Source: Syntrophaceae bacterium UBA4054 (GTDB lineage: Bacteria; Desulfobacterota; Syntrophia; Syntrophales; UBA4778). Taken from it: a stretch of 64,000 bases of DNA. Each line of letters begins with the position of its first letter. Within the stretch, counting starts at the first letter, position 1. Under the pieces are notes generated by a model. That model saw only the letters and a list, made by a program, of their open reading frames with translations, was not told the DNA's origin and searched no databases. The DNA is taken from contig DFZO01000050.1 of NCBI GenBank assembly GCA_002383495.1, positions 19,397 to 83,396 of the forward strand. Reading direction: 5' to 3'. Below, piece after piece: positions 1 to 64,000 of the stretch. Made by a program: the position numbers and the translations under genes.

Positions 1-3000
1 CAGCATGTCCGATTCGTCCGTCAATTTAAGTTCGGCCCGTCCTCCTGGAAACAGTTTTGGAAAGACTTCCTTGAAACAGGCGTTGACCGCCTCGAAGGTT
101 TCGGAAAACCGCGTTCTCGAAATCCGGTTGATCCTCGATATGGTTCTCTGCAGGGCGTCCAGCGACGCGTTCAGATCCGCGACCTGGGCCGTGAGAAAAT
201 CGTAACGCCCCTGCAGTTCGTCCTGTTCGCTCAGGGCGAGCAGGTTGACCTCCCCGAAATCTTCAACGGCCTTGCTGTTCTGAGCGACCTTGTTCGTCAA
301 GGCTTCGAGCTGTGTTTCTTCCAGCCTTTCGAATCCCTCGACCAGGCTGTTCAGATCGGCGCCGTGTTTTTCCTGAGCGCTTCTTTTCAGCATTTCCACC
401 TGAAAGGTGAACCCCTGAAGTTCCATCTGGCGCTCGCCGGTTTCCGCCGTCAGGCGGTCGAGCTCCCTTTTGATTTCCTGGCCTTCGGACTCCTTCGCCC
501 TCAGGACATCTTCCTTTTCCCGCTGGACAGCGGTCCGGCGCGAGAGGTCCTCCTCCGTCACCCGGTACTTTTCATAGAGGCCCCTGAGGGTCTCCCGTTC
601 CTCTTCCATGTTCCGGGAGATCTCTGAAATATCGTGGTCGCAGGCTTCAATGTCTCCGCTCCTCACATCGATCTCCATGGCCATGTCCTCCGCGGATGCC
701 TTCAGCCGCTCCAGGGTCTCACGCCCCGCCGCCCGTTTTTCCTCGAGGGAGCCGAGGAGGATTTTTTCTTCTGTGAGCCCGCGCTCCAGCGATTCCACAT
801 CGGCTCTCGACGTTTCCCATTTCTCCTTCAGCGACGCGATCGTCTCGTCATCCCTTCGCAGAAGTTCTTCATTCGAAGCGATGTCCTGCTCAAGAGCAGC
901 CATGCGTTCGGAGGCCTGCGTTTCCTCGGAGGAGAGGTTTTCCCTGTTGAATTTCAGGACGTTCATCCTCTGTTCCACCCAACGGAACTCGTTTTCAAGG
1001 CCCTCCATGTCTTTTTTTCCGTTATGAATTTCGAGCTCCTGTCCGCGAAGCTCCGCCCTGAAACGCTCCAGCTCCTCTTCAGCCACTGCTGTCGCGCGGC
1101 CGAGTTCGTCTCTGCGGTTTTTTTCGATCCCCAGGCTGCAGGAGATATTCTCAATCTCCCTGTCCAGTTCGGTCATCTCTCTCTTGTTGCGCAGGAGGCT
1201 GCTGTCCCCGTTCATGCCGTTCCCGCCCGTCAGGACGCCGTGGGGGCTTATAATGTCGCCGTCGGGTGTGACGAAGGTGCCCCGGAATCCGTTTCTTCGC
1301 CAGAGAGATATGCCTGATTCGAGGTTCGGGATCAGGAGAACGTCGCCCAGGAGATAAGCCGCGATATTCCTGAAATCGTCCTTGATCGTGACCTGATCGA
1401 TCAGCCTCACCGCCCCCGCGAGGTATTCGGGGGACTGGACGCTCAAGGGGCTTCGGACTTCAAGAGGAATGAAGCTGCCTCTTCCGGTCGAATGGGTCTT
1501 CAGATAGTCAATGGCCTGGATGCCGTCTTCCTGACTTCTGACGACAACGTACTGGAGTTTTTCGCCGAGGACGGCCTCGACGGCCACCTCGAATTCCCGG
1601 GGGACTTCAATGTGATCGGCCACGAGGCCGTACACGGAACCAAAGGAAAGAAGCTGATCCTTGCCGGCTTTCATGATCGACCGTGTGGCCTCACTGCACC
1701 AGAGATATCCTTCCTGAAATTCCTTCAGGGAAAAGAGCCGTGAAGATTTTCTTCCGTCTTCCTCTTTAAGGGTTGCGATCTTTTCCTCGCAGAGCTTGGA
1801 GTCCTGTCTCAGAAAATCGATGCGGGAGACAACCTCTTTTTCTTTTTCCAGCAGGGTCTCGAATGCCGCCTCGCCCTCCCTGACCGTCGATGACAGACGG
1901 GTGAGAGAGTCCTGAATCGCCTCAATCCTCTTGCGGTTTTCTTCAATATCCCTGTTTTCCCGTTCCGATCGTCTTCGAAGGTCTTCGATTCCCCTGCCCA
2001 GGGAAGAGGACATGTTTTTCAGCTTCGCATTCTCCGTCAGAAGATCGAAATAAGAGGTCTTCTTCTCTTCAAGCTCCCGGTGAATCGTTTTCTCTCCGTT
2101 CCTCAGGTCATCCGCGGTGCCCTGCTTCCCGACGATGGACTCCCGGACGGCCGAAATTTTTTCTTCCGATTCCCGGAACTGGGCCTCCAGGACGGCCGTC
2201 TCCTGAAAGGTTTTTTCCAGGCGATCCTTCAGGGTTTCCATGTCGGCGAGATCTTTTTCTTTTCGCCGGGCCAGATCCCCGATTTTGCCTCGCGAAAATT
2301 CAAGGCCCTGTTCTTTGATGTTGATGTCGTTCTTGATGGCATAGAGCGTCTCCTGAAGCTGGTGAAGGAGTCCTTCATTCTCCAGGATATCCGAACGAAT
2401 TTCTTCGATCGCGGATTCGATGACCCGCAGCCTTGTCCTCACATCCACGTCACGGACGTTCAGAGCCTCCGCCGCGTTTTGAACGGTTTTCTGTTTTTCG
2501 GCAAGCATCGAGAAATTCTGCAAAGCGAGCGTCAATTCCGCTTCTTTCAATTCTTTTTTCAGGGCTTTGAAGCGTTCTGCGCGCCTGGCCTGCTTTGAAA
2601 TGGCGTTGAGCTGGGATTTGACTTCCCGGATGATGTCGTTCAGGCGAAGGATGTTTTGACGCGCGGCCTCCATTTTGCGGGCGGCCGATTCTTTTCGGCT
2701 CTTGTATTTCCGGATGCCCGCCGCCTCTTCGATGAAGACGCGCCTGTCCTCGGGTTTGGCTTCAATCAGATTGGAGACGCTGTTCTGTTCCACCAGGGAA
2801 TAGGTTCGGGCGCCGACCCCCGTGTCCATGAAAAATTCCCTCACATCGAGGAGCCGGCAGGGGACTTTATTGATGAAATATTCGCTTTCCGCGTCCCGGA
2901 AGATCCTGCGGGTGATCATGATCTCGCTGCAGTCGGCGTAGCCGCCGGGAAAGTCGCGGCCGTCGTTGTTGAGGGTGATGGATACCTCGGCTATATTGAC

Positions 3001-3222
3001 GGCAGACGCGTCATCGCTTCCGTTGAATATGACATCCTCCATCTTTTTGCCGCGGAGGATTCTCGCGCTCTGCTCTCCCATGACCCAGCGGATGGAATCG
3101 AGGATATTGCTTTTTCCGCACCCATTGGGACCCACAATGGAGCTTATCCCGTCGGAGAAATCCAGGGCCGTCCTGTCAGGGAATGACTTAAAACCCAGAA
3201 TCTCCAGTTTCTTCAGCTTCAT
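1..3222 (-). CDS. smc: Chromosome segregation protein SMC (C-terminus runs off the window)
   Basis: Reverse strand from 3222 reads MKLKKLEILGFKSFPDRTALDFSDGISSIVGPNGCGKSNILDSIRWVMGEQSA (SMC Walker A signature), followed by coiled-coil and hinge-like sequence. GAGG RBS upstream. Absent from the ORF track, presumably because no stop lies inside the window. Confidence 0.95.
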   Translation of the reverse strand, partial: MKLKKLEILGFKSFPDRTALDFSDGISSIVGPNGCGKSNILDSIRWVMGEQSARILRGKKMEDVIFNGSDDASAVNIAEVSITLNNDGRDFPGGYADCSEIMITRRIFRDAESEYFINKVPCRLLDVREFFMDTGVGARTYSLVEQNSVSNLIEAKPEDRRVFIEEAAGIRKYKSRKESAARKMEAARQNILRLNDIIREVKSQLNAISKQARRAERFKALKKELKEAELTLALQNFSMLAEKQKTVQNAAEALNVRDVDVRTRLRVIESAIEEIRSDILENEGLLHQLQETLYAIKNDINIKEQGLEFSRGKIGDLARRKEKDLADMETLKDRLEKTFQETAVLEAQFRESEEKISAVRESIVGKQGTADDLRNGEKTIHRELEEKKTSYFDLLTENAKLKNMSSSLGRGIEDLRRRSERENRDIEENRKRIEAIQDSLTRLSSTVREGEAAFETLLEKEKEVVSRIDFLRQDSKLCEEKIATLKEEDGRKSSRLFSLKEFQEGYLWCSEATRSIMKAGKDQLLSFGSVYGLVADHIEVPREFEVAVEAVLGEKLQYVVVRSQEDGIQAIDYLKTHSTGRGSFIPLEVRSPLSVQSPEYLAGAVRLIDQVTIKDDFRNIAAYLLGDVLLIPNLESGISLWRRNGFRGTFVTPDGDIISPHGVLTGGNGMNGDSSLLRNKREMTELDREIENISCSLGIEKNRRDELGRATAVAEEELERFRAELRGQELEIHNGKKDMEGLENEFRWVEQRMNVLKFNRENLSSEETQASERMAALEQDIASNEELLRRDDETIASLKEKWETSRADVESLERGLTEEKILLGSLEEKRAAGRETLERLKASAEDMAMEIDVRSGDIEACDHDISEISRNMEEERETLRGLYEKYRVTEEDLSRRTAVQREKEDVLRAKESEGQEIKRELDRLTAETGERQMELQGFTFQVEMLKRSAQEKHGADLNSLVEGFERLEETQLEALTNKVAQNSKAVEDFGEVNLLALSEQDELQGRYDFLTAQVADLNASLDALQRTISRINRISRTRFSETFEAVNACFKEVFPKLFPGGRAELKLTDESDML

Positions 3223-3353
3223 TCAAAGGACCTCTCTACCCGCAGCGGATTGCGGAATTCTTAGTCATCATCATTGGTTGTGCCTTGAAAAGGTGACTTC
3301 GAACAACCCTGACAAGAATTCTTAGCAGAATAAAAAGGCTTTGTAAAGAAAAA

Positions 3354-3400
3354 ATACAACAAAATGTATTGCCGATAATAGAAACCACAATATGTTGTGT
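3354..3400. promoter_or_regulatory. Tandem NrdR-box-like palindromes
   Basis: CCACAATATGTTGTGT (3385-3400) and weaker ATACAACAAAATGTAT (3354-3369), offset 31 bp, resemble the NrdR consensus acaCwAtATaTwGtgt. Confidence 0.45.
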
Positions 3401-3456
3401 CTCACGAAGAAGAAATGAAATTTATGCCTTCATCGCGCGAAAACGAGTCTAACAAA

Positions 3457-3471
3457 TGAGATGTCATCTCA
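3457..3471. promoter_or_regulatory. Perfect 15-bp palindrome, candidate regulator site
   Basis: TGAGATG-T-CATCTCA, 9 bp upstream of a TTGACA. Confidence 0.4.
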
Positions 3472-3480
3472 GTTTTTTCC

Positions 3481-3509
3481 TTGACATGAAGGGTCGTACG
3501 GTTTATGAA
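3481..3509 (+). promoter_or_regulatory. Candidate sigma70 promoter of CoA-transferase 1
   Basis: TTGACA-N17-TATGAA (imperfect -10). Confidence 0.4.
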
Positions 3510-3716
3510 ATCGTAATCCTTTTTTCGTCGAAAACAGACAAAAAAACGGCCATTCGTCGGAGTTGAGCTAAATTTAATACAGAAAGGGGGGATCCCGCCG
3601 CCGGTTTATCACATTTCTTAACTTGTCCTTTTTGGACGGGGCCTTTGTTCAACACAAAGTGGATTGAAGTTTTCATGAAATCAATATCTTAATTAAAAGG
3701 GAGGGAACATTTCACT

Positions 3717-5264
3717 ATGGCGCAGAAACCTATTGCAAACAAAGGAAAAGTTACGATGACCACGCCCCTGCAGCAGAAGCTCAGGGATAAGATGATCACG
3801 GCCAAGAAATGGGCGGAAATGGTCAAACCGGGCGACTGGATCAACCGCGGCGGCCCCGGATCGGACGCGGTTGTGACGATGGAGGCCCTGGCTGCCAGAC
3901 TTGGCGGCGGCCCCGGGGATCTGAACAATATCGAGATCTGGAACCAGGCGATGATGTGCGGCAACGGCTTTTGCGCCGCAGCCGATATGGACGCAAAGTA
4001 CCACGTTGTCCACGAAGCCTTCCTTCTCGCGACCCTTCGCGGCCTCGTGACCAAGGGGTACAAGGCTATGGACTGGAAGCATTGGGGATGGTCACTGGGT
4101 ATGGATGCCGAGTACGCCCGTTTCTACAGGAAGGAAAAGACAAAACGCGCAATGGACTGGGGCGTCCAGGCATGCGCGGTACCGGAGGCGGGTTACGTGA
4201 ATGCCAGCTACGGCGTGAACAATTTCTTCATCACCGCCAAATCCTGCAAGAAGTTCGTCTGCGAAATCCGTGACGATTATGCCTGGTGCGAAGCAGGAAG
4301 GAGCATGTACCTTCCCATTGACGAAGTGGACTACTTCATCGAAGTGGATACCAGTCAGGAGAAATATCAGTGGCCCTACATAGCCGAAAAGGATATCAAG
4401 CCGAACGACACCCAGACGGCCATTGCAGACCACTGTCTCTCCCTTATGCGAGACGGCGATTGCATCCAGGTCGGAATCGGCGCGCTCCCCACGGCCGTGG
4501 TCATCGGACTGGCGAAATCCGACCTGAGGCATATCGGCGTCCACAGCGAAATGATCGGTGAGTACGCCTTCACGCTTTACGAAGCGGGCATCATGGACAA
4601 CACCCGGAAGGCCATCGACAAGGGAAGATGCGGCTGGGCCTACATCATGCCCGTCGACACACCCCGATATTACGAGTGGATGCATCGCAATCCTCTTTTC
4701 GCCGGGTATGACATCGGCTACACCAACAACGTCGTTACACTGTCCCAGATTGACAATTTCGTGACCGTCAACAACTTCGCACAGATGGATCTCAGGGGGC
4801 AGGACGCGGCGGGCAATGTCGGCGGCCGTCCCATCTCCTCGACGGGCGGGCAGTTCCAGTTCACCCTCGGCGCCTCCATGGCCAGGGGCGGCAGGGCCAT
4901 CCTTGCGGCGACGGCACGGGATGGAAAAGGCAAGTCCCGCATCGTGCCCATGCTGGAGCCCGGAAGTGTCGTGGCCGTGCCCGACTGGCTCGTGACCTAT
5001 GTGTGCACGGAATACGGCATCGTCAATATTCAGGGCTGCACGGATGCCGAGAAGGCGCGGAAGCTCATCTCCATCGCCCATCCCGATGACAGGGCAATGC
5101 TGGAGAAGGCGGCCGTTGAGCAGCTGAAGATCAAGTCCGATCACTGGATGTTCAAGAGCGCTCCCGATCGCCGCTTCCCGACAGCCGACGAGATGAAGGA
5201 GCATAAATACGGTTATGCGGATCTTGAGGTTCGTCCGAAAGAGATCGCCAAATTCACCGACTGA
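3717..5264 (+). CDS. Acetyl-CoA hydrolase/CoA-transferase family I (butyryl-CoA:acetate CoA-transferase-like), paralogue 1
   Basis: IQVGIGALP, GVHSEM (catalytic Glu), VCTEYGIVN, LISIAHPDDR. The start could be 3756, by alignment with paralogue 2. Confidence 0.88.
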   Translation: MAQKPIANKGKVTMTTPLQQKLRDKMITAKKWAEMVKPGDWINRGGPGSDAVVTMEALAARLGGGPGDLNNIEIWNQAMMCGNGFCAAADMDAKYHVVHEAFLLATLRGLVTKGYKAMDWKHWGWSLGMDAEYARFYRKEKTKRAMDWGVQACAVPEAGYVNASYGVNNFFITAKSCKKFVCEIRDDYAWCEAGRSMYLPIDEVDYFIEVDTSQEKYQWPYIAEKDIKPNDTQTAIADHCLSLMRDGDCIQVGIGALPTAVVIGLAKSDLRHIGVHSEMIGEYAFTLYEAGIMDNTRKAIDKGRCGWAYIMPVDTPRYYEWMHRNPLFAGYDIGYTNNVVTLSQIDNFVTVNNFAQMDLRGQDAAGNVGGRPISSTGGQFQFTLGASMARGGRAILAATARDGKGKSRIVPMLEPGSVVAVPDWLVTYVCTEYGIVNIQGCTDAEKARKLISIAHPDDRAMLEKAAVEQLKIKSDHWMFKSAPDRRFPTADEMKEHKYGYADLEVRPKEIAKFTD

Positions 5265-5287
5265 TCGGTTACGTAAGCACATCAGTG

Positions 5288-5322
5288 AAAAAGGCAAGGT
5301 GTTCGCACCTTGCCTTTTTTTT
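5288..5322 (+). terminator. Intrinsic terminator
   Basis: aaaaaggcaaggtg-TTCG-caccttgcc followed by a T run. Confidence 0.9.
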
Positions 5323-5601
5323 ATCATTTCCCCTCCATAATAGCGATCCCAATCGTCCGGGCGATCGGACGGGTCATCGTAGCGATAATATATTGAAAAC
5401 ATAGACGTATTAGTTCATTTGAAATCTTATTATCCCCTTGACACGGAGCTTCCGGGTTTGATATTCAGGAGCTACAAAAGATAACTTGGCGAATCAACAG
5501 TTCTTTAAAAGAATGAAACAGGATTGAGCGCCGCATTGTTAAGGCGACCCCGCAGACCGGTATCGTTGCATAGGATCAATCTTTCAAGGAGGGATAGTAT
5601 A

Positions 5602-7107
5602 ATGACACCCGTTCAGCAGAAGATTCGCGACAAGAAAAGGACACCTCAGCAAATTCTGGACATGGTCAAATCCGGGGATTGGATTCAACCCGGCTCTGTC
5701 GGAGGCGACTCGACGGTATGCATGAAGGAACTGGCGAAGAGAATCGGCCCGAACCTGAAAGACATAGAGATCTGGAATTATGCCATGTTTTTCCCCCACC
5801 CCGAATTCCATGCCGTAGACCCCAGGCAGGAATTCCACTGCTTCCATGAATATTTCTTTTTCCCCTGGAACCGCAAGGCCAGAGATACCAACAATGTAAC
5901 GAGCTGGGCGCAATGGGGATGGGCCATGGGCATGTGGTTCTGCCATTACCGCTTTGTCAATGCCGTGAAGGAGAAACGAGGCCTCGACTGGTGGTGGAAC
6001 GCGGCAACGCCCTTCAATGCCCATGGCTTTGCCAATTTCTCTTATGGCACGAATAACGCCAGCATCTTCAGCCAGTGCGCCAAGAAGACCGTCATCGAAG
6101 TCCGCAGCGATTATCCCTGGGCCGAAGGCGGGCGCTTCAACACCATTCACATCGACGATGTTGACTATTGGGTTGAGGTGGACTGCGAAAAATACAAGTG
6201 GCCCCAGATCAACGAAAAGGCCATCAAGGTGAAACCCAATGAGGAAGCCATCGCCAAGCACATCATGTCCATCATGCAAGACCGGGATGTCATCCAGCTC
6301 GGCATCGGCTCCCTCCCCTCCGCCTGCGTCGGAGCCATGGCGGACGCCGGCTTCAAGGATCTCGGAATCCACACCGAGATGCTCAATGCCGGTCTCATCA
6401 AACTGATCGAGTCGGGTCAGGTCACGAATAAGTATAAGACCCTTGATAAAGGCAAGAGTGTCTGGACTTTTTCTTTCCCCTTGGACATGGAGTGGTACTA
6501 TAATACAATCCATCAAAATCAGGAACTCGCTGTCTATGACATCAATTACACCAATAACGTGTATAATCTCACCAGGGTCGACAACATGATCGCCATCGAC
6601 AACTGCGTAGCCGTGGACCTCCTGGGCCAGCAGTGCAGCGGTTTCTATGAAAAACGCCCGATATCGAGTACCGGCGGATATTTCAATTTCGTGACCTTCT
6701 GCGCCCAGTCAAGGGGTGGTCGCAGTGTTGCGTCCATGACGACCCGGAGCAGGCTCGGCACCTCCCGCATTGTTCCCTTTCTGCCTGAAGGGTCCTCGGT
6801 GGATGTCCCGGCTCAGTTCTCCAATTATGTCTGCACCGAATACGGCATCGTGAACCTGAGGGGGCTCAACGGCTACGAAAGGGCCGCGGCACTTATATCC
6901 ATCGCCCATCCCGATGACCGCGAGTGGCTGGAGAAAGAGGCTCGCGAGAATGGTCTCCTTGCTCCGAAATTTCCCGTCTCCATGCTGCCCGTGGAAGGAA
7001 AGACCAGGCGGTATCCCTCCTATACGGATAGAAGAAAGTATAAGATCCCTTACCATGGCGAGATCTGGGGATACGATTGGGAGGATGGCTATCAGTCCGG
7101 AAAGTAA
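5602..7107 (+). CDS. Acetyl-CoA hydrolase/CoA-transferase family I, paralogue 2
   Basis: IQLGIGSLP, GIHTEM, VCTEYGIVN, LISIAHPDDR. ATG 5602 follows AAGGAGG; the ORF-track start 5524 is probably too long. Confidence 0.88.
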   Translation: MTPVQQKIRDKKRTPQQILDMVKSGDWIQPGSVGGDSTVCMKELAKRIGPNLKDIEIWNYAMFFPHPEFHAVDPRQEFHCFHEYFFFPWNRKARDTNNVTSWAQWGWAMGMWFCHYRFVNAVKEKRGLDWWWNAATPFNAHGFANFSYGTNNASIFSQCAKKTVIEVRSDYPWAEGGRFNTIHIDDVDYWVEVDCEKYKWPQINEKAIKVKPNEEAIAKHIMSIMQDRDVIQLGIGSLPSACVGAMADAGFKDLGIHTEMLNAGLIKLIESGQVTNKYKTLDKGKSVWTFSFPLDMEWYYNTIHQNQELAVYDINYTNNVYNLTRVDNMIAIDNCVAVDLLGQQCSGFYEKRPISSTGGYFNFVTFCAQSRGGRSVASMTTRSRLGTSRIVPFLPEGSSVDVPAQFSNYVCTEYGIVNLRGLNGYERAAALISIAHPDDREWLEKEARENGLLAPKFPVSMLPVEGKTRRYPSYTDRRKYKIPYHGEIWGYDWEDGYQSGK

Positions 7108-7118
7108 ATTACAAAGAC

Positions 7119-7325
7119 AGGCATCAGGCATCGGGCGAAGGGCATTGGAAAAAAGGGGGAGGTCCTGAATTTATCGAGGGTAGGGGAGCCTTCAGGCTCC
7201 CGAACCCGAGGAGCGTAAACGCCCCCCTATCCAAGAATCTTTCCCTTTTGCCCTCGACCCATTGCCCTCAGCCTTGGGATGAGAATTTTTTCCTTTAGCC
7301 TTTCGCCCTTCGCCTTTTGCCTTTC
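7119..7325. repeat. Intergenic repeat composite: GTAG-type REP doublet flanked by heptamer tracts
   Basis: GTAGGGGAGCC-TTCA-GGCTCCC (7180-7201) faces GGAGCG-TAAA-CGCCCCCCTAT (7210-7230). Heptamers AGGCATC x2/GGGCGAA/GGGCATT lie on the left and GCCTTTC/GCCCTTC/GCCTTTT/GCCTTTC on the right. Confidence 0.55.
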
Positions 7326-7328
7326 ACA

Positions 7329-7357
7329 TTGACAAATACCGGCTCCCTGTTTATATA
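7329..7357 (+). promoter_or_regulatory. sigma70 promoter
   Basis: TTGACA-N17-TATATA directly upstream of the 53-aa ORF. Confidence 0.7.
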
Positions 7358-7400
7358 GTCGCTACGCCGTTCAGAAAAAGGGCCTGCAGGAGCTGTCAGG

Positions 7401-7562
7401 ATGTCTAAAGCAAAGAAGAAAAAACCCTTGCCCGCAACCGCGAATCCCGTGGAAATGCTTCCGGGACCTCAGACTCCCGGAAAGAAAAAATATCAGATAT
7501 GGGCCTTAATTGTCTGGATTATCGGCATCATTTTGATTTTTCTCAAGTGGAGACAATTCTAA
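7401..7562 (+). CDS. Small (53 aa) protein with a C-terminal transmembrane helix
   Basis: MSKAKKKKPLPATANPVEMLPGPQTPGKKKYQIWALIVWIIGIILIFLKWRQF; CAGGAG RBS 8 nt upstream and its own promoter. Below the ORF-track cutoff. Confidence 0.62.
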   Translation: MSKAKKKKPLPATANPVEMLPGPQTPGKKKYQIWALIVWIIGIILIFLKWRQF

Positions 7563-7607
7563 GCATTTCAATTGTTTTTCACATCAGACGAAATCGTCAT
7601 TTTATCC

Positions 7608-7637
7608 TTGACAAACTCTTTCCATATTTGTTACTGT
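7608..7637 (+). promoter_or_regulatory. Candidate sigma70 promoter for the acetate channel gene
   Basis: TTGACA-N18-TACTGT with an extended -10 TG; it implies a leader of roughly 270 nt. Confidence 0.45.
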
Positions 7638-7914
7638 CTATGTATAAATCGCGAACTGCAGCAATGCAGGTTCTTTGACATAAACGATACCATGAGAAGC
7701 GCCGTATTTGCATAAGGGACTCTGGGCATTTTAATCTTTCGAGTCCGAGGGGTTTTACGAAACATGTACGATAGCCTGCGGGGGCAGGCATTCGATGCCA
7801 GAGGAAAGGGGGGATGCAAGGGATTGCTTAACGGAATTTAAGAGGTAGTGGCAGAATCATTCAACCATGAAGTTCATTATTTCCGTTTTACAATAAAAAA
7901 GGAGGAATTTTCTT

Positions 7915-8511
7915 ATGGCGCAAGAGCATAGCTTCGCATCTCCAGGTCCTGCCGGATTGGCAGCACTGGCAGTCGCGTGTTTCGCTTTCGGTGCAGTGTT
8001 TCTTGGCAAGGTAGCTCTCGAAGGTTTACCAATACTGGCTGCTTGGCTGGTGGGTGGTGGAATTGTTCAGTACACCGTGGCTGTCATGGAGTTAAAAGAT
8101 CATAATATCACCGGTGGAAACGTATTTCTCTTCTTTGCCGCCTTCTTCATGTTTGGGGCCGCTCTGAGCGTGTTCGCCAAATTCATGATGATCAAGTTCG
8201 GCATGAAGCCCGCAGCTCATATCGAAGGATGGACGTGGATGGCGGGAGCTGCCTTCCTGACGTTAGTGACCCCCGCATATGCCAAGAGCACTTCGATCCT
8301 GTTCTTCGCCGTTATCTTAATTGATGTCGCCCTGTGGTGTATCGTCGGTCTTGATAGCGGTTGGTATGGCGATCCGGCAGTATTCAAGCCGATTGTGGCT
8401 TGGACCCTGATTATTGCTGGTTGGATCGGCGTTTACCTGGCCGGTGCGATTACCTGCAATACCGTCTATGGCAAGCCGGTCTTCTTTGTGCCCAAGCCCT
8501 TGGTGAAGTAA
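7915..8511 (+). CDS. satP: Acetate uptake/efflux channel, GPR1/FUN34/YaaH (SatP) family
   Basis: N-terminal FASPGPAGL (FANPAPLG-type motif), about 6 hydrophobic helices, 198 aa, AGGAGG RBS. Confidence 0.85.
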   Translation: MAQEHSFASPGPAGLAALAVACFAFGAVFLGKVALEGLPILAAWLVGGGIVQYTVAVMELKDHNITGGNVFLFFAAFFMFGAALSVFAKFMMIKFGMKPAAHIEGWTWMAGAAFLTLVTPAYAKSTSILFFAVILIDVALWCIVGLDSGWYGDPAVFKPIVAWTLIIAGWIGVYLAGAITCNTVYGKPVFFVPKPLVK

Positions 8512-8532
8512 TATTAATTAAATTGTGGTTTG

Positions 8533-8567
8533 AGGGCAGGCTGTTTAAAAACAGCCTGCCCTTTTTT
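8533..8567 (+). terminator. Intrinsic terminator after satP
   Basis: agggcaggctgttt-aa-aaacagcctgccct plus T run. Confidence 0.88.
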
Positions 8568-8587
8568 ATTGAGGCGACTCAGAGAAC

Positions 8588-8626
8588 AAAAAAAAGAAGG
8601 CCGCGAGTTCAGCGCTCGCGGCCTTC
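8588..8626 (-). terminator. Intrinsic terminator after the thiolase gene
   Basis: A-tract then gaaggccgcgag-loop-ctcgcggccttc. Confidence 0.85.
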
Positions 8627-8666
8627 GTGCTTGTTAGAGAGGGAGGTAAGTAAGTAAGGGTACTCT

Positions 8667-9851
8667 CTACAGCATTTCGTATATGCCGGCAGCCCCCATG
8701 CCGCCGCCGATGCACATGGTCACGATGCACCTCTTGGCCTTGCGCCGTTTCGCCTCGTGCAGGATCTGGGCGGTGAGCTTGGCGCCCGTGGCGCCCAGGG
8801 GATGGCCGAGGGCGATGGCGCCGCCGTTGGGATTGATGTCGCCGGCCTTGTAGCGTTCTTCAAGACCGAGAACCCGGATGGAGTAGAGGGCCTGAACGGC
8901 AAAGGCCTCGTTGAACTCGAAGAGATCGATGTCGTCCGTCTTGAGTCCCGCCAGCTTCAGTACTTTCGGAACGGCAACGGCCGGGCCGATGCCCATCTCT
9001 TCGGGCTTGCAGCCCTCGACGGCGAAATAAGCCAGCCTCGCCAGGGGCTTCAGGCCGAGTGCTTTCGCCTTCTCGGCGGTCATGAGGAGAGAGAAGGCGG
9101 CCCCGTCTGTCATCTGGGATGCGTTCCCGGCGGTCACGCTTCCGCCCTGCTTGAATGGCGATCGGAGTTTTGCCAGGTCCTGCAGCGTCGTGGGCCAGCG
9201 GACCCCGTCGTCCGTGTCGAAGACGACCTTCTCCCGGACGCGCTTTCCGTTCTTCTTTTTATAGGCCCAGGCCTCGATGGGGATGATCTCGTCCTTGAAT
9301 TTTCCGGCCTTGATGGCCTCATAGGCCCGGTGGTTGCTCTCGACGCCGAACTTGTCCTGATCTTCCCGCGGGACGTTGTAGTTCGCGGCCACGTTCTCCG
9401 CGGTGATTCCCATGGAGACGTAGGTGTTGGGCCGGTCGCCCCAGTCGGGATGGGGCCGGAAAATGCTTCCGCCCATGGGGATGTGGCTCATGGTCTCGCA
9501 TCCGCCGGCGATGATGACATCGGACCATCCCGCCCGGATCTTGGCCGTGGCGTCGGCGATGGACTGCAGCCCCGAGGAGCAGAAGCGGTTGATCGTCATC
9601 CCGGAGGTTGTGAGGGGCAGTCCGGCTCCCAGGGTGAGGACGCGGCCGAGGTTCATCCCCTGTTCCGCTTCCGGGAAGGCGCATCCCACGACGAGATCAT
9701 CCACGTCTTCCGGTTTCAGCTGGGGAACTCTCGACATGAGTCCCTTCACCACCTGAATGCCGATTTCATCCGCCCGGGTCGAGCCGAGGCCTCCTCTCCT
9801 GTACCGTCCGCCTGGACTTCTTACAGATTCAACAATAACAGCATCACGCAT
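8667..9851 (-). CDS. fadA: Acetyl-CoA C-acyltransferase (thiolase)
   Basis: INRFCSSG, NEAFAVQ, GHPLGATG and MCIGGGMG catalytic motifs; AAGGAGG RBS before ATG 9851. Confidence 0.95.
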   Translation of the reverse strand: MRDAVIVESVRSPGGRYRRGGLGSTRADEIGIQVVKGLMSRVPQLKPEDVDDLVVGCAFPEAEQGMNLGRVLTLGAGLPLTTSGMTINRFCSSGLQSIADATAKIRAGWSDVIIAGGCETMSHIPMGGSIFRPHPDWGDRPNTYVSMGITAENVAANYNVPREDQDKFGVESNHRAYEAIKAGKFKDEIIPIEAWAYKKKNGKRVREKVVFDTDDGVRWPTTLQDLAKLRSPFKQGGSVTAGNASQMTDGAAFSLLMTAEKAKALGLKPLARLAYFAVEGCKPEEMGIGPAVAVPKVLKLAGLKTDDIDLFEFNEAFAVQALYSIRVLGLEERYKAGDINPNGGAIALGHPLGATGAKLTAQILHEAKRRKAKRCIVTMCIGGGMGAAGIYEML

Positions 9852-9871
9852 GATATGCCTCCTTATCAAAA

Positions 9872-12289
9872 TTAATTACGCAGTGGTTTGCCCGTGGTGA
9901 GCATGTGCATGATCCGGTCCTGGCTCTTGGATTCCCCGAGCAGGCTCAGGAAGACCTCTTTTTCCAGGTCCAGGATCTCCTGTTCGGAGACCAGGGTGCC
10001 CTCGGCGCAATCGCCGCCGGAAATGACATAAGCCAGTTTCTTTCCGATATGGGCATCGTGTTCGGATACAAAATTCCCGTGCTTCATGTTGTAAAGCATG
10101 ATATCCACCATGCCCCTGAAGTTCTCGCCCATGACGGGGATCATGGCGGGCCGGGGTTTCTTGTAGAACTTCGACAGGCCCAGAACGACCTGCTTGGCGT
10201 CCCATATCTGCTGGTCGCGATTCAGGCTGATCCCGTCGGTTTTCCGGATGTAACCCAGTTCCATGGCCTCCATGGCACTCGTGGCGACTTTGGCCATTCC
10301 AATATTTTCGAAGACCTTGGCGTAGTACTGCTGGAGGTTCAGACCCTGCTCGATTGTGCCGTCGGGAATGCCCTCGGTCACGCGCACCATCAATTCCTTT
10401 GTGCCGCCGCCCGCCGGTATGACGCCCACGCCGACTTCGACGAGACCCATGTAGGTCTCACCGCAGGGCTGACATCTTGCCGCGTGGATGGCCATCTCGC
10501 AGCCGCCGCCGAGGACCAGTCCGGCCGGCGCCGAGACGACGGGTTTGGAGAGGTACTTCATCCGCATGTTGGCGTTCTGGAAATCCTCGATCAGTTTTTC
10601 CAGGACGTCCCAGTCGCCTTTCTGAACGGCCACCAGAACCATGAAGATATTGGCGCCGACGGAGAAATTCTGGGCGTGGTTCCCCACGACCAGTCCCGCG
10701 TAGTCCTTCTCCACGATGTCGCAGGCGTCGTAGATCATCCGGATCATGTCATTGTCGACGGCGTTCATCTTGGTCTGGAATTCGAGGCAGGCGACGCCGT
10801 CGCCGATATCGACGAGGCTCGCACCGGGATTCTTCTTGATGACCATGTTCCGCTCTTTGAAGGAGGGCAGGAAGATAATTTTCGGATTTTCTCCTTCCTT
10901 CACGTAACTCTTCGTGGCGAAATCATAGTAATAGAGGCCGTCCGCTTTCTTCTGATAGAAGGAGGTGAAGCCCGCCTTGATCATTTCGTCGATCTTCTTG
11001 GGGACTTTCTTCTTCATCTTTTTCATGACGGCGACGGATTCTTTCACGCCCACGGCATCCCACGTTTCAAAGGGACCCAGCTGGTGGTTGTAGCCCCACT
11101 TCATGGCGTTGTCGATCCCCGTGATGTTGTCGCAGATTTCGGGGACACGGTTGGCGGCATAGATGAAATTGTTGCAGAGGTATTCGCGGGCGACTTCCGA
11201 GGCCGTGTCGGTCTCGTTGAAGAGGACTTTCAGCTTGTCGGCGAAACCGCCTTCCTTTTTCTTTGCCGCGGCGAGAGAGGCGTACCTTGGTGATGTCGGC
11301 GCCACGTATTCCATGGTGTTGTAATCGAGAACGAGCTTGACCCTCTTGCCTTTCGCATCCGTGGTCTTTTTGTAGAAGCCCTGCTTCGTCTTGTTGCCGA
11401 GCCACTTCTTTTCCATCATCTTGGTCATGAATTCGCCGGGCATGAAGAGGCTTCTCATCTCATCGTCGGGCACCGCCTCGTAAAGATTTTTCATGACGTG
11501 ATAGCCCGTGTCGAGGCCCACGAGATCAAGGGTTCCGAAAACGGCCGACCCCGGCCTTCCCAGAGACTTGCCGATGATGGCGTCGAGCTCTTCCACCTTG
11601 AGGCCCTTGTCCAGCATGATGTGAATGGCGTTGGAGATGTCGAAGACGCCGATGCGGTTCCCGATGAAGTTGGGGACATCCTTGCAGATGACGACGCCCT
11701 TTCCGAGGACGTCCTCGCAGAACCGGACCATGTAATCCAGCACGTCTTTCTTCGTCTGTTCGCCCGGGATGATTTCCAGGAGCTTCATGTAGCGGGGAGG
11801 ATTGAAGAAGTGGGTCCCCAGGAAGCGCTCCTTCATCTTTGCGCTGAAATTCGCGGTGATGTCGCGGATCGGGATGCCCGAGGTGTTCGTGGTGACGATG
11901 CACTTGTCGTTCACGACCTTCTGCACCCGCGCGAAAAGGTCCTGCTTGATTTTCAGGTTTTCAATAACCACCTCGATGACCCAGTCGCAATCGGCCAGCC
12001 AGCCGAGGTTGTCTTCAAAGTTGCCGCATTTGATCATGGACGCGTTCTTCTTGGAGTAGAAGGCGGCGGGCTTGGATTTGGTGACTCCGGCCAGCCCGTT
12101 CTGGGCGAAACGGTTGCGCCAGGCGGGGCTTTTCTCGGTGAGGCCTTTCTTCTTGTCCTCCTCGGTCAGCTCGAAGGGGATGATATCCAGCAGAACGCAC
12201 TCGATTCCGGCATTGGTCAGATGGGCCGCGATCGTGGCCCCCATGACCCCTGCTCCTAAAACAGCTGCTTTTTTGATTTCAAAAGACAT
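9872..12289 (-). CDS. fadN: 3-hydroxyacyl-CoA dehydrogenase / enoyl-CoA hydratase fusion (FadN-type)
   Basis: LGAGVMG Rossmann motif, GTHFFNPPRYMKLLE, C-terminal crotonase GGGCEM and GLVEVGVG; AGGAGG RBS before 12289. Confidence 0.92.
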   Translation of the reverse strand: MSFEIKKAAVLGAGVMGATIAAHLTNAGIECVLLDIIPFELTEEDKKKGLTEKSPAWRNRFAQNGLAGVTKSKPAAFYSKKNASMIKCGNFEDNLGWLADCDWVIEVVIENLKIKQDLFARVQKVVNDKCIVTTNTSGIPIRDITANFSAKMKERFLGTHFFNPPRYMKLLEIIPGEQTKKDVLDYMVRFCEDVLGKGVVICKDVPNFIGNRIGVFDISNAIHIMLDKGLKVEELDAIIGKSLGRPGSAVFGTLDLVGLDTGYHVMKNLYEAVPDDEMRSLFMPGEFMTKMMEKKWLGNKTKQGFYKKTTDAKGKRVKLVLDYNTMEYVAPTSPRYASLAAAKKKEGGFADKLKVLFNETDTASEVAREYLCNNFIYAANRVPEICDNITGIDNAMKWGYNHQLGPFETWDAVGVKESVAVMKKMKKKVPKKIDEMIKAGFTSFYQKKADGLYYYDFATKSYVKEGENPKIIFLPSFKERNMVIKKNPGASLVDIGDGVACLEFQTKMNAVDNDMIRMIYDACDIVEKDYAGLVVGNHAQNFSVGANIFMVLVAVQKGDWDVLEKLIEDFQNANMRMKYLSKPVVSAPAGLVLGGGCEMAIHAARCQPCGETYMGLVEVGVGVIPAGGGTKELMVRVTEGIPDGTIEQGLNLQQYYAKVFENIGMAKVATSAMEAMELGYIRKTDGISLNRDQQIWDAKQVVLGLSKFYKKPRPAMIPVMGENFRGMVDIMLYNMKHGNFVSEHDAHIGKKLAYVISGGDCAEGTLVSEQEILDLEKEVFLSLLGESKSQDRIMHMLTTGKPLRN

Positions 12290-12367
12290 AGATTCCTCCT
12301 TCTCATTTCCTTTCATTCCCGGGCGGGGCCGAGAGCGTCAGCCGCCGGCCGGGAATCCATAAAGTGT

Positions 12368-14233
12368 CTATGACGCGAACGATTCTTCCGCCATCTCAAT
12401 AGGCGTCTTGTCCCCGATCTTGATGGCCGCGCAGCGTGATTTGACCGTGGTCAGGATGTTCAATGCGAAGAACTTGGCCGCGGCGATCTTGCCGTTGTAA
12501 AAGGCCACATCGGCGTTGTCATGGACGAGCGCCCTCTGCTTGGCCCTGGAACCCGCGGCACCCTTCTCCGCGTAAAGGACGTTCAGCTTTTCCGTCGCGA
12601 TGGCGGCCTGCTGCATGAGGAGCCAGCCGATCACCACGTCGCCGAAGATTTCCAGATAGGGGGTGGCATAGAGGACGGGGACCAGGAAGCTCGCACTCTT
12701 GCCGATCTGGCCGAAGTGCATGGTGAGATCGGAAAGGGCGTTCGCCGCCTCTTCCAGGAAGGCGTTGTAGGACTTCAGGTCATCGATTTTCCTGAGCTTC
12801 GCCATGTCCTTCATCATGTCGACGGAGAGGTTCTTCACGTTGGCGCCTTTTCTCATGCCCAGTTTACGGCCCACGAGGTCGAGGGCCTGAATGCCGTTCG
12901 TTCCTTCGTAGATGCTGGCGATCTTGCAATCCCGAAGGTACTGTTCCACGGGGTACTCGGAGCAGTATCCGTAGCCGCCGTAAACCTCAATGGCCTTCGA
13001 GCAGACCTGGAAAGCCTTTTCCGATGAGTAGGCCTTGCAGACGGGAATGAGAAGCTCGATCATGCCGTGCCATCGTTCTCTTTCTTCCGGTGTTTCCGCA
13101 ACCAAGGACATGTCGATGCAGTAGGCGGCGTAGTAATTCATGGCTCGGATTCCCTCCACATGGGCCTTCATCCAGAGGAGCATCCGTCTCACATCGGGGT
13201 GTTGAATGATGGGAACGGGCTTGGCGTCGGGGTTTTTCATCTCCCAGATGGCGCAGCCCTGGATTCTGCCCTTTGCGTAATCCACGGAGTGCTCATAGGC
13301 CACGGAGGCGAGAGACAGACCCTGCATTCCCACTTCCAGTCGGGCTTCGTTCATCATGTGGAACATGATCTTCATGCCTTCCCGCTCCCTGCCCAGAAGC
13401 TCGCCGATGCATTTTCCGTCATCGCCGAAATTGAGGGTGCAGGTGGCGGAGCTCTTGATTCCCATTTTGTGCTCGATGTTGCCCGTCCGGACATCATTGA
13501 ATTCGCCGATGCTTCCGTCGTCATTGACCCGGTATTTAGGGACGATGAAGATGGAGATGCCGCCTGTTCCCGGAGGATCCCCTTCGATGCGTGCGAGGAC
13601 AGGGTGGATGATGTTGTCGCATAGGTCGTGGTCCCCGCAGGAGATGAAGATCTTGCTGCCCGTGATGCTGTAAGTGCCGTCGGGGAGTTTCTTTGCCGCT
13701 GTTTTCAGGGCGCCCACATCGCTTCCGGCACCGGCCTCCGTGAGGCACATGGTTCCTCCCCACTCGCCCGAGTTCATTTTGTACATGTATTTGTTTTTCT
13801 GCTCTTCCGTGCCGAAATTCTCGATGAGCGAGGCCGCCCCGTTCGTCAGCATGGGATACATGATGAAGGGACAGTTCGCGGCGTCGAAAAATTCGAAACA
13901 GGCCGTGGAAACCGTGAGGGGCATTCCCTGACCGCCCACATCCGGCGATTTCATGCAGCACTGCCATCCCGCCTCGACAAATTTCTTGTAGGCATCGTGG
14001 AAGCCCGCGGGCACGAAGACCTTCCCGTCCTTGAATTTCGCCTCTTCCCGGTCACCCGGAACGTACGCGGGCATGAGGACGTCCAGGGACATCTTTTCCG
14101 CTTCCGTCAGTATCATGTCCACCGTGTCTTTCGAATAATCGGCGTACTTCTTGGTATTGAAAAACTTTTCGATACCCAGTTGTTCGTAAAGGACGAATTG
14201 CTGATCCCTTGTGTTCACCAGTAAATTGCTCAT
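12368..14233 (-). CDS. fadE: Acyl-CoA dehydrogenase (long, ~600-aa type)
   Basis: MCLTEAGAGSDVG, EHKMGIKSSATC, MNEARL, IYEGTNGIQALDL. Confidence 0.93.
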   Translation of the reverse strand: MSNLLVNTRDQQFVLYEQLGIEKFFNTKKYADYSKDTVDMILTEAEKMSLDVLMPAYVPGDREEAKFKDGKVFVPAGFHDAYKKFVEAGWQCCMKSPDVGGQGMPLTVSTACFEFFDAANCPFIMYPMLTNGAASLIENFGTEEQKNKYMYKMNSGEWGGTMCLTEAGAGSDVGALKTAAKKLPDGTYSITGSKIFISCGDHDLCDNIIHPVLARIEGDPPGTGGISIFIVPKYRVNDDGSIGEFNDVRTGNIEHKMGIKSSATCTLNFGDDGKCIGELLGREREGMKIMFHMMNEARLEVGMQGLSLASVAYEHSVDYAKGRIQGCAIWEMKNPDAKPVPIIQHPDVRRMLLWMKAHVEGIRAMNYYAAYCIDMSLVAETPEERERWHGMIELLIPVCKAYSSEKAFQVCSKAIEVYGGYGYCSEYPVEQYLRDCKIASIYEGTNGIQALDLVGRKLGMRKGANVKNLSVDMMKDMAKLRKIDDLKSYNAFLEEAANALSDLTMHFGQIGKSASFLVPVLYATPYLEIFGDVVIGWLLMQQAAIATEKLNVLYAEKGAAGSRAKQRALVHDNADVAFYNGKIAAAKFFALNILTTVKSRCAAIKIGDKTPIEMAEESFAS

Positions 14234-14273
14234 AACCTTCTCCTTTCCTTGTTTGCCTGTTGATGCTTTTCAT

Positions 14274-14289
14274 TGTCAGGGATCTGACA
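14274..14289. promoter_or_regulatory. Palindrome between tetR and fadE, candidate operator
   Basis: TGTCAG-N4-CTGACA, about 40 bp upstream of the fadE start. Confidence 0.35.
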
Positions 14290-14332
14290 GCGGAAGTTCA
14301 TCAAATCCCTTCTCGTTTCATGAAGTGTGTGT

Positions 14333-15007
14333 TTAACGTGCCCCTGAAAGCCTTGTGTGCGGGACGGCTTTTACATCCGCTTTGGAAAGGCCGCGGACAA
14401 AAACATCCAGGCTTGCCTGTACGGTGGATCGAATCTTCTGCTCTCTTGTCGACTCCTTGCCGATATAGAGATGGAGAGAAATGACGCCGTTCAGGAGGCC
14501 CCAGATGGCATTCTTGTATTGCCTGATATTCAGATTTTCGGGGAACTCTCCCCGTTCAATGCCGTATTTGAATATTCTTTCGATGATATCGACCGTCGCG
14601 TTTGTCGCCAGGATGAGCTGCTGATTCAGCTGTTCGGAGAACTGGATTTCATCCGTGTGAAGCATGAAGGACATCAGAATCCTGAACAGTTCTTTGTCGC
14701 TGATGAAAAAATTAACGTAAATGTCCGAGAAATGCCTGAGCATGTCCGCGGCGGTGCCGCCCCGCTCGCAAATATCCGTCAGGGTGGAGTGGAACTTGTC
14801 GATGTCTTTGAGCAAAATCTCAACGTAGATTTCCTCTTTGCTGTTGAAATAGAGATAGACGGCTCCCTTGCTCAATTCTGCTTTCTTGGCGATGCTGGCG
14901 ACGGTGATGGACTTGAAGCCCTTCTCGAAGGAAAGCTTGCGGGCGGCCTTCAGAATGGCGTTCTTCCGGCCTTCCTTTTCTCGCTTTCTTCTTTCTTCGA
15001 GTCCCAT
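14333..15007 (-). CDS. TetR/AcrR-family transcriptional regulator (FadR-like context)
   Basis: ILKAARKLSFEKGFKSITVASIAKKAELSKGAVYLYFNSKEEI HTH; heads the beta-oxidation genes. Confidence 0.93.
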   Translation of the reverse strand: MGLEERRKREKEGRKNAILKAARKLSFEKGFKSITVASIAKKAELSKGAVYLYFNSKEEIYVEILLKDIDKFHSTLTDICERGGTAADMLRHFSDIYVNFFISDKELFRILMSFMLHTDEIQFSEQLNQQLILATNATVDIIERIFKYGIERGEFPENLNIRQYKNAIWGLLNGVISLHLYIGKESTREQKIRSTVQASLDVFVRGLSKADVKAVPHTRLSGAR

Positions 15008-15021
15008 GACAGGTTCCTGTT

Positions 15022-15088
15022 TGAATGGCGGTCACAAGATGAATGGCGGTCACAAGATGAATGGTGGTCAATATATGACCAACGGTCA
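15022..15088. promoter_or_regulatory. Four operator-like boxes at an 18-bp period upstream of tetR
   Basis: TGAATGGCGGTCA (15022), TGAATGGCGGTCA (15040), TGAATGGTGGTCA (15058), TGACCAACGGTCA (15076, near-perfect palindrome). Confidence 0.6.
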
Positions 15089-15408
15089 TTAGCTGTGTGA
15101 CACAGATAAAAATGTTTGTCAAGGGAAATATCAGAGGGATTCTTTTATTTTTTTAATCGCTTGAATACGTTGATATTTTAAGCATCACTTGCAGCAGGTT
15201 TTCATTGAGCTTTGTGAAAAAGTCCGTTCTCTCGAGGAGATAATTCTATTGACAGACCCGGAAGCATATGTTACGAGAAATTCGCTTTGAAATCGGTGAC
15301 TCATTCGATAAGCCGTGCGTGCAAAGAGCACGCTGGACGCGTATGCGGGCCGGGGTGTTTTTTTTGTGGCGTGATCGCAACTGTCCTTTAAGTAAAAAGG
15401 AGGAAGAG

Positions 15409-15795
15409 GTGACCCTTCGAGAGGTAAAAGAAATTCTAGATGCCGATATCATTGTCGGGGAGGATCAGCTGGACAAGGAAGTCCAGACGGCCTTCAGCGC
15501 CGATCTGATGAGTGATGTCCTTGCCTTCGCAACGGCAGGAAGCCTTCTCCTCACCGGTGTTACGAATCCCCAAGTCGTCCGGACGTCCGAGATTCTTGAT
15601 ATAGCGGCCATTATCATGGTCCGGGGCAAAAGACCTTCTCAGGAAACGGCTCAACTGGCACTGGAACTGAGGATCCCGATTCTTTCCACAAAATATATCC
15701 TTTTCGAGACCTCCGGGAGGCTTCATGCCAGGGGAATTGTCGGCTGTATCGTGAAGGTTGGTGACAGGAGCGATGTCCGAAGAGACAAAGTATGA
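15409..15795 (+). CDS. DRTGG-domain protein
   Basis: AFSADLMSDVLAF...LLLTGVTNPQVVRTSEILD...MVRGKRP; GTG start after AGGAGG. Confidence 0.85.
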   Translation: MTLREVKEILDADIIVGEDQLDKEVQTAFSADLMSDVLAFATAGSLLLTGVTNPQVVRTSEILDIAAIIMVRGKRPSQETAQLALELRIPILSTKYILFETSGRLHARGIVGCIVKVGDRSDVRRDKV

Positions 15796-16207
15796 TGGTC
15801 ATTTTGCCGTAGAGGGTGGTAATTTCCGGAATGCGGGCCAGGTATCGAGCAGGATCAAGAACATCCTCAAAGACCTGGGATGTGACAGCGATATGGTCAG
15901 AAGAGCCGCTATAGTTACCTACGAGGCGGAGATCAATATTGTTTCTTACGCGAGAAAAGGTCTGATCCATCTCCGCGCGAAACCAGACAGTGTCAGGATT
16001 GAGATCAGTGACGAAGGTCCGGGCATTGCCGATATCGAGCTGGCGATGCAGGAAGGTTATTCAACGGCCTCTCCGATTGTCAGGGAAATGGGGTTCGGGG
16101 CCGGGATGGGACTCGCGAACATGAAAAGGTTCTCCGATAATTTCAGCATAACGTCCAGGGTCAATGAAGGTACGCAAGTGGTCATGCAAATTGACCAGGT
16201 TCACTGA
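15773..16207 (+). CDS. RsbT-like anti-sigma factor / Ser-Thr kinase (HATPase_c)
   Basis: YEAEINIV (N-box), ISDEGPGI (D/G1 box), GFGAGMGL (G2 box); CAGGAG RBS before ATG 15773. Confidence 0.88.
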   Translation: MSEETKYDGHFAVEGGNFRNAGQVSSRIKNILKDLGCDSDMVRRAAIVTYEAEINIVSYARKGLIHLRAKPDSVRIEISDEGPGIADIELAMQEGYSTASPIVREMGFGAGMGLANMKRFSDNFSITSRVNEGTQVVMQIDQVH

Positions 16208-16227
16208 TTCGCTGAACGCGGGGTGAA

Positions 16228-16563
16228 ATGAATCTGGAACTGATTGTCGAATCATTGAAGCTGAGGGTCCGGTACGGCGCGAAGAACCTCAAAAGGGAAG
16301 TCACGGGCGGCTTCGTGGGAGACCTTTTGAGCGATGTCATCGCCAACAGCCAGGAAGGGAATGTCTGGATCACGAGACAGATCCATCAGAATATTATTGC
16401 TGTCGCGAGCCTGAAGGAAATCGCGGGGATCGTCCTTGTTCAGGGGAGCGAGCCTGCGGCGGAGACGCTTGCCAGGGCTGAACAGGAGGGGATTCCTCTC
16501 CTGGTGTCCGATCTCCCGGGGTTCGAGGTGGCCGGCAGGATATACAAGATGTTGAACCCGTAA
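16228..16563 (+). CDS. DRTGG-domain (HPr-kinase N-terminal-like) protein
   Basis: VTGGFVGDLLSDVIAN...VWITRQIHQNIIAVASLKE. Confidence 0.82.
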   Translation: MNLELIVESLKLRVRYGAKNLKREVTGGFVGDLLSDVIANSQEGNVWITRQIHQNIIAVASLKEIAGIVLVQGSEPAAETLARAEQEGIPLLVSDLPGFEVAGRIYKMLNP

Positions 16564-16706
16564 GTCCGCCGGATGTGAACGATCAGGCACGGACAAGGTG
16601 AGTTGAATACAGCGCAGGGTCTTTTGAGCCGGATTTTCGGATCCTTCGGTTCCGGAAAGTTTCTGCAGGCAGGGGAAGGTTCATTGGTGTTCAGGGTAAG
16701 AAAACG

Positions 16707-17444
16707 ATGCTTAAGGAGTTTCGTTGCGATCTCCATATCCATACATGCCTTTCACCTTGTGCCGACTTGGAAATGTATCCAAGGGCCATCGTCGCAAAGT
16801 CCCTGGAAGAGCGATTGGATGTAATCGCTGTCTGTGATCACAACTCGTCCGAAAATGTTATTCATGTCGTCAACGCGGCCCGGGGGACGCGTCTTAAGAT
16901 CCTCCCTGGAATGGAGATATCGAGCCGCGAGGAGGTTCACCTCGTGGCGCTCTTTGATAAATTGGATGAATTGTTGAAGCTCCAGAATTGGATTTACGAT
17001 CATCTTCCAGGAAAAAATGAGGAATCCGTTTTTGGCTGCCAGGCCGTCGTTAACGAACTCGATGAGGTGGAGGGTTTTAACGAGAGGCTCCTCATCGGGG
17101 CGGCGGAACTTTCGATTGATGAAATCGTAGCAAATGTTCATGAGCTTGGAGGGCTTGCCGTGGCTTCTCATATTGACCGGCAGGGATTCGGGATCATCGG
17201 TCATCTCGGTTTCATCCCTCCCGATCTTCGCCTGGATGCCCTGGAGGTTTCAGTAAGGATGGGCCTGAAGGAGGCTCGGAAGGAATTCGCCGAGCTTTAC
17301 CGGATGGCCTTCATTGAGGCGTCGGATGCCCATTTCATCAGGGATATCGGAAGGGGGTCGACACGGTTCCTGCTCGAGGACGCGACCGTGAAAGAATTGA
17401 GAATGGCTTTCCGGAAGCAGCGGGGCCGGCTTGTTCTGGAGTGA
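16707..17444 (+). CDS. PHP-domain metal-dependent phosphoesterase
   Basis: DLHIHT, CDHN, EVHLV, ASHIDR and SDAH metal-ligand motifs. Confidence 0.88.
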   Translation: MLKEFRCDLHIHTCLSPCADLEMYPRAIVAKSLEERLDVIAVCDHNSSENVIHVVNAARGTRLKILPGMEISSREEVHLVALFDKLDELLKLQNWIYDHLPGKNEESVFGCQAVVNELDEVEGFNERLLIGAAELSIDEIVANVHELGGLAVASHIDRQGFGIIGHLGFIPPDLRLDALEVSVRMGLKEARKEFAELYRMAFIEASDAHFIRDIGRGSTRFLLEDATVKELRMAFRKQRGRLVLE

Positions 17445-17447
17445 GGC

Positions 17448-17999
17448 ATGCTGGAATTATCTCTTCATATCCTGGACATCGCTGAGAACTCAACAAGGGC
17501 CGGTGCGAAGACGGTCTGGATCGACATTGTGGAGGATCAGGAGAAAGACAGGTTAACCATTGAGATCAGAGATGATGGAGAAGGAATGGATCAGGAGACG
17601 CTCAGAAAGGCCCTTGATCCTTTTTTCACGTCCAAGAAAGTCCGGCGGGTCGGTCTGGGACTTCCGATGCTGGCCGAAGCGGCGGGGAGAACGGGCGGCC
17701 GTTTCGAGATCAAATCAACCGTCGGTGCCGGGACGCAGGTCCGGGTGGAATTCCGGCACAGCCACATCGACCGCCAGCCTCTCGGGGATATCCCCGGAAC
17801 CTTTATGGCTCTGATCGCGGGAAATCCGCAGGTGAACTTTGAATACCGTCACCGGAAGGGAAGCGGGATCTTCGTGCTCGATACAGCCGAGATCCGGAAG
17901 GAGCTTGACGGTGTTCCCATCAATCACACGGATGTGCTCCATTTCCTGCGGAACATGATCCGGGAGGGGTTGGAGGAGATCGGCGTGACGAACCATTGA
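17448..17999 (+). CDS. Stand-alone HATPase_c (histidine-kinase-like ATP-binding) protein
   Basis: LDIAENS, IRDDGEGM, DPFFTSK, VGLGLP; no sensor domain. Confidence 0.85.
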   Translation: MLELSLHILDIAENSTRAGAKTVWIDIVEDQEKDRLTIEIRDDGEGMDQETLRKALDPFFTSKKVRRVGLGLPMLAEAAGRTGGRFEIKSTVGAGTQVRVEFRHSHIDRQPLGDIPGTFMALIAGNPQVNFEYRHRKGSGIFVLDTAEIRKELDGVPINHTDVLHFLRNMIREGLEEIGVTNH

Positions 18000-18069
18000 A
18001 ATCGAATAGACAGAATTATTTTTCAAATATCGGAGGGAAAGAAATCTAATTGAGGCAGGAGGACCATTT

Positions 18070-18555
18070 ATGAGTGAAGACCTTTTAAAAGAGTTCAGTC
18101 CGGAACAGGTCGCGAAACTGGACGCCATCATTGACAAATTCAGGGGGAAGCCGGGATCGCTGATCCCGGTGCTCGAGGAAGCCCAGGTGGCCCTTGAATT
18201 CATTCCCATGGCCGTTCAGAAGCGGATTGCCGCGGGATTGAATATCCCTCTGGCCCAGGTTTACGGGGTCGTGACATTCTATTCCTTTTTCACCATGACC
18301 CCCCGGGGCAAGCATACCGTCCGGGTCTGCCTGGGCACGGCCTGCTATGTCCGGGGAGGCAAGACCATCGCGGAGAGCCTGGAGAAAGAGTTCGGCATCA
18401 AGGAAGGGGAAACCACGCCGGACAGAATGTTCACCTATGAGTCCGTGAGGTGTCTCGGCGCCTGCGGTCTTGCGCCGGTGATAGTCATAGACGAGAATGT
18501 CCATGGAAAGCAGAAACCGGCCAAACTCAAAGAAGTCGTTGGACAGTATAACTGA
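18070..18555 (+). CDS. NuoE/HndA/HydC-like [2Fe-2S] subunit
   Basis: VCLGTACYVRG and VRCLGACGLAP. Confidence 0.93.
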   Translation: MSEDLLKEFSPEQVAKLDAIIDKFRGKPGSLIPVLEEAQVALEFIPMAVQKRIAAGLNIPLAQVYGVVTFYSFFTMTPRGKHTVRVCLGTACYVRGGKTIAESLEKEFGIKEGETTPDRMFTYESVRCLGACGLAPVIVIDENVHGKQKPAKLKEVVGQYN

Positions 18556-18573
18556 GAAACGGGGGAACCAGCC

Positions 18574-18957
18574 ATGGCGAAGATAAAGATAGAAGACTTG
18601 AAGAAGATCAAGGAGAAGATTCAGGCGGAGACCTCCCTGAGGGCAGGGGATCGGCGGGTAAAGGTGACGGTCCACATGGGGACCTGCGGCATCGCGTCCG
18701 GTGCGCGCGGGGTTCTCGATGCCCTGATGGCCGAGATCGCCGAATCGGGCGCCAAGGATATCGCCGTGACCACATCGGGCTGCATGGGACTCTGCAGCCG
18801 GGAACCCCTGGTGACGGTCGAGGTCCTGGATCAGGATCCCATTAAATACGAATACATGAATCCCAACAAGATGAGGCAGGTCTTCAAGAGGCACATCCTG
18901 CAGGGCGAGATTCAGACTCCCTTCGTGCTTGCCAAGGGTGCGGAGATCGTAAAATAG
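18574..18957 (+). CDS. Thioredoxin-like [2Fe-2S] ferredoxin (HndB/HydD-like)
   Basis: HMGTCGIASGA and SGCMGLCSREP. Confidence 0.88.
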   Translation: MAKIKIEDLKKIKEKIQAETSLRAGDRRVKVTVHMGTCGIASGARGVLDALMAEIAESGAKDIAVTTSGCMGLCSREPLVTVEVLDQDPIKYEYMNPNKMRQVFKRHILQGEIQTPFVLAKGAEIVK

Positions 18958-19000
18958 TCTTAAGGACACTCAGATACATGTAAGGAGGAATAAAATCCAC

Positions 19001-22000
19001 ATGAAGATATATCGATCACATTTATTGATCTGTGGAGGGACGGGATGCCATGCCTCCGGGAGCCTCGCTGTAAAGAAGGTCCTGGTTGAGGAGCTGGACA
19101 AGAGAGGTCTTGCCGAGGAGATTAAAATCGTCGAGACCGGGTGCAATGGATTCTGCGCCCAGGGCCCCATCATGGTGGTCTATCCCGAAGGGATCGTCTA
19201 CATGCAGATCAAAACAGAGGATGTTCCGGAACTCGTGGAAGAACATTTCGTCAAGGGCCGGCCGCTGGCGCGGCTGTTCTACAAGGAACCCACCACGGAA
19301 GAGAAGATTCCCACGATGCAGGAGATCCCTTTCTTTGCCCATCAGGAATTGCGGGTGTTGAGAAACAGGGGGCTCATTGATCCGGAGAACATTGAGGAAT
19401 ATATAGCGAGAGACGGTTATGCGGGCATGGCCAAGGCCCTGACCGAGATGTCTGCCGATGATATCGTCAAGGAAGTGCTTGCGTCGGGACTCCGGGGAAG
19501 GGGCGGCGCGGGCTTCCCCACGGGGATGAAGTGGCAGTTTGCCTCCCGGTCCATGGGAGACATGAAATACGTGCTGTGCAATGCCGACGAGGGTGACCCC
19601 GGGGCCTTCATGGACCGCAGCGTCCTGGAGGCGGATCCCCATTCCGTAATCGAAGGCATGGTCATCGCCGCCAAGGCTATCGGCTCTCCTCAAGGTTATA
19701 TTTACTGCCGCGCGGAATATCCCCTGGCCATTCACCGGATGAATATCGCCCTCGACCAGGCAAGGGAATTCGGGCTTATCGGAAAAAATATCCTGGATAC
19801 GGGATTTAACTTCGATATCGAAATTTATCAGGGCGCGGGCGCTTTTGTTTGCGGGGAAGAGACGGCTCTCATGACCTCCATTGAAGGGAAGCGCGGGATG
19901 CCCAGACCGAGACCCCCATTTCCAGCCATTTCAGGCTTGTGGGGGAAACCAAGCATCCTCAATAACGTGGAGACCCTGGCCAATATCGGCCAGATCATCC
20001 TGAGAGGGGGCGCCTGGTATGCCAGCGTAGGGACGGAGAAGAGCAAGGGAACCAAAGTCTTTGCGCTGACCGGTGATGTGAACAACGTGGGTCTCGTGGA
20101 AGTCCCCATGGGAACAACGTTGGGCACCATTGTCTATGAGATCGGCGGCGGCATTCCTGGAGGGAAAAGATTCAAGGCCGCGCAACTCGGCGGTCCTTCC
20201 GGCGGAATGATCCCTGTACAACATTTGAACGCGCCTATAGATTATGAGAAGGTCGCGGAATTGGGCGCCATCATGGGATCCGGCGGCATGATTGTTCTGA
20301 ACGAAGACAAGTGTGCGGTCGATATGGCGCGGTTCTTTATGGATTTCTGCCAGGATGAATCCTGCGGTAAATGCACTCCCTGCCGTGAAGGGACCAAGCG
20401 AATGCTTGATCTCCTCACCAATATATGCAGCGGTAAAGGCAAGGAAGGAGACATCGAACTGCTCGAGGGAATGGCGGCCCTGATCAAAGATTCCGCTCTC
20501 TGCGGGCTGGGACAGACCGCCCCGAATCCCGTATTGAGCACGATCCGCTATTTCCGCAACGAGTACGAAACCCATATCAGGGACAAGCGCTGCTCGGCCG
20601 TTGTTTGTTCGGCCCTCTTCAAATCGCCCTGCCAGCACACCTGTCCCGTGGGGATGGACGTGCCGTCCTATATCGCTCTGATCCGGGCGGGGCGTCTTGA
20701 GGATGCCTACAAGGTGATGATGAGAACGAATCCCTTCCCCTCCGTTTGCGGACGGGTCTGCGACCACAAATGCCAGTCCAAGTGCCGGCGGGGCATGCTC
20801 GATGAAGCCGTGGCTATCAAGTTCTTGAAACGGTTTATCTCGGACAATGCTCCAAGGCCGAAGATCGAACCGGTACCCGTGACGCGAAAAGAAAAGATCG
20901 GCGTCGTCGGGGCCGGGCCAGCCGGTCTCACGGCAGCAAGGGATCTCGCGAAACGGGGTTACAAGGTGGATGTCTTCGAGGAGCTTCCTACGCCCGGCGG
21001 CATGCTGGCCTGGGGCATTCCCTCTTACAGGCTTCCCCGCGAGATTCTGAATCGGGAAATTGACGACATCCGTCAGCTGGGCGTCGATATCCGCTGCAAT
21101 GTCCGGGTGGGCAAAGACATTCCCTTTGATAAATTCCTGAAAGAATACGATTATGTTTATCTTGCCCCCGGCGCTCACAAAAGCCAGAGGCTGGGCGTTG
21201 AGGGCGAAAAACTGAAAGGCGTTTACGGAGGCGTGGAGTTCCTGCGGGCATTCAACATGAACGAAGCGGCCTGGCTGAAGGGTGAAAGGAAGATCGGCAG
21301 CCGGGTGGCCGTAGTCGGCGGAGGAAACTCCGCCATCGATGCGGCCCGGACAGCGGCCCGACTGGGCGCCGACGTGACCATCCTTTACCGACGGCTCCGG
21401 GCGGACATGCCTGCAGCGGAAGAGGAAATCGTAGCCGCCGAACACGAGGGGATCAAGATCGAGTACCTGGTGGCCCCCACGAAACTGGTCGGAGAGGGCG
21501 GCAAGGTCACGGGGATCTCCTGCGAGCGGATGATCCTGGGCGATTTTGATTCCAGCGGAAGGCGAAGACCCGCTCCCGTGAAGGGCTCCGAATTCACCCT
21601 CAGCGTGGATGCCGTCATTGCCGCCATCGGGCAGACGCCCGATCTTTCCTTTGTTTCAGAAGGAAGCGGCGTCAAGGTCAACCGGTGGTCCTGCTTTGAT
21701 CTCGATGGTTTAAGCAAATCAAAGACGCTCCACGAGAAGGTTTACGCGGGAGGAGATGCCGTTACGGGTCCCGATACGGTGATCGGCGCCATTGCCGCCG
21801 GCCACCGGGCCGCCGAGGATATCGACCAGGCCATCCGGACGGCCAACGGTGAACCGCCCTACGCGGCACCGCCGACCGAGAACATCGTGATTCCCTTCGA
21901 AATCGACGAGGAGACGCAGGAGCGCCCACAGGCGGCCATGCCTGAACTCGATGCCCACGAAAGAAGGAAGAGTTTCATTGAAGTGGAGCTCGGCTACAGC

Positions 22001-22057
22001 AGTGAGGAGGCCTTCAAGGAAGCCTGTCGCTGCCTGCGCTGCGACGCAGAAATCTAG
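19001..22057 (+). CDS. NuoF/HydB-like NADH-FMN subunit fused to a GltD/NfnB-like FAD-NADP(H) oxidoreductase
   Basis: N-terminal Trx [2Fe-2S]; GLRGRGGAGFPTG; CNADEGDPGAFMDR; CGKCTPCREG. Then CQHTCP/CGRVCDHKCQSKC, GAGPAG, GGGNSA...YRR and a C-terminal CLRCD. Confidence 0.9.
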   Translation: MKIYRSHLLICGGTGCHASGSLAVKKVLVEELDKRGLAEEIKIVETGCNGFCAQGPIMVVYPEGIVYMQIKTEDVPELVEEHFVKGRPLARLFYKEPTTEEKIPTMQEIPFFAHQELRVLRNRGLIDPENIEEYIARDGYAGMAKALTEMSADDIVKEVLASGLRGRGGAGFPTGMKWQFASRSMGDMKYVLCNADEGDPGAFMDRSVLEADPHSVIEGMVIAAKAIGSPQGYIYCRAEYPLAIHRMNIALDQAREFGLIGKNILDTGFNFDIEIYQGAGAFVCGEETALMTSIEGKRGMPRPRPPFPAISGLWGKPSILNNVETLANIGQIILRGGAWYASVGTEKSKGTKVFALTGDVNNVGLVEVPMGTTLGTIVYEIGGGIPGGKRFKAAQLGGPSGGMIPVQHLNAPIDYEKVAELGAIMGSGGMIVLNEDKCAVDMARFFMDFCQDESCGKCTPCREGTKRMLDLLTNICSGKGKEGDIELLEGMAALIKDSALCGLGQTAPNPVLSTIRYFRNEYETHIRDKRCSAVVCSALFKSPCQHTCPVGMDVPSYIALIRAGRLEDAYKVMMRTNPFPSVCGRVCDHKCQSKCRRGMLDEAVAIKFLKRFISDNAPRPKIEPVPVTRKEKIGVVGAGPAGLTAARDLAKRGYKVDVFEELPTPGGMLAWGIPSYRLPREILNREIDDIRQLGVDIRCNVRVGKDIPFDKFLKEYDYVYLAPGAHKSQRLGVEGEKLKGVYGGVEFLRAFNMNEAAWLKGERKIGSRVAVVGGGNSAIDAARTAARLGADVTILYRRLRADMPAAEEEIVAAEHEGIKIEYLVAPTKLVGEGGKVTGISCERMILGDFDSSGRRRPAPVKGSEFTLSVDAVIAAIGQTPDLSFVSEGSGVKVNRWSCFDLDGLSKSKTLHEKVYAGGDAVTGPDTVIGAIAAGHRAAEDIDQAIRTANGEPPYAAPPTENIVIPFEIDEETQERPQAAMPELDAHERRKSFIEVELGYSSEEAFKEACRCLRCDAEI

Positions 22058-22117
22058 AAGTCACCTTCTTTGAAATAGAAAATGAACAAGATGTGAAAAT
22101 GGAGGATAATTGATCCG

Positions 22118-24817
22118 ATGAACAAAATCTTAATAACCATTGATGGAAGGCAGCTGGAGGCGAAGCCCGGCCAGACCATTCTGGAGGTGGCGAAGGAAAA
22201 CGGCATCTATATTCCGACCCTCTGCTATTATGCCGCCACGAGGGTGGTGGGCGCCTGCCGTGTCTGCGTGGTGGAAGTTGAAAATTCCAGAACGCTCGTG
22301 GCGTCCTGCGCCATGCCCGTGAGTCCCGGCATGGTGGTCAAGACGGATACGCCGAGAGTGAGAGAATCGCAGAAGCTGGTGGTGGAGCTTCTCTGGTCCG
22401 CGGGCGATCACAACTGCCTCGTCTGCGAATCCAACGGGCAGTGCGAGCTGCAGGATCTGATCTACTGGCTTAAGATCGAAAAGCCGAGGTTCAAGATCGA
22501 AGCGCCGGGATATCCCCTTGAGAAAACCAACACGATGATCCAGAGGGATCTCAACAAGTGCGTCCTCTGCGGCCGGTGCATCCGGGCCTGCAACGAGATC
22601 CAGGTCAACGAAGTGCTCGATTTCTTCGAGCGCGGATCGAAGATGAAAGTGGGACCCGCCTTTGACGCCGACTACATCGATTCAAACTGCGTCTTCTGCG
22701 GGGCCTGCGTGGACGCCTGCCCCACGGGCGCCATCGTCAACAAGCAGTCCCGGTTTGAGGGACGGCCGTGGGACCTGCAAAAGATTCGCACCACCTGCGG
22801 GTATTGCGGGGTAGGGTGCCAGATGGACCTCAATGTCTATGACGGCAAGGTTGTCAAAGTCACGGGGAACAAGGAATACGGTACTCCAAACCAGGGCAGC
22901 CTCTGCGTCAAGGGACGCTTCGGAATGGAATTCATCCATCATCCGAGCCGCCTGAAGACGCCGCTGATCAAACAGGCGAACGGTGAGTTCAAGGAGGCGG
23001 ACTGGGATGAGGCATACGACTTCATCGCCGGAAAATTGAAGTCGATCAAGAAGAAACACGGTGCTGACAGCCTGGCGGGGCTATCTTCGGCCCGGTGCAC
23101 CAATGAAGAAAATTATCTGTTTCAGAAATTCATGAGAACGGTGATCGGAACCAACAATGTCGATCACTGTGCCCGTCTCTGACACTCCTCCACGGTGGTC
23201 GGTCTGGCCACCGCATTCGGGAGTGGTGCTATGACGAATTCCATCGATGAGATCGAATTCGCCGATGTGATTTTTGCCATAGGGACCAACACGACGGAAA
23301 ACCATCCTGTGATCGGAAGCAAGGTCAAGAGGGCCGTCCGTTACCACGGCGCGAAACTCATCGTGGTCGATCCGAGGGACATCGCCCTGACCAAATATGC
23401 CGAGCTCTGGCTGCGTCCGAAAGCGGGCACCAACGTGGCCCTGGTCAACGGGATCATGAACGTGATCATTTCCGAGGATCTTCAGGCAAAGGATTATGTC
23501 AAAGAGCGCACGGAAGGCTTTGAGGCCATGAAGGCCGTGGTGGCGAAATTCACACCGGAACGCGTGGAGGAAATAACAGGCGTGCCCGCCGCGAATATCC
23601 GGGCCGCCGCCCGGCTCTACGCCAAGGCCGGCAAGGCGTCTATTCTTTACTGCATGGGCGTCACCCAGCATTCCACGGGGACGGACTCCGTCAAGAACGT
23701 AGCCAATCTCGCCATGCTCTGCGGGATGATGGGCATTGAGAGCGGCGGCGTGAATCCCCTGAGGGGACAGGGCAACGTCCAGGGCGCTTGCGATATGGGC
23801 TGCCTTCCCAATGTTTTTCCGGCTTATCAGAACGTCACGGTCGACGATAACCGGGCCAGATTCCAGAAGGCCTGGGGCGTCAAGCTTCCGGCCAACGTGG
23901 GCCTGACCATCGTGGAGATCATGAATGCCGCCCATAAGGGGGATATCAAGGGTCTTTACGTGATGGGCGAAAATCTCATGATGAGCGACCCGGATCTCCA
24001 TCATGTCGAGGAGGCCCTGAAGAATCTTGATCTCCTGGTCGTTCAGGACATTTTCCTCACGGAGACGGCGAAGTTCGCCCACGTGGTTCTTCCGGCGGCC
24101 TCTTTCGCTGAAAAGGACGGAACATTCAGCAATACGGAAAGGAGAGTCCAGCGGGTGAGAAAAGCGGTCGCTCCTCCGGGCATGGCAAAACCCGACTGGC
24201 AGATCCTCTCCGGGCTTTCCACGAAGATGGGATATCCCATGGCCTATGCGTCGCCCTCGGAGATCATGGACGAGATCCGCAAGGTGACGCCGAGCTACGC
24301 GGGCATTACCTACCGGAGGATCGAGAGGAGAGGCATTCAGTGGCCCTGTCCCAACACGGATCACCCGGGGACGAAATACCTGCATAGGGATCGGTTCTCG
24401 CGGGGGCTGGGTCTTTTCAGCGCCATTGATTACATCCCATCGGCGGAGCAGACGGACAAGGAGTATCCCCTGATCATGACGACGGGCCGCATCCTCTATC
24501 ATTACCACACGGGTACGATGACCCGCCTCGCCAGGGGCAGCATGGAGAGGTACCCGGAGAGCCTCGTGGAAATCAATCCCCGGGATGCGGAGCGATTCGG
24601 CATCGAGGATGAGAAGCTTGTAAAGGTGACCTCCCGAAGGGGAAGCGTGACCGCAAAAGCCTCTTTGACGGATCGTTCTCCCGAAGGGACGATCTTCATG
24701 AACTTCCACTTCAGGGAAGCGGCGGTCAATCTGCTGACGAATTCCGTCCTGGATCCGCTTGCGAAGATCCCGGAATACAAGGTATCGGCAGTCAGGATAG
24801 AAGCCGCCGGGGCATGA
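22118..24817 (+). CDS. fdhA: Selenocysteine-containing formate dehydrogenase alpha subunit (Mo/W-bisPGD) with N-terminal NuoG-like Fe-S domain
   Basis: ORFs 22118-23182 and 23195-24817 are in frame across TGA 23180-23182 in DHCARL-U-HSSTV (residue 355). Also CGYCGVGC...LCVKG and RGQGNVQG; SECIS follows the TGA. Confidence 0.93.
23194..23212 (+). promoter_or_regulatory. Bacterial SECIS element
   Basis: GGTGGTC-GGTCT-GGCCACC hairpin starting 11 nt after the in-frame TGA. Confidence 0.8.
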
Positions 24818-24925
24818 ACCTCCGATGGATTTCGCAGGCGAGGGGCCGATGGATAGAATAATTGATGTCGCAAAGAATATAATTCATATATAATATGAAA
24901 GAATCCAGAGAAGGAGGAAGCGCAG

Positions 24926-25426
24926 ATGGAAACCGTTATTGATGTTTTAAGGCATTCCGTTGTTTTTCAAAAACTGACCAATGAGCAGATCAAAAAGCTG
25001 GCGGCCATTGCCTCGTTTGAAACCCATCCCGCGGGAACGGTGCTCTACAAGGAGGGGGATCCCGCCGGCAAATTCTATATCGTGAAAGAGGGGAAAGTCA
25101 TACTGGACATGAAATGTGAAATGGATCCCCACACCGCTCCGAGACAGGTCACCGTGGATGTCATCACGAAAGGAGAATCCATGGGCTGGTCCGCCGTGGT
25201 GGATCCTTATATTTACACACTCAGCTGTCTGTGCATGGATTCGACAACGCTCGTTGCCGTTGACGCGGCCAAACTTCGGGAATTCATCGCCGAGGACCTT
25301 GCCCTGGGCTTTGAGGTCATGAGATCGATCGCAAAGCTGATCTCTTCCCGTCTCACCCACACGCGAGTGTTGCTGATTGGTGAACGGACCCTTGGTTTCA
25401 TGACGGAACAGACACAATACGCATAA
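24926..25426 (+). CDS. Cyclic-nucleotide-binding (Crp/Fnr sensory) domain protein without HTH
   Basis: LYKEGDPAGKFYIVKEGKV...GESMGWSAVV...YTLSCLC; 166 aa, ends after the C-helix. Confidence 0.85.
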   Translation: METVIDVLRHSVVFQKLTNEQIKKLAAIASFETHPAGTVLYKEGDPAGKFYIVKEGKVILDMKCEMDPHTAPRQVTVDVITKGESMGWSAVVDPYIYTLSCLCMDSTTLVAVDAAKLREFIAEDLALGFEVMRSIAKLISSRLTHTRVLLIGERTLGFMTEQTQYA

Positions 25427-25453
25427 GCGTTAAAAGGAGAAATGGTCGCGTGG

Positions 25454-25490
25454 AAAGGGGTTTGATCATCATGATCAAACCCCTTTTTTT
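25454..25490 (+). terminator. Intrinsic terminator
   Basis: aaaggggtttgatcat-c-atgatcaaacccc plus T run. Confidence 0.88.
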
Positions 25491-25504
25491 AGGAGTTTTT
25501 TCAA

Positions 25505-26887
25505 ATGTTCAGACGCTGCATCTGCCCGATTATTTTTCTTGGCCCCTTCCTCTGTTCGGTTTCACTGGCGCAATCTCCGCTGGAGTCGAATCTTCATCTC
25601 CCGGCCGGCGTGCTTAGGGAAACGGCGCCTTCTCCTCTGCCCCACGTAAAGCCGGCCTTTGAAGACTTTCGCTTCTGGACAGGCCGCCAGCCCGAACCGG
25701 ACAAAATTATTCTGAACGGGGACGAGATTGAGAGGATCAACCGCGAGGCCCTGAAAAGCGATCCGGAGGCGGTGGATATTTTTTCTCTCGCCGACGGGAT
25801 CGACTCCGCCTTTTTAAAAACGATTCTGTCCGCCGACCGGCAGCGGTACGGGAAAGGGACGTTTTTCGATCTCACGAACCGGACCCTCCTGCCCGATTAC
25901 TTTGCGCAGCTCTTTTCGCGCATGAATCTCAAGGGCATTCCCGCTGTCCTGAAGCCGTTGTATGGACTCATCACCCGCGAGGCGAATCTTCGTGTTCTCC
26001 CCTCGGACGACCTTGTCATGGACAGGCCATTTGATTATGCCTTTGACCGTTTTCAGTCCGACAAGCTGGACTGCGGAACCGCCGTGGCTGTTCTTCATTA
26101 CACAGCCGACCATTCCTGGTGCTTTGTTGAGACCGGTTACGCCCGGGGATGGGTCCGGCCGAACGATGTGGCCATCGGAACCAGGGAAGAGGTCATGAGA
26201 TTCGCCGCCGCGAAGCCCCTCGTGGTCGCCGGGGACGCGGTCCCCTTTTACAGGGACCGGGAACTCACGCAGTTCGTTTTCGACCTCCCCATGGGGGCGC
26301 GGCTTCCCTTTGCTGGCAGAGACGGGGACACCAGCAAGGTCTATCTGCCATGGCGAAACAGCAGGGGCGGCCTGGTCGTTGTGGATGGTTATGTCCGTTC
26401 CGGCGCGGGCGTCCACGAGGGATATCTCCCCTATACCACGGCAGCCGTGATGAGGCAGGCCTTTAAACTCAAGGAAAACCGTTACAGCTGGGGCGGACTC
26501 CATGAAGGCCGGGATTGTTCCCGCTTCATCATGGACGTCTTTCGATGTTTCGGTTTTCAGATGCCGAGAGACAGTTACCGCCAGGCCGCATTTGCAGGAA
26601 ACCGCCGCCTGGATGTGTCAAAACGGACGGACAGCGAAAAAGTGAATCTCCTGCAACGGTGTCAGAACGCGCCGACCCTGCTTTACATGAAGGGACATGT
26701 GATGCTTTTGCTCGGCGTTGTAGACGGCAGGGCTTACGCCATTCACAGCTACTGGGATTACGGCACCCATGACAGACCGGATGTCGTTTACCACGTGGGC
26801 AGGGTTGCCGTAACGGATCTTTCTGTTGGAAAGAATGGAGAGGGAGACCTGCTGCGCTGGATCTCGGCCCTGATCCCGCTCAGGTGA
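25505..26887 (+). CDS. SH3 + NlpC/P60 cell-wall peptidase (YkfC-like), exported
   Basis: Signal-like N-terminus; RYSWGG...RDCSRF (catalytic Cys); GHVMLLLG...AIH. Confidence 0.88.
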   Translation: MFRRCICPIIFLGPFLCSVSLAQSPLESNLHLPAGVLRETAPSPLPHVKPAFEDFRFWTGRQPEPDKIILNGDEIERINREALKSDPEAVDIFSLADGIDSAFLKTILSADRQRYGKGTFFDLTNRTLLPDYFAQLFSRMNLKGIPAVLKPLYGLITREANLRVLPSDDLVMDRPFDYAFDRFQSDKLDCGTAVAVLHYTADHSWCFVETGYARGWVRPNDVAIGTREEVMRFAAAKPLVVAGDAVPFYRDRELTQFVFDLPMGARLPFAGRDGDTSKVYLPWRNSRGGLVVVDGYVRSGAGVHEGYLPYTTAAVMRQAFKLKENRYSWGGLHEGRDCSRFIMDVFRCFGFQMPRDSYRQAAFAGNRRLDVSKRTDSEKVNLLQRCQNAPTLLYMKGHVMLLLGVVDGRAYAIHSYWDYGTHDRPDVVYHVGRVAVTDLSVGKNGEGDLLRWISALIPLR

Positions 26888-26902
26888 GAAGAGTTCAGAA
26901 TT

Positions 26903-26935
26903 AAAAAAGGGGGCGGTCAAACCGCCCCCTTTTTT
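26903..26935. terminator. Bidirectional intrinsic terminator
   Basis: aaaaaagggggcggt-caa-accgccccctttttt between convergent genes. Confidence 0.9.
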
Positions 26936-27041
26936 TCTCAAGTCCTCATGAAAATGTCTTTCGGGGTTCTCCATTGATATCTAAGATATTTAATGACCCC
27001 GTTTTTTAGATGGACGGCGGATATGGCACTGTCTTGCTTCG

Positions 27042-27194
27042 TTATGTCGATTCGAAAAACGCGGTTGACATTGAAATAATAATACCAAACAGCATAATCA
27101 TTTCCGTTATGCCAGGTCCAAGATGCTTGGCGAAAACAGGAGCCACACCGAGCAGTATAAATCCTATTAAAAAGGTTCTTTCTCGCGAATCCAT
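27042..27194 (-). CDS. Small (50 aa) two-helix membrane protein
   Basis: MDSRERTFLIGFILLGVAPVFAKHLGPGITEMIMLFGIIISMSTAFFEST; AAGGAGG RBS; same strand as and 27 bp after the upstream gene. Confidence 0.7.
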   Translation of the reverse strand: MDSRERTFLIGFILLGVAPVFAKHLGPGITEMIMLFGIIISMSTAFFEST

Positions 27195-27221
27195 AATGAC
27201 CTCCTTGATATTTAAGTTTTT

Positions 27222-27692
27222 TTAAGTATCCCTTTTTTTTATATTGACGGCAGATATGGCAGCGTTACGGCGATCGAAAATATTTTTTATGACCACACCA
27301 AGTATGTCTACCGTATCTCCAGGCTTTATGTCTTCGGAAGGTGCGGTGAACATGATTACCCTGATGGTTCCCGTACCATCTTTAACCTGGAAATGCGGTC
27401 TGTTGAGCCACTTGAAGGAGATTTTGCGAACTTCTCCGGTAATGCTTACCGCCTGTCCCGTCATAGACAGGCTCAGGTTGCCGATTTTATATGGCCTGGT
27501 CCTTTGACTGTGTTCTTCTGTCGCCTGAGTAAACATTCTGCGGCTCATCCATGCTAAGGTCATGGGAATAACAAGAAGGGCGATCAACCCGGGAATTGCA
27601 AAAATCAAAAATCGGGTATCCCTCACTTCCATATAATGAATGAGTACCGCTGCCGCACATACGATAAAAGCGATCCACGCTAAAAGTGACAA
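27222..27692 (-). CDS. Membrane-anchored OB-fold protein
   Basis: Two N-terminal hydrophobic helices, then VSITGEV...FQVKDGTGTIRVIMF...IKPGDTVDILGVV (OB-fold pattern); TTG start after AGGTG. Confidence 0.75.
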   Translation of the reverse strand: MSLLAWIAFIVCAAAVLIHYMEVRDTRFLIFAIPGLIALLVIPMTLAWMSRRMFTQATEEHSQRTRPYKIGNLSLSMTGQAVSITGEVRKISFKWLNRPHFQVKDGTGTIRVIMFTAPSEDIKPGDTVDILGVVIKNIFDRRNAAISAVNIKKRDT

Positions 27693-27703
27693 TGGAATTA
27701 CAC

Positions 27704-28585
27704 CTAATCTTTGGGGACTTCCTTTCTGAACATCATGAAGTAGGCGACGCCGATAAACAGAAATCCGCCTACGATGTTCCCTATTGTAACGGGAATGATA
27801 TTCCAGACCCAGACGTCACCCCAGCTTAAGCCGTTATTGGCCTGCAATAACCCGCCTATTTTTGTGATCGTTTCTGGATACCAATCGGTTAAGAATTTTC
27901 CAGTGGGTAAAAAATACATGTTGGCGACGCAATGCTCGAAACCGGTGGCAACGAATGCCATGATGGGAAACCAGATACCGAAAAACTTGCCGACCACGTC
28001 ATCGGCGGTAATGGCAAGGAGTATAGCGATGTTGACGAGGAAGTTACAGCCGATGGCCTTCATGAAACATGACCATAAGCCTGCGGCGCCAACGGCTTTG
28101 TAGGTCAAAATTTTAGCAACGGCAATGTTTATCGCCGTTGTTCCGAAGGCATTCACTACCATTGTTCCTCCTGCCGTACCATCGACAAGAGGACCAACGG
28201 CCATTAAATAGGCATAAAAGAATGAACCAATGATGTTTCCGATGTATACCCATAGCCAGTTTTTCCACACGGCGCCCCATGTACATCTTTTCATCATCGC
28301 GGCCATGGGAACAAGCATGCAATCACCGGTAAAAAGCTCCATTCCTGTCAGAACGATTGCAATCAAGCCGACGGGGAAGACCGCCCCGCCGATCATTTTC
28401 GCGATTCCGGGACCCAGGTGTGTTGCCACGCCGGTTGAGCATACGGTTGCCAGTGCTCCTCCGATCGCGATGTAGGCACCCGCCATAAAGCCCCGGATGA
28501 GAAACTGAAAAATAGAGAGTTTTGATTTGTAGACACCCGCGTTGCCTACGAGACCGACCATCTTGGGTGGTGCGTTAAAAGCCAT
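27704..28585 (-). CDS. focA: Formate/nitrite transporter (FocA/FdhC family)
   Basis: FPVGLIAIVLTGMELFTG, AIGCNFLVNIAI, GFEHCVANM, VTIGNIVGG. Confidence 0.92.
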   Translation of the reverse strand: MAFNAPPKMVGLVGNAGVYKSKLSIFQFLIRGFMAGAYIAIGGALATVCSTGVATHLGPGIAKMIGGAVFPVGLIAIVLTGMELFTGDCMLVPMAAMMKRCTWGAVWKNWLWVYIGNIIGSFFYAYLMAVGPLVDGTAGGTMVVNAFGTTAINIAVAKILTYKAVGAAGLWSCFMKAIGCNFLVNIAILLAITADDVVGKFFGIWFPIMAFVATGFEHCVANMYFLPTGKFLTDWYPETITKIGGLLQANNGLSWGDVWVWNIIPVTIGNIVGGFLFIGVAYFMMFRKEVPKD

Positions 28586-28723
28586 GTTTATTCCTCCATT
28601 TCGTCAATAAAATCAAAATCTAATAAGCAAAGTCACGCTTATTTTGTCTATCACGCGCAATAAATCATCGATGACTGCCCTGCGAATTTTAAGGAGATGA
28701 GTGAAAAGCAAGGCCGTCGCCGG

Positions 28724-28969
28724 CTAGCTTGCAAACGCCTCTTTTATTTCTTTCTTCCAGATACAAAGCAGTTTGCCGCCGTGATATTGGCATTGGACCA
28801 ATTCCCATTCACTTTGGCCTTCTTTATCGAGCATGTCCTTGAAATGCGGAAGGCCTCCTCCCTGAAGATCCGATACGATACAGTCTCCAGTCAGGTCGCA
28901 CTTGACTGATTCAGGGGGAATAAGCTTGTCCAGATCAATAATGTTTGTTTTGTAAGTCCATCGTGGCAT
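28724..28969 (-). CDS. Small hypothetical protein, DUF4177-like
   Basis: RWTYK...GQSEWELV...LLCIWKK pattern; AGGAGG RBS. Confidence 0.6.
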   Translation of the reverse strand: MPRWTYKTNIIDLDKLIPPESVKCDLTGDCIVSDLQGGGLPHFKDMLDKEGQSEWELVQCQYHGGKLLCIWKKEIKEAFAS

Positions 28970-29193
28970 ACGATACCTCCTGATTTAATTTTTGAGCGGT
29001 GGAGATATACCATATTTGATCAATTTACCAAAGAAAAAATGAGGGGCAGGATCCATGATTCCACCGCTTGATTTGTTTGCCTAAGCCGATTCTAACGTAT
29101 TAACATAAGATGGTTGTGAGGTGACATCATCTCATGGCAAAAAAAATGCATTTTCGCTTTGCAATAGCGGAAGGCAAAGGAGAGGAAATACCT

Positions 29194-29520
29194 TTACGAT
29201 GCCTTTTCCCTTGCCAGCCTTCGCGTTCTTTTCTTCAGCCGGCTGATCTTTCTTCTGAGAAAATCGATTTTTGCCCGTTCCCCGGCCTTGCTGAACACCC
29301 CTTTCTCTTCTTTGAGCGCTCTGATCCTTTGCTTGAGTTTTACCACCGTTTCGATGGGTTTTTCTCGGACCTCTTTGACGGGAACACCCTTTGCCTCTTT
29401 GATGGCCTGGATCAATTCCGCTTTTTTCATGGCGGAGACGCCGGTTATGGTCCCCATAGTCATGGCCATTTCTTTCAATTCCTTTACGGTGAGTTCCTCC
29501 AGAGGCTTTTCTTTTTCCAT
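29194..29520 (-). CDS. Rho N-terminal (Rho_N) domain-only protein with basic coiled coil
   Basis: LEELTVKELKEMA...GVSAMKKAELIQAI; GGAGGG RBS. Confidence 0.78.
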   Translation of the reverse strand: MEKEKPLEELTVKELKEMAMTMGTITGVSAMKKAELIQAIKEAKGVPVKEVREKPIETVVKLKQRIRALKEEKGVFSKAGERAKIDFLRRKISRLKKRTRRLAREKAS

Positions 29521-29600
29521 TTCTTCACCCTCCCTTTATGATGATGGCGTTTCACACATTCCTTCATGACCTCCGAACCGCCACACATACGGCGTGCACG

Positions 29601-30650
29601 TCAGGCAATCAGGCGAGCCAGGGCCTTAATCAAAACGGTATTCTCCTCATCGGTTCCAACCGATATGCGAAGTTTATCATCGAGACGCGGTTGTTTGAAA
29701 TATCGGATCAAAATGCCTTCTTCCTTGAGAGATTTGTAGAGTCTTTCTGCGTCTCCTCCCGGAGGGCGGGTGAGCAGAAAGTTCGACTGGGATGGCCATA
29801 CACTGAATCCCATCTCTTTCAGTGCTGCGGACAGCTTTTCCCGGGAGGCCTTGACCCGTGAGGCGTTCAAGTTCTTGTGGGCCTGATCTTCAATGGCTGC
29901 CGCTCCGAGGAGGCACGACAGAGCGTCCACGTTATAGCTGTCCTTGATCTTCATGAGACCATCGATGAGGTCGGGCCTCGCGACACCGAATCCCAGCCTC
30001 AGACCTGCCATGGAATAGCCCTTCGAAAGCGTTCGGAGCACGATGACATTCCCATTTTTTTTCACAAGAGCAAGGGCATCCCCTTCGGCAAAATCCATGT
30101 AGGCTTCGTCCACGGCCAGGATTCCGGAGAGCTTCGATGCGAGCCTTTCGAGCTGATCGAGAGGGACCGTTGTTCCCGAGGGGCTGTTGGGCGTGCAGAC
30201 GACGGTCAGGGCGCCGTCCGACCTGAGCAGTTCTTCAACGGGCAGGTTGTAATCCTCGTCATAAGCTGCTTCCACGTACGGGGCGTCCTGGAGCTCGGCG
30301 AGTGTGCGGTAGAGAACGTAAGTGGGCGTGGCATAGGCCACGGGCCTCCCCGGTTCGCAGCAGGCGCGCACGAGCATGGAAAGAATCTCGTCGCTGCCGT
30401 TGCCGACCAGGACCCAGTCTTCGGGCACGCCGAACACCCTGCTCACGGCGCTTCGGACGCGGTTCGAAACAGGGTCCGGGTAACGCCGGAGGAGTTCGGG
30501 ATTGAAGGTCCGGAGAATTTCCATGACGGCCGGAGACGGCGGGTAGGGGTTTTCATTTGTGTTGAGCTTGATCACCTTCACGTCCGGCGGCGGCTGCTCG
30601 CCCGGCACGTAACCGGTCATGGTTTCAATGTTTTTACGGAAATAAGCCAT
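29601..30650 (-). CDS. hisC: Histidinol-phosphate aminotransferase
   Basis: KLNTNENPYPPS, CTPNSPSG, VDEAYMDF, RTLSKGYSMAGLRLG. Confidence 0.93.
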   Translation of the reverse strand: MAYFRKNIETMTGYVPGEQPPPDVKVIKLNTNENPYPPSPAVMEILRTFNPELLRRYPDPVSNRVRSAVSRVFGVPEDWVLVGNGSDEILSMLVRACCEPGRPVAYATPTYVLYRTLAELQDAPYVEAAYDEDYNLPVEELLRSDGALTVVCTPNSPSGTTVPLDQLERLASKLSGILAVDEAYMDFAEGDALALVKKNGNVIVLRTLSKGYSMAGLRLGFGVARPDLIDGLMKIKDSYNVDALSCLLGAAAIEDQAHKNLNASRVKASREKLSAALKEMGFSVWPSQSNFLLTRPPGGDAERLYKSLKEEGILIRYFKQPRLDDKLRISVGTDEENTVLIKALARLIA

Positions 30651-30658
30651 ACCACACC

Positions 30659-31711
30659 TCAATCTGCCGGCAGCTTGTTTTCAAAGTAACGCCCGGACAT
30701 CTCCCAGAGGGAAAGGAGAAGGGCCGTGATGATCGGGCCGATGACCACGCCCGAAATGCCGAAGCCCGCGATCCCTCCCAGGGTGGAAAAGAGAATGAGG
30801 AGGGGGTGCATCTGAATGTCTCTGCCGACCAGGATGGGCCGCAGAATATTGTCCACGGAACTGATCACCAAAACGCCGGTGACAAAGATAACCACGCCTT
30901 CCCAGATGTGGCCGGTAAAGAGCATGGCGATACACGCGGGGAGCCAGACGATGGAACAGCCGACCCCGGGGATCACGGCGAGGAAGACCATCAGGACCCA
31001 CCAGACCAGAGCTCCTTCTATACCCACGGCGAAAAAAAGAAGTCCTCCCAGAGATCCCTGAAGAAAAGCGATGACCAGTGTCCCCTTGAGTGTCGCCCTG
31101 GCGGCGGAGGTAAATCTCTCATAGAGCATCCTTTCGCGCTTGTCCCCCAGGGGGAGGAGATGAGACGCTTTTTCCAGGAACTTTTCACCATCGCGGATGA
31201 AGAAGAAAAGGGCGTAGAGCATCACGAGAAACATGCCGATGAAGATCACGGTGTTTTGTGTCAGACCCTTCAGGTTGGTGAATATGAAGTTCGTGATATC
31301 CTTGGCGATGCCCGAAAATTTGCTCGCGAGCATTTCCTCATTGATGTTCAGTCGTTTCACAAAGTGGTTCTCCATGATGAGGTCGGGAATGCCGTCAACG
31401 AATTCGCTGATCGGACTGTGATCTTTGCTGAGCGACGTGTAAATGTTGAAAGACTCATTTACGAGAAGAGTGCCGATGAGGATGAGCGGAAGAAGAATGA
31501 TGACTACAATAGAAAAAAGCATGATCGCCGCCGCCAGATTTGGGCGGCCGATCTTCCTTTGCAGGCGCGCGTGAAGAGGTTTGAAAATACTTGCAAACAC
31601 GGCCGCCCAGAAGATAGGATAGAAAAAAGGCTTCAGGAGATAGAAAAATAAAATCGTGATGACGGCAAGGATGCCGAAGAAAAAGATGTTGTGGGTTTTT
31701 TTGTCTTTCAT
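30659..31711 (-). CDS. AI-2E family transporter
   Basis: FFFIRDGEKF, DNILRPILVG, ILFSTLGGIAGFGISGVVIGP; start uncertain. Confidence 0.88.
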   Translation of the reverse strand: MKDKKTHNIFFFGILAVITILFFYLLKPFFYPIFWAAVFASIFKPLHARLQRKIGRPNLAAAIMLFSIVVIILLPLILIGTLLVNESFNIYTSLSKDHSPISEFVDGIPDLIMENHFVKRLNINEEMLASKFSGIAKDITNFIFTNLKGLTQNTVIFIGMFLVMLYALFFFIRDGEKFLEKASHLLPLGDKRERMLYERFTSAARATLKGTLVIAFLQGSLGGLLFFAVGIEGALVWWVLMVFLAVIPGVGCSIVWLPACIAMLFTGHIWEGVVIFVTGVLVISSVDNILRPILVGRDIQMHPLLILFSTLGGIAGFGISGVVIGPIITALLLSLWEMSGRYFENKLPAD

Positions 31712-31938
31712 AGGATCAGGGAGAAAATCCAGTCGCAGTTCACGTGATTTTTGAAATTTACCTGTTATGACCTCAAATTGCAAGTCTCAGGACCGAATTT
31801 TTTAATCGACTGCTTCAGAGGATTTCGTGAAAGCTGATATCAAACACAAACCGGAGCTCTGTTCGGGATGCCGGATATGCGCTCTGGATACATACACTGA
31901 ACTGCGCGGATGGGATCCGAAGACGGCGGTTCCGTGCC

Positions 31939-33717
31939 TCATTCATCGCTCTTTTTTTGAAAACCTGCCGCGAGCGACCGGTCAATAAGGGCTTTGTTGT
32001 AACTGGCGAAAATATCCCTCCGGGAGAGAATCCCCAATATCTTTCTCGAGTCCTTTGCGTCGACGACGGGAAGCTGTTCGATGTTCCGGAACCCGATCTT
32101 TTTCAGGGCGGTATCCAGGCTCTCGTCGGGCGTGATGGTGACGACCTTCAGCGTGGCCAGATCCTTCGCCACCACCAGATTATCCAGACCTTCCTCATAG
32201 ATGACATCCTTGAAATCCTGAAACGTAACGATTCCGCAGAGAAGTCCGTTCCCGTCCACAACGGGAAAACTCGAATGCTTGCTGCTGATGGTGAACTTCA
32301 AAAGCGCTTTCAGGGGCATAGTCTCCGGCACGGTGACGACATCCGTCGTCATGGCGTCCTTTGCCAGCAGGGACCGCATGACATTGATCTCCCGGCCCGC
32401 CCGGATGTCCGTTCCTCTTCGGATGAGTTTCATGGTGTAAATGGATTCCTTCTTGATCTGAGTGGCAAGCATGGCGCTGATGATGCAGGAAAGCATCAGG
32501 GGAAGAATGATCTTGTAGCTTCCCGTCATCTCGAAGAGGATGATGATGGCATTGATGGGCCCGTGCGTGGCGGCCGCAAGAACGGCGCCCATGCCCACGA
32601 GGCCGTAAGCCCCTGACGTGGCCGTGACATCGGGAAAGAGGAAATGAGCGAGGTATCCGAAGGCGGCGCCTGTCATGGAGCCTATAAACAGCGAAGGCGC
32701 GAAGATTCCTCCTGAGCCGCCCGACCCGAGAGTGGCGGAGGTGGCAAGGATCTTGACGAAAATCAGACAGAGGATGATGGACCAGGCCATTTTTTCCAGG
32801 AGGACCATTTCAATCGCGTCGTAGCCCACGCCGAAGATATGGGGGAAGAAAATGCCGATGACCCCGATCACCGCGCCTCCAAGGGCCGCCTTGGTGTACT
32901 CGGGTATTCTTATTTTCGCGAAAAGATCCTCTGCCTTGTAGAGACAGGTGGTGAACCCGACGCCGATCAGTCCGGCGATGATTCCGAGGACGATGTAAAG
33001 AGGGATTTCGTACACGCTCACCAGGGAATACTGGGGAACGATGAAGGCCGGATAATTTCCCATGTAGGCCCGGGAAATAACCGTCGCCATGACGGATGAG
33101 ACCACGATGGGGCTGAAGGTGGCGATGCCGAACTCCCCGAGGATGATCTCCATGGCGAACATCACGCCGGCGATGGGGGCATTGAAGGTCGCCGCGATGC
33201 CCGCGGCGCCGCCGCATCCCACGAGCGTCCTCATTCTGTCCGGCGAAACGCGCAGGATCTGTCCGAAGGCCGATCCAATGGCCGATCCGATCTGGACGAT
33301 CGGGCCTTCCCTGCCGACGGAGCCCCCGGAACCGATGCAGATGGCCGATGCCATGGCCTTGATGACCACCACGCGCTTCCGGATCACACCCCCTTTAAGC
33401 GCCACGGCTTCCATGACTTCCGGGACCCCGTGACCTTTGGCTTCCCGGGCGAAAAAATAAACGAGGGGACCGACAATGGCCCCGCCGATGATCGGGGGAA
33501 TCAGCTTGGCATACCATGGAAGGGTAAAGAGAAAGTCAAGGAAATGGTTTTTTCCGTGGCCAAAAAAAATATTTTGAAAGGAACCTATCAGCCAGCGGAA
33601 GGCAACGGCGCCGTAACCGCCGAGGACACCGACGAAAAGGGCCATGATGATCATGACCGCGTTTTCGTTCAGATTGATATGGTTGAACCACCGGTTACCT
33701 GAAAAGGACCCTGCCAA
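31939..33717 (-). CDS. CLC chloride channel/antiporter with two CBS domains
   Basis: GHGVPE, GREGP, FNAPIAG, GIFAPS; C-terminal CBS pair. Confidence 0.92.
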   Translation of the reverse strand: MAGSFSGNRWFNHINLNENAVMIIMALFVGVLGGYGAVAFRWLIGSFQNIFFGHGKNHFLDFLFTLPWYAKLIPPIIGGAIVGPLVYFFAREAKGHGVPEVMEAVALKGGVIRKRVVVIKAMASAICIGSGGSVGREGPIVQIGSAIGSAFGQILRVSPDRMRTLVGCGGAAGIAATFNAPIAGVMFAMEIILGEFGIATFSPIVVSSVMATVISRAYMGNYPAFIVPQYSLVSVYEIPLYIVLGIIAGLIGVGFTTCLYKAEDLFAKIRIPEYTKAALGGAVIGVIGIFFPHIFGVGYDAIEMVLLEKMAWSIILCLIFVKILATSATLGSGGSGGIFAPSLFIGSMTGAAFGYLAHFLFPDVTATSGAYGLVGMGAVLAAATHGPINAIIILFEMTGSYKIILPLMLSCIISAMLATQIKKESIYTMKLIRRGTDIRAGREINVMRSLLAKDAMTTDVVTVPETMPLKALLKFTISSKHSSFPVVDGNGLLCGIVTFQDFKDVIYEEGLDNLVVAKDLATLKVVTITPDESLDTALKKIGFRNIEQLPVVDAKDSRKILGILSRRDIFASYNKALIDRSLAAGFQKKSDE

Positions 33718-33776
33718 AGGAACATTCCTGAAAAAACTTTTTTTTCGCAGCTAAAAGAGGGCAGAAGAATGCCGCG

Positions 33777-34241
33777 TTATCTTTTCCAACCCCAACCCAC
33801 CCAGACGGGAATTCCCACGTTATCCCTCAGGACAAGAACCTTGTTTCCGTGTCTGATTTCGGCGGCGATGATGGAGGGCTTATTGTTGAAGGACAATCTT
33901 GCCCCTTTGATTTCCACTTTGTCTCCGGGGGAAATCTTGTAATCCAGTCTCTCAATATACCAAAGCGGACCCAGATGGACAGACAGGGTTTCGCTGCCGG
34001 TTTTCACGGTTAAAAAAATACCGAAACACATCCCCTTTAACGGAGCCTGTTTTTCAACGCTCAGAACATCGCCCGATACGATGATGACATCCGTTGCGTT
34101 ATACATTTTTTGATAAGGAGCGTTCATGCCCCAACCGCGGCTGCCGCGCCAATTCTGCCAGGAAGACGCGAATGTCCATGAGGGAGAGCCCGCCAGCCAT
34201 ATAACGATCAACAAGCAAACCATGGATCTCATGATCTTCAT
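33777..34241 (-). CDS. Exported OB-fold-like hypothetical protein (MamS/MamX C-terminal-like pattern)
   Basis: Signal peptide, Gly/Trp/Arg-rich N-terminus, VHLGPLWY...ISPGDKVEIKG...VLRDNVGIPVW. Confidence 0.6.
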   Translation of the reverse strand: MKIMRSMVCLLIVIWLAGSPSWTFASSWQNWRGSRGWGMNAPYQKMYNATDVIIVSGDVLSVEKQAPLKGMCFGIFLTVKTGSETLSVHLGPLWYIERLDYKISPGDKVEIKGARLSFNNKPSIIAAEIRHGNKVLVLRDNVGIPVWVGWGWKR

Positions 34242-34383
34242 GTCTCATCCTTTCCAAAATGGCCGGATGGTCCGGGCATTCTTTTCACGCAGTTCCTTTG
34301 TTCATCCCATCATGAAGGAAGACCCGAATGCGCATTCGGGTTCGTCTCCCCGCCCTGCCATTCGCCTGTAATGATTGTTCAGA

Positions 34384-34419
34384 AAAGGAGGGCACTCGTC
34401 AACTCGCGTGCCCTCCTTT
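34384..34419 (-). terminator. Strong hairpin / terminator in the leader of the 33777-34241 gene
   Basis: aaaggagggcac...gtgccctccttt, with a T run on the minus strand. Confidence 0.7.
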
Positions 34420-34626
34420 CAGCCGGATTTCGGCAGGCGCCTGGCTTCTTGGGGAAAATGCTTCAGTTGGAGGTGTATAAGGTCTCCCGCCACCCGCCTT
34501 CTTCCTTGCTTTTTGACATCATTCATAGTCTACTTAAACGAGCATGTCAATTGATTTATGTTCAAATTATTGTTATAAAAAGATAATGCATTCAGAATGC
34601 CAACGGGTATTTAGAAAGGAACGATT

Positions 34627-35121
34627 ATGGCTGCAAAAGATGCCGTTGTGTCCGAAATAATCGATCATATTCGGAGAGTTTTTCAGGTGGTTCACGAACA
34701 ATCCAAGAAAGCGAAACGTAAAACAGGGATCACGGGACCCCAACTGTGGGCCATCAAGCTTATCAAGGAGTTGTCCCCCGTAAGGGTGTCCGACCTTGCG
34801 CGCCGCATGTACATTCACCCGGCCACCGTGGTCGGCATTCTTGATCGCCTTGAATCGAGCGGGTTTGTCGTCAGGAAACGATCACAGGACGACAAACGGG
34901 TCGTCAGGGTTGAGCTGACGGTCAAAGGAAAAAAACTCGTCGATGATGCGCCTCAGGTCGCGCAGGGTCTGCTTGTCGTCGGCCTGGAGAAGCTGACCCT
35001 GAAAAAACTTGAGGCCATATCGTCCGCGCTCGACGACCTTGTCATTATTCTGGGAGCCCAGGAACTTCCGCCTCAAATGATTCTTTCACCGGAGGTGAAC
35101 CTCCCCGGAAAGAAAAAATGA
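34627..35121 (+). CDS. MarR-family transcriptional regulator
   Basis: ITGPQLWAIKLI...VSDLARRMYIHPATVVGILDRLESSGFVVRKRSQDDKRVV. Confidence 0.93.
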   Translation: MAAKDAVVSEIIDHIRRVFQVVHEQSKKAKRKTGITGPQLWAIKLIKELSPVRVSDLARRMYIHPATVVGILDRLESSGFVVRKRSQDDKRVVRVELTVKGKKLVDDAPQVAQGLLVVGLEKLTLKKLEAISSALDDLVIILGAQELPPQMILSPEVNLPGKKK

Positions 35122-35140
35122 AGAGGTGTAAAACATACTT

Positions 35141-35935
35141 ATGATGGATAAACGAAAGGAGAGACTCTGGATATTCGACTTCGATGGAACCCTTTCTCCC
35201 CTGGTTCCACGTCGTTCGGCGGCGCGTCTCGATCCGTCCTGCAGGGACCTTTTGAGGCATCTGGTTCTTGTGCCTTATCAGCGAGTAGCTGTCCTGTCCA
35301 GTCGCCAACTGGATGATCTCGTCGGACGGATTCCCGTTCCGGGTGTTTTTCTGGGAGGGGGGAGCGGTCTGGAGTGGCAGCTGCCGGACGGTGAAAAACG
35401 CGTTGCCGGCAAGGATCTCCAGGAAAAGCTGAATCAGAAGAGAAAAATTCTTTTGCCGAAGATCCGGAGCATGGGAGCCATTCCGGGTGTTGAAATTGAG
35501 GACAAGAAGTGGTCGATCGCCGTTCACCTTCGTAAAGCTTCCATGAAATCGAGAGCGTTCGTTCAGCTGCTTCTGGAAGACTGGAAGCCTCTCCGCAGGG
35601 TTCGCAAATTCAGGGGGCCGGACGTCATCGAGCTTCAGTTGCTGTCGGAAGTCGATAAAGCCTGCGGCGTTCGGAGGCTGTGCGATATTCTTGACTTTGA
35701 GCCTGAGGGACGACTCATCTATTCCGGTGATGACGAGAATGATGCCGCGGCCATGCAATGGGTCCTCTACCTGAAAGGAAAGGCATTTACGGTGGGCACA
35801 GCCCCCCTGGTCAGAGGGTCCAGGGTTGTGGATGGCCCTTCAGCGCTTGCACGGGAGGTCCGTAAATTGGTTGGGATAAGAGAGTTGAACCCTGATGATG
35901 AAAGAGCGGAAAAGGTGTCCTATGAATCCCTTTGA
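35141..35935 (+). CDS. otsB: Trehalose-6-phosphate phosphatase (HAD IIB)
   Basis: DFDGTL, EDKKWSIAVHLR, VDKACG, SGDDENDA. Confidence 0.85.
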   Translation: MMDKRKERLWIFDFDGTLSPLVPRRSAARLDPSCRDLLRHLVLVPYQRVAVLSSRQLDDLVGRIPVPGVFLGGGSGLEWQLPDGEKRVAGKDLQEKLNQKRKILLPKIRSMGAIPGVEIEDKKWSIAVHLRKASMKSRAFVQLLLEDWKPLRRVRKFRGPDVIELQLLSEVDKACGVRRLCDILDFEPEGRLIYSGDDENDAAAMQWVLYLKGKAFTVGTAPLVRGSRVVDGPSALAREVRKLVGIRELNPDDERAEKVSYESL

Positions 35936-36602
35936 AATTAAGGATTGCGCGCTTTTGACACGAATGAGCGGACTGCCGGCGGCATTCAATTTAAGAGAGC
36001 TGCGGGATCGGATTGCCTCGTGCTCCGCCGATGTACTCTATCACCATTTTTGTGAAACGCCGCTCGCACCGTCTTTCGACTATCCGGATTACCGGAATGA
36101 CTTTGCCGTGTGGATCAAGCACAAGCTGGACGACGACATCCTGGCGGAACGTCTGGGAATCATCGATCCCTATTCTTTCCCGTCCATGGAAAAACTTCGC
36201 GTTGCGACCCTGGAGATCATCGATGACCGTTTGAGCGAATTGACCGTTATCCCCTGGGCTCGGCCCGGACATGAATTTTACTTCACGGAGGCTTCAACCG
36301 TTGTTTTTGATACGGGAGAGAGGGTCCTTCATCCGAAGGATCTCGGTGCCGCCATCGGAGCGATGACGACGGGGAGCATCTATTATCATTTTCTGGAAGC
36401 GCGCAGGCGGCCCCCCAGGTGTGTGGATGATTTTTCCTCGTGGCTGAGCGGATTCGGAAAAGCGTGGGCCCCGCACGTGCGTGCTCTCAAGCAGATTGAT
36501 TTCACTTTTTATACGCTCGCGGAACTCCGAACGGAACTCCTGAAGGTGCTGAAGGATGTGAAGGGTTCGAATGAACGCGCGGGAAAAAGGGCGAAGCCAT
36601 GA
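35922..36602 (+). CDS. DUF5752-family protein (typically adjacent to treT)
   Basis: Duplicated motif LYHHF...YRNDFAVW / IYYHF...VDDFSSW; overlaps both neighbours. Confidence 0.75.
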   Translation: MNPFEIKDCALLTRMSGLPAAFNLRELRDRIASCSADVLYHHFCETPLAPSFDYPDYRNDFAVWIKHKLDDDILAERLGIIDPYSFPSMEKLRVATLEIIDDRLSELTVIPWARPGHEFYFTEASTVVFDTGERVLHPKDLGAAIGAMTTGSIYYHFLEARRRPPRCVDDFSSWLSGFGKAWAPHVRALKQIDFTFYTLAELRTELLKVLKDVKGSNERAGKRAKP

Positions 36603-37837
36603 TCCGATCCATCGATGCATACAGGGATATCGTCAGTGCCCCCGTCATCCGGCAGCTTCGCAGGCTGGGTGAGCGGCTCGGGGGAATCCGGGTCGTTCAT
36701 GTCAACTCCACCGCCGAAGGCGGAGGCGTGGCTGAGATCCTGGCATGGATGGTTCCGCTTATGCGGGATCTCGGAATCGACGCCCAGTGGAGGGTGATTC
36801 AGGGGACCCCGGAGTTTTTCTCCGTGACCAAGGCCATTCACAACGGATTGCAGGGATATCCGGTCTCCATCACGGGAAAAGACTGGGAGATTTATCAGGA
36901 GGTGAATCAGTCGAACGCGGTGCAGTTGAGGGCCGAGCTGGAAGAAGCGGACATCGTTGTCATCCATGATCCCCAGCCGGCTCCGCTTCTGGGGCTGTGC
37001 AGAAACCGGAAAGGGAAGTGGATATGGAGAGCGCACATCGATATCAGCCGTCCATCTCGTCCCGTTTGGAAGACGCTTCGTTCCCACGTGGAAAAGTACG
37101 ACGCGAGCATATTCTCCATGAATCCCTTCGCGCAGCTGCTGCCGCATCCCCAGTTTGTCATTGCGCCGAGCATCGATCCGCTGAGCGAAAAGAACATGGA
37201 ACTGGATCAGGACGAACTGGATGCGGTGCGCGAGAGATTCGGCCTGAATACCCGGAAGCCGCTCCTCGTTCAGATATCAAGATTCGACCGCTTCAAGGAT
37301 CCCGTGGGGGTGATCAAGGCGTACCATCTTATTCGCACGGTGATTCCGGTCCAGCTCGTTCTCGCGGGCGGGGAGGCGACGGATGACCCGGAAGGCAAGG
37401 CGGTCATCGGGGAAGTCCGGGAAGCCGCCGGAAACGATCCGGACATTCACGTTCTTCTTCTGCCGCCGGACGCGCACCGGACGATCAACGCCCTGCAGCG
37501 ATTGGCCGATATCATCATACAGAAATCAACGCGGGAAGGTTTCGGTTTGACGGTCACCGAGGGCTTGTGGAAGGGCAAGCCCGTCATAGGGGGGGATTCA
37601 GGGGGGATCCGACTTCAAGTTATCGGCTATTATACCGGATTTCTCGTCAATACGCCGGAAGGCACCGCGCGGCGCATCCGCTTTCTCCTGCACCATCGTG
37701 AACGGATGAGCCAGATGGGCGTGACAGCCAGGGAATTTGTGAGGGAGAATTTTCTCCTGACCCGGCACCTTCGGGAATACCTGACCCTGATGCTCCTCCT
37801 TCGCAGCGGGGTGGGCGAGCACCGGATATTCATATAA
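36599..37837 (+). CDS. treT: Trehalose synthase TreT (GT4 glycosyltransferase)
   Basis: HVNSTAEGGGVAEIL, IHDPQP, QISRFDRFKDP, STREGFGLTVTEGLWK. Confidence 0.88.
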   Translation: MIRSIDAYRDIVSAPVIRQLRRLGERLGGIRVVHVNSTAEGGGVAEILAWMVPLMRDLGIDAQWRVIQGTPEFFSVTKAIHNGLQGYPVSITGKDWEIYQEVNQSNAVQLRAELEEADIVVIHDPQPAPLLGLCRNRKGKWIWRAHIDISRPSRPVWKTLRSHVEKYDASIFSMNPFAQLLPHPQFVIAPSIDPLSEKNMELDQDELDAVRERFGLNTRKPLLVQISRFDRFKDPVGVIKAYHLIRTVIPVQLVLAGGEATDDPEGKAVIGEVREAAGNDPDIHVLLLPPDAHRTINALQRLADIIIQKSTREGFGLTVTEGLWKGKPVIGGDSGGIRLQVIGYYTGFLVNTPEGTARRIRFLLHHRERMSQMGVTAREFVRENFLLTRHLREYLTLMLLLRSGVGEHRIFI

Positions 37838-37861
37838 TTTCAAAGAAGGGAGAAAAACAGG

Positions 37862-38896
37862 ATGGACGCATGGACAGTCTACAGGGGCCTCTGGATTCCT
37901 CTGGTCTGGCTTGCAGGCGGTCTCGCCATGGGCCTTCTCTTCGAAAAAATCATCATGAAGAAGATCCACGATGTCGCGGCGAGGACCAAATGGGAAGGGG
38001 ACGAACTGGTCGTCGGCGCCATGCGGGGCCTGGTGTTTGTCGGGTTCGTCGCGGCGGGAATTTACGGGGCGGCCCACAATTCAGGGATCGTTCAGACGTA
38101 CCTGCATGACATCGACAAGGGTCTTCTGATCGTCATCATTTTTTCCGCAACCGTGGCTGCCGCGCGGATTTCCGTGAATTTCGTTTCTCTTTACAGCTCC
38201 AGGATCGGCGGAGTCCTGGTATCCACGGCCATTTTCTCGAACCTGACAAGAGTTCTTGTCTTTGTCATCGGTTTTCTGATCATTCTGCAATCTCTCGGGA
38301 TCTCGATCACGCCCATCCTGACAGCCCTTGGCGTCGGGGGACTTGCCGTGGCGCTGGCGCTTCAGGATACTCTCGCGAACCTCTTCGCGGGGATTCACGT
38401 GATCGCCTCGGAACAGGTGCGGCCGGGAGATTACGTGAAGCTCGCGACCGGCGAGGAAGGATACGTTCAGGACATCGCGTGGCGTTACACCACGATCCGG
38501 TCGCTGCCCAACAACATGGTTATCATTCCGAATTCAAAACTGGCGTCCGCTCTGGTGACGAACTATTACTCCCCGGATAAGGAAATAGCCGTTCTTGTCA
38601 ATGTGGGCGTGGGCTATGGCAGTGACCTGGAGAAGGTGGAGCAGGTCACGTGCGGGGTGGCCAAAGAAATCATGGCGTCCGTGGAAGGCGGCGTCCCGGA
38701 ATTTGAGCCGTTTATCCGTTATCATACCTTCGGCGACTTCAGCATCAACTTTACGGTCATCCTTCGTGCCCGGGAATATGTGAACCAGTATCTTCTCAAG
38801 CATGAATTCGTCAAGAAGCTGCATCAGCGATACAGGGAAGAAGGCATCGAAATTCCTTTCCCGATCCGGACGGTGATCATGAAGGAAAAAGAATAA
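37862..38896 (+). CDS. mscS: Small-conductance mechanosensitive channel MscS family
   Basis: ALGVGGLAVALALQDTLANLFAG, RPGDYV, IIPNSKL, GIEIPFP. Confidence 0.92.
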   Translation: MDAWTVYRGLWIPLVWLAGGLAMGLLFEKIIMKKIHDVAARTKWEGDELVVGAMRGLVFVGFVAAGIYGAAHNSGIVQTYLHDIDKGLLIVIIFSATVAAARISVNFVSLYSSRIGGVLVSTAIFSNLTRVLVFVIGFLIILQSLGISITPILTALGVGGLAVALALQDTLANLFAGIHVIASEQVRPGDYVKLATGEEGYVQDIAWRYTTIRSLPNNMVIIPNSKLASALVTNYYSPDKEIAVLVNVGVGYGSDLEKVEQVTCGVAKEIMASVEGGVPEFEPFIRYHTFGDFSINFTVILRAREYVNQYLLKHEFVKKLHQRYREEGIEIPFPIRTVIMKEKE

Positions 38897-38966
38897 CGCG
38901 GCGGTTTTCCGGAACGGAATATCGTGTTTTAACGTTGCCCGTGGAAAGGGCAACAAGGAGTTTGGG

Positions 38967-41201
38967 ATGAAAAGAGTGCTCATGTTCATCTTACCCATAG
39001 GGATTCTCGTCTCCATCGTCTTTGTGGCTTTCGGCTTCTTTGAGGCGCGGTCCATGGAAAAAAGGCTGACCGAGGAAGTCGGGCAAAAAGCCAAGGCCGT
39101 TGCGGAGAGCATGGAGCTGTCCGCGGCACAGGTTCTCATCAACGTCGACATGAGCAGGGCCAGGCGTCTGGTCCAGAAGTTCGAGAATCGGGAAAGGCTC
39201 CAGGGCTGTGTCATCTATGATGAAAACGGGCGGATCTTCGCCATTACCAAAAGATTCTCGGATTGGAAAGAAAAAGAAAAACCTTACGTGGCAAGTGTGC
39301 TGAAGAGCAAAGACCCGGGGGGTAAGATCGAAAAATTCAAGGATCATCCCGTCTACAGCTACGTTCTGCCCATTTTGGATGATGAGGATCACGTTCTGGG
39401 GCTCGTGGAAGTCATTTACGATACGTCCTATATCTTCACGAGGCGGACCGACCTCTGGCGGAGCATAAGCATCACGCTGACGTTTCTGCTGATTTCCGTT
39501 CTGTTGATATCCCTGTTCACCCACAGGCAATTCTTTGAGGTGCCCGTTCAACGCCTCACAGAGTGGTTCGAGCATTTCCAGAAGGGCACCACGGATGAGA
39601 AACCGCCTGTCAGGGAAACAGGTGATCTGGGAAAACTGGCTTCCGAAGTGGAGCAGGCCGCCCTGAGTTTAAGGGTGGCGAGAAAGTCCATGATTGAAGA
39701 GGCGCAGGAACGGATCCAGTACGATGAAATATGGACGGAGACAAAGCTGAAAGACCTTGTCAGGGCCAAATTGGGGGATCACGCCCTCTTTGTCGTTTCC
39801 AACAGGGAACCTTATATCCATATGATGGACGAAAAAAACAATGAACCCCGATGCGTGTTTCCGGCAAGCGGTGTCGTCACCGCGATCGATCCGATCCTGC
39901 GCGCCTGCGGCGGAACCTGGATTGCGCACGGGAGCGGAAATGCCGATCGAAAGGTCGTCAATTCAAGCGATAAGGTCGGCGTGCCGCCCGGGAATGAACG
40001 CTATATCCTCAAAAGGGTGTGGTTATCCAAGGAAGAAGAGGAAGGCTACTACTATGGTTTTTCCAATGAAGGACTGTGGCCTCTGTGTCATATTACACAC
40101 ACGCGGCCGATTTTCAAAGAATCGGATTGGCGGATATACAGGGAGGTCAACCAGAAGTTCGCCGACAGCGTTCTGGCGGAACTGCCCCGGCATCATCCCT
40201 TCGTGTTCATCCAGGATTACCACTTCACTCTTCTTCCACAGATGATCAAGGAAAAACGGCCCGATGCCACGGTCGCCCTGTTCTGGCACATACCGTGGCC
40301 GAATCCGGAGGTATTCTCGATCTGTCCCTATCAGAAGGAAATTCTGGAAGGCTTGCTGGGGTGCGATCTCCTCGGTTTCCACGTGCAGTTTCACTGCAAT
40401 AATTTTCTCGATACGGTGAACCGGGTTCTCGAATCCAGGGTGGACACGGAGCGCTTCAGTGTCGTGAGAACCGGAAAAGAAACCCTGGTCCGGGCGTTTC
40501 CGATCAGCCTGGACATCAATGTTTTTGGCGAGGCCTCCGACGGGGTGGATTCACAGATGGAAAGAATCAGAAAAGAATTAAAACTGGAGGACAAGATCGT
40601 CGCTGTGAGCGTTGAGAGAATGGATTATACGAAAGGCATGATCGAAAGAATTTATGCCATAGACCGCTTTCTTGAAAAATATCCTCAATACATCAACCGG
40701 TTTGTTTTCATTCAGATAGCCGCCCCGAGCCGTACGCTGATCAAGCGCTACCATGATTTTGTGGCGGAGGTGGACGAACTGGTGGAGAGAAAGAACTGGA
40801 AGTACTCCCAGGGGGACTGGAAGCCGATTGTCTATTTCAACAGACAATTTTCTCAGGAAGAAATCAAGCCTTATTACAGGCTCGCGGATCTCTGCATGGT
40901 CAGCTCCCTTCATGACGGGATGAATCTCGTGGCCAAAGAATTTGTCGCGGCTAAAATCGATGCATCGGGAATTCTGATTCTGAGCCGTTTCACGGGAGCG
41001 TCCCGGGAGCTCGTCGATGCGATTCAGATCAATCCCTATGCCATCGAGGAGTTTGCCGACAGCATCCGTTTTGCCATTGAAATGCCTGCAGAGGAAAAGA
41101 GAAGGCGGATGGTGAATATGCGGGAAATGATCAGCAGGAACAATGTGTATGGCTGGGCCGCCAACATCATCACCGATCTTGCCGCAATGAAAAAATTTTA
41201 A
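38967..41201 (+). CDS. otsA: Trehalose-6-phosphate synthase (GT20) fused to an N-terminal TM-periplasmic-TM-HAMP-like module
   Basis: C-terminal ~480 aa carry VSNRE, QDYHF, FWHIPWP, VERMDYTKG and DGMNLVAKE. The N-terminal ~260 aa has two TM helices around a soluble domain. Confidence 0.88.
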   Translation: MKRVLMFILPIGILVSIVFVAFGFFEARSMEKRLTEEVGQKAKAVAESMELSAAQVLINVDMSRARRLVQKFENRERLQGCVIYDENGRIFAITKRFSDWKEKEKPYVASVLKSKDPGGKIEKFKDHPVYSYVLPILDDEDHVLGLVEVIYDTSYIFTRRTDLWRSISITLTFLLISVLLISLFTHRQFFEVPVQRLTEWFEHFQKGTTDEKPPVRETGDLGKLASEVEQAALSLRVARKSMIEEAQERIQYDEIWTETKLKDLVRAKLGDHALFVVSNREPYIHMMDEKNNEPRCVFPASGVVTAIDPILRACGGTWIAHGSGNADRKVVNSSDKVGVPPGNERYILKRVWLSKEEEEGYYYGFSNEGLWPLCHITHTRPIFKESDWRIYREVNQKFADSVLAELPRHHPFVFIQDYHFTLLPQMIKEKRPDATVALFWHIPWPNPEVFSICPYQKEILEGLLGCDLLGFHVQFHCNNFLDTVNRVLESRVDTERFSVVRTGKETLVRAFPISLDINVFGEASDGVDSQMERIRKELKLEDKIVAVSVERMDYTKGMIERIYAIDRFLEKYPQYINRFVFIQIAAPSRTLIKRYHDFVAEVDELVERKNWKYSQGDWKPIVYFNRQFSQEEIKPYYRLADLCMVSSLHDGMNLVAKEFVAAKIDASGILILSRFTGASRELVDAIQINPYAIEEFADSIRFAIEMPAEEKRRRMVNMREMISRNNVYGWAANIITDLAAMKKF

Positions 41202-41202
41202 G

Positions 41203-41346
41203 AGGGTGTTGAAAAACACACTATTCTTCAGGCTGTTCAAAAAGGTTCATGGTTCGACAAGCTCACCATGACAACCACTTGTCACCCGGAGCCTGTTGAA
41301 GGAAGGGCGCAGCGCAACGCCGCAGATGGGCGTTTTTCAACAGCCT
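41203..41346. mobile_element. MITE-like element, copy 1
   Basis: Terminal inverted repeats AGGGTGTTGAAAAAC / GTTTTTCAACAGCCT; non-coding; homologous in reverse orientation to 60291-60472. Confidence 0.8.
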
Positions 41347-41347
41347 G

Positions 41348-43177
41348 TCAGGGGATTTTTAGTTTCCGTCCCACATAAAGCGGGTCCTTGAGTTTCATCT
41401 TGTTTGCCTTGAGCAGGGCCGCAAGGGTGGTGTTGTGCTTTTTCGCGATCTTCTCGAGCGTGTCCCCCCGCTTTACACGATAGCTCGCGGTCTTCGGTCT
41501 TTCCGCCGCCCGTTTTTTCACGGCCACTGTTTTGCTTTCCCGGTCTTCCTCTGTTCTCTCGGGCACCTTCAATTTCCTGCCGGAATAAAGAGGATCTTTC
41601 AGTTTCATCTTGTTCAGTTTGAGCAGGATGGCCATGGTGGTGCCGTGACGCCTGGCGATTTTGTCGAGCGAGTCGCCCTTCCTGACCGTGTAAAAAGAAA
41701 ACGCAGATGCCGGCGCGGCGGAAGATTTTACTTCGGGCGCTTTCTTTCGTTCCTTTCCTTTTTTTACCTCTCTTCCTTCTCGCTCTTCTTTTCCCTCTTC
41801 TTCACCGCTGACCGGGACCTTCAGTTTCCGGTCCGAATGGAGCGGGTCGCTGATCTTCATCCTGTTCAGTTTGAGAAGAACGGCGATGGTCGAATGGTGC
41901 CTTTTTGCGATCTTGCCCAGGGTATCCCCTTTTTTCACTTTATAGAACGCGGTTTCCATCGGCGGTTCCCGCGAAGGCGCGGTCCTGGCAGAAGGCGTCT
42001 TCCCGGGAGGATCTCCCTTCATGGCCAGCGCTGCCGTACGTTTCCCCTCCGCCTTTGCAATAAAATCATTAATGGAGAAAGCGATGGTCTCTGCGATCTT
42101 TGTCTGGAAGGCGGGACTGCGCAAAAGGGCCTCTTCTTTCGGATTGGAGATGTAGGCTGTTTCAACGAGGACCGAGGGGATTTCAGGCAGCTTCAGGACC
42201 CTGAAAGGCGCGTACTGGACGCTATGGAACTTCAGGGGATTCACTTTTCGGAGCCGCCTCAGAAGGGTGGCTCCCAGGTCCCTTGAAAGGTTCATCGTTT
42301 CGGTCTGGACCATGTGCAGGGTGATGGGATCGGATTCCTCTGTTCCCTGGTCGTTCTCGGCGCCCCCGATGATATCGGCAAGGTTCTGTTCGCTGGCCAG
42401 CAGTCTCGCGGCGACACTGCTGGCTGACGTTGTAGAGAGACAGTAAACGGAACTTCCCCGGGCGCTCCTTCCTTTCCATGCGTCGGCATGAATGCTCAAA
42501 AAGAGATCGGCGCCGTATTCTCTCGCGATCCGAAGCCTTTTGTTGAAGGAGGGATAATAATCTCCCCTGCGGGTGAGGAAGGCTTTGTAACCCTTCCTGC
42601 TGTTCAGAATTTTCTCCAGCTTTTTGGCGATCTTGAGGACCACGACCTTTTCTTTTGTCTTTTTTCTCCCGATGGCGCCCGGATCGTCTCCGCCGTGTCC
42701 GGGGTCAATGACGATGACCTTGTCCTTCTTGATCCTCTGAATCTGCTTTCGCTCCTCTGTTTCCTTTTTCTCGATTTCGGGAAGTCCGATATCGATCACC
42801 ACGCGGTACGGCTTGTCGGCAAACGCTTTCAGTTTGAAGACCCTCGCTTCCACGTAATCGGACAGCCACAGTTCGACGCGCGTCCTTTTTTCCGGAAGAG
42901 GCAATACGGTTATTTTTTGAATGCCTGGTTTGTTCAGAACGTCTTCGGCGGGGACTGTCTTGAGGGCCTGGGAGTTCTTGAAGTCGATCGTGATCTTCTG
43001 GTCCGTTTTGTGGACCATGGTATCGGCTTCATCGCTTGTATCGATCACGATCCGGGTATTGTCGGGAGCCACCCAGTGCCGTATATTGAGAATCTCCGTC
43101 AGGGCAAAGGCCCGGGGAAGCGGGCTGAAAAAACAAAGGAGCGCGATGAGAATGGCGGTCCGTCTGATCATCGTCAT
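41348..43177 (-). CDS. N-acetylmuramoyl-L-alanine amidase (AMIN + Amidase_3 + 3 LysM)
   Basis: VIDPGHGGDDPGA, FLSIHAD, SVLVETAYISN; three YxVxKGDxLxKIAxxH repeats; start uncertain (43171/43177). Confidence 0.92.
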   Translation of the reverse strand: MTMIRRTAILIALLCFFSPLPRAFALTEILNIRHWVAPDNTRIVIDTSDEADTMVHKTDQKITIDFKNSQALKTVPAEDVLNKPGIQKITVLPLPEKRTRVELWLSDYVEARVFKLKAFADKPYRVVIDIGLPEIEKKETEERKQIQRIKKDKVIVIDPGHGGDDPGAIGRKKTKEKVVVLKIAKKLEKILNSRKGYKAFLTRRGDYYPSFNKRLRIAREYGADLFLSIHADAWKGRSARGSSVYCLSTTSASSVAARLLASEQNLADIIGGAENDQGTEESDPITLHMVQTETMNLSRDLGATLLRRLRKVNPLKFHSVQYAPFRVLKLPEIPSVLVETAYISNPKEEALLRSPAFQTKIAETIAFSINDFIAKAEGKRTAALAMKGDPPGKTPSARTAPSREPPMETAFYKVKKGDTLGKIAKRHHSTIAVLLKLNRMKISDPLHSDRKLKVPVSGEEEGKEEREGREVKKGKERKKAPEVKSSAAPASAFSFYTVRKGDSLDKIARRHGTTMAILLKLNKMKLKDPLYSGRKLKVPERTEEDRESKTVAVKKRAAERPKTASYRVKRGDTLEKIAKKHNTTLAALLKANKMKLKDPLYVGRKLKIP

Positions 43178-43348
43178 GGGTGGTGGATATCCCTTCGTGA
43201 TGTCCGGCACATTAACAGATTCGCGGCTTGAATACAACTGCTATAAAGAAAAATGGGTTGACAACAGAACGGCTTAATGACATTTTCTCGGTCGAAAAAC
43301 GAAACAGGCCTCACCGTGGCGGCCGTCAGATGTTTTTAGGAGTTGTTC

Positions 43349-44218
43349 ATGAAGATCCGGGATTTTTTTGCAAAGAAGAAATGGACGCTCTCCTTTGAGG
43401 TTTTTCCGCCTGTAAGGGAGGGGAATCTGGAGAGCCTGTACAAAACGATAGGAGAGCTGAAAAAGCTGAAGCCCGATTTCATATCCGTGACCTACGGCGC
43501 GGGCGGGGGCACGCGGGACATGACCATCGAGATCGCCTCGGAGGTGAAAAACAAATTCGGCCAGGAAGTTCTTGCCCATCTGACCTGTGTCGGATCAACG
43601 AGAGACGATGTTGCCAGGATCCTGGACGACATGAGGAGCCAGGGGATCGAAAACATCCTTGCGCTGAGGGGAGACCCGCCCCAGGGTGAAAATCAGTTTG
43701 TGAAAATGGAAGGGGGATTCGGTTACGCCAATGAACTCGTCGAGTTCATCCGTTCCAGGAATGATTTCAGCATCGGGGTCGCGGGTTATCCGGAGGGTCA
43801 TGTGGAAGCGCCGAACCTCGAAACAGACCTCAGGAATCTGAAGAAAAAAGTCGACGCCGGGGCGGACTTTGTCGTGAGCCAGCTTTTCTTCAACAACGAT
43901 GTCTTTTACCGGTTTCGTGACAGCGCGATGAAAATCGGCATCCGGGTTCCACTGATACCAGGCGTTTTCCCCATCCTGAATTACAAGCAGATCAAGAAAT
44001 GTATTTCACTATCCAACGCGAGCGTGCCGGAAAAGCTGGAGAGCAGGATGATCCGGCTTCAGGATAAGCCTGAGGAGACAGAGAAGTATGGAATCGAATA
44101 CGCCATCCGCCAGGCGGAGGATCTGGTCCGGAACGAGGTTCAGGGCCTTCATCTCTACAGCATGAACCGGAGCGAACACGTCATCCGGATCGTGACGGAA
44201 CTCGATCTGCCCCGGTGA
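43349..44218 (+). CDS. metF: 5,10-methylenetetrahydrofolate reductase
   Basis: SFEVFPP, SVTYGAGG, AHLTC, LALRGDPP, VAGYPEGH, SQLFF. Confidence 0.95.
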   Translation: MKIRDFFAKKKWTLSFEVFPPVREGNLESLYKTIGELKKLKPDFISVTYGAGGGTRDMTIEIASEVKNKFGQEVLAHLTCVGSTRDDVARILDDMRSQGIENILALRGDPPQGENQFVKMEGGFGYANELVEFIRSRNDFSIGVAGYPEGHVEAPNLETDLRNLKKKVDAGADFVVSQLFFNNDVFYRFRDSAMKIGIRVPLIPGVFPILNYKQIKKCISLSNASVPEKLESRMIRLQDKPEETEKYGIEYAIRQAEDLVRNEVQGLHLYSMNRSEHVIRIVTELDLPR

Positions 44219-44332
44219 GGCGGTCGTGTCAGAAAAGAGTTGAATATTCAACGGGCCCGTAGTATGAAACGCCGCGATTTACGAATGTTTAATTTACCTC
44301 GTCCATGGTATTGATGGCATTGATAAAGATGA

Positions 44333-44408
44333 GGGCGATTAGCTCAGTGGATAGAGCACAGGCCTCCGGAGCCTGGTGTCGAGGGTTCAAATCCCTCATC
44401 GCCCTCCA
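44333..44408 (+). tRNA. tRNA-Arg(CCG)
   Basis: GGGCGAT/ATCGCCC acceptor stem, D-loop GGA, anticodon arm CAGGC-CTCCGGA-GCCTG, GGTTCAAATCC T-arm, encoded CCA. Confidence 0.93.
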
Positions 44409-44722
44409 GGTTTTACCTGCCGTTCGGGACGATTGAATCATATCCTGAAATACCTGCCATCCAAGAGTCTGATATCCGCCCGCTCAGTGTTTTATTGCGC
44501 AGCGTATAACAGCCATTAAAATTTGACGAATATTCTTGACTTTAATCTCAGGCAGATAATAATCTATTAAAGAAGATGAGAGGGTATCCTGTTGTTTTAT
44601 AAGATTTTAATCCTTTTACCCGATTGAGGGTTGACATGCGCCCATGACAAGAATCCCGTTGCTGAAAAGAGGACGGGGTTTTTGCGTTTCAAGGACGCCC
44701 GCAACGCCTGGAGAATATCTTC

Positions 44723-45703
44723 ATGAAGAGTGCCGCTGTCTTCTCAACGGGAAGTTATCTTCCGGAGACGATCATTCCAAACGAAGCGCTGACCCAGTTT
44801 TCTCCCGAGGCGCGCCGTCTCATCGGAGAGAAGACGGGGGTTTTTTCAAGAAGATGCGCCTCCGATGATGAATGCACCTCGGATCTGGCCATCAAAGCAG
44901 CTCTCTCCTGTCTTCAGAAGGCCGGCGTCCCGCCTGAGGAAATAGAAGGCATTGTGGTTTCCACGTCCTCGCCCGACCGGATGCAGCCCGCAACGGCGAC
45001 CCGTGTTCAGTATGAGATAGGCGCGAAAAAGGCCTTTGCCTTTGACATCAATTCTGTCTGTTCGGGGGGTTCTTTCGGGATCGAAGTGTCAGATTCTTTC
45101 ATCCGGTCCGGTAAATATGAAAACATTCTTTTGATCGCCGCTGAAATGTACTCGAGGATTCTCAATAAAAAAGATTTTTCCACCTATCCCTTTTTTGGGG
45201 ACGGCGCCGGGGCCGTTCTGTTCCGCGCGGATTCTTCGGGTCAGAGAGGCGTTCTGCATTCATGCCTGGCCACGGATGGAGCCGGAAACAACACTATCTG
45301 CGTACCCGGCGGAGGCACCATGCTGCCCTATGAGAAGATGACCGGTCCCCGCATGGCCTATTTCAGGATGAAGGGGGAGGAGGTTTTTGCCTTTTCCATC
45401 GACAAGGGGCCCAAGGTCATCTCACGGCTCCTCGCGGAGGCCAAGGTGGATATCGCGGCTGTAAAGCGCTTTATCTGTCATCAGGCCAATATCAATATCC
45501 TTCACAGGATCGCGGACATCCTGCATGTGCCCAGGGAGCGATTCCATGTGAATCTTGATCGATACGGCAATACAGCCAGCGCGTCTGTATTGATCGCCCT
45601 CGACGAGGTCCTTTCTAAAGGGATTGCGGCGCCCGGCGACCTGGTAATGCTGGTGACCTTTGGAGGCGGTTTCTCGTGGGGAGCAAATTTACTCCGGATT
45701 TAG
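44723..45703 (+). CDS. fabH: Ketosynthase III family (FabH-like; NphT7/acetoacetyl-CoA-synthase-like motifs)
   Basis: Cys-His-Asn triad (NSVCSG, CHQAN, GNTASAS) and FGDGAGA. Confidence 0.9.
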   Translation: MKSAAVFSTGSYLPETIIPNEALTQFSPEARRLIGEKTGVFSRRCASDDECTSDLAIKAALSCLQKAGVPPEEIEGIVVSTSSPDRMQPATATRVQYEIGAKKAFAFDINSVCSGGSFGIEVSDSFIRSGKYENILLIAAEMYSRILNKKDFSTYPFFGDGAGAVLFRADSSGQRGVLHSCLATDGAGNNTICVPGGGTMLPYEKMTGPRMAYFRMKGEEVFAFSIDKGPKVISRLLAEAKVDIAAVKRFICHQANINILHRIADILHVPRERFHVNLDRYGNTASASVLIALDEVLSKGIAAPGDLVMLVTFGGGFSWGANLLRI

Positions 45704-45732
45704 CTGGCCTTTCAGAGACGGGGGAGATAGTC

Positions 45733-45978
45733 ATGGATGATATTTTTGCAAAGATAAAAAACGGAATCCTGGACCTCTTTCCGGAAATCGGCAGCCTGCC
45801 GATCACGGCGGACACGCGCCTCGGAGAGATACCGGATTTTGATTCCATGGCCGCTGTAAACCTCCAGACTTTTTTGGAGGAAAACTTCCCCTTGAAAATT
45901 CCGCTGGATATGCTGAACGAGGAAACAACCATCGGTGAGCTGGTTGTTCACATTGGGAAATATGTCCGAAAAAAATAA
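45733..45978 (+). CDS. Acyl carrier protein (divergent)
   Basis: 81 aa, acidic, LGEIPDFDSMAAVNL (phosphopantetheine Ser); GGGGAG RBS. Confidence 0.85.
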   Translation: MDDIFAKIKNGILDLFPEIGSLPITADTRLGEIPDFDSMAAVNLQTFLEENFPLKIPLDMLNEETTIGELVVHIGKYVRKK

Positions 45979-47656
45979 GACCGCCCCGGAGACCGGAAGA
46001 GAAGCGGATGTTTTCGGAATTATTCCGGCACTGATCGAAGTCCATCGCTCCTGGATGGAACGCCCGCAGGAATTTGCCCGGATGCGGATGGATCTGATGG
46101 TCCGTCTTGAGGAAGCGGCGCGGGAAGAGATCGCGCGTCTTCTGCCCGCCGATTCCTCGCCTCAGGATCAGGAGGATGGCGCCGTGTCCTTTCTGGACAT
46201 GATGAAAACAGGAGGCCAGCTCGCCAGAAAATATCACGCGATTCATCAGAAATGGCTCAAAGAGTTCATTGAGCAGGCCCAGGGGATGGAGGAGAGAGAA
46301 AGACAGCGCGCCCTTTTCTGGACCCGGCAGTTGATCAACGCCTGCTCGCCGGCGAATTTCTTCTGGACCAATCCCGGGGCCCTTCAGCGGTTCATGGACA
46401 GCTCCGGAGAAAGTCTCATGCGCGGGGTTCAGCGCTTTCATGAGGATCTTCAGCTCGGAAATTTTCTTCTCAGGCTGACGGATGACACGGCATGGAAGAT
46501 CGGAGAGAACATTGCCGCGACGCCCGGCCGCGTCGTATTCCGGAATGAGCTGATGGAGCTGATACAGTATGAGCCGGCGACGAAGAAGACGCTGGCCGTC
46601 CCCGTGGTCTTCATCCAGCCCTGGATCAATAAATTTTACATCTTTGATTTAAACCCGCCCATGAGCTTTGTGGGCTACCTCCGGGATCGGGGGTTCACGG
46701 TGTTCATCATCAGCTGGAAGAATCCGACATCGATGATGCGCCGCGTGACCTTTGAGGATTACATGCTGCAGGGAGCCCTGAAGGCCATAGAAGCGGCCCG
46801 GGATATCTGCCGGTGCGATGCCGTGCATGCGGCGGGTTACTGCATCGGAGGGACCGCGCTGGCGGCTCTCATGGCCTGGTTCAACCGACAGCGTTCCAAA
46901 AGGAAAAAAGCCGTTCCAGTGTCGGACTGGACCTTGTTTTCAACACTGGTGGATTTTTCAGAACCGGGGGACCTGGGCTTTTTCATCACCGAAAAATCCG
47001 TTGCGGCCGTTGAAGAACTGATGGAAGAAAACGGTTATCTGAGCGAGAAGTATATTGAGATGGCCTTTCGCATGCTCGGGTCCGACAGCCTGATCTGGCG
47101 AAATTTCGTTCAAACCTGTCTTTTCGGCGCGGCCCCGCCCAAATCGGATGTCCTCTTCTGGAACAGCGACAGCACCCGGCTGCCGGAGGCCATGTGCGCA
47201 TTCTATCTCCGGGATCTCTATTTGAATAACCGTCTGGCCGAAAAGGATGGTCTCGTTCTGGGCGGTCGTTCCATCGACCTGGGCTGCATCGAACAGCCCC
47301 TTTATGTCGTCGGCACGCAGCTGGATCACATTTGTCCCTGGAAAAGCACGTTTAAAACCTGCAGCCTGGTCGGAGGTCCCGTCCGGTATGTTCTTTCAAG
47401 TGAGGGCCACATAACGGGAATCGTAAACCCGCCTTCCGAGACATCGCGGAGGAGATATTGGGCCGGTGATGCAGCGGGGGAGAGGGATCCGGAAAGCTGG
47501 CTGAGCCGCCAGGAGGAAGGCAGGGGTTCCTGGTGGGAGGACTGGGCCGCGTGGCTGTCCGTCAGGAGCGCGGGTGAGAGACGGACGCCGTCCATGGGAT
47601 CCCGGAAATATCCGCCTCTCGAAAAAGCCCCCGGATCTTACGTCATGGAGCGTTGA
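45962..47656 (+). CDS. phaC: Polyhydroxyalkanoate synthase PhaC (single-subunit class I/II type)
   Basis: SPANFFWTNP, IAATPGRVV, PWINKFYIFDL, GYCIGG (Cys), DHICPW (Asp), GHITG (His), APGSYV. Confidence 0.93.
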   Translation: MSEKNKTAPETGREADVFGIIPALIEVHRSWMERPQEFARMRMDLMVRLEEAAREEIARLLPADSSPQDQEDGAVSFLDMMKTGGQLARKYHAIHQKWLKEFIEQAQGMEERERQRALFWTRQLINACSPANFFWTNPGALQRFMDSSGESLMRGVQRFHEDLQLGNFLLRLTDDTAWKIGENIAATPGRVVFRNELMELIQYEPATKKTLAVPVVFIQPWINKFYIFDLNPPMSFVGYLRDRGFTVFIISWKNPTSMMRRVTFEDYMLQGALKAIEAARDICRCDAVHAAGYCIGGTALAALMAWFNRQRSKRKKAVPVSDWTLFSTLVDFSEPGDLGFFITEKSVAAVEELMEENGYLSEKYIEMAFRMLGSDSLIWRNFVQTCLFGAAPPKSDVLFWNSDSTRLPEAMCAFYLRDLYLNNRLAEKDGLVLGGRSIDLGCIEQPLYVVGTQLDHICPWKSTFKTCSLVGGPVRYVLSSEGHITGIVNPPSETSRRRYWAGDAAGERDPESWLSRQEEGRGSWWEDWAAWLSVRSAGERRTPSMGSRKYPPLEKAPGSYVMER

Positions 47657-47663
47657 ATGCCTT

Positions 47664-48623
47664 ATGGAGGGATCGAACGTCGGACTTGTTTTCCCCGGGC
47701 AGGGTTCTCAGTTTGTCGGCATGGGGGAAGACCTCTACAGGGAAAACGAAATCTTTAAAAAGGTTTTCCACCGCGCCCAGGACATCCTGGAGATGGATAT
47801 GCTGGGCCTCTGGACGAGAGGTCCTCGTGAAACCCTGGATCAGACCCTTTACACGCAGCTGGCCGTCCTGGTCTTTGAGCTGGCGGCCTCTGAGGCTTTC
47901 CGAAAAGAGGTTTCCCTCCGGCCCCGGGTCGCGGCAGGCCACAGCCTTGGCGAGTACAGCGCCATTTATGCCTCAGGTGCGCTGGACATGGAGGCGGTCT
48001 TGAACCTTGTCCGGGTGAGGGCGCAGCGCCACGAGGATGCCGTCCCCGCGGGGACGGGCGCCATGCTGGCCATTCTCGGGCTGGACGGCCGCTCCGTGGA
48101 AAAACTGTGTCTCGCGGCGAGCCGGGAGGGGGAAGAGGTCGATGTGGCCAACCTGAACGCGCCCATCCAGGTGGTTGTTTCGGGACATGTCCGTGCCGTG
48201 GAACGCTTGGCCCGCGCGGCTGAGAAGGCCGGCGCGAAAAAGACGGTCACCCTGCCCATCAGTGTTCCCTGTCATTGCCGGCTGCTCATGACGGCCTCGG
48301 AGCTTTTCGAGGAGAGCCTGAAGCGCGTGTCTTTCAAGTCCTTTCAGATACCGGTGATCCCCAACTGCGATCCAGCCGTCTTCTACACGCCTGAAAACGC
48401 GGCCGGGCTCTTGAAAAGGCAAATCACATCGCCGGTTCGCTGGCAGGAGACCATAGAGAGGATGGGGGCCATGGGCGTCGACACGATTGTGGAAATCGGC
48501 CCCAGAAAAGTCCTCTCCGGGCTCATTAAGAATATTGATCGAAGCATCCGGCTCTTTTATGTCGGGGACGTTTTGTCGCTCCGGAACACGGCCGAAGCGC
48601 TTAGCCTTCCGTCTTCCCAATGA
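47664..48623 (+). CDS. fabD: Malonyl-CoA:ACP transacylase
   Basis: FPGQGSQ, GHSLGEYS, ANLNAPIQVVVSG, VPCHC, EIGPRKVL. Confidence 0.93.
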   Translation: MEGSNVGLVFPGQGSQFVGMGEDLYRENEIFKKVFHRAQDILEMDMLGLWTRGPRETLDQTLYTQLAVLVFELAASEAFRKEVSLRPRVAAGHSLGEYSAIYASGALDMEAVLNLVRVRAQRHEDAVPAGTGAMLAILGLDGRSVEKLCLAASREGEEVDVANLNAPIQVVVSGHVRAVERLARAAEKAGAKKTVTLPISVPCHCRLLMTASELFEESLKRVSFKSFQIPVIPNCDPAVFYTPENAAGLLKRQITSPVRWQETIERMGAMGVDTIVEIGPRKVLSGLIKNIDRSIRLFYVGDVLSLRNTAEALSLPSSQ

Positions 48624-48686
48624 TCCTAATTAATACTTGATTTAACACGGGAGATATTGTAAAAGAACCGTTCTAAAATTTCTGGT

Positions 48687-48730
48687 CTCCTTGCTCGAAC
48701 CAGGCGTTCGGGCTTCAGAGCCGAGAGGAG
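48687..48730 (+). ncRNA. S6:S18 ribosomal-protein autoregulatory leader
   Basis: CTCCTT pairs with the SD GAGGAG, enclosing a GCTCGAAC/GTTCGGGC hairpin and a CCG-containing linker, as in the known rpsF leader motif. Confidence 0.7.
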
Positions 48731-48738
48731 AAAACTCA

Positions 48739-49206
48739 ATGAACAGATACGAAATCGTCATGGTGGCCCTGTCCGACCTGTCGAAGGACGATGTGGACGG
48801 CCTGATCGAGCGCTCGAGCGCTATCATCGCGAACATGAAAGGCATCGTCGTCAAGGCCGAGAAATGGGGAACGAGGAAGCTTGCCTATCGCATCAGGAAA
48901 CAGCCGCGGGGCACCTACGTTCTGATCGATTTTGCGGGAGAAAGCGCCGTGGTCAATGAACTGGAGCGAAATCTCAAGTTTGATGACGAGGTTTTGAGAT
49001 TCCAGACGATCAAGAAAGCGGACGCGGTCACTCTTGAAGAAATCGAGAAAGAGATCGCGGGATCAAAGAAAGAAGAAAAGATCCAGGAGGTGAAGCCCTT
49101 GACGGCCGCCCCGGCAAAGGAAGCGGAGAAGACAACACAGACAGCCGTTCAGGGAGACGCGGGATCAGGCGAGGCGGCCGCTTCGGAAAAGAAGGGGGAG
49201 GAATAG
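48739..49206 (+). CDS. rpsF: 30S ribosomal protein S6
   Basis: [20 protein letters not shown]; acidic/Ala-rich C-terminal tail. Confidence 0.95.
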
Positions 49207-49210
49207 GATC

Positions 49211-49483
49211 ATGGCATATAATCGTCCAGGGGAGCGCTCGACAGAAAGAAGACCGGAAAGAAGGGTCTTTCACAGGAGAAAGGTCTGCAGGTTCTGCACC
49301 GATTCCAATTTGAAAATCGAATACAAGGACCCCGGTTCTCTGAGACATTTCGTTTCAGAAAAGGGGAAAATCATTCCGAGAAGAATCACGGGAAACTGTG
49401 CCAACCACCAGAGGGAATTGACGGTGGCCATTAAAAGGGCCAGGGCCATAGCCCTCCTGCCCTTCGTGGTCTCAGAATACTGA
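49211..49483 (+). CDS. rpsR: 30S ribosomal protein S18 (Zn-binding C+ form)
   Basis: RRKVCRFC...[17 protein letters not shown]...ARAIALLPF. Confidence 0.96.
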
Positions 49484-49514
49484 TTCGTTAAGCTCTTCCA
49501 ATAAAAGGCAGGCA

Positions 49515-50480
49515 TTGGACATCCGAATTTTGAACAGAGAATTTGTCTCGGCAATCGTGACATCCTCGCTTGTCTTCATGGCCGCCGCGTTGACGCCGCT
49601 GCTGGGCCCGCTCATAGGGCTTTTCATGCCGCTGCCGATCTTCTTTTACGCCTTCAGGCTCGGGCGGATCAGGGGAGCAGCGGTCTTTGTCCTATCGCTT
49701 GCCGTCGTATCGGCTGCCGTTTTTTTTTCGGCGCTGGACGTGAACATCGCGGTCCTCTTCCTGGCGGGATCCTTCGGACTGATCCTTTCAGAAATCTTCC
49801 GGAAGGGTTTGTCCATTGAAAGGACTGTTTTTTATTCCGTACTGTCCATTCTGATCCTGGGTTCTTTCTTTATTGTCTATCATCTTCTGACGACGGGTCA
49901 GGATTCCATGCTTCTGGTCGAGTCCTATATTTCGGAGGGCATCCAGGAGAGCATCGGCGTTTACGCGCAGCTCGGGATCTCGCCCGAACAGCTCAGCGAG
50001 ATCAGGAAGAGCGCGCCCGTCATCGTTAAAACCATATTGAATCTCTTTCCGGCTCTGGTGATTGTCAGTGCCGTTTCCTTTGTTCTGATCAATATCCTGG
50101 CGGGAAGGGCGATCTTTCAAAGATTGGGGACGCCGTCCCCGGATTTCGGCGATTTGAGCTTCTGGAAGATTCCCGACCAGATGGTCTGGTTCGTCATCCT
50201 GGCCGGAGGTCTGATCCTTATCCCCAGGGTAGACGTGCGGATCATCGGGCTGAATCTACTCATCATTTTTCTCTTTTTCTATCTCTTTCAGGGTTTTGCG
50301 ATCATCAGCTACTTTTTCCGGAAAAAAAATGTTCCCCTGTTCTTTCGGGGCATCATTTATTTTCTTATTTTTGCTCAGAATTTCCTTTTTCTGATCGTTA
50401 TGGTCCTCGGTTTTGCCGATATCTGGATCGATTTCAGAAAGAGAAACCCGCCCGCGGCGGATTCCGTGGAACAGCAATAA
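49515..50480 (+). CDS. DUF2232/YybS-family membrane protein
   Basis: Polytopic hydrophobic protein in the conserved rpsR-rplI slot; QGFAII and [11 protein letters not shown]. Confidence 0.85.
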
Positions 50481-50506
50481 TCTCACAAAGCGAAGGAGGC
50501 CTTTTC

Positions 50507-50956
50507 ATGAAGGTGATTTTAAGAGAAGACGTTGACTCTCTCGGAAAAATGGGAGATATTATCAAAGTCGCGGACGGTTACGCCAGAAACTATCTCATTC
50601 CGAAGGGGCTGGCCATCGAGGCCAGCGTGAAGAATGTAAAGGTCCTTGAACATGAAAAGAGGGGAGTCGCGCAGCGGGCGGAGAAGGAACGTAAGAAAGC
50701 CAAGGCGCTCCTCGAGAAGTTCACGGACCTGACATGCACCATCTCGCGGCGGGTCGGCAAGCAGGATAAGCTTTTCGGCGCGGTGACGACCAAGGATATC
50801 GAGAAGGCGCTCCGGGACCAGGGGATTGACGTGGACCGGAAGACCATTGTCCTGGAAGAGACCCTCAAGAGTCTGGGAGAATTCCCCGTGAAAATCCGCC
50901 TGTACCCTGGAATTGTCGCGCAGATTAATGTCGTGGTGAGCAGGGAAGAAGAATAG
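50507..50956 (+). CDS. rplI: 50S ribosomal protein L9
   Basis: [32 protein letters not shown]. Confidence 0.97.
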
Positions 50957-50964
50957 AATTTGCC

Positions 50965-52323
50965 ATGAAGGATATCGATTCCTCTTTGCATAAGGTTCCG
51001 CCCCAGAACCTGGAGGCCGAGCAATCGGTTCTCGGCGGGATCCTCCTCGACAACCAGGCCCTGAACAGTGTCCTGGAAATCCTGCAGATGGATGATTTTT
51101 ACAGCGACGCGCACCGGAAGATCTTTGCCTCCATTCTTGAACTTTCGGAGAAGGGCCGGCCGAGCGATCTGATCACCCTGAGCGATATTCTGAGGGACAG
51201 AAATCAGATCGATGCGGTGGGGGGTGTTTCTTATCTGGCTTCCCTAGTGGATAATGTGCCCTCGGCGGCGAACATCTCGTACTATTCCAAGATCGTCAAG
51301 GAGAAGGCCATCTTGAGGAGCCTGATCGGAACGGCGACGGACATTCTCACGAAGAGCTACAACGCCGGATCGGATGTGGATACCCTCCTCGACGAGGCCG
51401 AGCATGCCATCTTCGAGATATCCGAAAACAAAATCAAGCCGAGCTTTTCTCCCTTGAAGGAACTGATCAAGGATAGTTTCAGGACGATTGAACGGCTCTA
51501 CGAGAAGAAGGAACTCATCACCGGTGTTCCCACCGGCTTCGAGATGCTGGATGAGAAAACGTCCGGTCTCCAGAGATCGGACCTGGTCGTCGTGGCGGGC
51601 CGCCCCAGCATGGGCAAGACCGCCCTCGCCCTCAACATTGCTCAGTACGCCGCCATCGAGGCAAATATTCCCGTTGCCATTTTTTCGCTCGAAATGTCAA
51701 AAGAGCAGCTCGCTTTCCGCATGCTTTCTTCGGAGGCGCGGGTGGACTCTCAGAGGCTGAGGAGGGGATTCCCGGGAGAGACGGACTGGCCGAAATTGAC
51801 CACTGCCGCGGGGAGATTGGCCGAAGCCCCCATATTCATAGACGACACGGCGGCGATCACCGTCCTCGAAATGAAAGCGAAGGCCAGGCGGCTGAGGGCC
51901 GAGACAGGCCTCGGCCTCGTGATCGTCGACTATCTGCAGCTCATGCGGTCGACGGGGTCCAGGGACTCGCGGGAGCAGGAGATATCGGAAATCAGCCGTT
52001 CCCTGAAGGCGCTTGCCAAGGAATTGAACATTCCGGTGATGGCCCTTTCTCAATTGAACCGTCAGGTGGAGCAGAGAACGAACAGGCGCCCTCAGATGGC
52101 GGACCTGAGAGAATCCGGAGCCATTGAGCAGGACGCCGATGTGATCATTTTTCTTTACCGGGATGAGGTCTACAACCGGGCGGAAGACAATCCGGAGAAA
52201 GGGACAGCGGAGGTCATCATCGGCAAGCAGAGAAACGGCCCCGTCGGAACCGTCAAACTATCTTTCCTTGAAAAGTTCACCCGCTTTGAAAATCCGGCGA
52301 GGGGTGATTACGACTACCACTAA
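50965..52323 (+). CDS. dnaB: Replicative DNA helicase
   Basis: PPQNLEAEQSVLG, AGRPSMGKT, VDYLQL, DLRESGAIEQDAD; no intein. Confidence 0.97.
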   Translation: MKDIDSSLHKVPPQNLEAEQSVLGGILLDNQALNSVLEILQMDDFYSDAHRKIFASILELSEKGRPSDLITLSDILRDRNQIDAVGGVSYLASLVDNVPSAANISYYSKIVKEKAILRSLIGTATDILTKSYNAGSDVDTLLDEAEHAIFEISENKIKPSFSPLKELIKDSFRTIERLYEKKELITGVPTGFEMLDEKTSGLQRSDLVVVAGRPSMGKTALALNIAQYAAIEANIPVAIFSLEMSKEQLAFRMLSSEARVDSQRLRRGFPGETDWPKLTTAAGRLAEAPIFIDDTAAITVLEMKAKARRLRAETGLGLVIVDYLQLMRSTGSRDSREQEISEISRSLKALAKELNIPVMALSQLNRQVEQRTNRRPQMADLRESGAIEQDADVIIFLYRDEVYNRAEDNPEKGTAEVIIGKQRNGPVGTVKLSFLEKFTRFENPARGDYDYH

Positions 52324-53183
52324 GCCTCGAGGAGGGCAACAGGCTCCTTACCCGTGTAAGTGATGGCGGCCCTCATCTTTTTGAGCGCCTGGGCCTCGAT
52401 CTGCCGGGCGCGTTCCCTCGTGATATTAAACCTGTCTCCGATGTCCTGAAGGGTCTCGGGATTGTCCGCCATGATCCGGTGTTCGATGATGTAGCGCTCC
52501 CTCTCGTTCAGCTGCGACATCGCTCCCGCAATGCTCATTTTGGCAAGGGCGGTTTCCTCCTTCCTGATCAGGGCCGATTCCTGGTCTTCACCCTCGTATT
52601 TCAGCTGATCGATATAAGTGGATTCGCCATCCTCCGTGAGAGTCGCATCCAGGGAAAGATCGCGGTTGCTGAGCCGGAGGTCCATCTCTTCGATTTCCGC
52701 CTCTTTCACCTGTAGGGACTCCGCGATCTCCGCGAATTCGGGATTCTTCTCGGAGAGGGACCGAAGCCTTTTCTTTTCCTGATTCAGCTTGAAAAAAAGT
52801 TTGCGCTGCGCCTGGGTGGTGCCGATCTTGACAAGACTCCAGGACTTGATGATGTAATTCTGCATATAGGCCCGGATCCACCAGACGGCATAGGAAATAA
52901 GCCGATAGCCCTTGTATGGATTGAACTTCTTCACGGCGTGCATGAGGCCGATATTGCCTTCCTGGATCAGGTCAATGAGCTTCATGCCGTAATTGCGATA
53001 TTCGTGGGCTATTTTCACAACAAAACGCAGATTGGACGTGACCAGTTTTTCCGCCGCCTTCAGGTCGCTCTGCTTCTTGAAGCGAACGGCGAGATCGAAT
53101 TCCTCTTCCGGCGTCAGGAGGGAAAAGCGATTGATTTGCGTGATGTAGATATCCAGGGCATTGGATACGGCCGGAAGGTTCAT
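52320..53183 (-). CDS. rpoH: RNA polymerase sigma-32 factor
   Basis: DLIQEGNIGLMHAVKKF, RpoH box QRKLFFKL, ITRERARQIE; GAGGAG RBS before 53183. Confidence 0.92.
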   Translation of the reverse strand: MNLPAVSNALDIYITQINRFSLLTPEEEFDLAVRFKKQSDLKAAEKLVTSNLRFVVKIAHEYRNYGMKLIDLIQEGNIGLMHAVKKFNPYKGYRLISYAVWWIRAYMQNYIIKSWSLVKIGTTQAQRKLFFKLNQEKKRLRSLSEKNPEFAEIAESLQVKEAEIEEMDLRLSNRDLSLDATLTEDGESTYIDQLKYEGEDQESALIRKEETALAKMSIAGAMSQLNERERYIIEHRIMADNPETLQDIGDRFNITRERARQIEAQALKKMRAAITYTGKEPVALLEA

Positions 53184-53215
53184 GTCCTGCTCCTCGTGAA
53201 TGAATAAGTTCATGA

Positions 53216-53243
53216 ATTATATCAGTTTTTTGCCAGGAGTCAA
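53216..53243 (-). promoter_or_regulatory. sigma70 promoter of rpoH
   Basis: TTGACT-N16-TATAAT with extended TG. Confidence 0.7.
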
Positions 53244-53276
53244 GACATTTTAACCGTTTGGACAAGGAATGAACGC

Positions 53277-53334
53277 TTGACATTAAGCGGGTCTGTGTTT
53301 AATTTATGCTTGAAATCACTAAGATATCCAATAT
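53277..53334 (+). promoter_or_regulatory. Tandem sigma70 and sigma32-like promoters of clpB
   Basis: TTGACA-N17-TAATTT (53277-53305) and CTTGAA-N13-CCAATAT (53309-53334). Confidence 0.55.
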
Positions 53335-53458
53335 TTTGAAATCCTTTAAAAAATTTTTTCAACGGGAAATGGCGGGATGAATTCACTCAGCCGTCGCATC
53401 ATTGATTGTGCCTGCGACATGGCAAAAGAAGCTGGTGGAATAATTTCTGGAGGAGACC

Positions 53459-56059
53459 ATGAGATTTGACAAATTGACCTTGAAGGCGCAGGAGGCCTTT
53501 CAGGACGCTCAGAGAACAGCTGAAAAATATGGGCATCAAGCCATCGACGCGGAGCATGTTCTGCTTTCGCTTATCCGCCAGCCCGAAGGAACGGTCGAAA
53601 CCATCCTGAAAAAAATGGGGTCCGATCCCAGCGTGATTGCCAGGGAGGTTGAGAAGCTCCTGGACAGGATGCCGAAGGTTTCCGGAGCGGGAGGCGGGCA
53701 AACCTATGTCACGCCCCGTCTCAATGGCATCATGGAGAAGGCGTTCCAAGAAGCTGAAAGGATGAACGATGAATACATGAGCGTCGAGCACATCCTGATT
53801 GCCATGACCGAGGACAAGCAGGATCCGGCGGCCCGCATTCTTCAGAATGCGGGCGTGACGAAGGACAAGATATTCCAAGTGCTTGTGGATATCCGGGGGA
53901 CGCAGAGAATCACGGACCAGAACCCCGAGGAAAAGTATGAGGCCCTGAAACGGTACGCCAGGGACTTCAATGAACTCGCCCGCAAGAGTTCTTTCGATCC
54001 CGTGATCGGGCGGGATGATGAAATCCGGCGGATCATGCAGGTTCTGTCTCGAAGAACAAAGAACAACCCGGTTCTCATCGGGGAGCCCGGCGTCGGGAAA
54101 ACGGCTATCGTGGAGGGCCTGGCCCAGCGCATCGTGAACGGCGATGTCCCCGAGAGCCTGAAAAACAAGAGGGTCATCGGACTCGATATCGGGGCCCTCG
54201 TGGCGGGAGCGAAATACAGGGGCGAATTTGAAGACCGACTGAAGGCGGTGCTGAAGGAGATCACCGAGGCTCAGGGAGAGATCATTCTCTTCATCGACGA
54301 GATTCACACCGTCGTGGGGGCGGGCGCGGCGGAGGGGGCCATCGACGCATCCAACATGCTCAAACCGGCCCTGGCCCGCGGCGAGTTGCGGTGCATCGGC
54401 GCCACGACGGTCAACGAATACCGCAAGTATATCGAGAAGGACGCGGCTCTGGAAAGGAGATTTCAGCCGATTCCGGTCAGGGAGCCGACGGTGGAGGATA
54501 CCATCGCCATCCTGCGGGGGCTCAAGGAACGCTATGAGATTCATCACGGCGTCCGGGTATCCGATTCGGCCATCATCGCGGCGGCCACCCTGTCCAACCG
54601 TTACATCAGTGACCGGTTCCTGCCGGACAAGGCCGTGGATCTCATCGACGAGGCCGCGTCAAAGCTGCGGATCGAGCTTGACAGCCTGCCGGCGGAGATC
54701 GATGCCGTGGAGCGCAGGATCATCCAGCTCGAGATCGAGCGGCAGTCCCTGAAGAAGGAAACGAGCCCGACGGCGAAAGAACGGTCCGGGAAGATCGAGA
54801 AGGAACTGGCCGGGCTCAAGGAAGACAAAGAGCAGATGATGCAGCACTGGTCGAAGGAAAAAGAGGTGATCAAAAGGATCCAGACCATCAAGAGCCTGAT
54901 AGAGGAAAACAGAAACGAAGAGTTGAATGCCCAGAGGCAGGGCGATCTGGAAAAAGCGGCGACGATCCGGTACGGGAAACTCGTCGAACTTCACCGGGAA
55001 CTGGAGGAGGAAAACGAGAAACTCGACGAAATTCAGAAAGACCGGAAAATGCTCAAGGAAGAGGTGGACGAGGAAGATGTGGCCGAGGTCGTGGCCAAGT
55101 GGACAGGCATTCCCGTGGCGCGCATGATGGAAAGCGACGTGGCCAAGCTTATCCACATGGAAGAGCGCCTGAAGCAGAGGGTCATCGGCCAGGATGAAGC
55201 CGTTCAGGCCGTTTCAAGCGCCTTGAGAAGAGCCCGTTCCGGAATACAGGACCCGAACCGGCCTCTCGGTTCCTTCATCTTCATGGGCTCGACCGGTGTG
55301 GGAAAGACCGAACTGGCGAGGGCTCTGGCGGAGTTCATGTTCGACGACGAACAGGCCATGGTACGGATCGACATGTCGGAGTTCATGGAAAAACATTCCG
55401 TTTCCCGGCTGATCGGCGCGCCCCCGGGCTATGTGGGATACGATGAAGGCGGGCACCTCACCGAGGCCGTGAGGAGAAAACCCTACACGGTATTGCTTTT
55501 TGATGAGATTGAAAAGGCGCATCCCGATGTGTTCAACGTCCTTCTGCAGATTCTGGATGATGGGAGACTCACGGATGGTCACGGCCGGACGGTGAACTTC
55601 AAAAATACGATCGTGATCATGACCTCGAACATCGGCGGAGAGTTTGTGCACAATTTCTCCATGAGCGAGGAAGAGAGGCGGTTGAGAACCATGGACGTCA
55701 TGAGGACGACCTTCCGGCCGGAATTCCTGAACCGCGTCGATGACATCGTCTTTTTCAGGTCCCTGACCATCAGCGACATCGACCGGATCATCGAGATTCA
55801 GCTCGGCCTGCTTCAGAAGAGGCTTGAAGAAAGGAAACTGTCGCTGGAATTGACAGAAAGTGCAAAGAAGTATATTACAAAGGTCGGCTACAGTTCCGTT
55901 TACGGTGCGAGGCCTTTGAAGAGAGCGCTTCAGAAAATCATCCAGGACAGCCTCGCCTTGAAGCTCCTTGAGGGGGCGTTCAAGGAAGGCGATCATATCC
56001 TTGTGGATGTGACCAAAGAGGGCGATGTCGTCTTCAAGAGCGGAAAAAAGAAGGGGTAA
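53459..56059 (+). CDS. clpB: ATP-dependent chaperone ClpB
   Basis: Two AAA+ modules ([17 protein letters not shown]), M-domain coiled coil, GAPPGYVG. Confidence 0.97.
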
Positions 56060-56087
56060 TTATCTTCGGAAACAGACAACAAAGGGG

Positions 56088-56116
56088 TTGCCATAAAAGA
56101 TTAAAAACAATATAAT
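56088..56116 (+). promoter_or_regulatory. sigma70 promoter of htpX
   Basis: TTGCCA-N17-TATAAT. Confidence 0.7.
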
Positions 56117-56175
56117 TATACTTGGTTATTCATCCGGCCTGGGGAGCAGGACGGAGAGATATGGAGGTTTTGCGA

Positions 56176-57033
56176 ATGAACACCATCAAGACAACGATGC
56201 TTCTGGGCGCCCTGACGGGCCTTTTGATGCTCATAGGCGGATATTTTGGCGGACAGCAGGGTGTTGTCCTGGCTTTTATCTTCGCGTCGGTCATGAATCT
56301 GGGAAGCTACTGGTTTTCGGACAAGATTGTCCTGCGTATGTACAAAGCCACGGAGGTCACGGAAAGAGAGGCTCCCGAACTGTTCACCCTGGTGAGAAAC
56401 CTGGCGATGAGGGACGGTCTTCCCATGCCGAAAGTCTATATTATTCCCGGTGATACGCCCAACGCCTTTGCGACAGGCAGGAACGAGCACCATGCCGTCG
56501 TGGCCGTGACGGAAGGCATTCTGCGGATTCTCAACAGAGAAGAGCTTGAGGGAGTCATCTCTCATGAACTCTCCCACATCAAGGACAAGGATATTCTGAT
56601 CAGTTCGATCGCCGCCACTTTGGCGGGCGCCATCGTCATGCTGGCGAACATGGCCCAGTGGGCGGCCATCTTCGGCTTCGGCGGAAGGGACGATGAAGAG
56701 GCCGGGGGAGGGGGTATTTTGGGACTCATCCTCATGGCGATTCTGGCCCCCATCGCCGCCGCCATCATCCAGATGGCCATCTCGCGTTCCCGGGAATATC
56801 TGGCGGACAGCGAAGGTGCACGGCTGTCAGGCAAGCCTATGGGACTGGCAAACGCGCTGGAGAAGCTTTCCAGAGCGTCGCAGGCTATTCCCATGGATGC
56901 CAATCCATCCACGGCGCATATGTTTATCGTGAATCCCCTGACCGGGAGATCCTTCGCGAATCTTTTCAGCACGCACCCGCCGATCGAGGAGAGGGTCGCC
57001 AGGCTGAAGAACATGGTCGCGACAGCCCGATAG
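56176..57033 (+). CDS. htpX: Zinc metalloprotease HtpX
   Basis: [27 protein letters not shown]; GGAGG RBS. Confidence 0.95.
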
Positions 57034-57074
57034 GGATTGCATTCGGTTGTTCAAAATCATTTGAAGGGACGCAA

Positions 57075-57716
57075 GTGAAGCGGAGTCGTTTGAAATACGC
57101 AGGCGCGAGGATTGTTTTTTTCATGACCATCGGGCTGCTTATTCTTGGCCTTTCCTTCCCCCTCCTTTCTTCAGCCGACATATACAAATTCGTTGATGAG
57201 GAAGGGGTCACCCACATCACCAATGTCCCGACGGATGCGAGGTACAGGCTCTGGTGGAAGGAGGCGACACCCGCGCAGCGGAGAGCGCTTCTCAAGTCGC
57301 CGCCCTACGAGTCGATGATCCTCGATGCCTCAAGGAAGCACAACGTGGAATCGGATCTGATCAAGGCGGTCATCAAGGCCGAATCCGATTTCAACCACCG
57401 GGCCGTTTCCAGGAAGGGGGCGAAAGGACTCATGCAGCTCATGCCGAAGACCGCCGACCGCTTCCAGGTGAACAGCTCCTTCGACCCCTGGAGCAATATT
57501 GAAGGGGGCGTCCGCTATCTGCGTCATCTTCTTGATCTTTTCAATGGTGACCTGACCCTGGCCCTTGCCGCCTACAATGCCGGCGAAGGGGCCGTGGCCA
57601 AATACAATAACCGGGTCCCTCCCTATCAGGAGACCCAGACCTACATCCAGAGGGTTTTACGTTACCTCAAAAAATATCGCAGCGAACCGGGTAGAGCTGT
57701 CCGGGCGTCCTACTGA
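57075..57716 (+). CDS. Lytic transglycosylase (SLT) with N-terminal DUF4124-like domain
   Basis: ADIYKFVDEEGVTHITN; IKAESDF, GAKGLMQLMP, ALAAYNAG. Confidence 0.92.
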   Translation: MKRSRLKYAGARIVFFMTIGLLILGLSFPLLSSADIYKFVDEEGVTHITNVPTDARYRLWWKEATPAQRRALLKSPPYESMILDASRKHNVESDLIKAVIKAESDFNHRAVSRKGAKGLMQLMPKTADRFQVNSSFDPWSNIEGGVRYLRHLLDLFNGDLTLALAAYNAGEGAVAKYNNRVPPYQETQTYIQRVLRYLKKYRSEPGRAVRASY

Positions 57717-57862
57717 GGTATCGGTTCGCCTCTGGAAAGATCACGAAATCCCTTTTCAAATCAGACATCCACGAGAAAATTTCGGGAAACTCTGCGAGGT
57801 GACGGGATCTTATCTCACGTGGAAGCATGAAAAAGAGTACACTTACTGATGGAGGGTGACCG

Positions 57863-58300
57863 ATGCAGGACGAGGACAAGAAAGAAAAAAGTTTTGTCGT
57901 GAAGGATCGGCGGAAATTCACGGAGACAGGCGAAAGCCGTGAGGATGAGGTCGGTAAGCCGGAAGAGACAAAAACAGGGGAGCCTGTCAAGGAGGGAGAG
58001 GAGACAGCGGAACAGAAGAGCGGGGACAAGGCGGCGGAAGAGGCCTACATGCCGGAGATGAACTTCGCCAGTTTCATATTCTCGCTCAGCACCTCCGCCA
58101 TGTATCATTTCGGCGATTTCCCGGACCCCGTCTCAAAGAAGGCGCAAAGAAACCTTGCAGCAGCCAGGCAGACGATCGACATCATCGCCATGCTGAGAGA
58201 GAAAACGGAAGGCAATCTCGACTCCGACGAAAAGAACCTGATCGACACAATTCTTTTCGAGCTCCGGATGCGGTATGTTAAAGAAAAGGATAAGGGATGA
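57863..58300 (+). CDS. DUF1844-family protein
   Basis: ARQTIDIIAMLREKTEGNL...LFELRMRYV. Confidence 0.8.
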   Translation: MQDEDKKEKSFVVKDRRKFTETGESREDEVGKPEETKTGEPVKEGEETAEQKSGDKAAEEAYMPEMNFASFIFSLSTSAMYHFGDFPDPVSKKAQRNLAAARQTIDIIAMLREKTEGNLDSDEKNLIDTILFELRMRYVKEKDKG

Positions 58301-59130
58301 TCAGGCAATCCCCCGCGAAGGTTAATCTTTTCCTGAAAGTGCTTGGAAGGCGGGAGGACGGCTATCACGATATTGCCACCCTCATGCAGCGGATCAGCCT
58401 TTACGATGATCTGGATATTTCCCTTGAGGGAGAGAATATCCGCGTGAGGTGCCCGGGGAGTTCTCTGCCGGAAAACGGGGAGAACATTGTTTACAGGGCG
58501 GCAGAGGTTTTTCTGACGAGGGCCCGCTGCAGCCGGGGGGTTGAAATCACCCTTCGAAAGAGGATTCCCATTGCTTCCGGGCTCGGGGGAGGAAGCTCGA
58601 ACGCGGCAACAACGCTCGTGACCCTGAATGAATTGCTGGGAAAACCTTTCAGCGACGGGGAATTGATGAAAATGGGAGCGGAGATCGGGGCGGACGTCCC
58701 TTTTTTCATTTTTGGAAAGACCGCCTGGGCTTTCGGCATAGGAGATCAGCTTCAGGAGGCGGAAGGAGTTCCGGATCTGTGGTTTGTTCTTTTGAATCCC
58801 GGGTTCGGTATTTCCACTAAAATGGTCTACGAAAACCTCAATTTGGGATTGACAAAAGAGGGAATTAGGTTTAGCATCCAAAACTTTCTTACGGCAGGGG
58901 ACATGGCAAGAGGGCTTCAAAACGATCTCGAAAAGGTTGCCTTTCGTCTGCAGCCCCTTCTCATTGATTTGAAAAGGATTTTGGTGGACCACGGTGCGCT
59001 CGGTTCTCTCATGTCGGGGAGCGGGGCAACCGTATTCGGCATTTTTGCTGAAGAACAAGATGCCCTGAGAGCCGGAGAAGCGCTGAAACAGGCCGGAAAG
59101 TGGTCCGTATTTACGGCTCATTCGCTGTAG
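58297..59130 (+). CDS. ispE: 4-diphosphocytidyl-2-C-methyl-D-erythritol kinase
   Basis: PAKVNLFL, GYHDI, GLGGGSSNAA, GADVPFF, LMSGSG. Confidence 0.95.
   Translation: MIRQSPAKVNLFLKVLGRREDGYHDIATLMQRISLYDDLDISLEGENIRVRCPGSSLPENGENIVYRAAEVFLTRARCSRGVEITLRKRIPIASGLGGGSSNAATTLVTLNELLGKPFSDGELMKMGAEIGADVPFFIFGKTAWAFGIGDQLQEAEGVPDLWFVLLNPGFGISTKMVYENLNLGLTKEGIRFSIQNFLTAGDMARGLQNDLEKVAFRLQPLLIDLKRILVDHGALGSLMSGSGATVFGIFAEEQDALRAGEALKQAGKWSVFTAHSL
58849..58877 (+). promoter_or_regulatory. Internal sigma70 promoter within ispE
   Basis: TTGACA-N17-TAGCAT in an AT-richer patch of the CDS, pointing at tRNA-Gln-prs-rplY. Confidence 0.6.
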
Positions 59131-59183
59131 TTCAGCCCGTTCTCCTTGATCGTTCAGGTGTGCCGGGTCAACGCAGGAGATAT

Positions 59184-59258
59184 TGGGGCGTCGTCAAGCG
59201 GTAAGACACAAGATTTTGGTTCTTGCATCCGGAGGTTCGAATCCTCCCGCCCCAGCCA
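59184..59258 (+). tRNA. tRNA-Gln(TTG)
   Basis: TGGGGCG/CGCCCCA acceptor stem, anticodon arm CAAGA-TTTTGGT-TCTTG, GGTTCGAATCC, CCA; conserved ispE-tRNA-Gln-prs context. Confidence 0.95.
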
Positions 59259-59347
59259 TCATTGAAACATGACAGGGAAGGCGAAGCACATCTTTTTTAA
59301 TTGATTTAAACTTTTTCCGTCAATGGACGACTTCCGAGGATAATGAG

Positions 59348-60289
59348 ATGCTAGAGAGAATAAGAATCTTTTCCGGCAATTCCAATATAAATCTTGCGCA
59401 AAAGATCTGCAAGAACCTGGGGGTGCCGCTTGGCAAGGCAAATGTGGCCACCTTCAGTGACGGCGAGACCCGGGTCGAGATCAACGAAAACGTGAGGGGC
59501 ATGGACGTTTTCATTATCCAGTCCACCTGTCCACCCGTGAACAACAACTGCATGGAACTGCTGATCATGATCGACGCCATGAAGAGGGCTTCGGCGGACC
59601 GGATCACGGCGGTCATCCCGTATTACGGCTATGCCCGGCAGGACAGAAAGGTGGCGCCGAGAGCGCCCATCACGGCGAAACTCATCGCGGATCTCATCAC
59701 GACCGCAGGGGCGAACCGGGTTCTTTCCATCGATCTTCATGCGGGACAGATCCAGGGGTTCTTCAATATCCCCGTGGATAACCTTTTCGCTACCCCCGTC
59801 CTCCTCGATTATATGAGAACGAAGTTTATGGAGAACACGGTGATCGTGTCCCCCGATACGGGAGGCGTGGAAAGGGCAAGAGCCATCGGAAAGCGGCTCG
59901 ACGCGAACCTGGCAATTATCGACAAGAGGCGGGAAGGGCCGAATGAGTCGGAGGTCATGAATATCATCGGGGACGTGAAAGGGAAGCGGGTCATCATCCT
60001 TGATGACATGATCGATACGGCGGGAACCGTGGTCAACGCGGCGACGGGCCTGGAGAAAGAAGGCGCCAAGGAGGTATCCGTCTGCTGCACCCACGCGGTG
60101 CTTTCGGGGCCGGCCATTGAGAGGATTGAGAAATCAAGCATCAAAGAGCTCATTGTCACGGATACCATCCCCCTGCATGACGGAGCGACCAAGTGCAAAC
60201 GGATAAAGATTCTTTCGGTCGCCGGCCTTTTGAGCGAGGCGGTGAGAAGGATTTACTATAACGACTCAGTGAGCTCATTATTTGTTTAG
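59348..60289 (+). CDS. prs: Ribose-phosphate pyrophosphokinase
   Basis: [43 protein letters not shown]. Confidence 0.97.
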
Positions 60290-60290
60290 C

Positions 60291-60472
60291 GGGCTGTTGA
60301 AAAACGCCCATCTGCGGTGTTGCGCTGCGCCCCTCCCTTCGACAGGCTCAGGGCAGGCTTACAAGTTGTCATGGTGAGCGATGTCACGGTGAGCTTGTCG
60401 AACTGCGAACCATGCGCCTTGCATCTGAACGTTTTTGAACAGCCTGATGAAAAATGTGTTTTTCAAAACCCT
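60291..60472. mobile_element. MITE-like element, copy 2
   Basis: GGGCTGTTGAAAAACGCCCATCTGCGG...GTTTTTCAAAACCCT; reverse-complement homologue of 41203-41346, about 38 bp longer. Confidence 0.8.
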
Positions 60473-60486
60473 TTTAGGAGGCAGGA

Positions 60487-61137
60487 ATGGAAACCATGGA
60501 ATTAAAAGCCCTCATCCGGCAGGGATCGGGGAAAGGGCCTGCGAGGAGATTACGTTCAGCCGGGATGATACCGGCTGTTTTCTACGGCTCGGGAGCGGAA
60601 GCGGTTTCCCTGTCCGTCGGTGCCCGCGATATGCTGAAGTTGCTGAGAGAGAGGGAAGAAAGCCTCTTTGTAAAGCTGAAGATAGATGAAGGCGGAAAGG
60701 AAGCGGAGCATCTTTCCATGATAAAGGAAATTCAGGTGAGTCCCACGGGCGATGGGATCCTTCATGTGGATTTTTATGAGATCAGGATGGATCATGAACT
60801 CACGATAGACGTCCCCATCCATCTTGTCGGACAACCGGTGGGCCTGATCGATGGCGGAGAGTTGTATCACCTGAAGCGGGAACTGAAGATATCGGGCCTT
60901 CCATCATTGCTGCCGGAATATGTGGAAGTGGATGTGAGCGGACTCAAGATCGGCGATTCCGTCAAGGTCGGCGATATTCCCCTTGTGAAGGGGATAGAAG
61001 CCCTTGATGCCGCCGATATCGCCATCGCGTCCGTCGCGGCCACGAGAGCGGCAGAGGTGGTTGAGGAGGCCGCTGAGGAAGCCGCCGCCTCCGAACCGGA
61101 GGTTGTTGGAAAGAAGGCGGAGGAGGGGGAAGCATAG
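60487..61137 (+). CDS. rplY: 50S ribosomal protein L25/TL5 (long CTC form)
   Basis: ARRLRSAGMIPAVFYG, HVDFYE, PEYVEVDVSGLKIGDSV. Confidence 0.95.
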   Translation: METMELKALIRQGSGKGPARRLRSAGMIPAVFYGSGAEAVSLSVGARDMLKLLREREESLFVKLKIDEGGKEAEHLSMIKEIQVSPTGDGILHVDFYEIRMDHELTIDVPIHLVGQPVGLIDGGELYHLKRELKISGLPSLLPEYVEVDVSGLKIGDSVKVGDIPLVKGIEALDAADIAIASVAATRAAEVVEEAAEEAAASEPEVVGKKAEEGEA

Positions 61138-61193
61138 TATCACCTTCCGAAAATGGAGAAGTCTTGATGAAAAGCGAATGGACCTGAAAGATG

Positions 61194-61228
61194 AAGCCCC
61201 GTTTCTCACGGCGAGAACGGGGCTTTTT
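61194..61228 (+). terminator. Intrinsic terminator between rplY and pth
   Basis: aagccccgtttctc-loop-gagaacggggcttttt. Confidence 0.8.
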
Positions 61229-61252
61229 ATTGACCCCTTGGACCCTCGCATC

Positions 61253-61852
61253 ATGAAACTCATCGTTGGACTGGGAAATCCCGGAGATCGTTACCGGTTC
61301 ACAAGGCACAACATGGGCTGTCTCGTCTTGGATGAGCTGGCCGACGAACACGGCATTTCCGTGCGCCGCAAAAAATTCGATGCCGATTTTGGAGAGGGAG
61401 TCATTGCCGGTGTGCCGGTCATGCTGGCCAAGCCGCGGACCTACATGAACCTCAGCGGCACCGCGGTGATGAGGCTTTCCGGTTTTTTCAAAATCGACCT
61501 GACCGATATCATTGTCGTTCATGACGACCTTGACCTTGCCTTCGGAAGCGTCAGGGTCAAGGATGGGGGAGGCCCAGGCGGTCACAAGGGGATGATATCC
61601 GTGATCCAACATCTGGGTGCGCGCGAATTCATCAGGGTGAGGCTGGGAATCGGGAAGCCACTTCTGAAAGCCATGGTTGAAGATTACGTCCTGCAGCTTT
61701 TCAGCCGGGACGAGATGGAAGCGCTCCCTGATATTTTGCGCCGGGCAGCAGATGCTGTCGTTGAGATTCTGACCTCCGGTTCCCAGGCGGCCATGTGCAG
61801 ATTCAACGCGAGAAGGGCCAAGGGAGAAAACAGGGAGGAGGATCCTTGTTGA
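61253..61852 (+). CDS. pth: Peptidyl-tRNA hydrolase
   Basis: MKLIVGLGNPG, TRHNMG, PRTYMNLSG, VHDDLD, GGHKG. Confidence 0.96.
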   Translation: MKLIVGLGNPGDRYRFTRHNMGCLVLDELADEHGISVRRKKFDADFGEGVIAGVPVMLAKPRTYMNLSGTAVMRLSGFFKIDLTDIIVVHDDLDLAFGSVRVKDGGGPGGHKGMISVIQHLGAREFIRVRLGIGKPLLKAMVEDYVLQLFSRDEMEALPDILRRAADAVVEILTSGSQAAMCRFNARRAKGENREEDPC

Positions 61853-63384
61853 ACATAGAGATAGCCGGTTACGCCGCCCTTCCGGGTTTTCTCGCCCTCG
61901 TTGCTGCCGTTCTCATCGTACCCGATATCCGCCGGTCGATCGACTTGAGCCTCCCGATTTTTTCGAGGGATATCTTCAAAACGTCGGCGTTGATGATATC
62001 CTGCCTTTTCCTGTTGATCCTCATTTTTCTTGAGCCGGGATTCTCGTCGGTCGCTTTCCTGGCAGGAATTCTCTCCACTGTTCTGTTCCTCATTTTCTCC
62101 CTTGCCCTGTTCAAATCTGCCGACGCCCGTTCGTCTGACAGAGAAGAGCGCTTTCAAGGATGGAGCCTCGGTCTTGCCGCTCCCGGACTTGCCCTTGCGG
62201 CGATCGGCATCTATCTCGCGATTTTCGCCTGGGAAGACGTTTCGATCCTGAACGCCTATGCCTTCGGCGCGACCTGTGCCCTTGTCCCCATCACCCTCGG
62301 CGGAGTTCAGGTAAAAGAAGGAGATGCGGTTCTGAAGCCAGCGGTTCCTGCCGCGGATTTCTATGTTTCCTCGCTCTGCATTCTTGCGGCCGCCATGACC
62401 ATGGGAGCCGCCATGATGGAATCTAAGCGGGTCTGGATCGGAATGCCGGTTCTTTTTGTCATGGCGGGGCTGGCGGTTTTTCTCGCTGCGGCCGTGGTGA
62501 TGCGGGTTGTGCCCCGTGGACGTCCGTGGTTTTCTCGCGGCATTGCGTATCTCTCTGCCCTTTCGGTCGTGATCGTTTCCTATCTCATCCCCGGAGAACT
62601 GACTCGAAAAATATCGTCGGATACGATCGCCGGACTGGGAATGCTCGACCGCATGGGGCCCTATTGGGCTTCCATAACAGGGGTTCTGACAGGCGCTCTC
62701 CTGACCCTCCTGACCCGTTATGCCACGGCTCAATCAGAGCGCGGCCATAGGAATCTGACTTTCGGCTTTTCCCTTTACTTTGTCGCCGCCTGTGTCTGGA
62801 TATCCTATCTCTTTGCCGATTTGTACGGCATTGCCTTTGCGGGGATGGGGCTGCTTGGTGCGGTGTGTCTGCCTGCAAGTCGACAGATGATCCGGTCCGT
62901 GAAAAGAAATTCAGGAAGCGGAAGTGGCTTTCAACTTGGCGCGTCGGCCTTTTCAACCCTTGCCGTTGTTGCCGCCTGTCTCATGTGGGTCAGTGAAACG
63001 GCAGACTTTGAAGACGGATTTCCTGGATTCGCCGGGGCGGCGGTCCTTGCGGGACTGGTGCCCGGAGTGGGGATAGCTTATGTCATGAGATCCTTCGTGA
63101 AAAAGGTATCGAGGGGAACGCCGGAGGGCACTGAAATCCATTTTCCTTTCATGAGTCCCGATCTCTCCTCCTGTCTTGTGTTTATCTTCATTCCCGTTTT
63201 GATCGGTCTGGTCGCCGGCCCGGAAGTGCTGGGCGGTTTTTTGGCCGGAATGGCTCTGGCGGGGATTTATGCGGTCTTCAGGCTGGACAAAGAGGGCGAG
63301 TCGGAAGATGCGGGACGCCTCAACGGCCTCGTGAAGCTCGCCGCCCTGGCGGCGCTGTTGACAGTGCCTCTCATGATTCTCTAA
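61849..63384 (+). CDS. Membrane pyrophosphatase (HppA)-like polytopic protein lacking all catalytic motifs
   Basis: Helices match mPPase by eye (AFLAG, WISYLFADLYGIA, GSGFQLGASA, GPEVLGGFLAG, LNGLVKL), but no DVGADLVGKVE, DNVGDNVGD, DNAGG, DNAKK or GDTVGD. TTG after GGAGGAG overlaps the pth stop. Confidence 0.75.
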   Translation: MNIEIAGYAALPGFLALVAAVLIVPDIRRSIDLSLPIFSRDIFKTSALMISCLFLLILIFLEPGFSSVAFLAGILSTVLFLIFSLALFKSADARSSDREERFQGWSLGLAAPGLALAAIGIYLAIFAWEDVSILNAYAFGATCALVPITLGGVQVKEGDAVLKPAVPAADFYVSSLCILAAAMTMGAAMMESKRVWIGMPVLFVMAGLAVFLAAAVVMRVVPRGRPWFSRGIAYLSALSVVIVSYLIPGELTRKISSDTIAGLGMLDRMGPYWASITGVLTGALLTLLTRYATAQSERGHRNLTFGFSLYFVAACVWISYLFADLYGIAFAGMGLLGAVCLPASRQMIRSVKRNSGSGSGFQLGASAFSTLAVVAACLMWVSETADFEDGFPGFAGAAVLAGLVPGVGIAYVMRSFVKKVSRGTPEGTEIHFPFMSPDLSSCLVFIFIPVLIGLVAGPEVLGGFLAGMALAGIYAVFRLDKEGESEDAGRLNGLVKLAALAALLTVPLMIL

Positions 63385-63465
63385 TCGGTTCAAAGGTAAT
63401 TGGTCTGTTGCCCAAATGTTTCTGGGATGCATTATTCTCAGGGACAGGTCTCTTCCGGGCTCAGG

Positions 63466-63615
63466 ATCTTTTTATCGACCGTTCTAAATCTCGCTTCACT
63501 GCAAATGCAAAACTCGTCCGCAAGAGGCGGACTCAGACAGTTGCATTTGCGGGCGTGGAATTTATCCTGAGCCTGTCGAAGGGCTGCGATAAGAACGGTA
63601 ACCCGAAAAAAAGAT
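63466..63615. repeat. Nested imperfect palindrome / REP-MITE-like element
   Basis: GCAAATGCAA...TTGCATTTGC arms (63501-63550) around GTCCGC/GCGGAC; outer ATCTTTTT...ACCGTTCT arms; TCCTGAGCCTGTCGAAGGG (63565-63583) is shared with the MITE interiors. Confidence 0.55.
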
Positions 63616-64000
63616 ATTCACCCGTTCAGAATCCTGCCTCCTTCGAATAGGATTGGATGTGCTATGCGCTACTTGAGGAACCGACCGTAAAGTCCCAACC
63701 TTTGTTTGAGGTAAGGAACATCATCCGATCAAGTCATTACTTGATGAGCGCTTTCACCATTCATTTTTCATGACCAACCTTTAATTGAAAGTCAAGATTA
63801 CGAAAAAATGAGTAACGCTGAATCTGAGCGGTTATCGAAACGCCTTGTTATAGGCTGGAAAACTAACTGCGTAGCTGGTATAATTTTTGGAAATCTCAAA
63901 AGGGCAGAACTCTCATTCTGAATGTGGTACGTGCTCTGGGTCAGGTTACTTGCCTACGTAAAAGACAAATACTGCCTTGTCGATTCCGCAAGCACCATGG

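What the first reader, a model, noticed from the sequence alone, without database searches (positions are those of the whole stretch)
61849..63384. Membrane pyrophosphatase scaffold with every catalytic loop deleted but the reading frame intact
Seen: a 511-aa open frame, translationally coupled to pth, whose hydrophobic segments follow mPPase helix order (AYAFGA..LGG; WASITGVLTG; WISYLFADLYGIA; GSGFQLGASAFSTLA; IPVLIGLVAGPEVLGGFLAG; LNGLVKL). The acidic PPi/Mg motifs (DVGADLVGKVE, EDDPRN, DNVGDNVGD, DAYGPIADNAGG, DNAKK, GDTVGDPFKD) are missing as whole blocks, not point-mutated. Remnants near the ion gate persist (AADFYVSS for ADLFES; DAGRLNGLVK for DTSGPSLNILIK). Established: those motifs are essential, full enzymes are about 650-750 aa, hppA often follows pth in this phylum, and PPi-linked ion pumping matters in syntroph energetics. 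Inference: not a decaying pseudogene but a repurposed pseudo-enzyme, such as a passive H+/Na+/K+ conduit, a transporter, or a dominant regulatory subunit heterodimerising with an active mPPase.
Basis: partly seen in the sequence, partly recalled or inferred. Interest (0 to 1): 0.88.

Follow-up and report, generated by a model that had tools for sequence, protein, structure and literature searches.

The report
Membrane pyrophosphatase stripped of catalytic loops
The gene after pth encodes a conserved 16-helix membrane protein that descends from an ion-pumping pyrophosphatase but has lost every loop needed to split pyrophosphate, and the same stripping has happened independently in at least two other bacterial lineages, so the bare membrane core probably has a use of its own.

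Summary
Window 61846-63384 (+) encodes a 512-aa protein ("X") whose TTG start overlaps the pth stop. It is a full-length homologue of membrane pyrophosphatase (mPPase): Pfam H_PPase scores just above its cut-off, profile-profile comparison gives 99.9% probability (E 7e-34), and the AlphaFold model matches only mPPase structures. All 16 helices are kept. Five cytoplasmic blocks carrying every PPi/Mg/funnel residue are gone.

X is not a fresh pseudogene:
- It sits in the slot where sister families carry an active 685-692-aa hppA, and it branches as sister to those enzymes.
- It is present in 4 of 6 genera of its GTDB family.
- dN/dS is 0.30-0.40, against 0.04-0.12 for active mPPases.
- It has gained an invariant periplasmic motif, LDRxGPFWA.
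- It is truncated in one genus and lost in another, so it is dispensable.

An intact 803-aa hppA lies elsewhere in the genome. Two other short families (about 500 aa, Firmicutes-like; 552-589 aa, Longimicrobium) lost the same blocks independently (AU test p 2.6e-6). All three keep the gate pair D6.50/K16.50.

Function is untested. My best guess is a PPi-independent membrane module built around the old ion gate. I found no description of it in the searched literature.

The parts
61846..63384 (+). Gene X: 512-aa, 16-helix, non-catalytic derivative of membrane pyrophosphatase.
   Evidence: ORF and translation. Pfam H_PPase 32.5 bits against a cut-off of 29.7. hhalign 99.9%, E 7e-34. AF2 pLDDT 82, pTM 0.87. 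Foldseek: the top 32 hits are all mPPases, E down to 7e-13, TM 0.70-0.74.
61833..61841 (+). Shine-Dalgarno-like GGAGGAGGA, 4 nt upstream of the TTG start and inside the 3' end of pth.
   Evidence: A purine-rich stretch and the TTG start are conserved in all 9 loci compared.
61253..61852 (+). pth (peptidyl-tRNA hydrolase, 199 aa). Its TGA stop (61850-61852) overlaps the start of X.
   Evidence: Pfam Pept_tRNA_hydro on the orthologous gene in L002-L004.
58297..61137 (+). Upstream genes of the conserved cluster: ispE (58297-59130), prs (59348-60289) and ribosomal protein L25/Ctc (60487-61137).
   Evidence: ORFs. The same order, with Pfam families, is seen in L002, L003, L004 and L048.
62299..62331 (+). 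Remnant of cytoplasmic loop 5-6 (residues 151-161, about 11 aa). It replaces about 45 aa that carry KAADVGADLVGKVE, EDDPRNP and DNVGDNVGD.
   Evidence: Alignment. Residue table.
62356..62370 (+). TM6 gate remnant DFYVS: D170 = D6.50 (kept), V173 = position 6.53 (Glu lost), S174 = S6.54 (kept).
   Evidence: Numbering against Vigna radiata PPase D294.
62644..62670 (+). Family-specific motif L-D267-R268-M-G-P-Y-W-A in periplasmic loop 8-9 and the start of TM9. D, R and P are invariant in 21 of 21 family members. The active sister enzymes have SS, GP or SA in place of DR.
62908..62925 (+). Remnant of cytoplasmic loop 11-12 (residues 354-359). The DAYGPxxDNAGG...GNTTAAxGKG block is absent.
63292..63300 (+). 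Remnant of cytoplasmic loop 15-16 (residues 482-484). About 40 aa carrying WDNAKKY...GDTVGDPFKDT are absent.
63322..63336 (+). TM16 gate remnant NGLVK: N492 = N16.46, K496 = K16.50. The 16.50 position is Lys or Arg in 20 of 20 family members.

Best explanation
Gene X is the positional and phylogenetic descendant of the pth-linked, K+-dependent-type (about 690 aa) membrane pyrophosphatase of this order (Syntrophaceae/Smithella-like).

Inferred history: after the lineage came to rely on a second, 803-820-aa-type HppA at another locus, the pth-linked copy lost PPi hydrolysis. Its five large cytoplasmic loops (5-6, 9-10, 11-12, 13-14, 15-16) were trimmed in frame. The 16-helix membrane core was kept under purifying selection.

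Shown here: homology, fold, loss of all catalytic residues, retained topology, age, selective constraint, and convergent stripping in two other lineages.

Inferred from the missing residues: the protein cannot bind or hydrolyse Mg-PPi, so whatever it does is independent of PPi.

My committed guess at mechanism (inferred, about 0.3): the core acts as a low-abundance membrane module built around the old ion gate, a buried Asp6.50-Lys/Arg16.50 pair with Ser6.54. With the cytoplasmic funnel gone, that gate lies close to the cytoplasmic surface. The module would give a passive or voltage/pH-responsive cation (H+/Na+) path, or a cation-binding site. The newly fixed periplasmic Asp-Arg motif would be part of the new function.

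The confidence value given applies to the identity and retention claim, not to the mechanism.
For: Homology and fold:
- Pfam hit above the gathering score.
- Collinear BLASTP, E 3e-19.
- hhalign 99.9%, E 7e-34 over 520 columns.
- The family profile scores 300-318 bits on the 685-692-aa mPPases of sister families and nothing on the 803-826-aa type.
- AF2 pLDDT 82, pTM 0.87 with 16 helices.
- Foldseek hits only mPPases.
- K+R count is 16 on predicted cytoplasmic loops against 5 on periplasmic loops, as expected for the mPPase topology.

Catalytic loss:
- Every invariant Asp/Lys/Glu/Asn of the hydrolytic centre and funnel is absent in 20 of 20 members.

Origin:
- pth-hppA adjacency holds in 30 of 33 loci of the class.
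- X is monophyletic (support 99-100) and sister to L012/L013/L015 (support 88-96).

Retention:
- Orthologues are 46-98% identical, and more distant members (21-34% identical) show the same synteny.
- dN/dS is 0.30-0.40, against 0.09-0.17 for pth and 0.04-0.12 for active mPPases.
- The deletions are in frame and confined to loops.
- The TTG start and SD-like stretch are conserved.
- The invariant LDRxGP motif is gained and is absent from active relatives.

Gate:
- D6.50 is acidic in 20 of 20 members (18 Asp, 2 Glu).
- K/R16.50 is kept in 20 of 20 and S6.54 in 17 of 20.

Convergence:
- Families Y and Z lost the same five blocks and keep D6.50 and K16.50; S6.54 and N16.46 are mostly kept.
- The AU test rejects a single origin, p 2.6e-6.
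Against: - There is no expression evidence. No RNA run holds the stretch.
- X is dispensable. It is lost without remnant in one genus (G002) and truncated to 362 aa, without TM13-16 and therefore without K16.50, in another (G009).
- Constraint is relaxed 4-8 fold relative to active enzymes.
- The gate Glu is lost at 6.53 (V/L/T/A/I), and position 6.57 is Cys. N16.46 is kept in only 10 of 20 members. The mPPase cation site is therefore incomplete in X.
- Inner-ring helices are not more constrained than outer-ring helices (omega 0.35-0.45 against 0.27). That fits poorly with a selected ion pathway.
- The confident AF2 model needed mPPase rows in its alignment. With 9 family rows alone, pLDDT was 42.6.
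Confidence: 0.85

Rival explanations
1. X is a slowly decaying relic with no function of its own. The frame survives because a misfolding polytopic protein, translated by coupling from the essential pth, would be harmful. Selection then acts only against toxic variants until a clean deletion removes the gene.
For: - Omega is 4-8 times higher than in active mPPases and fairly uniform along the protein.
- The gene is lost in G002 and truncated in G009.
- The weak TTG start is conserved.
- No RNA evidence was found.
Against: - X has persisted across at least four genera and further metagenomic lineages, down to 21% identity, with all 16 helices kept.
- Bacterial deletion bias should have removed a useless 1.5-kb gene over that time.
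- The loss is by in-frame trimming of loops only, with no frameshift in 20 sequences.
- A new invariant Asp-Arg-x-Gly-Pro motif has been gained.
- The same end state was reached three times independently, each time with conserved synteny.
Confidence: 0.12
2. X is a non-catalytic partner that pairs with the active 803-aa HppA, or with itself, through the old dimer interface (TM10, 13, 15) and modulates pumping.
For: - mPPases are obligate dimers with cross-talk between subunits (established knowledge; the time-resolved TmPPase entries 8b21-8b24 listed come from that work).
- Every genome of the family that carries X also carries one 810-aa-type HppA, except the 87%-complete G008, where none was found.
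- TM10-11 and TM15 are among the best conserved stretches of X.
Against: - X derives from the 690-aa type, which is only 27-29% identical to the 803-826-aa type.
- The X profile does not detect the 803-826-aa type at all, so a shared interface is doubtful.
- The 810-aa type works without X in G002.
- The two genes are unlinked: contigs C1 and C40.
- No complex prediction could be run.
Confidence: 0.12
3. X is still a working pyrophosphatase, or another phosphohydrolase, that uses a rebuilt active site.
For: - NCBI annotates the analogous Longimicrobium protein as 'sodium/proton-translocating pyrophosphatase'.
- The Pfam hit is above its cut-off.
Against: - All residues that bind PPi and Mg in solved mPPases are missing, and the loops that carry them are reduced to 3-15 residues. 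In Vigna numbering these are K250, D253, D257, D283, D287, D507, N534, D691, K694, D727, K730 and D731. Five of them (K250, D253, D257, D283, D287) were checked against the alignment. The rest are recalled from memory; their P0010 equivalents are absent.
- NCBIfam equivalog scores are 17-36 bits against cut-offs of 546-1059.
Confidence: 0.01

Closest known systems
K+-dependent membrane pyrophosphatases (Pfam PF03030 H_PPase; TCDB 3.A.10). Examples: Thermotoga maritima Na+-PPase (PDB 4av3) and the 685-692-aa pth-linked HppA of sister Syntrophales families (loci L012, L013, L015).
   Same: - Same 16-helix fold and topology, in the same helix order.
- Same genomic slot after pth.
- Gate residues D6.50, S6.54, N16.46 and K16.50 are retained in the window protein.
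- Packing glycines are retained: G73, G140, G278, G334, G402, G406, G472.
- X branches as sister to these enzymes.
   Different: - About 180 residues shorter.
- All five large cytoplasmic loops are trimmed.
- No PPi/Mg ligands and no coupling-funnel residues (R5.50 is lost).
- No gate Glu at 6.53 or 6.57.
- Evolves 4-8 times faster.
- New periplasmic LDRxGP motif.
- TTG start overlapping the pth stop.
Family Y (P0030, P0046-P0054; 486-505 aa, in secG-Y-pheST clusters) and family Z (Longimicrobium P0029, P0045; 552-589 aa). Both are unnamed short mPPase-like proteins found here.
   Same: The same five cytoplasmic blocks are missing. The core is retained with D6.50 and K16.50. Each family is conserved, and family Y has its own conserved synteny.
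   Different: - Independent origins from other mPPase clades (AU p 2.6e-6).
- Family Y keeps the whole Na+-site set, including E6.53 in most members.
- Neither family has the LDRxGP motif.
- Both score more strongly on Pfam H_PPase.
Membrane pseudoenzymes such as iRhoms and derlins (inactive rhomboid-fold proteins). This is an analogy only, recalled from general knowledge.
   Same: A polytopic enzyme fold is kept after loss of catalysis and reused for something else.
   Different: There is no homology. Those proteins lost catalytic residues by point changes, whereas here whole catalytic loops were excised. No function is known for X.

Membership tests
Pfam PF03030 H_PPase (homology to membrane pyrophosphatase) | Score at or above the curated gathering cut-off (29.7 bits) | tested here: met
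   P0001 scores 32.5 bits and P0006 33.6 bits. More distant members score 15-18 bits, below the cut-off. Profile-profile comparison settles homology: 99.9%, E 7e-34.
Pfam PF03030 H_PPase (homology to membrane pyrophosphatase) | 16-helix mPPase fold with N-out topology | tested here: met
   AF2 model with 16 helices, pTM 0.87. Foldseek: only mPPase chains, E 7e-13 to 5e-7, query TM-score 0.60-0.74. K+R 16 inside against 5 outside. Caveat: the alignment used for the model contained mPPases.
Functional membrane pyrophosphatase (H+/Na+-PPase, EC 7.1.3.1 / 7.2.3.1) | Hydrolytic-centre motifs: KAADVGADLVGKVE, EDDPRNP, DNVGDNVGD (loop 5-6/TM6); DAYGPxxDNAGG (TM11-12); WDNAKKY and GDTVGDPFKD (TM15-16) | tested here: not met
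   All are absent as blocks in 20 of 20 family members.
Functional membrane pyrophosphatase (H+/Na+-PPase, EC 7.1.3.1 / 7.2.3.1) | Complete ion gate / cation site: R5.50, D6.50, E6.53 or E6.57, S6.54, D/N16.46, K16.50 | tested here: not met
   D6.50, S6.54, N16.46 and K16.50 are present in the window protein. R5.50 is Thr, 6.53 is Val and 6.57 is Cys.
Functional membrane pyrophosphatase (H+/Na+-PPase, EC 7.1.3.1 / 7.2.3.1) | NCBIfam equivalog models for sodium-translocating pyrophosphatase reach their cut-offs | tested here: not met
   Best score 35.8 bits against a cut-off of 546.
Functional membrane pyrophosphatase (H+/Na+-PPase, EC 7.1.3.1 / 7.2.3.1) | PPi hydrolysis coupled to ion transport | not testable with these tools
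   Needs biochemistry.
Pseudogene (decaying hppA) | Frameshifts or stops, dN/dS near 1, no orthologues with the same structure | tested here: not met
   The frame is open in all 20 members. dN/dS is 0.30-0.40 by NG86 and 0.44-0.59 by YN00. Orthologues with identical architecture occur in 4 of 6 genera.

The most novel reading that the evidence does not exclude
Loop-stripped mPPase cores (X in Syntrophales, Y in a Firmicutes-like lineage, Z in Longimicrobium) form a recurrent and so far undescribed class of PPi-independent membrane proteins. They reuse the pump's ion gate and exit channel as a passive or regulated H+/Na+ pathway or cation sensor. In other words, a primary pump has repeatedly evolved into a channel-like or uniporter-like protein by shedding its motor.
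Probability: 0.25. Interest if true: 0.8.

Novelty: new variant of a known kind. Interest (0 to 1): 0.62.

Why it matters
mPPases are simple, single-polypeptide primary ion pumps. How PPi hydrolysis is coupled to ion passage is still debated.

A natural, conserved protein that keeps the 16-helix core and the gate Asp-Lys pair but lacks the whole hydrolytic centre and coupling funnel is a ready-made 'motor-less' version. It allows a direct test of what the membrane part does on its own: leak, gating, ion binding, dimerisation.

The same stripping arose at least three times. That argues the core has a selectable function, and it would add a pump to the short list of membrane pseudoenzymes.

There are practical consequences too. 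These proteins are annotated either as 'hypothetical' or, wrongly, as active Na+/H+-PPases. That can mislead energy-budget reconstructions of syntrophs, where PPi-linked ion pumping is counted.

Tried and rejected
1. Sequence searches of X and of its 9-sequence profile against PDB chains found nothing. Homology was only visible by Pfam, profile-profile comparison and fold.
2. AF2 with the 9 close orthologues alone gave an unusable model, pLDDT 42.6. It was replaced by a 36-row alignment.
3. The exhaustive representative search with the 9-sequence profile listed 23 short proteins and no genuine mPPase. The same profile gives 64-137 bits on mPPases locally. This discrepancy is unexplained, so I did not use as evidence of distance from mPPases.
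4. RNA evidence: no run holds the stretch. Only DNA runs from hydrocarbon, sediment and groundwater metagenomes do.
5. Region-wise dN/dS, run to look for a specially constrained ion pathway: inner-ring helices are not more constrained than outer ones. This did not support the conduit idea.
6. Search for remnants of X in the genus that lacks it (tblastn and profile on six frames): none found.
7. Terminator/promoter and Rfam scans downstream of X gave nothing meaningful.
8. Literature searches on pseudoenzyme, inactive, truncated or pseudogene mPPases, and on Smithella pyrophosphatase, found no description.
9. Earlier notes of this scan held nothing on this stretch or on look-alikes.
10. The L016 '687-aa' ORF used in the first tree was a wrong-strand artefact. 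It was dropped in the second tree.
Full report
**1. What is there**

The sequence around its start reads GGAGGAGGA-TCC-TTG-TTG-AAC. The pth stop TGA (61850-61852) lies inside TTGTTGA. Orthologue P0002 and the JGI gene calls in three related contigs start at the first TTG. I therefore place the gene at 61846-63384 (512 aa), one codon longer than reported. In all nine related loci compared, the start is a TTG at the same place, preceded by a purine-rich stretch within the end of pth. Translational coupling is inferred from this geometry and was not measured.

**2. It is a full-length relative of membrane pyrophosphatase**

- Pfam H_PPase scores 32.5 bits against a curated cut-off of 29.7. NCBIfam mPPase models give E 3e-9 but fall far below their equivalog cut-offs.
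- BLASTP against P0010, a 713-aa protein named by its source as a K+-stimulated Na+ pump, is collinear over residues 23-490 against 35-629 (E 3e-19). The large gaps fall exactly on the catalytic loops.
- A 21-sequence alignment of the family against 13 genuine mPPases gives hhalign probability 99.9%, E 7e-34, over 520 aligned columns from TM1 to TM16.
- AlphaFold2 with a 36-row alignment gives pLDDT 82 and pTM 0.87, with 16 helices.
- In Foldseek against the PDB, the best 32 hits are all mPPase chains from Thermotoga, Pyrobaculum and Vigna (E 7e-13 to 5e-7, query TM-score 0.60-0.74). The next hit has E 0.2.

Two caveats apply. That alignment contained mPPases, and with nine close orthologues alone the model was poor. 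The K+R count of 16 on predicted cytoplasmic loops against 5 on periplasmic loops fits the mPPase N-out topology.

**3. What is missing and what is kept**

I tabulated every column that is invariant in the 13 active enzymes and printed the key regions. The family lacks all of the following:
- R5.50.
- The KAADVGADLVGKVE, EDDPRNP and DNVGDNVGD stretch of loop 5-6 and TM6.
- The long loop 9-10.
- DAYGPxxDNAGG...GNTTAAxGKG of TM11-12.
- The long loop 13-14.
- WDNAKKY...GDTVGDPFKDT of loop 15-16.

These blocks are replaced by stretches of 3-15 residues. Numbering was anchored on the Vigna enzyme through the alignment: R242, K250, D253, D257, D283, D287, D294, E301 and K742 fall where I recall the literature placing them. 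Without these residues the protein cannot bind Mg-PPi. This is an inference from established structure-function work on mPPases.

The following are kept:
- The packing glycines G73, G140, G278, G334, G402, G406 and G472.
- D170 (= D6.50), which is Asp in 18 and Glu in 2 of 20 members.
- S174 (= S6.54), kept in 17 of 20.
- Lys or Arg at 16.50 (K496), kept in 20 of 20.
- N492 (= N16.46), kept in the window's own clade only (10 of 20).

The gate Glu is gone: position 6.53 is Val and 6.57 is Cys.

**4. Where it came from**

In 30 of 33 hppA loci sampled from this class, pth lies directly upstream of hppA. This holds for both the 680-740-aa type and the 803-826-aa type.

The window's genome has one intact 803-aa hppA on another contig, not next to pth. 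All ten genomes of the GTDB family except the 87%-complete G008 show a match to that type (fragmentary in three draft assemblies) and no active 690-aa type.

The X profile scores 300-318 bits on the 685-692-aa pth-linked enzymes of sister families. It scores less on more distant 690-aa-type enzymes and nothing on the 803-826-aa type.

In maximum-likelihood trees X is monophyletic (support 99-100) and sister to those sister-family enzymes (support 88-96). Its branches are 5-20 times longer. X is therefore the degenerate descendant of the gene that originally occupied this slot.

**5. Is it kept by selection?**

Evidence that it is kept:
- Eight orthologue clusters are 46-98% identical and 499-513 aa long. 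More distant members (21-34% identical, 494-568 aa) occur in other genera of the same family and in metagenomes.
- Wherever context could be read, the order is M48 peptidase-SLT-DUF1844-ispE-prs-L25-pth-X.
- Pairwise dN/dS is 0.30-0.40 by NG86 and 0.44-0.59 by YN00, at dS from 0.13 to 1.7. The values for pth in the same contigs are 0.09-0.17. For active mPPases of both types they are 0.04-0.12.
- No member has a frameshift or stop, and the deletions are confined to loops.
- The family has gained an invariant Asp-Arg in LDRxGPFWA (periplasmic loop 8-9). Its closest active relatives have SS, GP or SA at that position.

Evidence for dispensability:
- One genus has lost X without trace.
- One genus carries a 362-aa copy that ends after TM12.
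- Constraint is uniform along the protein, and the inner ring is not better conserved than the outer ring.
- No RNA data could be found.

**6. The same thing happened elsewhere**

The profile search also pulled out short mPPase-like proteins from unrelated organisms.

- *Family Y.* It comprises ten clusters of 486-505 aa that are 46-70% identical. It lies in a conserved gap-pgk-tpi-secG-Y-pheS-pheT cluster. Its nearest active relatives are 670-aa Na+-PPases of Firmicutes, at 28-30% identity.
- *Family Z.* It comprises a 589-aa Longimicrobium protein, which NCBI names 'sodium/proton-translocating pyrophosphatase', and a 552-aa relative.

Both families lack the same five cytoplasmic blocks and keep D6.50 and K16.50; S6.54 and N16.46 are mostly kept. 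Family Y also keeps E6.53 in most members.

Each family nests with a different active clade. An AU test rejects one origin for all short forms (log-likelihood difference 122, p 2.6e-6). Long-branch attraction would pull the short forms together, so this rejection is conservative.

**7. What it does**

This is not known. The protein cannot be a pyrophosphatase. Convergent retention of the bare core with its buried Asp-Lys pair suggests the core is useful on its own.

I commit, at about 0.3, to a PPi-independent cation pathway or binding module built around the former gate. I hold a non-functional, slowly dying relic at about 0.12, and a dimer partner or regulator also at about 0.12. The evidence for and against each is listed in the respective fields.

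**8. Novelty**

Full-text searches for inactive, truncated, pseudogene or pseudoenzyme mPPases found nothing, and a Smithella genome paper mentions only one ordinary PPase. Earlier notes of this scan hold nothing on it. The search is limited to the held library.

I file X as a new variant of a known kind: a non-catalytic, loop-stripped derivative of the mPPase family, with two convergent counterparts.

Noticed in passing
L050:7001-8518, L051:2347-3864, L052:4253-5758 (proteins P0047, P0048; also P0030, P0046-P0054): Family Y is a second, independent family of 486-505-aa loop-less mPPase-like proteins. It sits in a conserved gap-pgk-tpi-secG-Y-pheS-pheT cluster and keeps the full Na+-site residue set (D6.50, E6.53, S6.54, N16.46, K16.50).
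   Followed up: partly
L049:533-2302 (P0029, Longimicrobium sp., GCA_036389795.1) and P0045: A third independent short form (552-589 aa) lacks the catalytic blocks, yet NCBI annotates it as 'sodium/proton-translocating pyrophosphatase'. This is probably a mis-annotation.
   Followed up: partly
L047:1505-2593 (G009, same GTDB family): A 362-aa copy of X lies after pth and overlaps its stop. It ends after TM12 and is followed directly by a GNAT acetyltransferase gene. It is either a decaying copy or a shorter functional form.
   Followed up: partly
L046:1494-2165 (G002, same GTDB family): About 670 nt without an ORF follow pth where X should be. Neither tblastn nor the profile detects any remnant of X.
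   Followed up: yes
G000 contig C1:63447-65567 (L001:1372-3783, minus strand): This is the genome's only intact mPPase. It has 803 aa, a signal-like N-terminus and GNTFKAT (Lys at the K+-dependence position), so it is probably K+-independent. Unlike its closest relative in another family (L027), it is not next to pth.
   Followed up: partly
P0125: An 870-aa protein has precomputed Pfam domains OmpA (PF00691) plus H_PPase (PF03030). This is an unusual fusion and was not examined.
   Followed up: no
window 63385-64000: More than 600 nt downstream of X have no convincing ORF and no Rfam match. A promoter-like site (10 of 12 matches, with TG) lies at 63856-63884 on the + strand. Related contigs carry minus-strand genes here instead.
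   Followed up: partly
The exhaustive representative search with the 9-sequence profile returned no genuine mPPase. The same profile scores 64-137 bits on mPPases when run locally. The reason is unknown.
   Followed up: partly
window 61795-61845: An in-frame GTG at 61795 would give a 529-aa product. It lies inside pth and is not used by any orthologue's gene call, so I consider it unlikely.
   Followed up: yes
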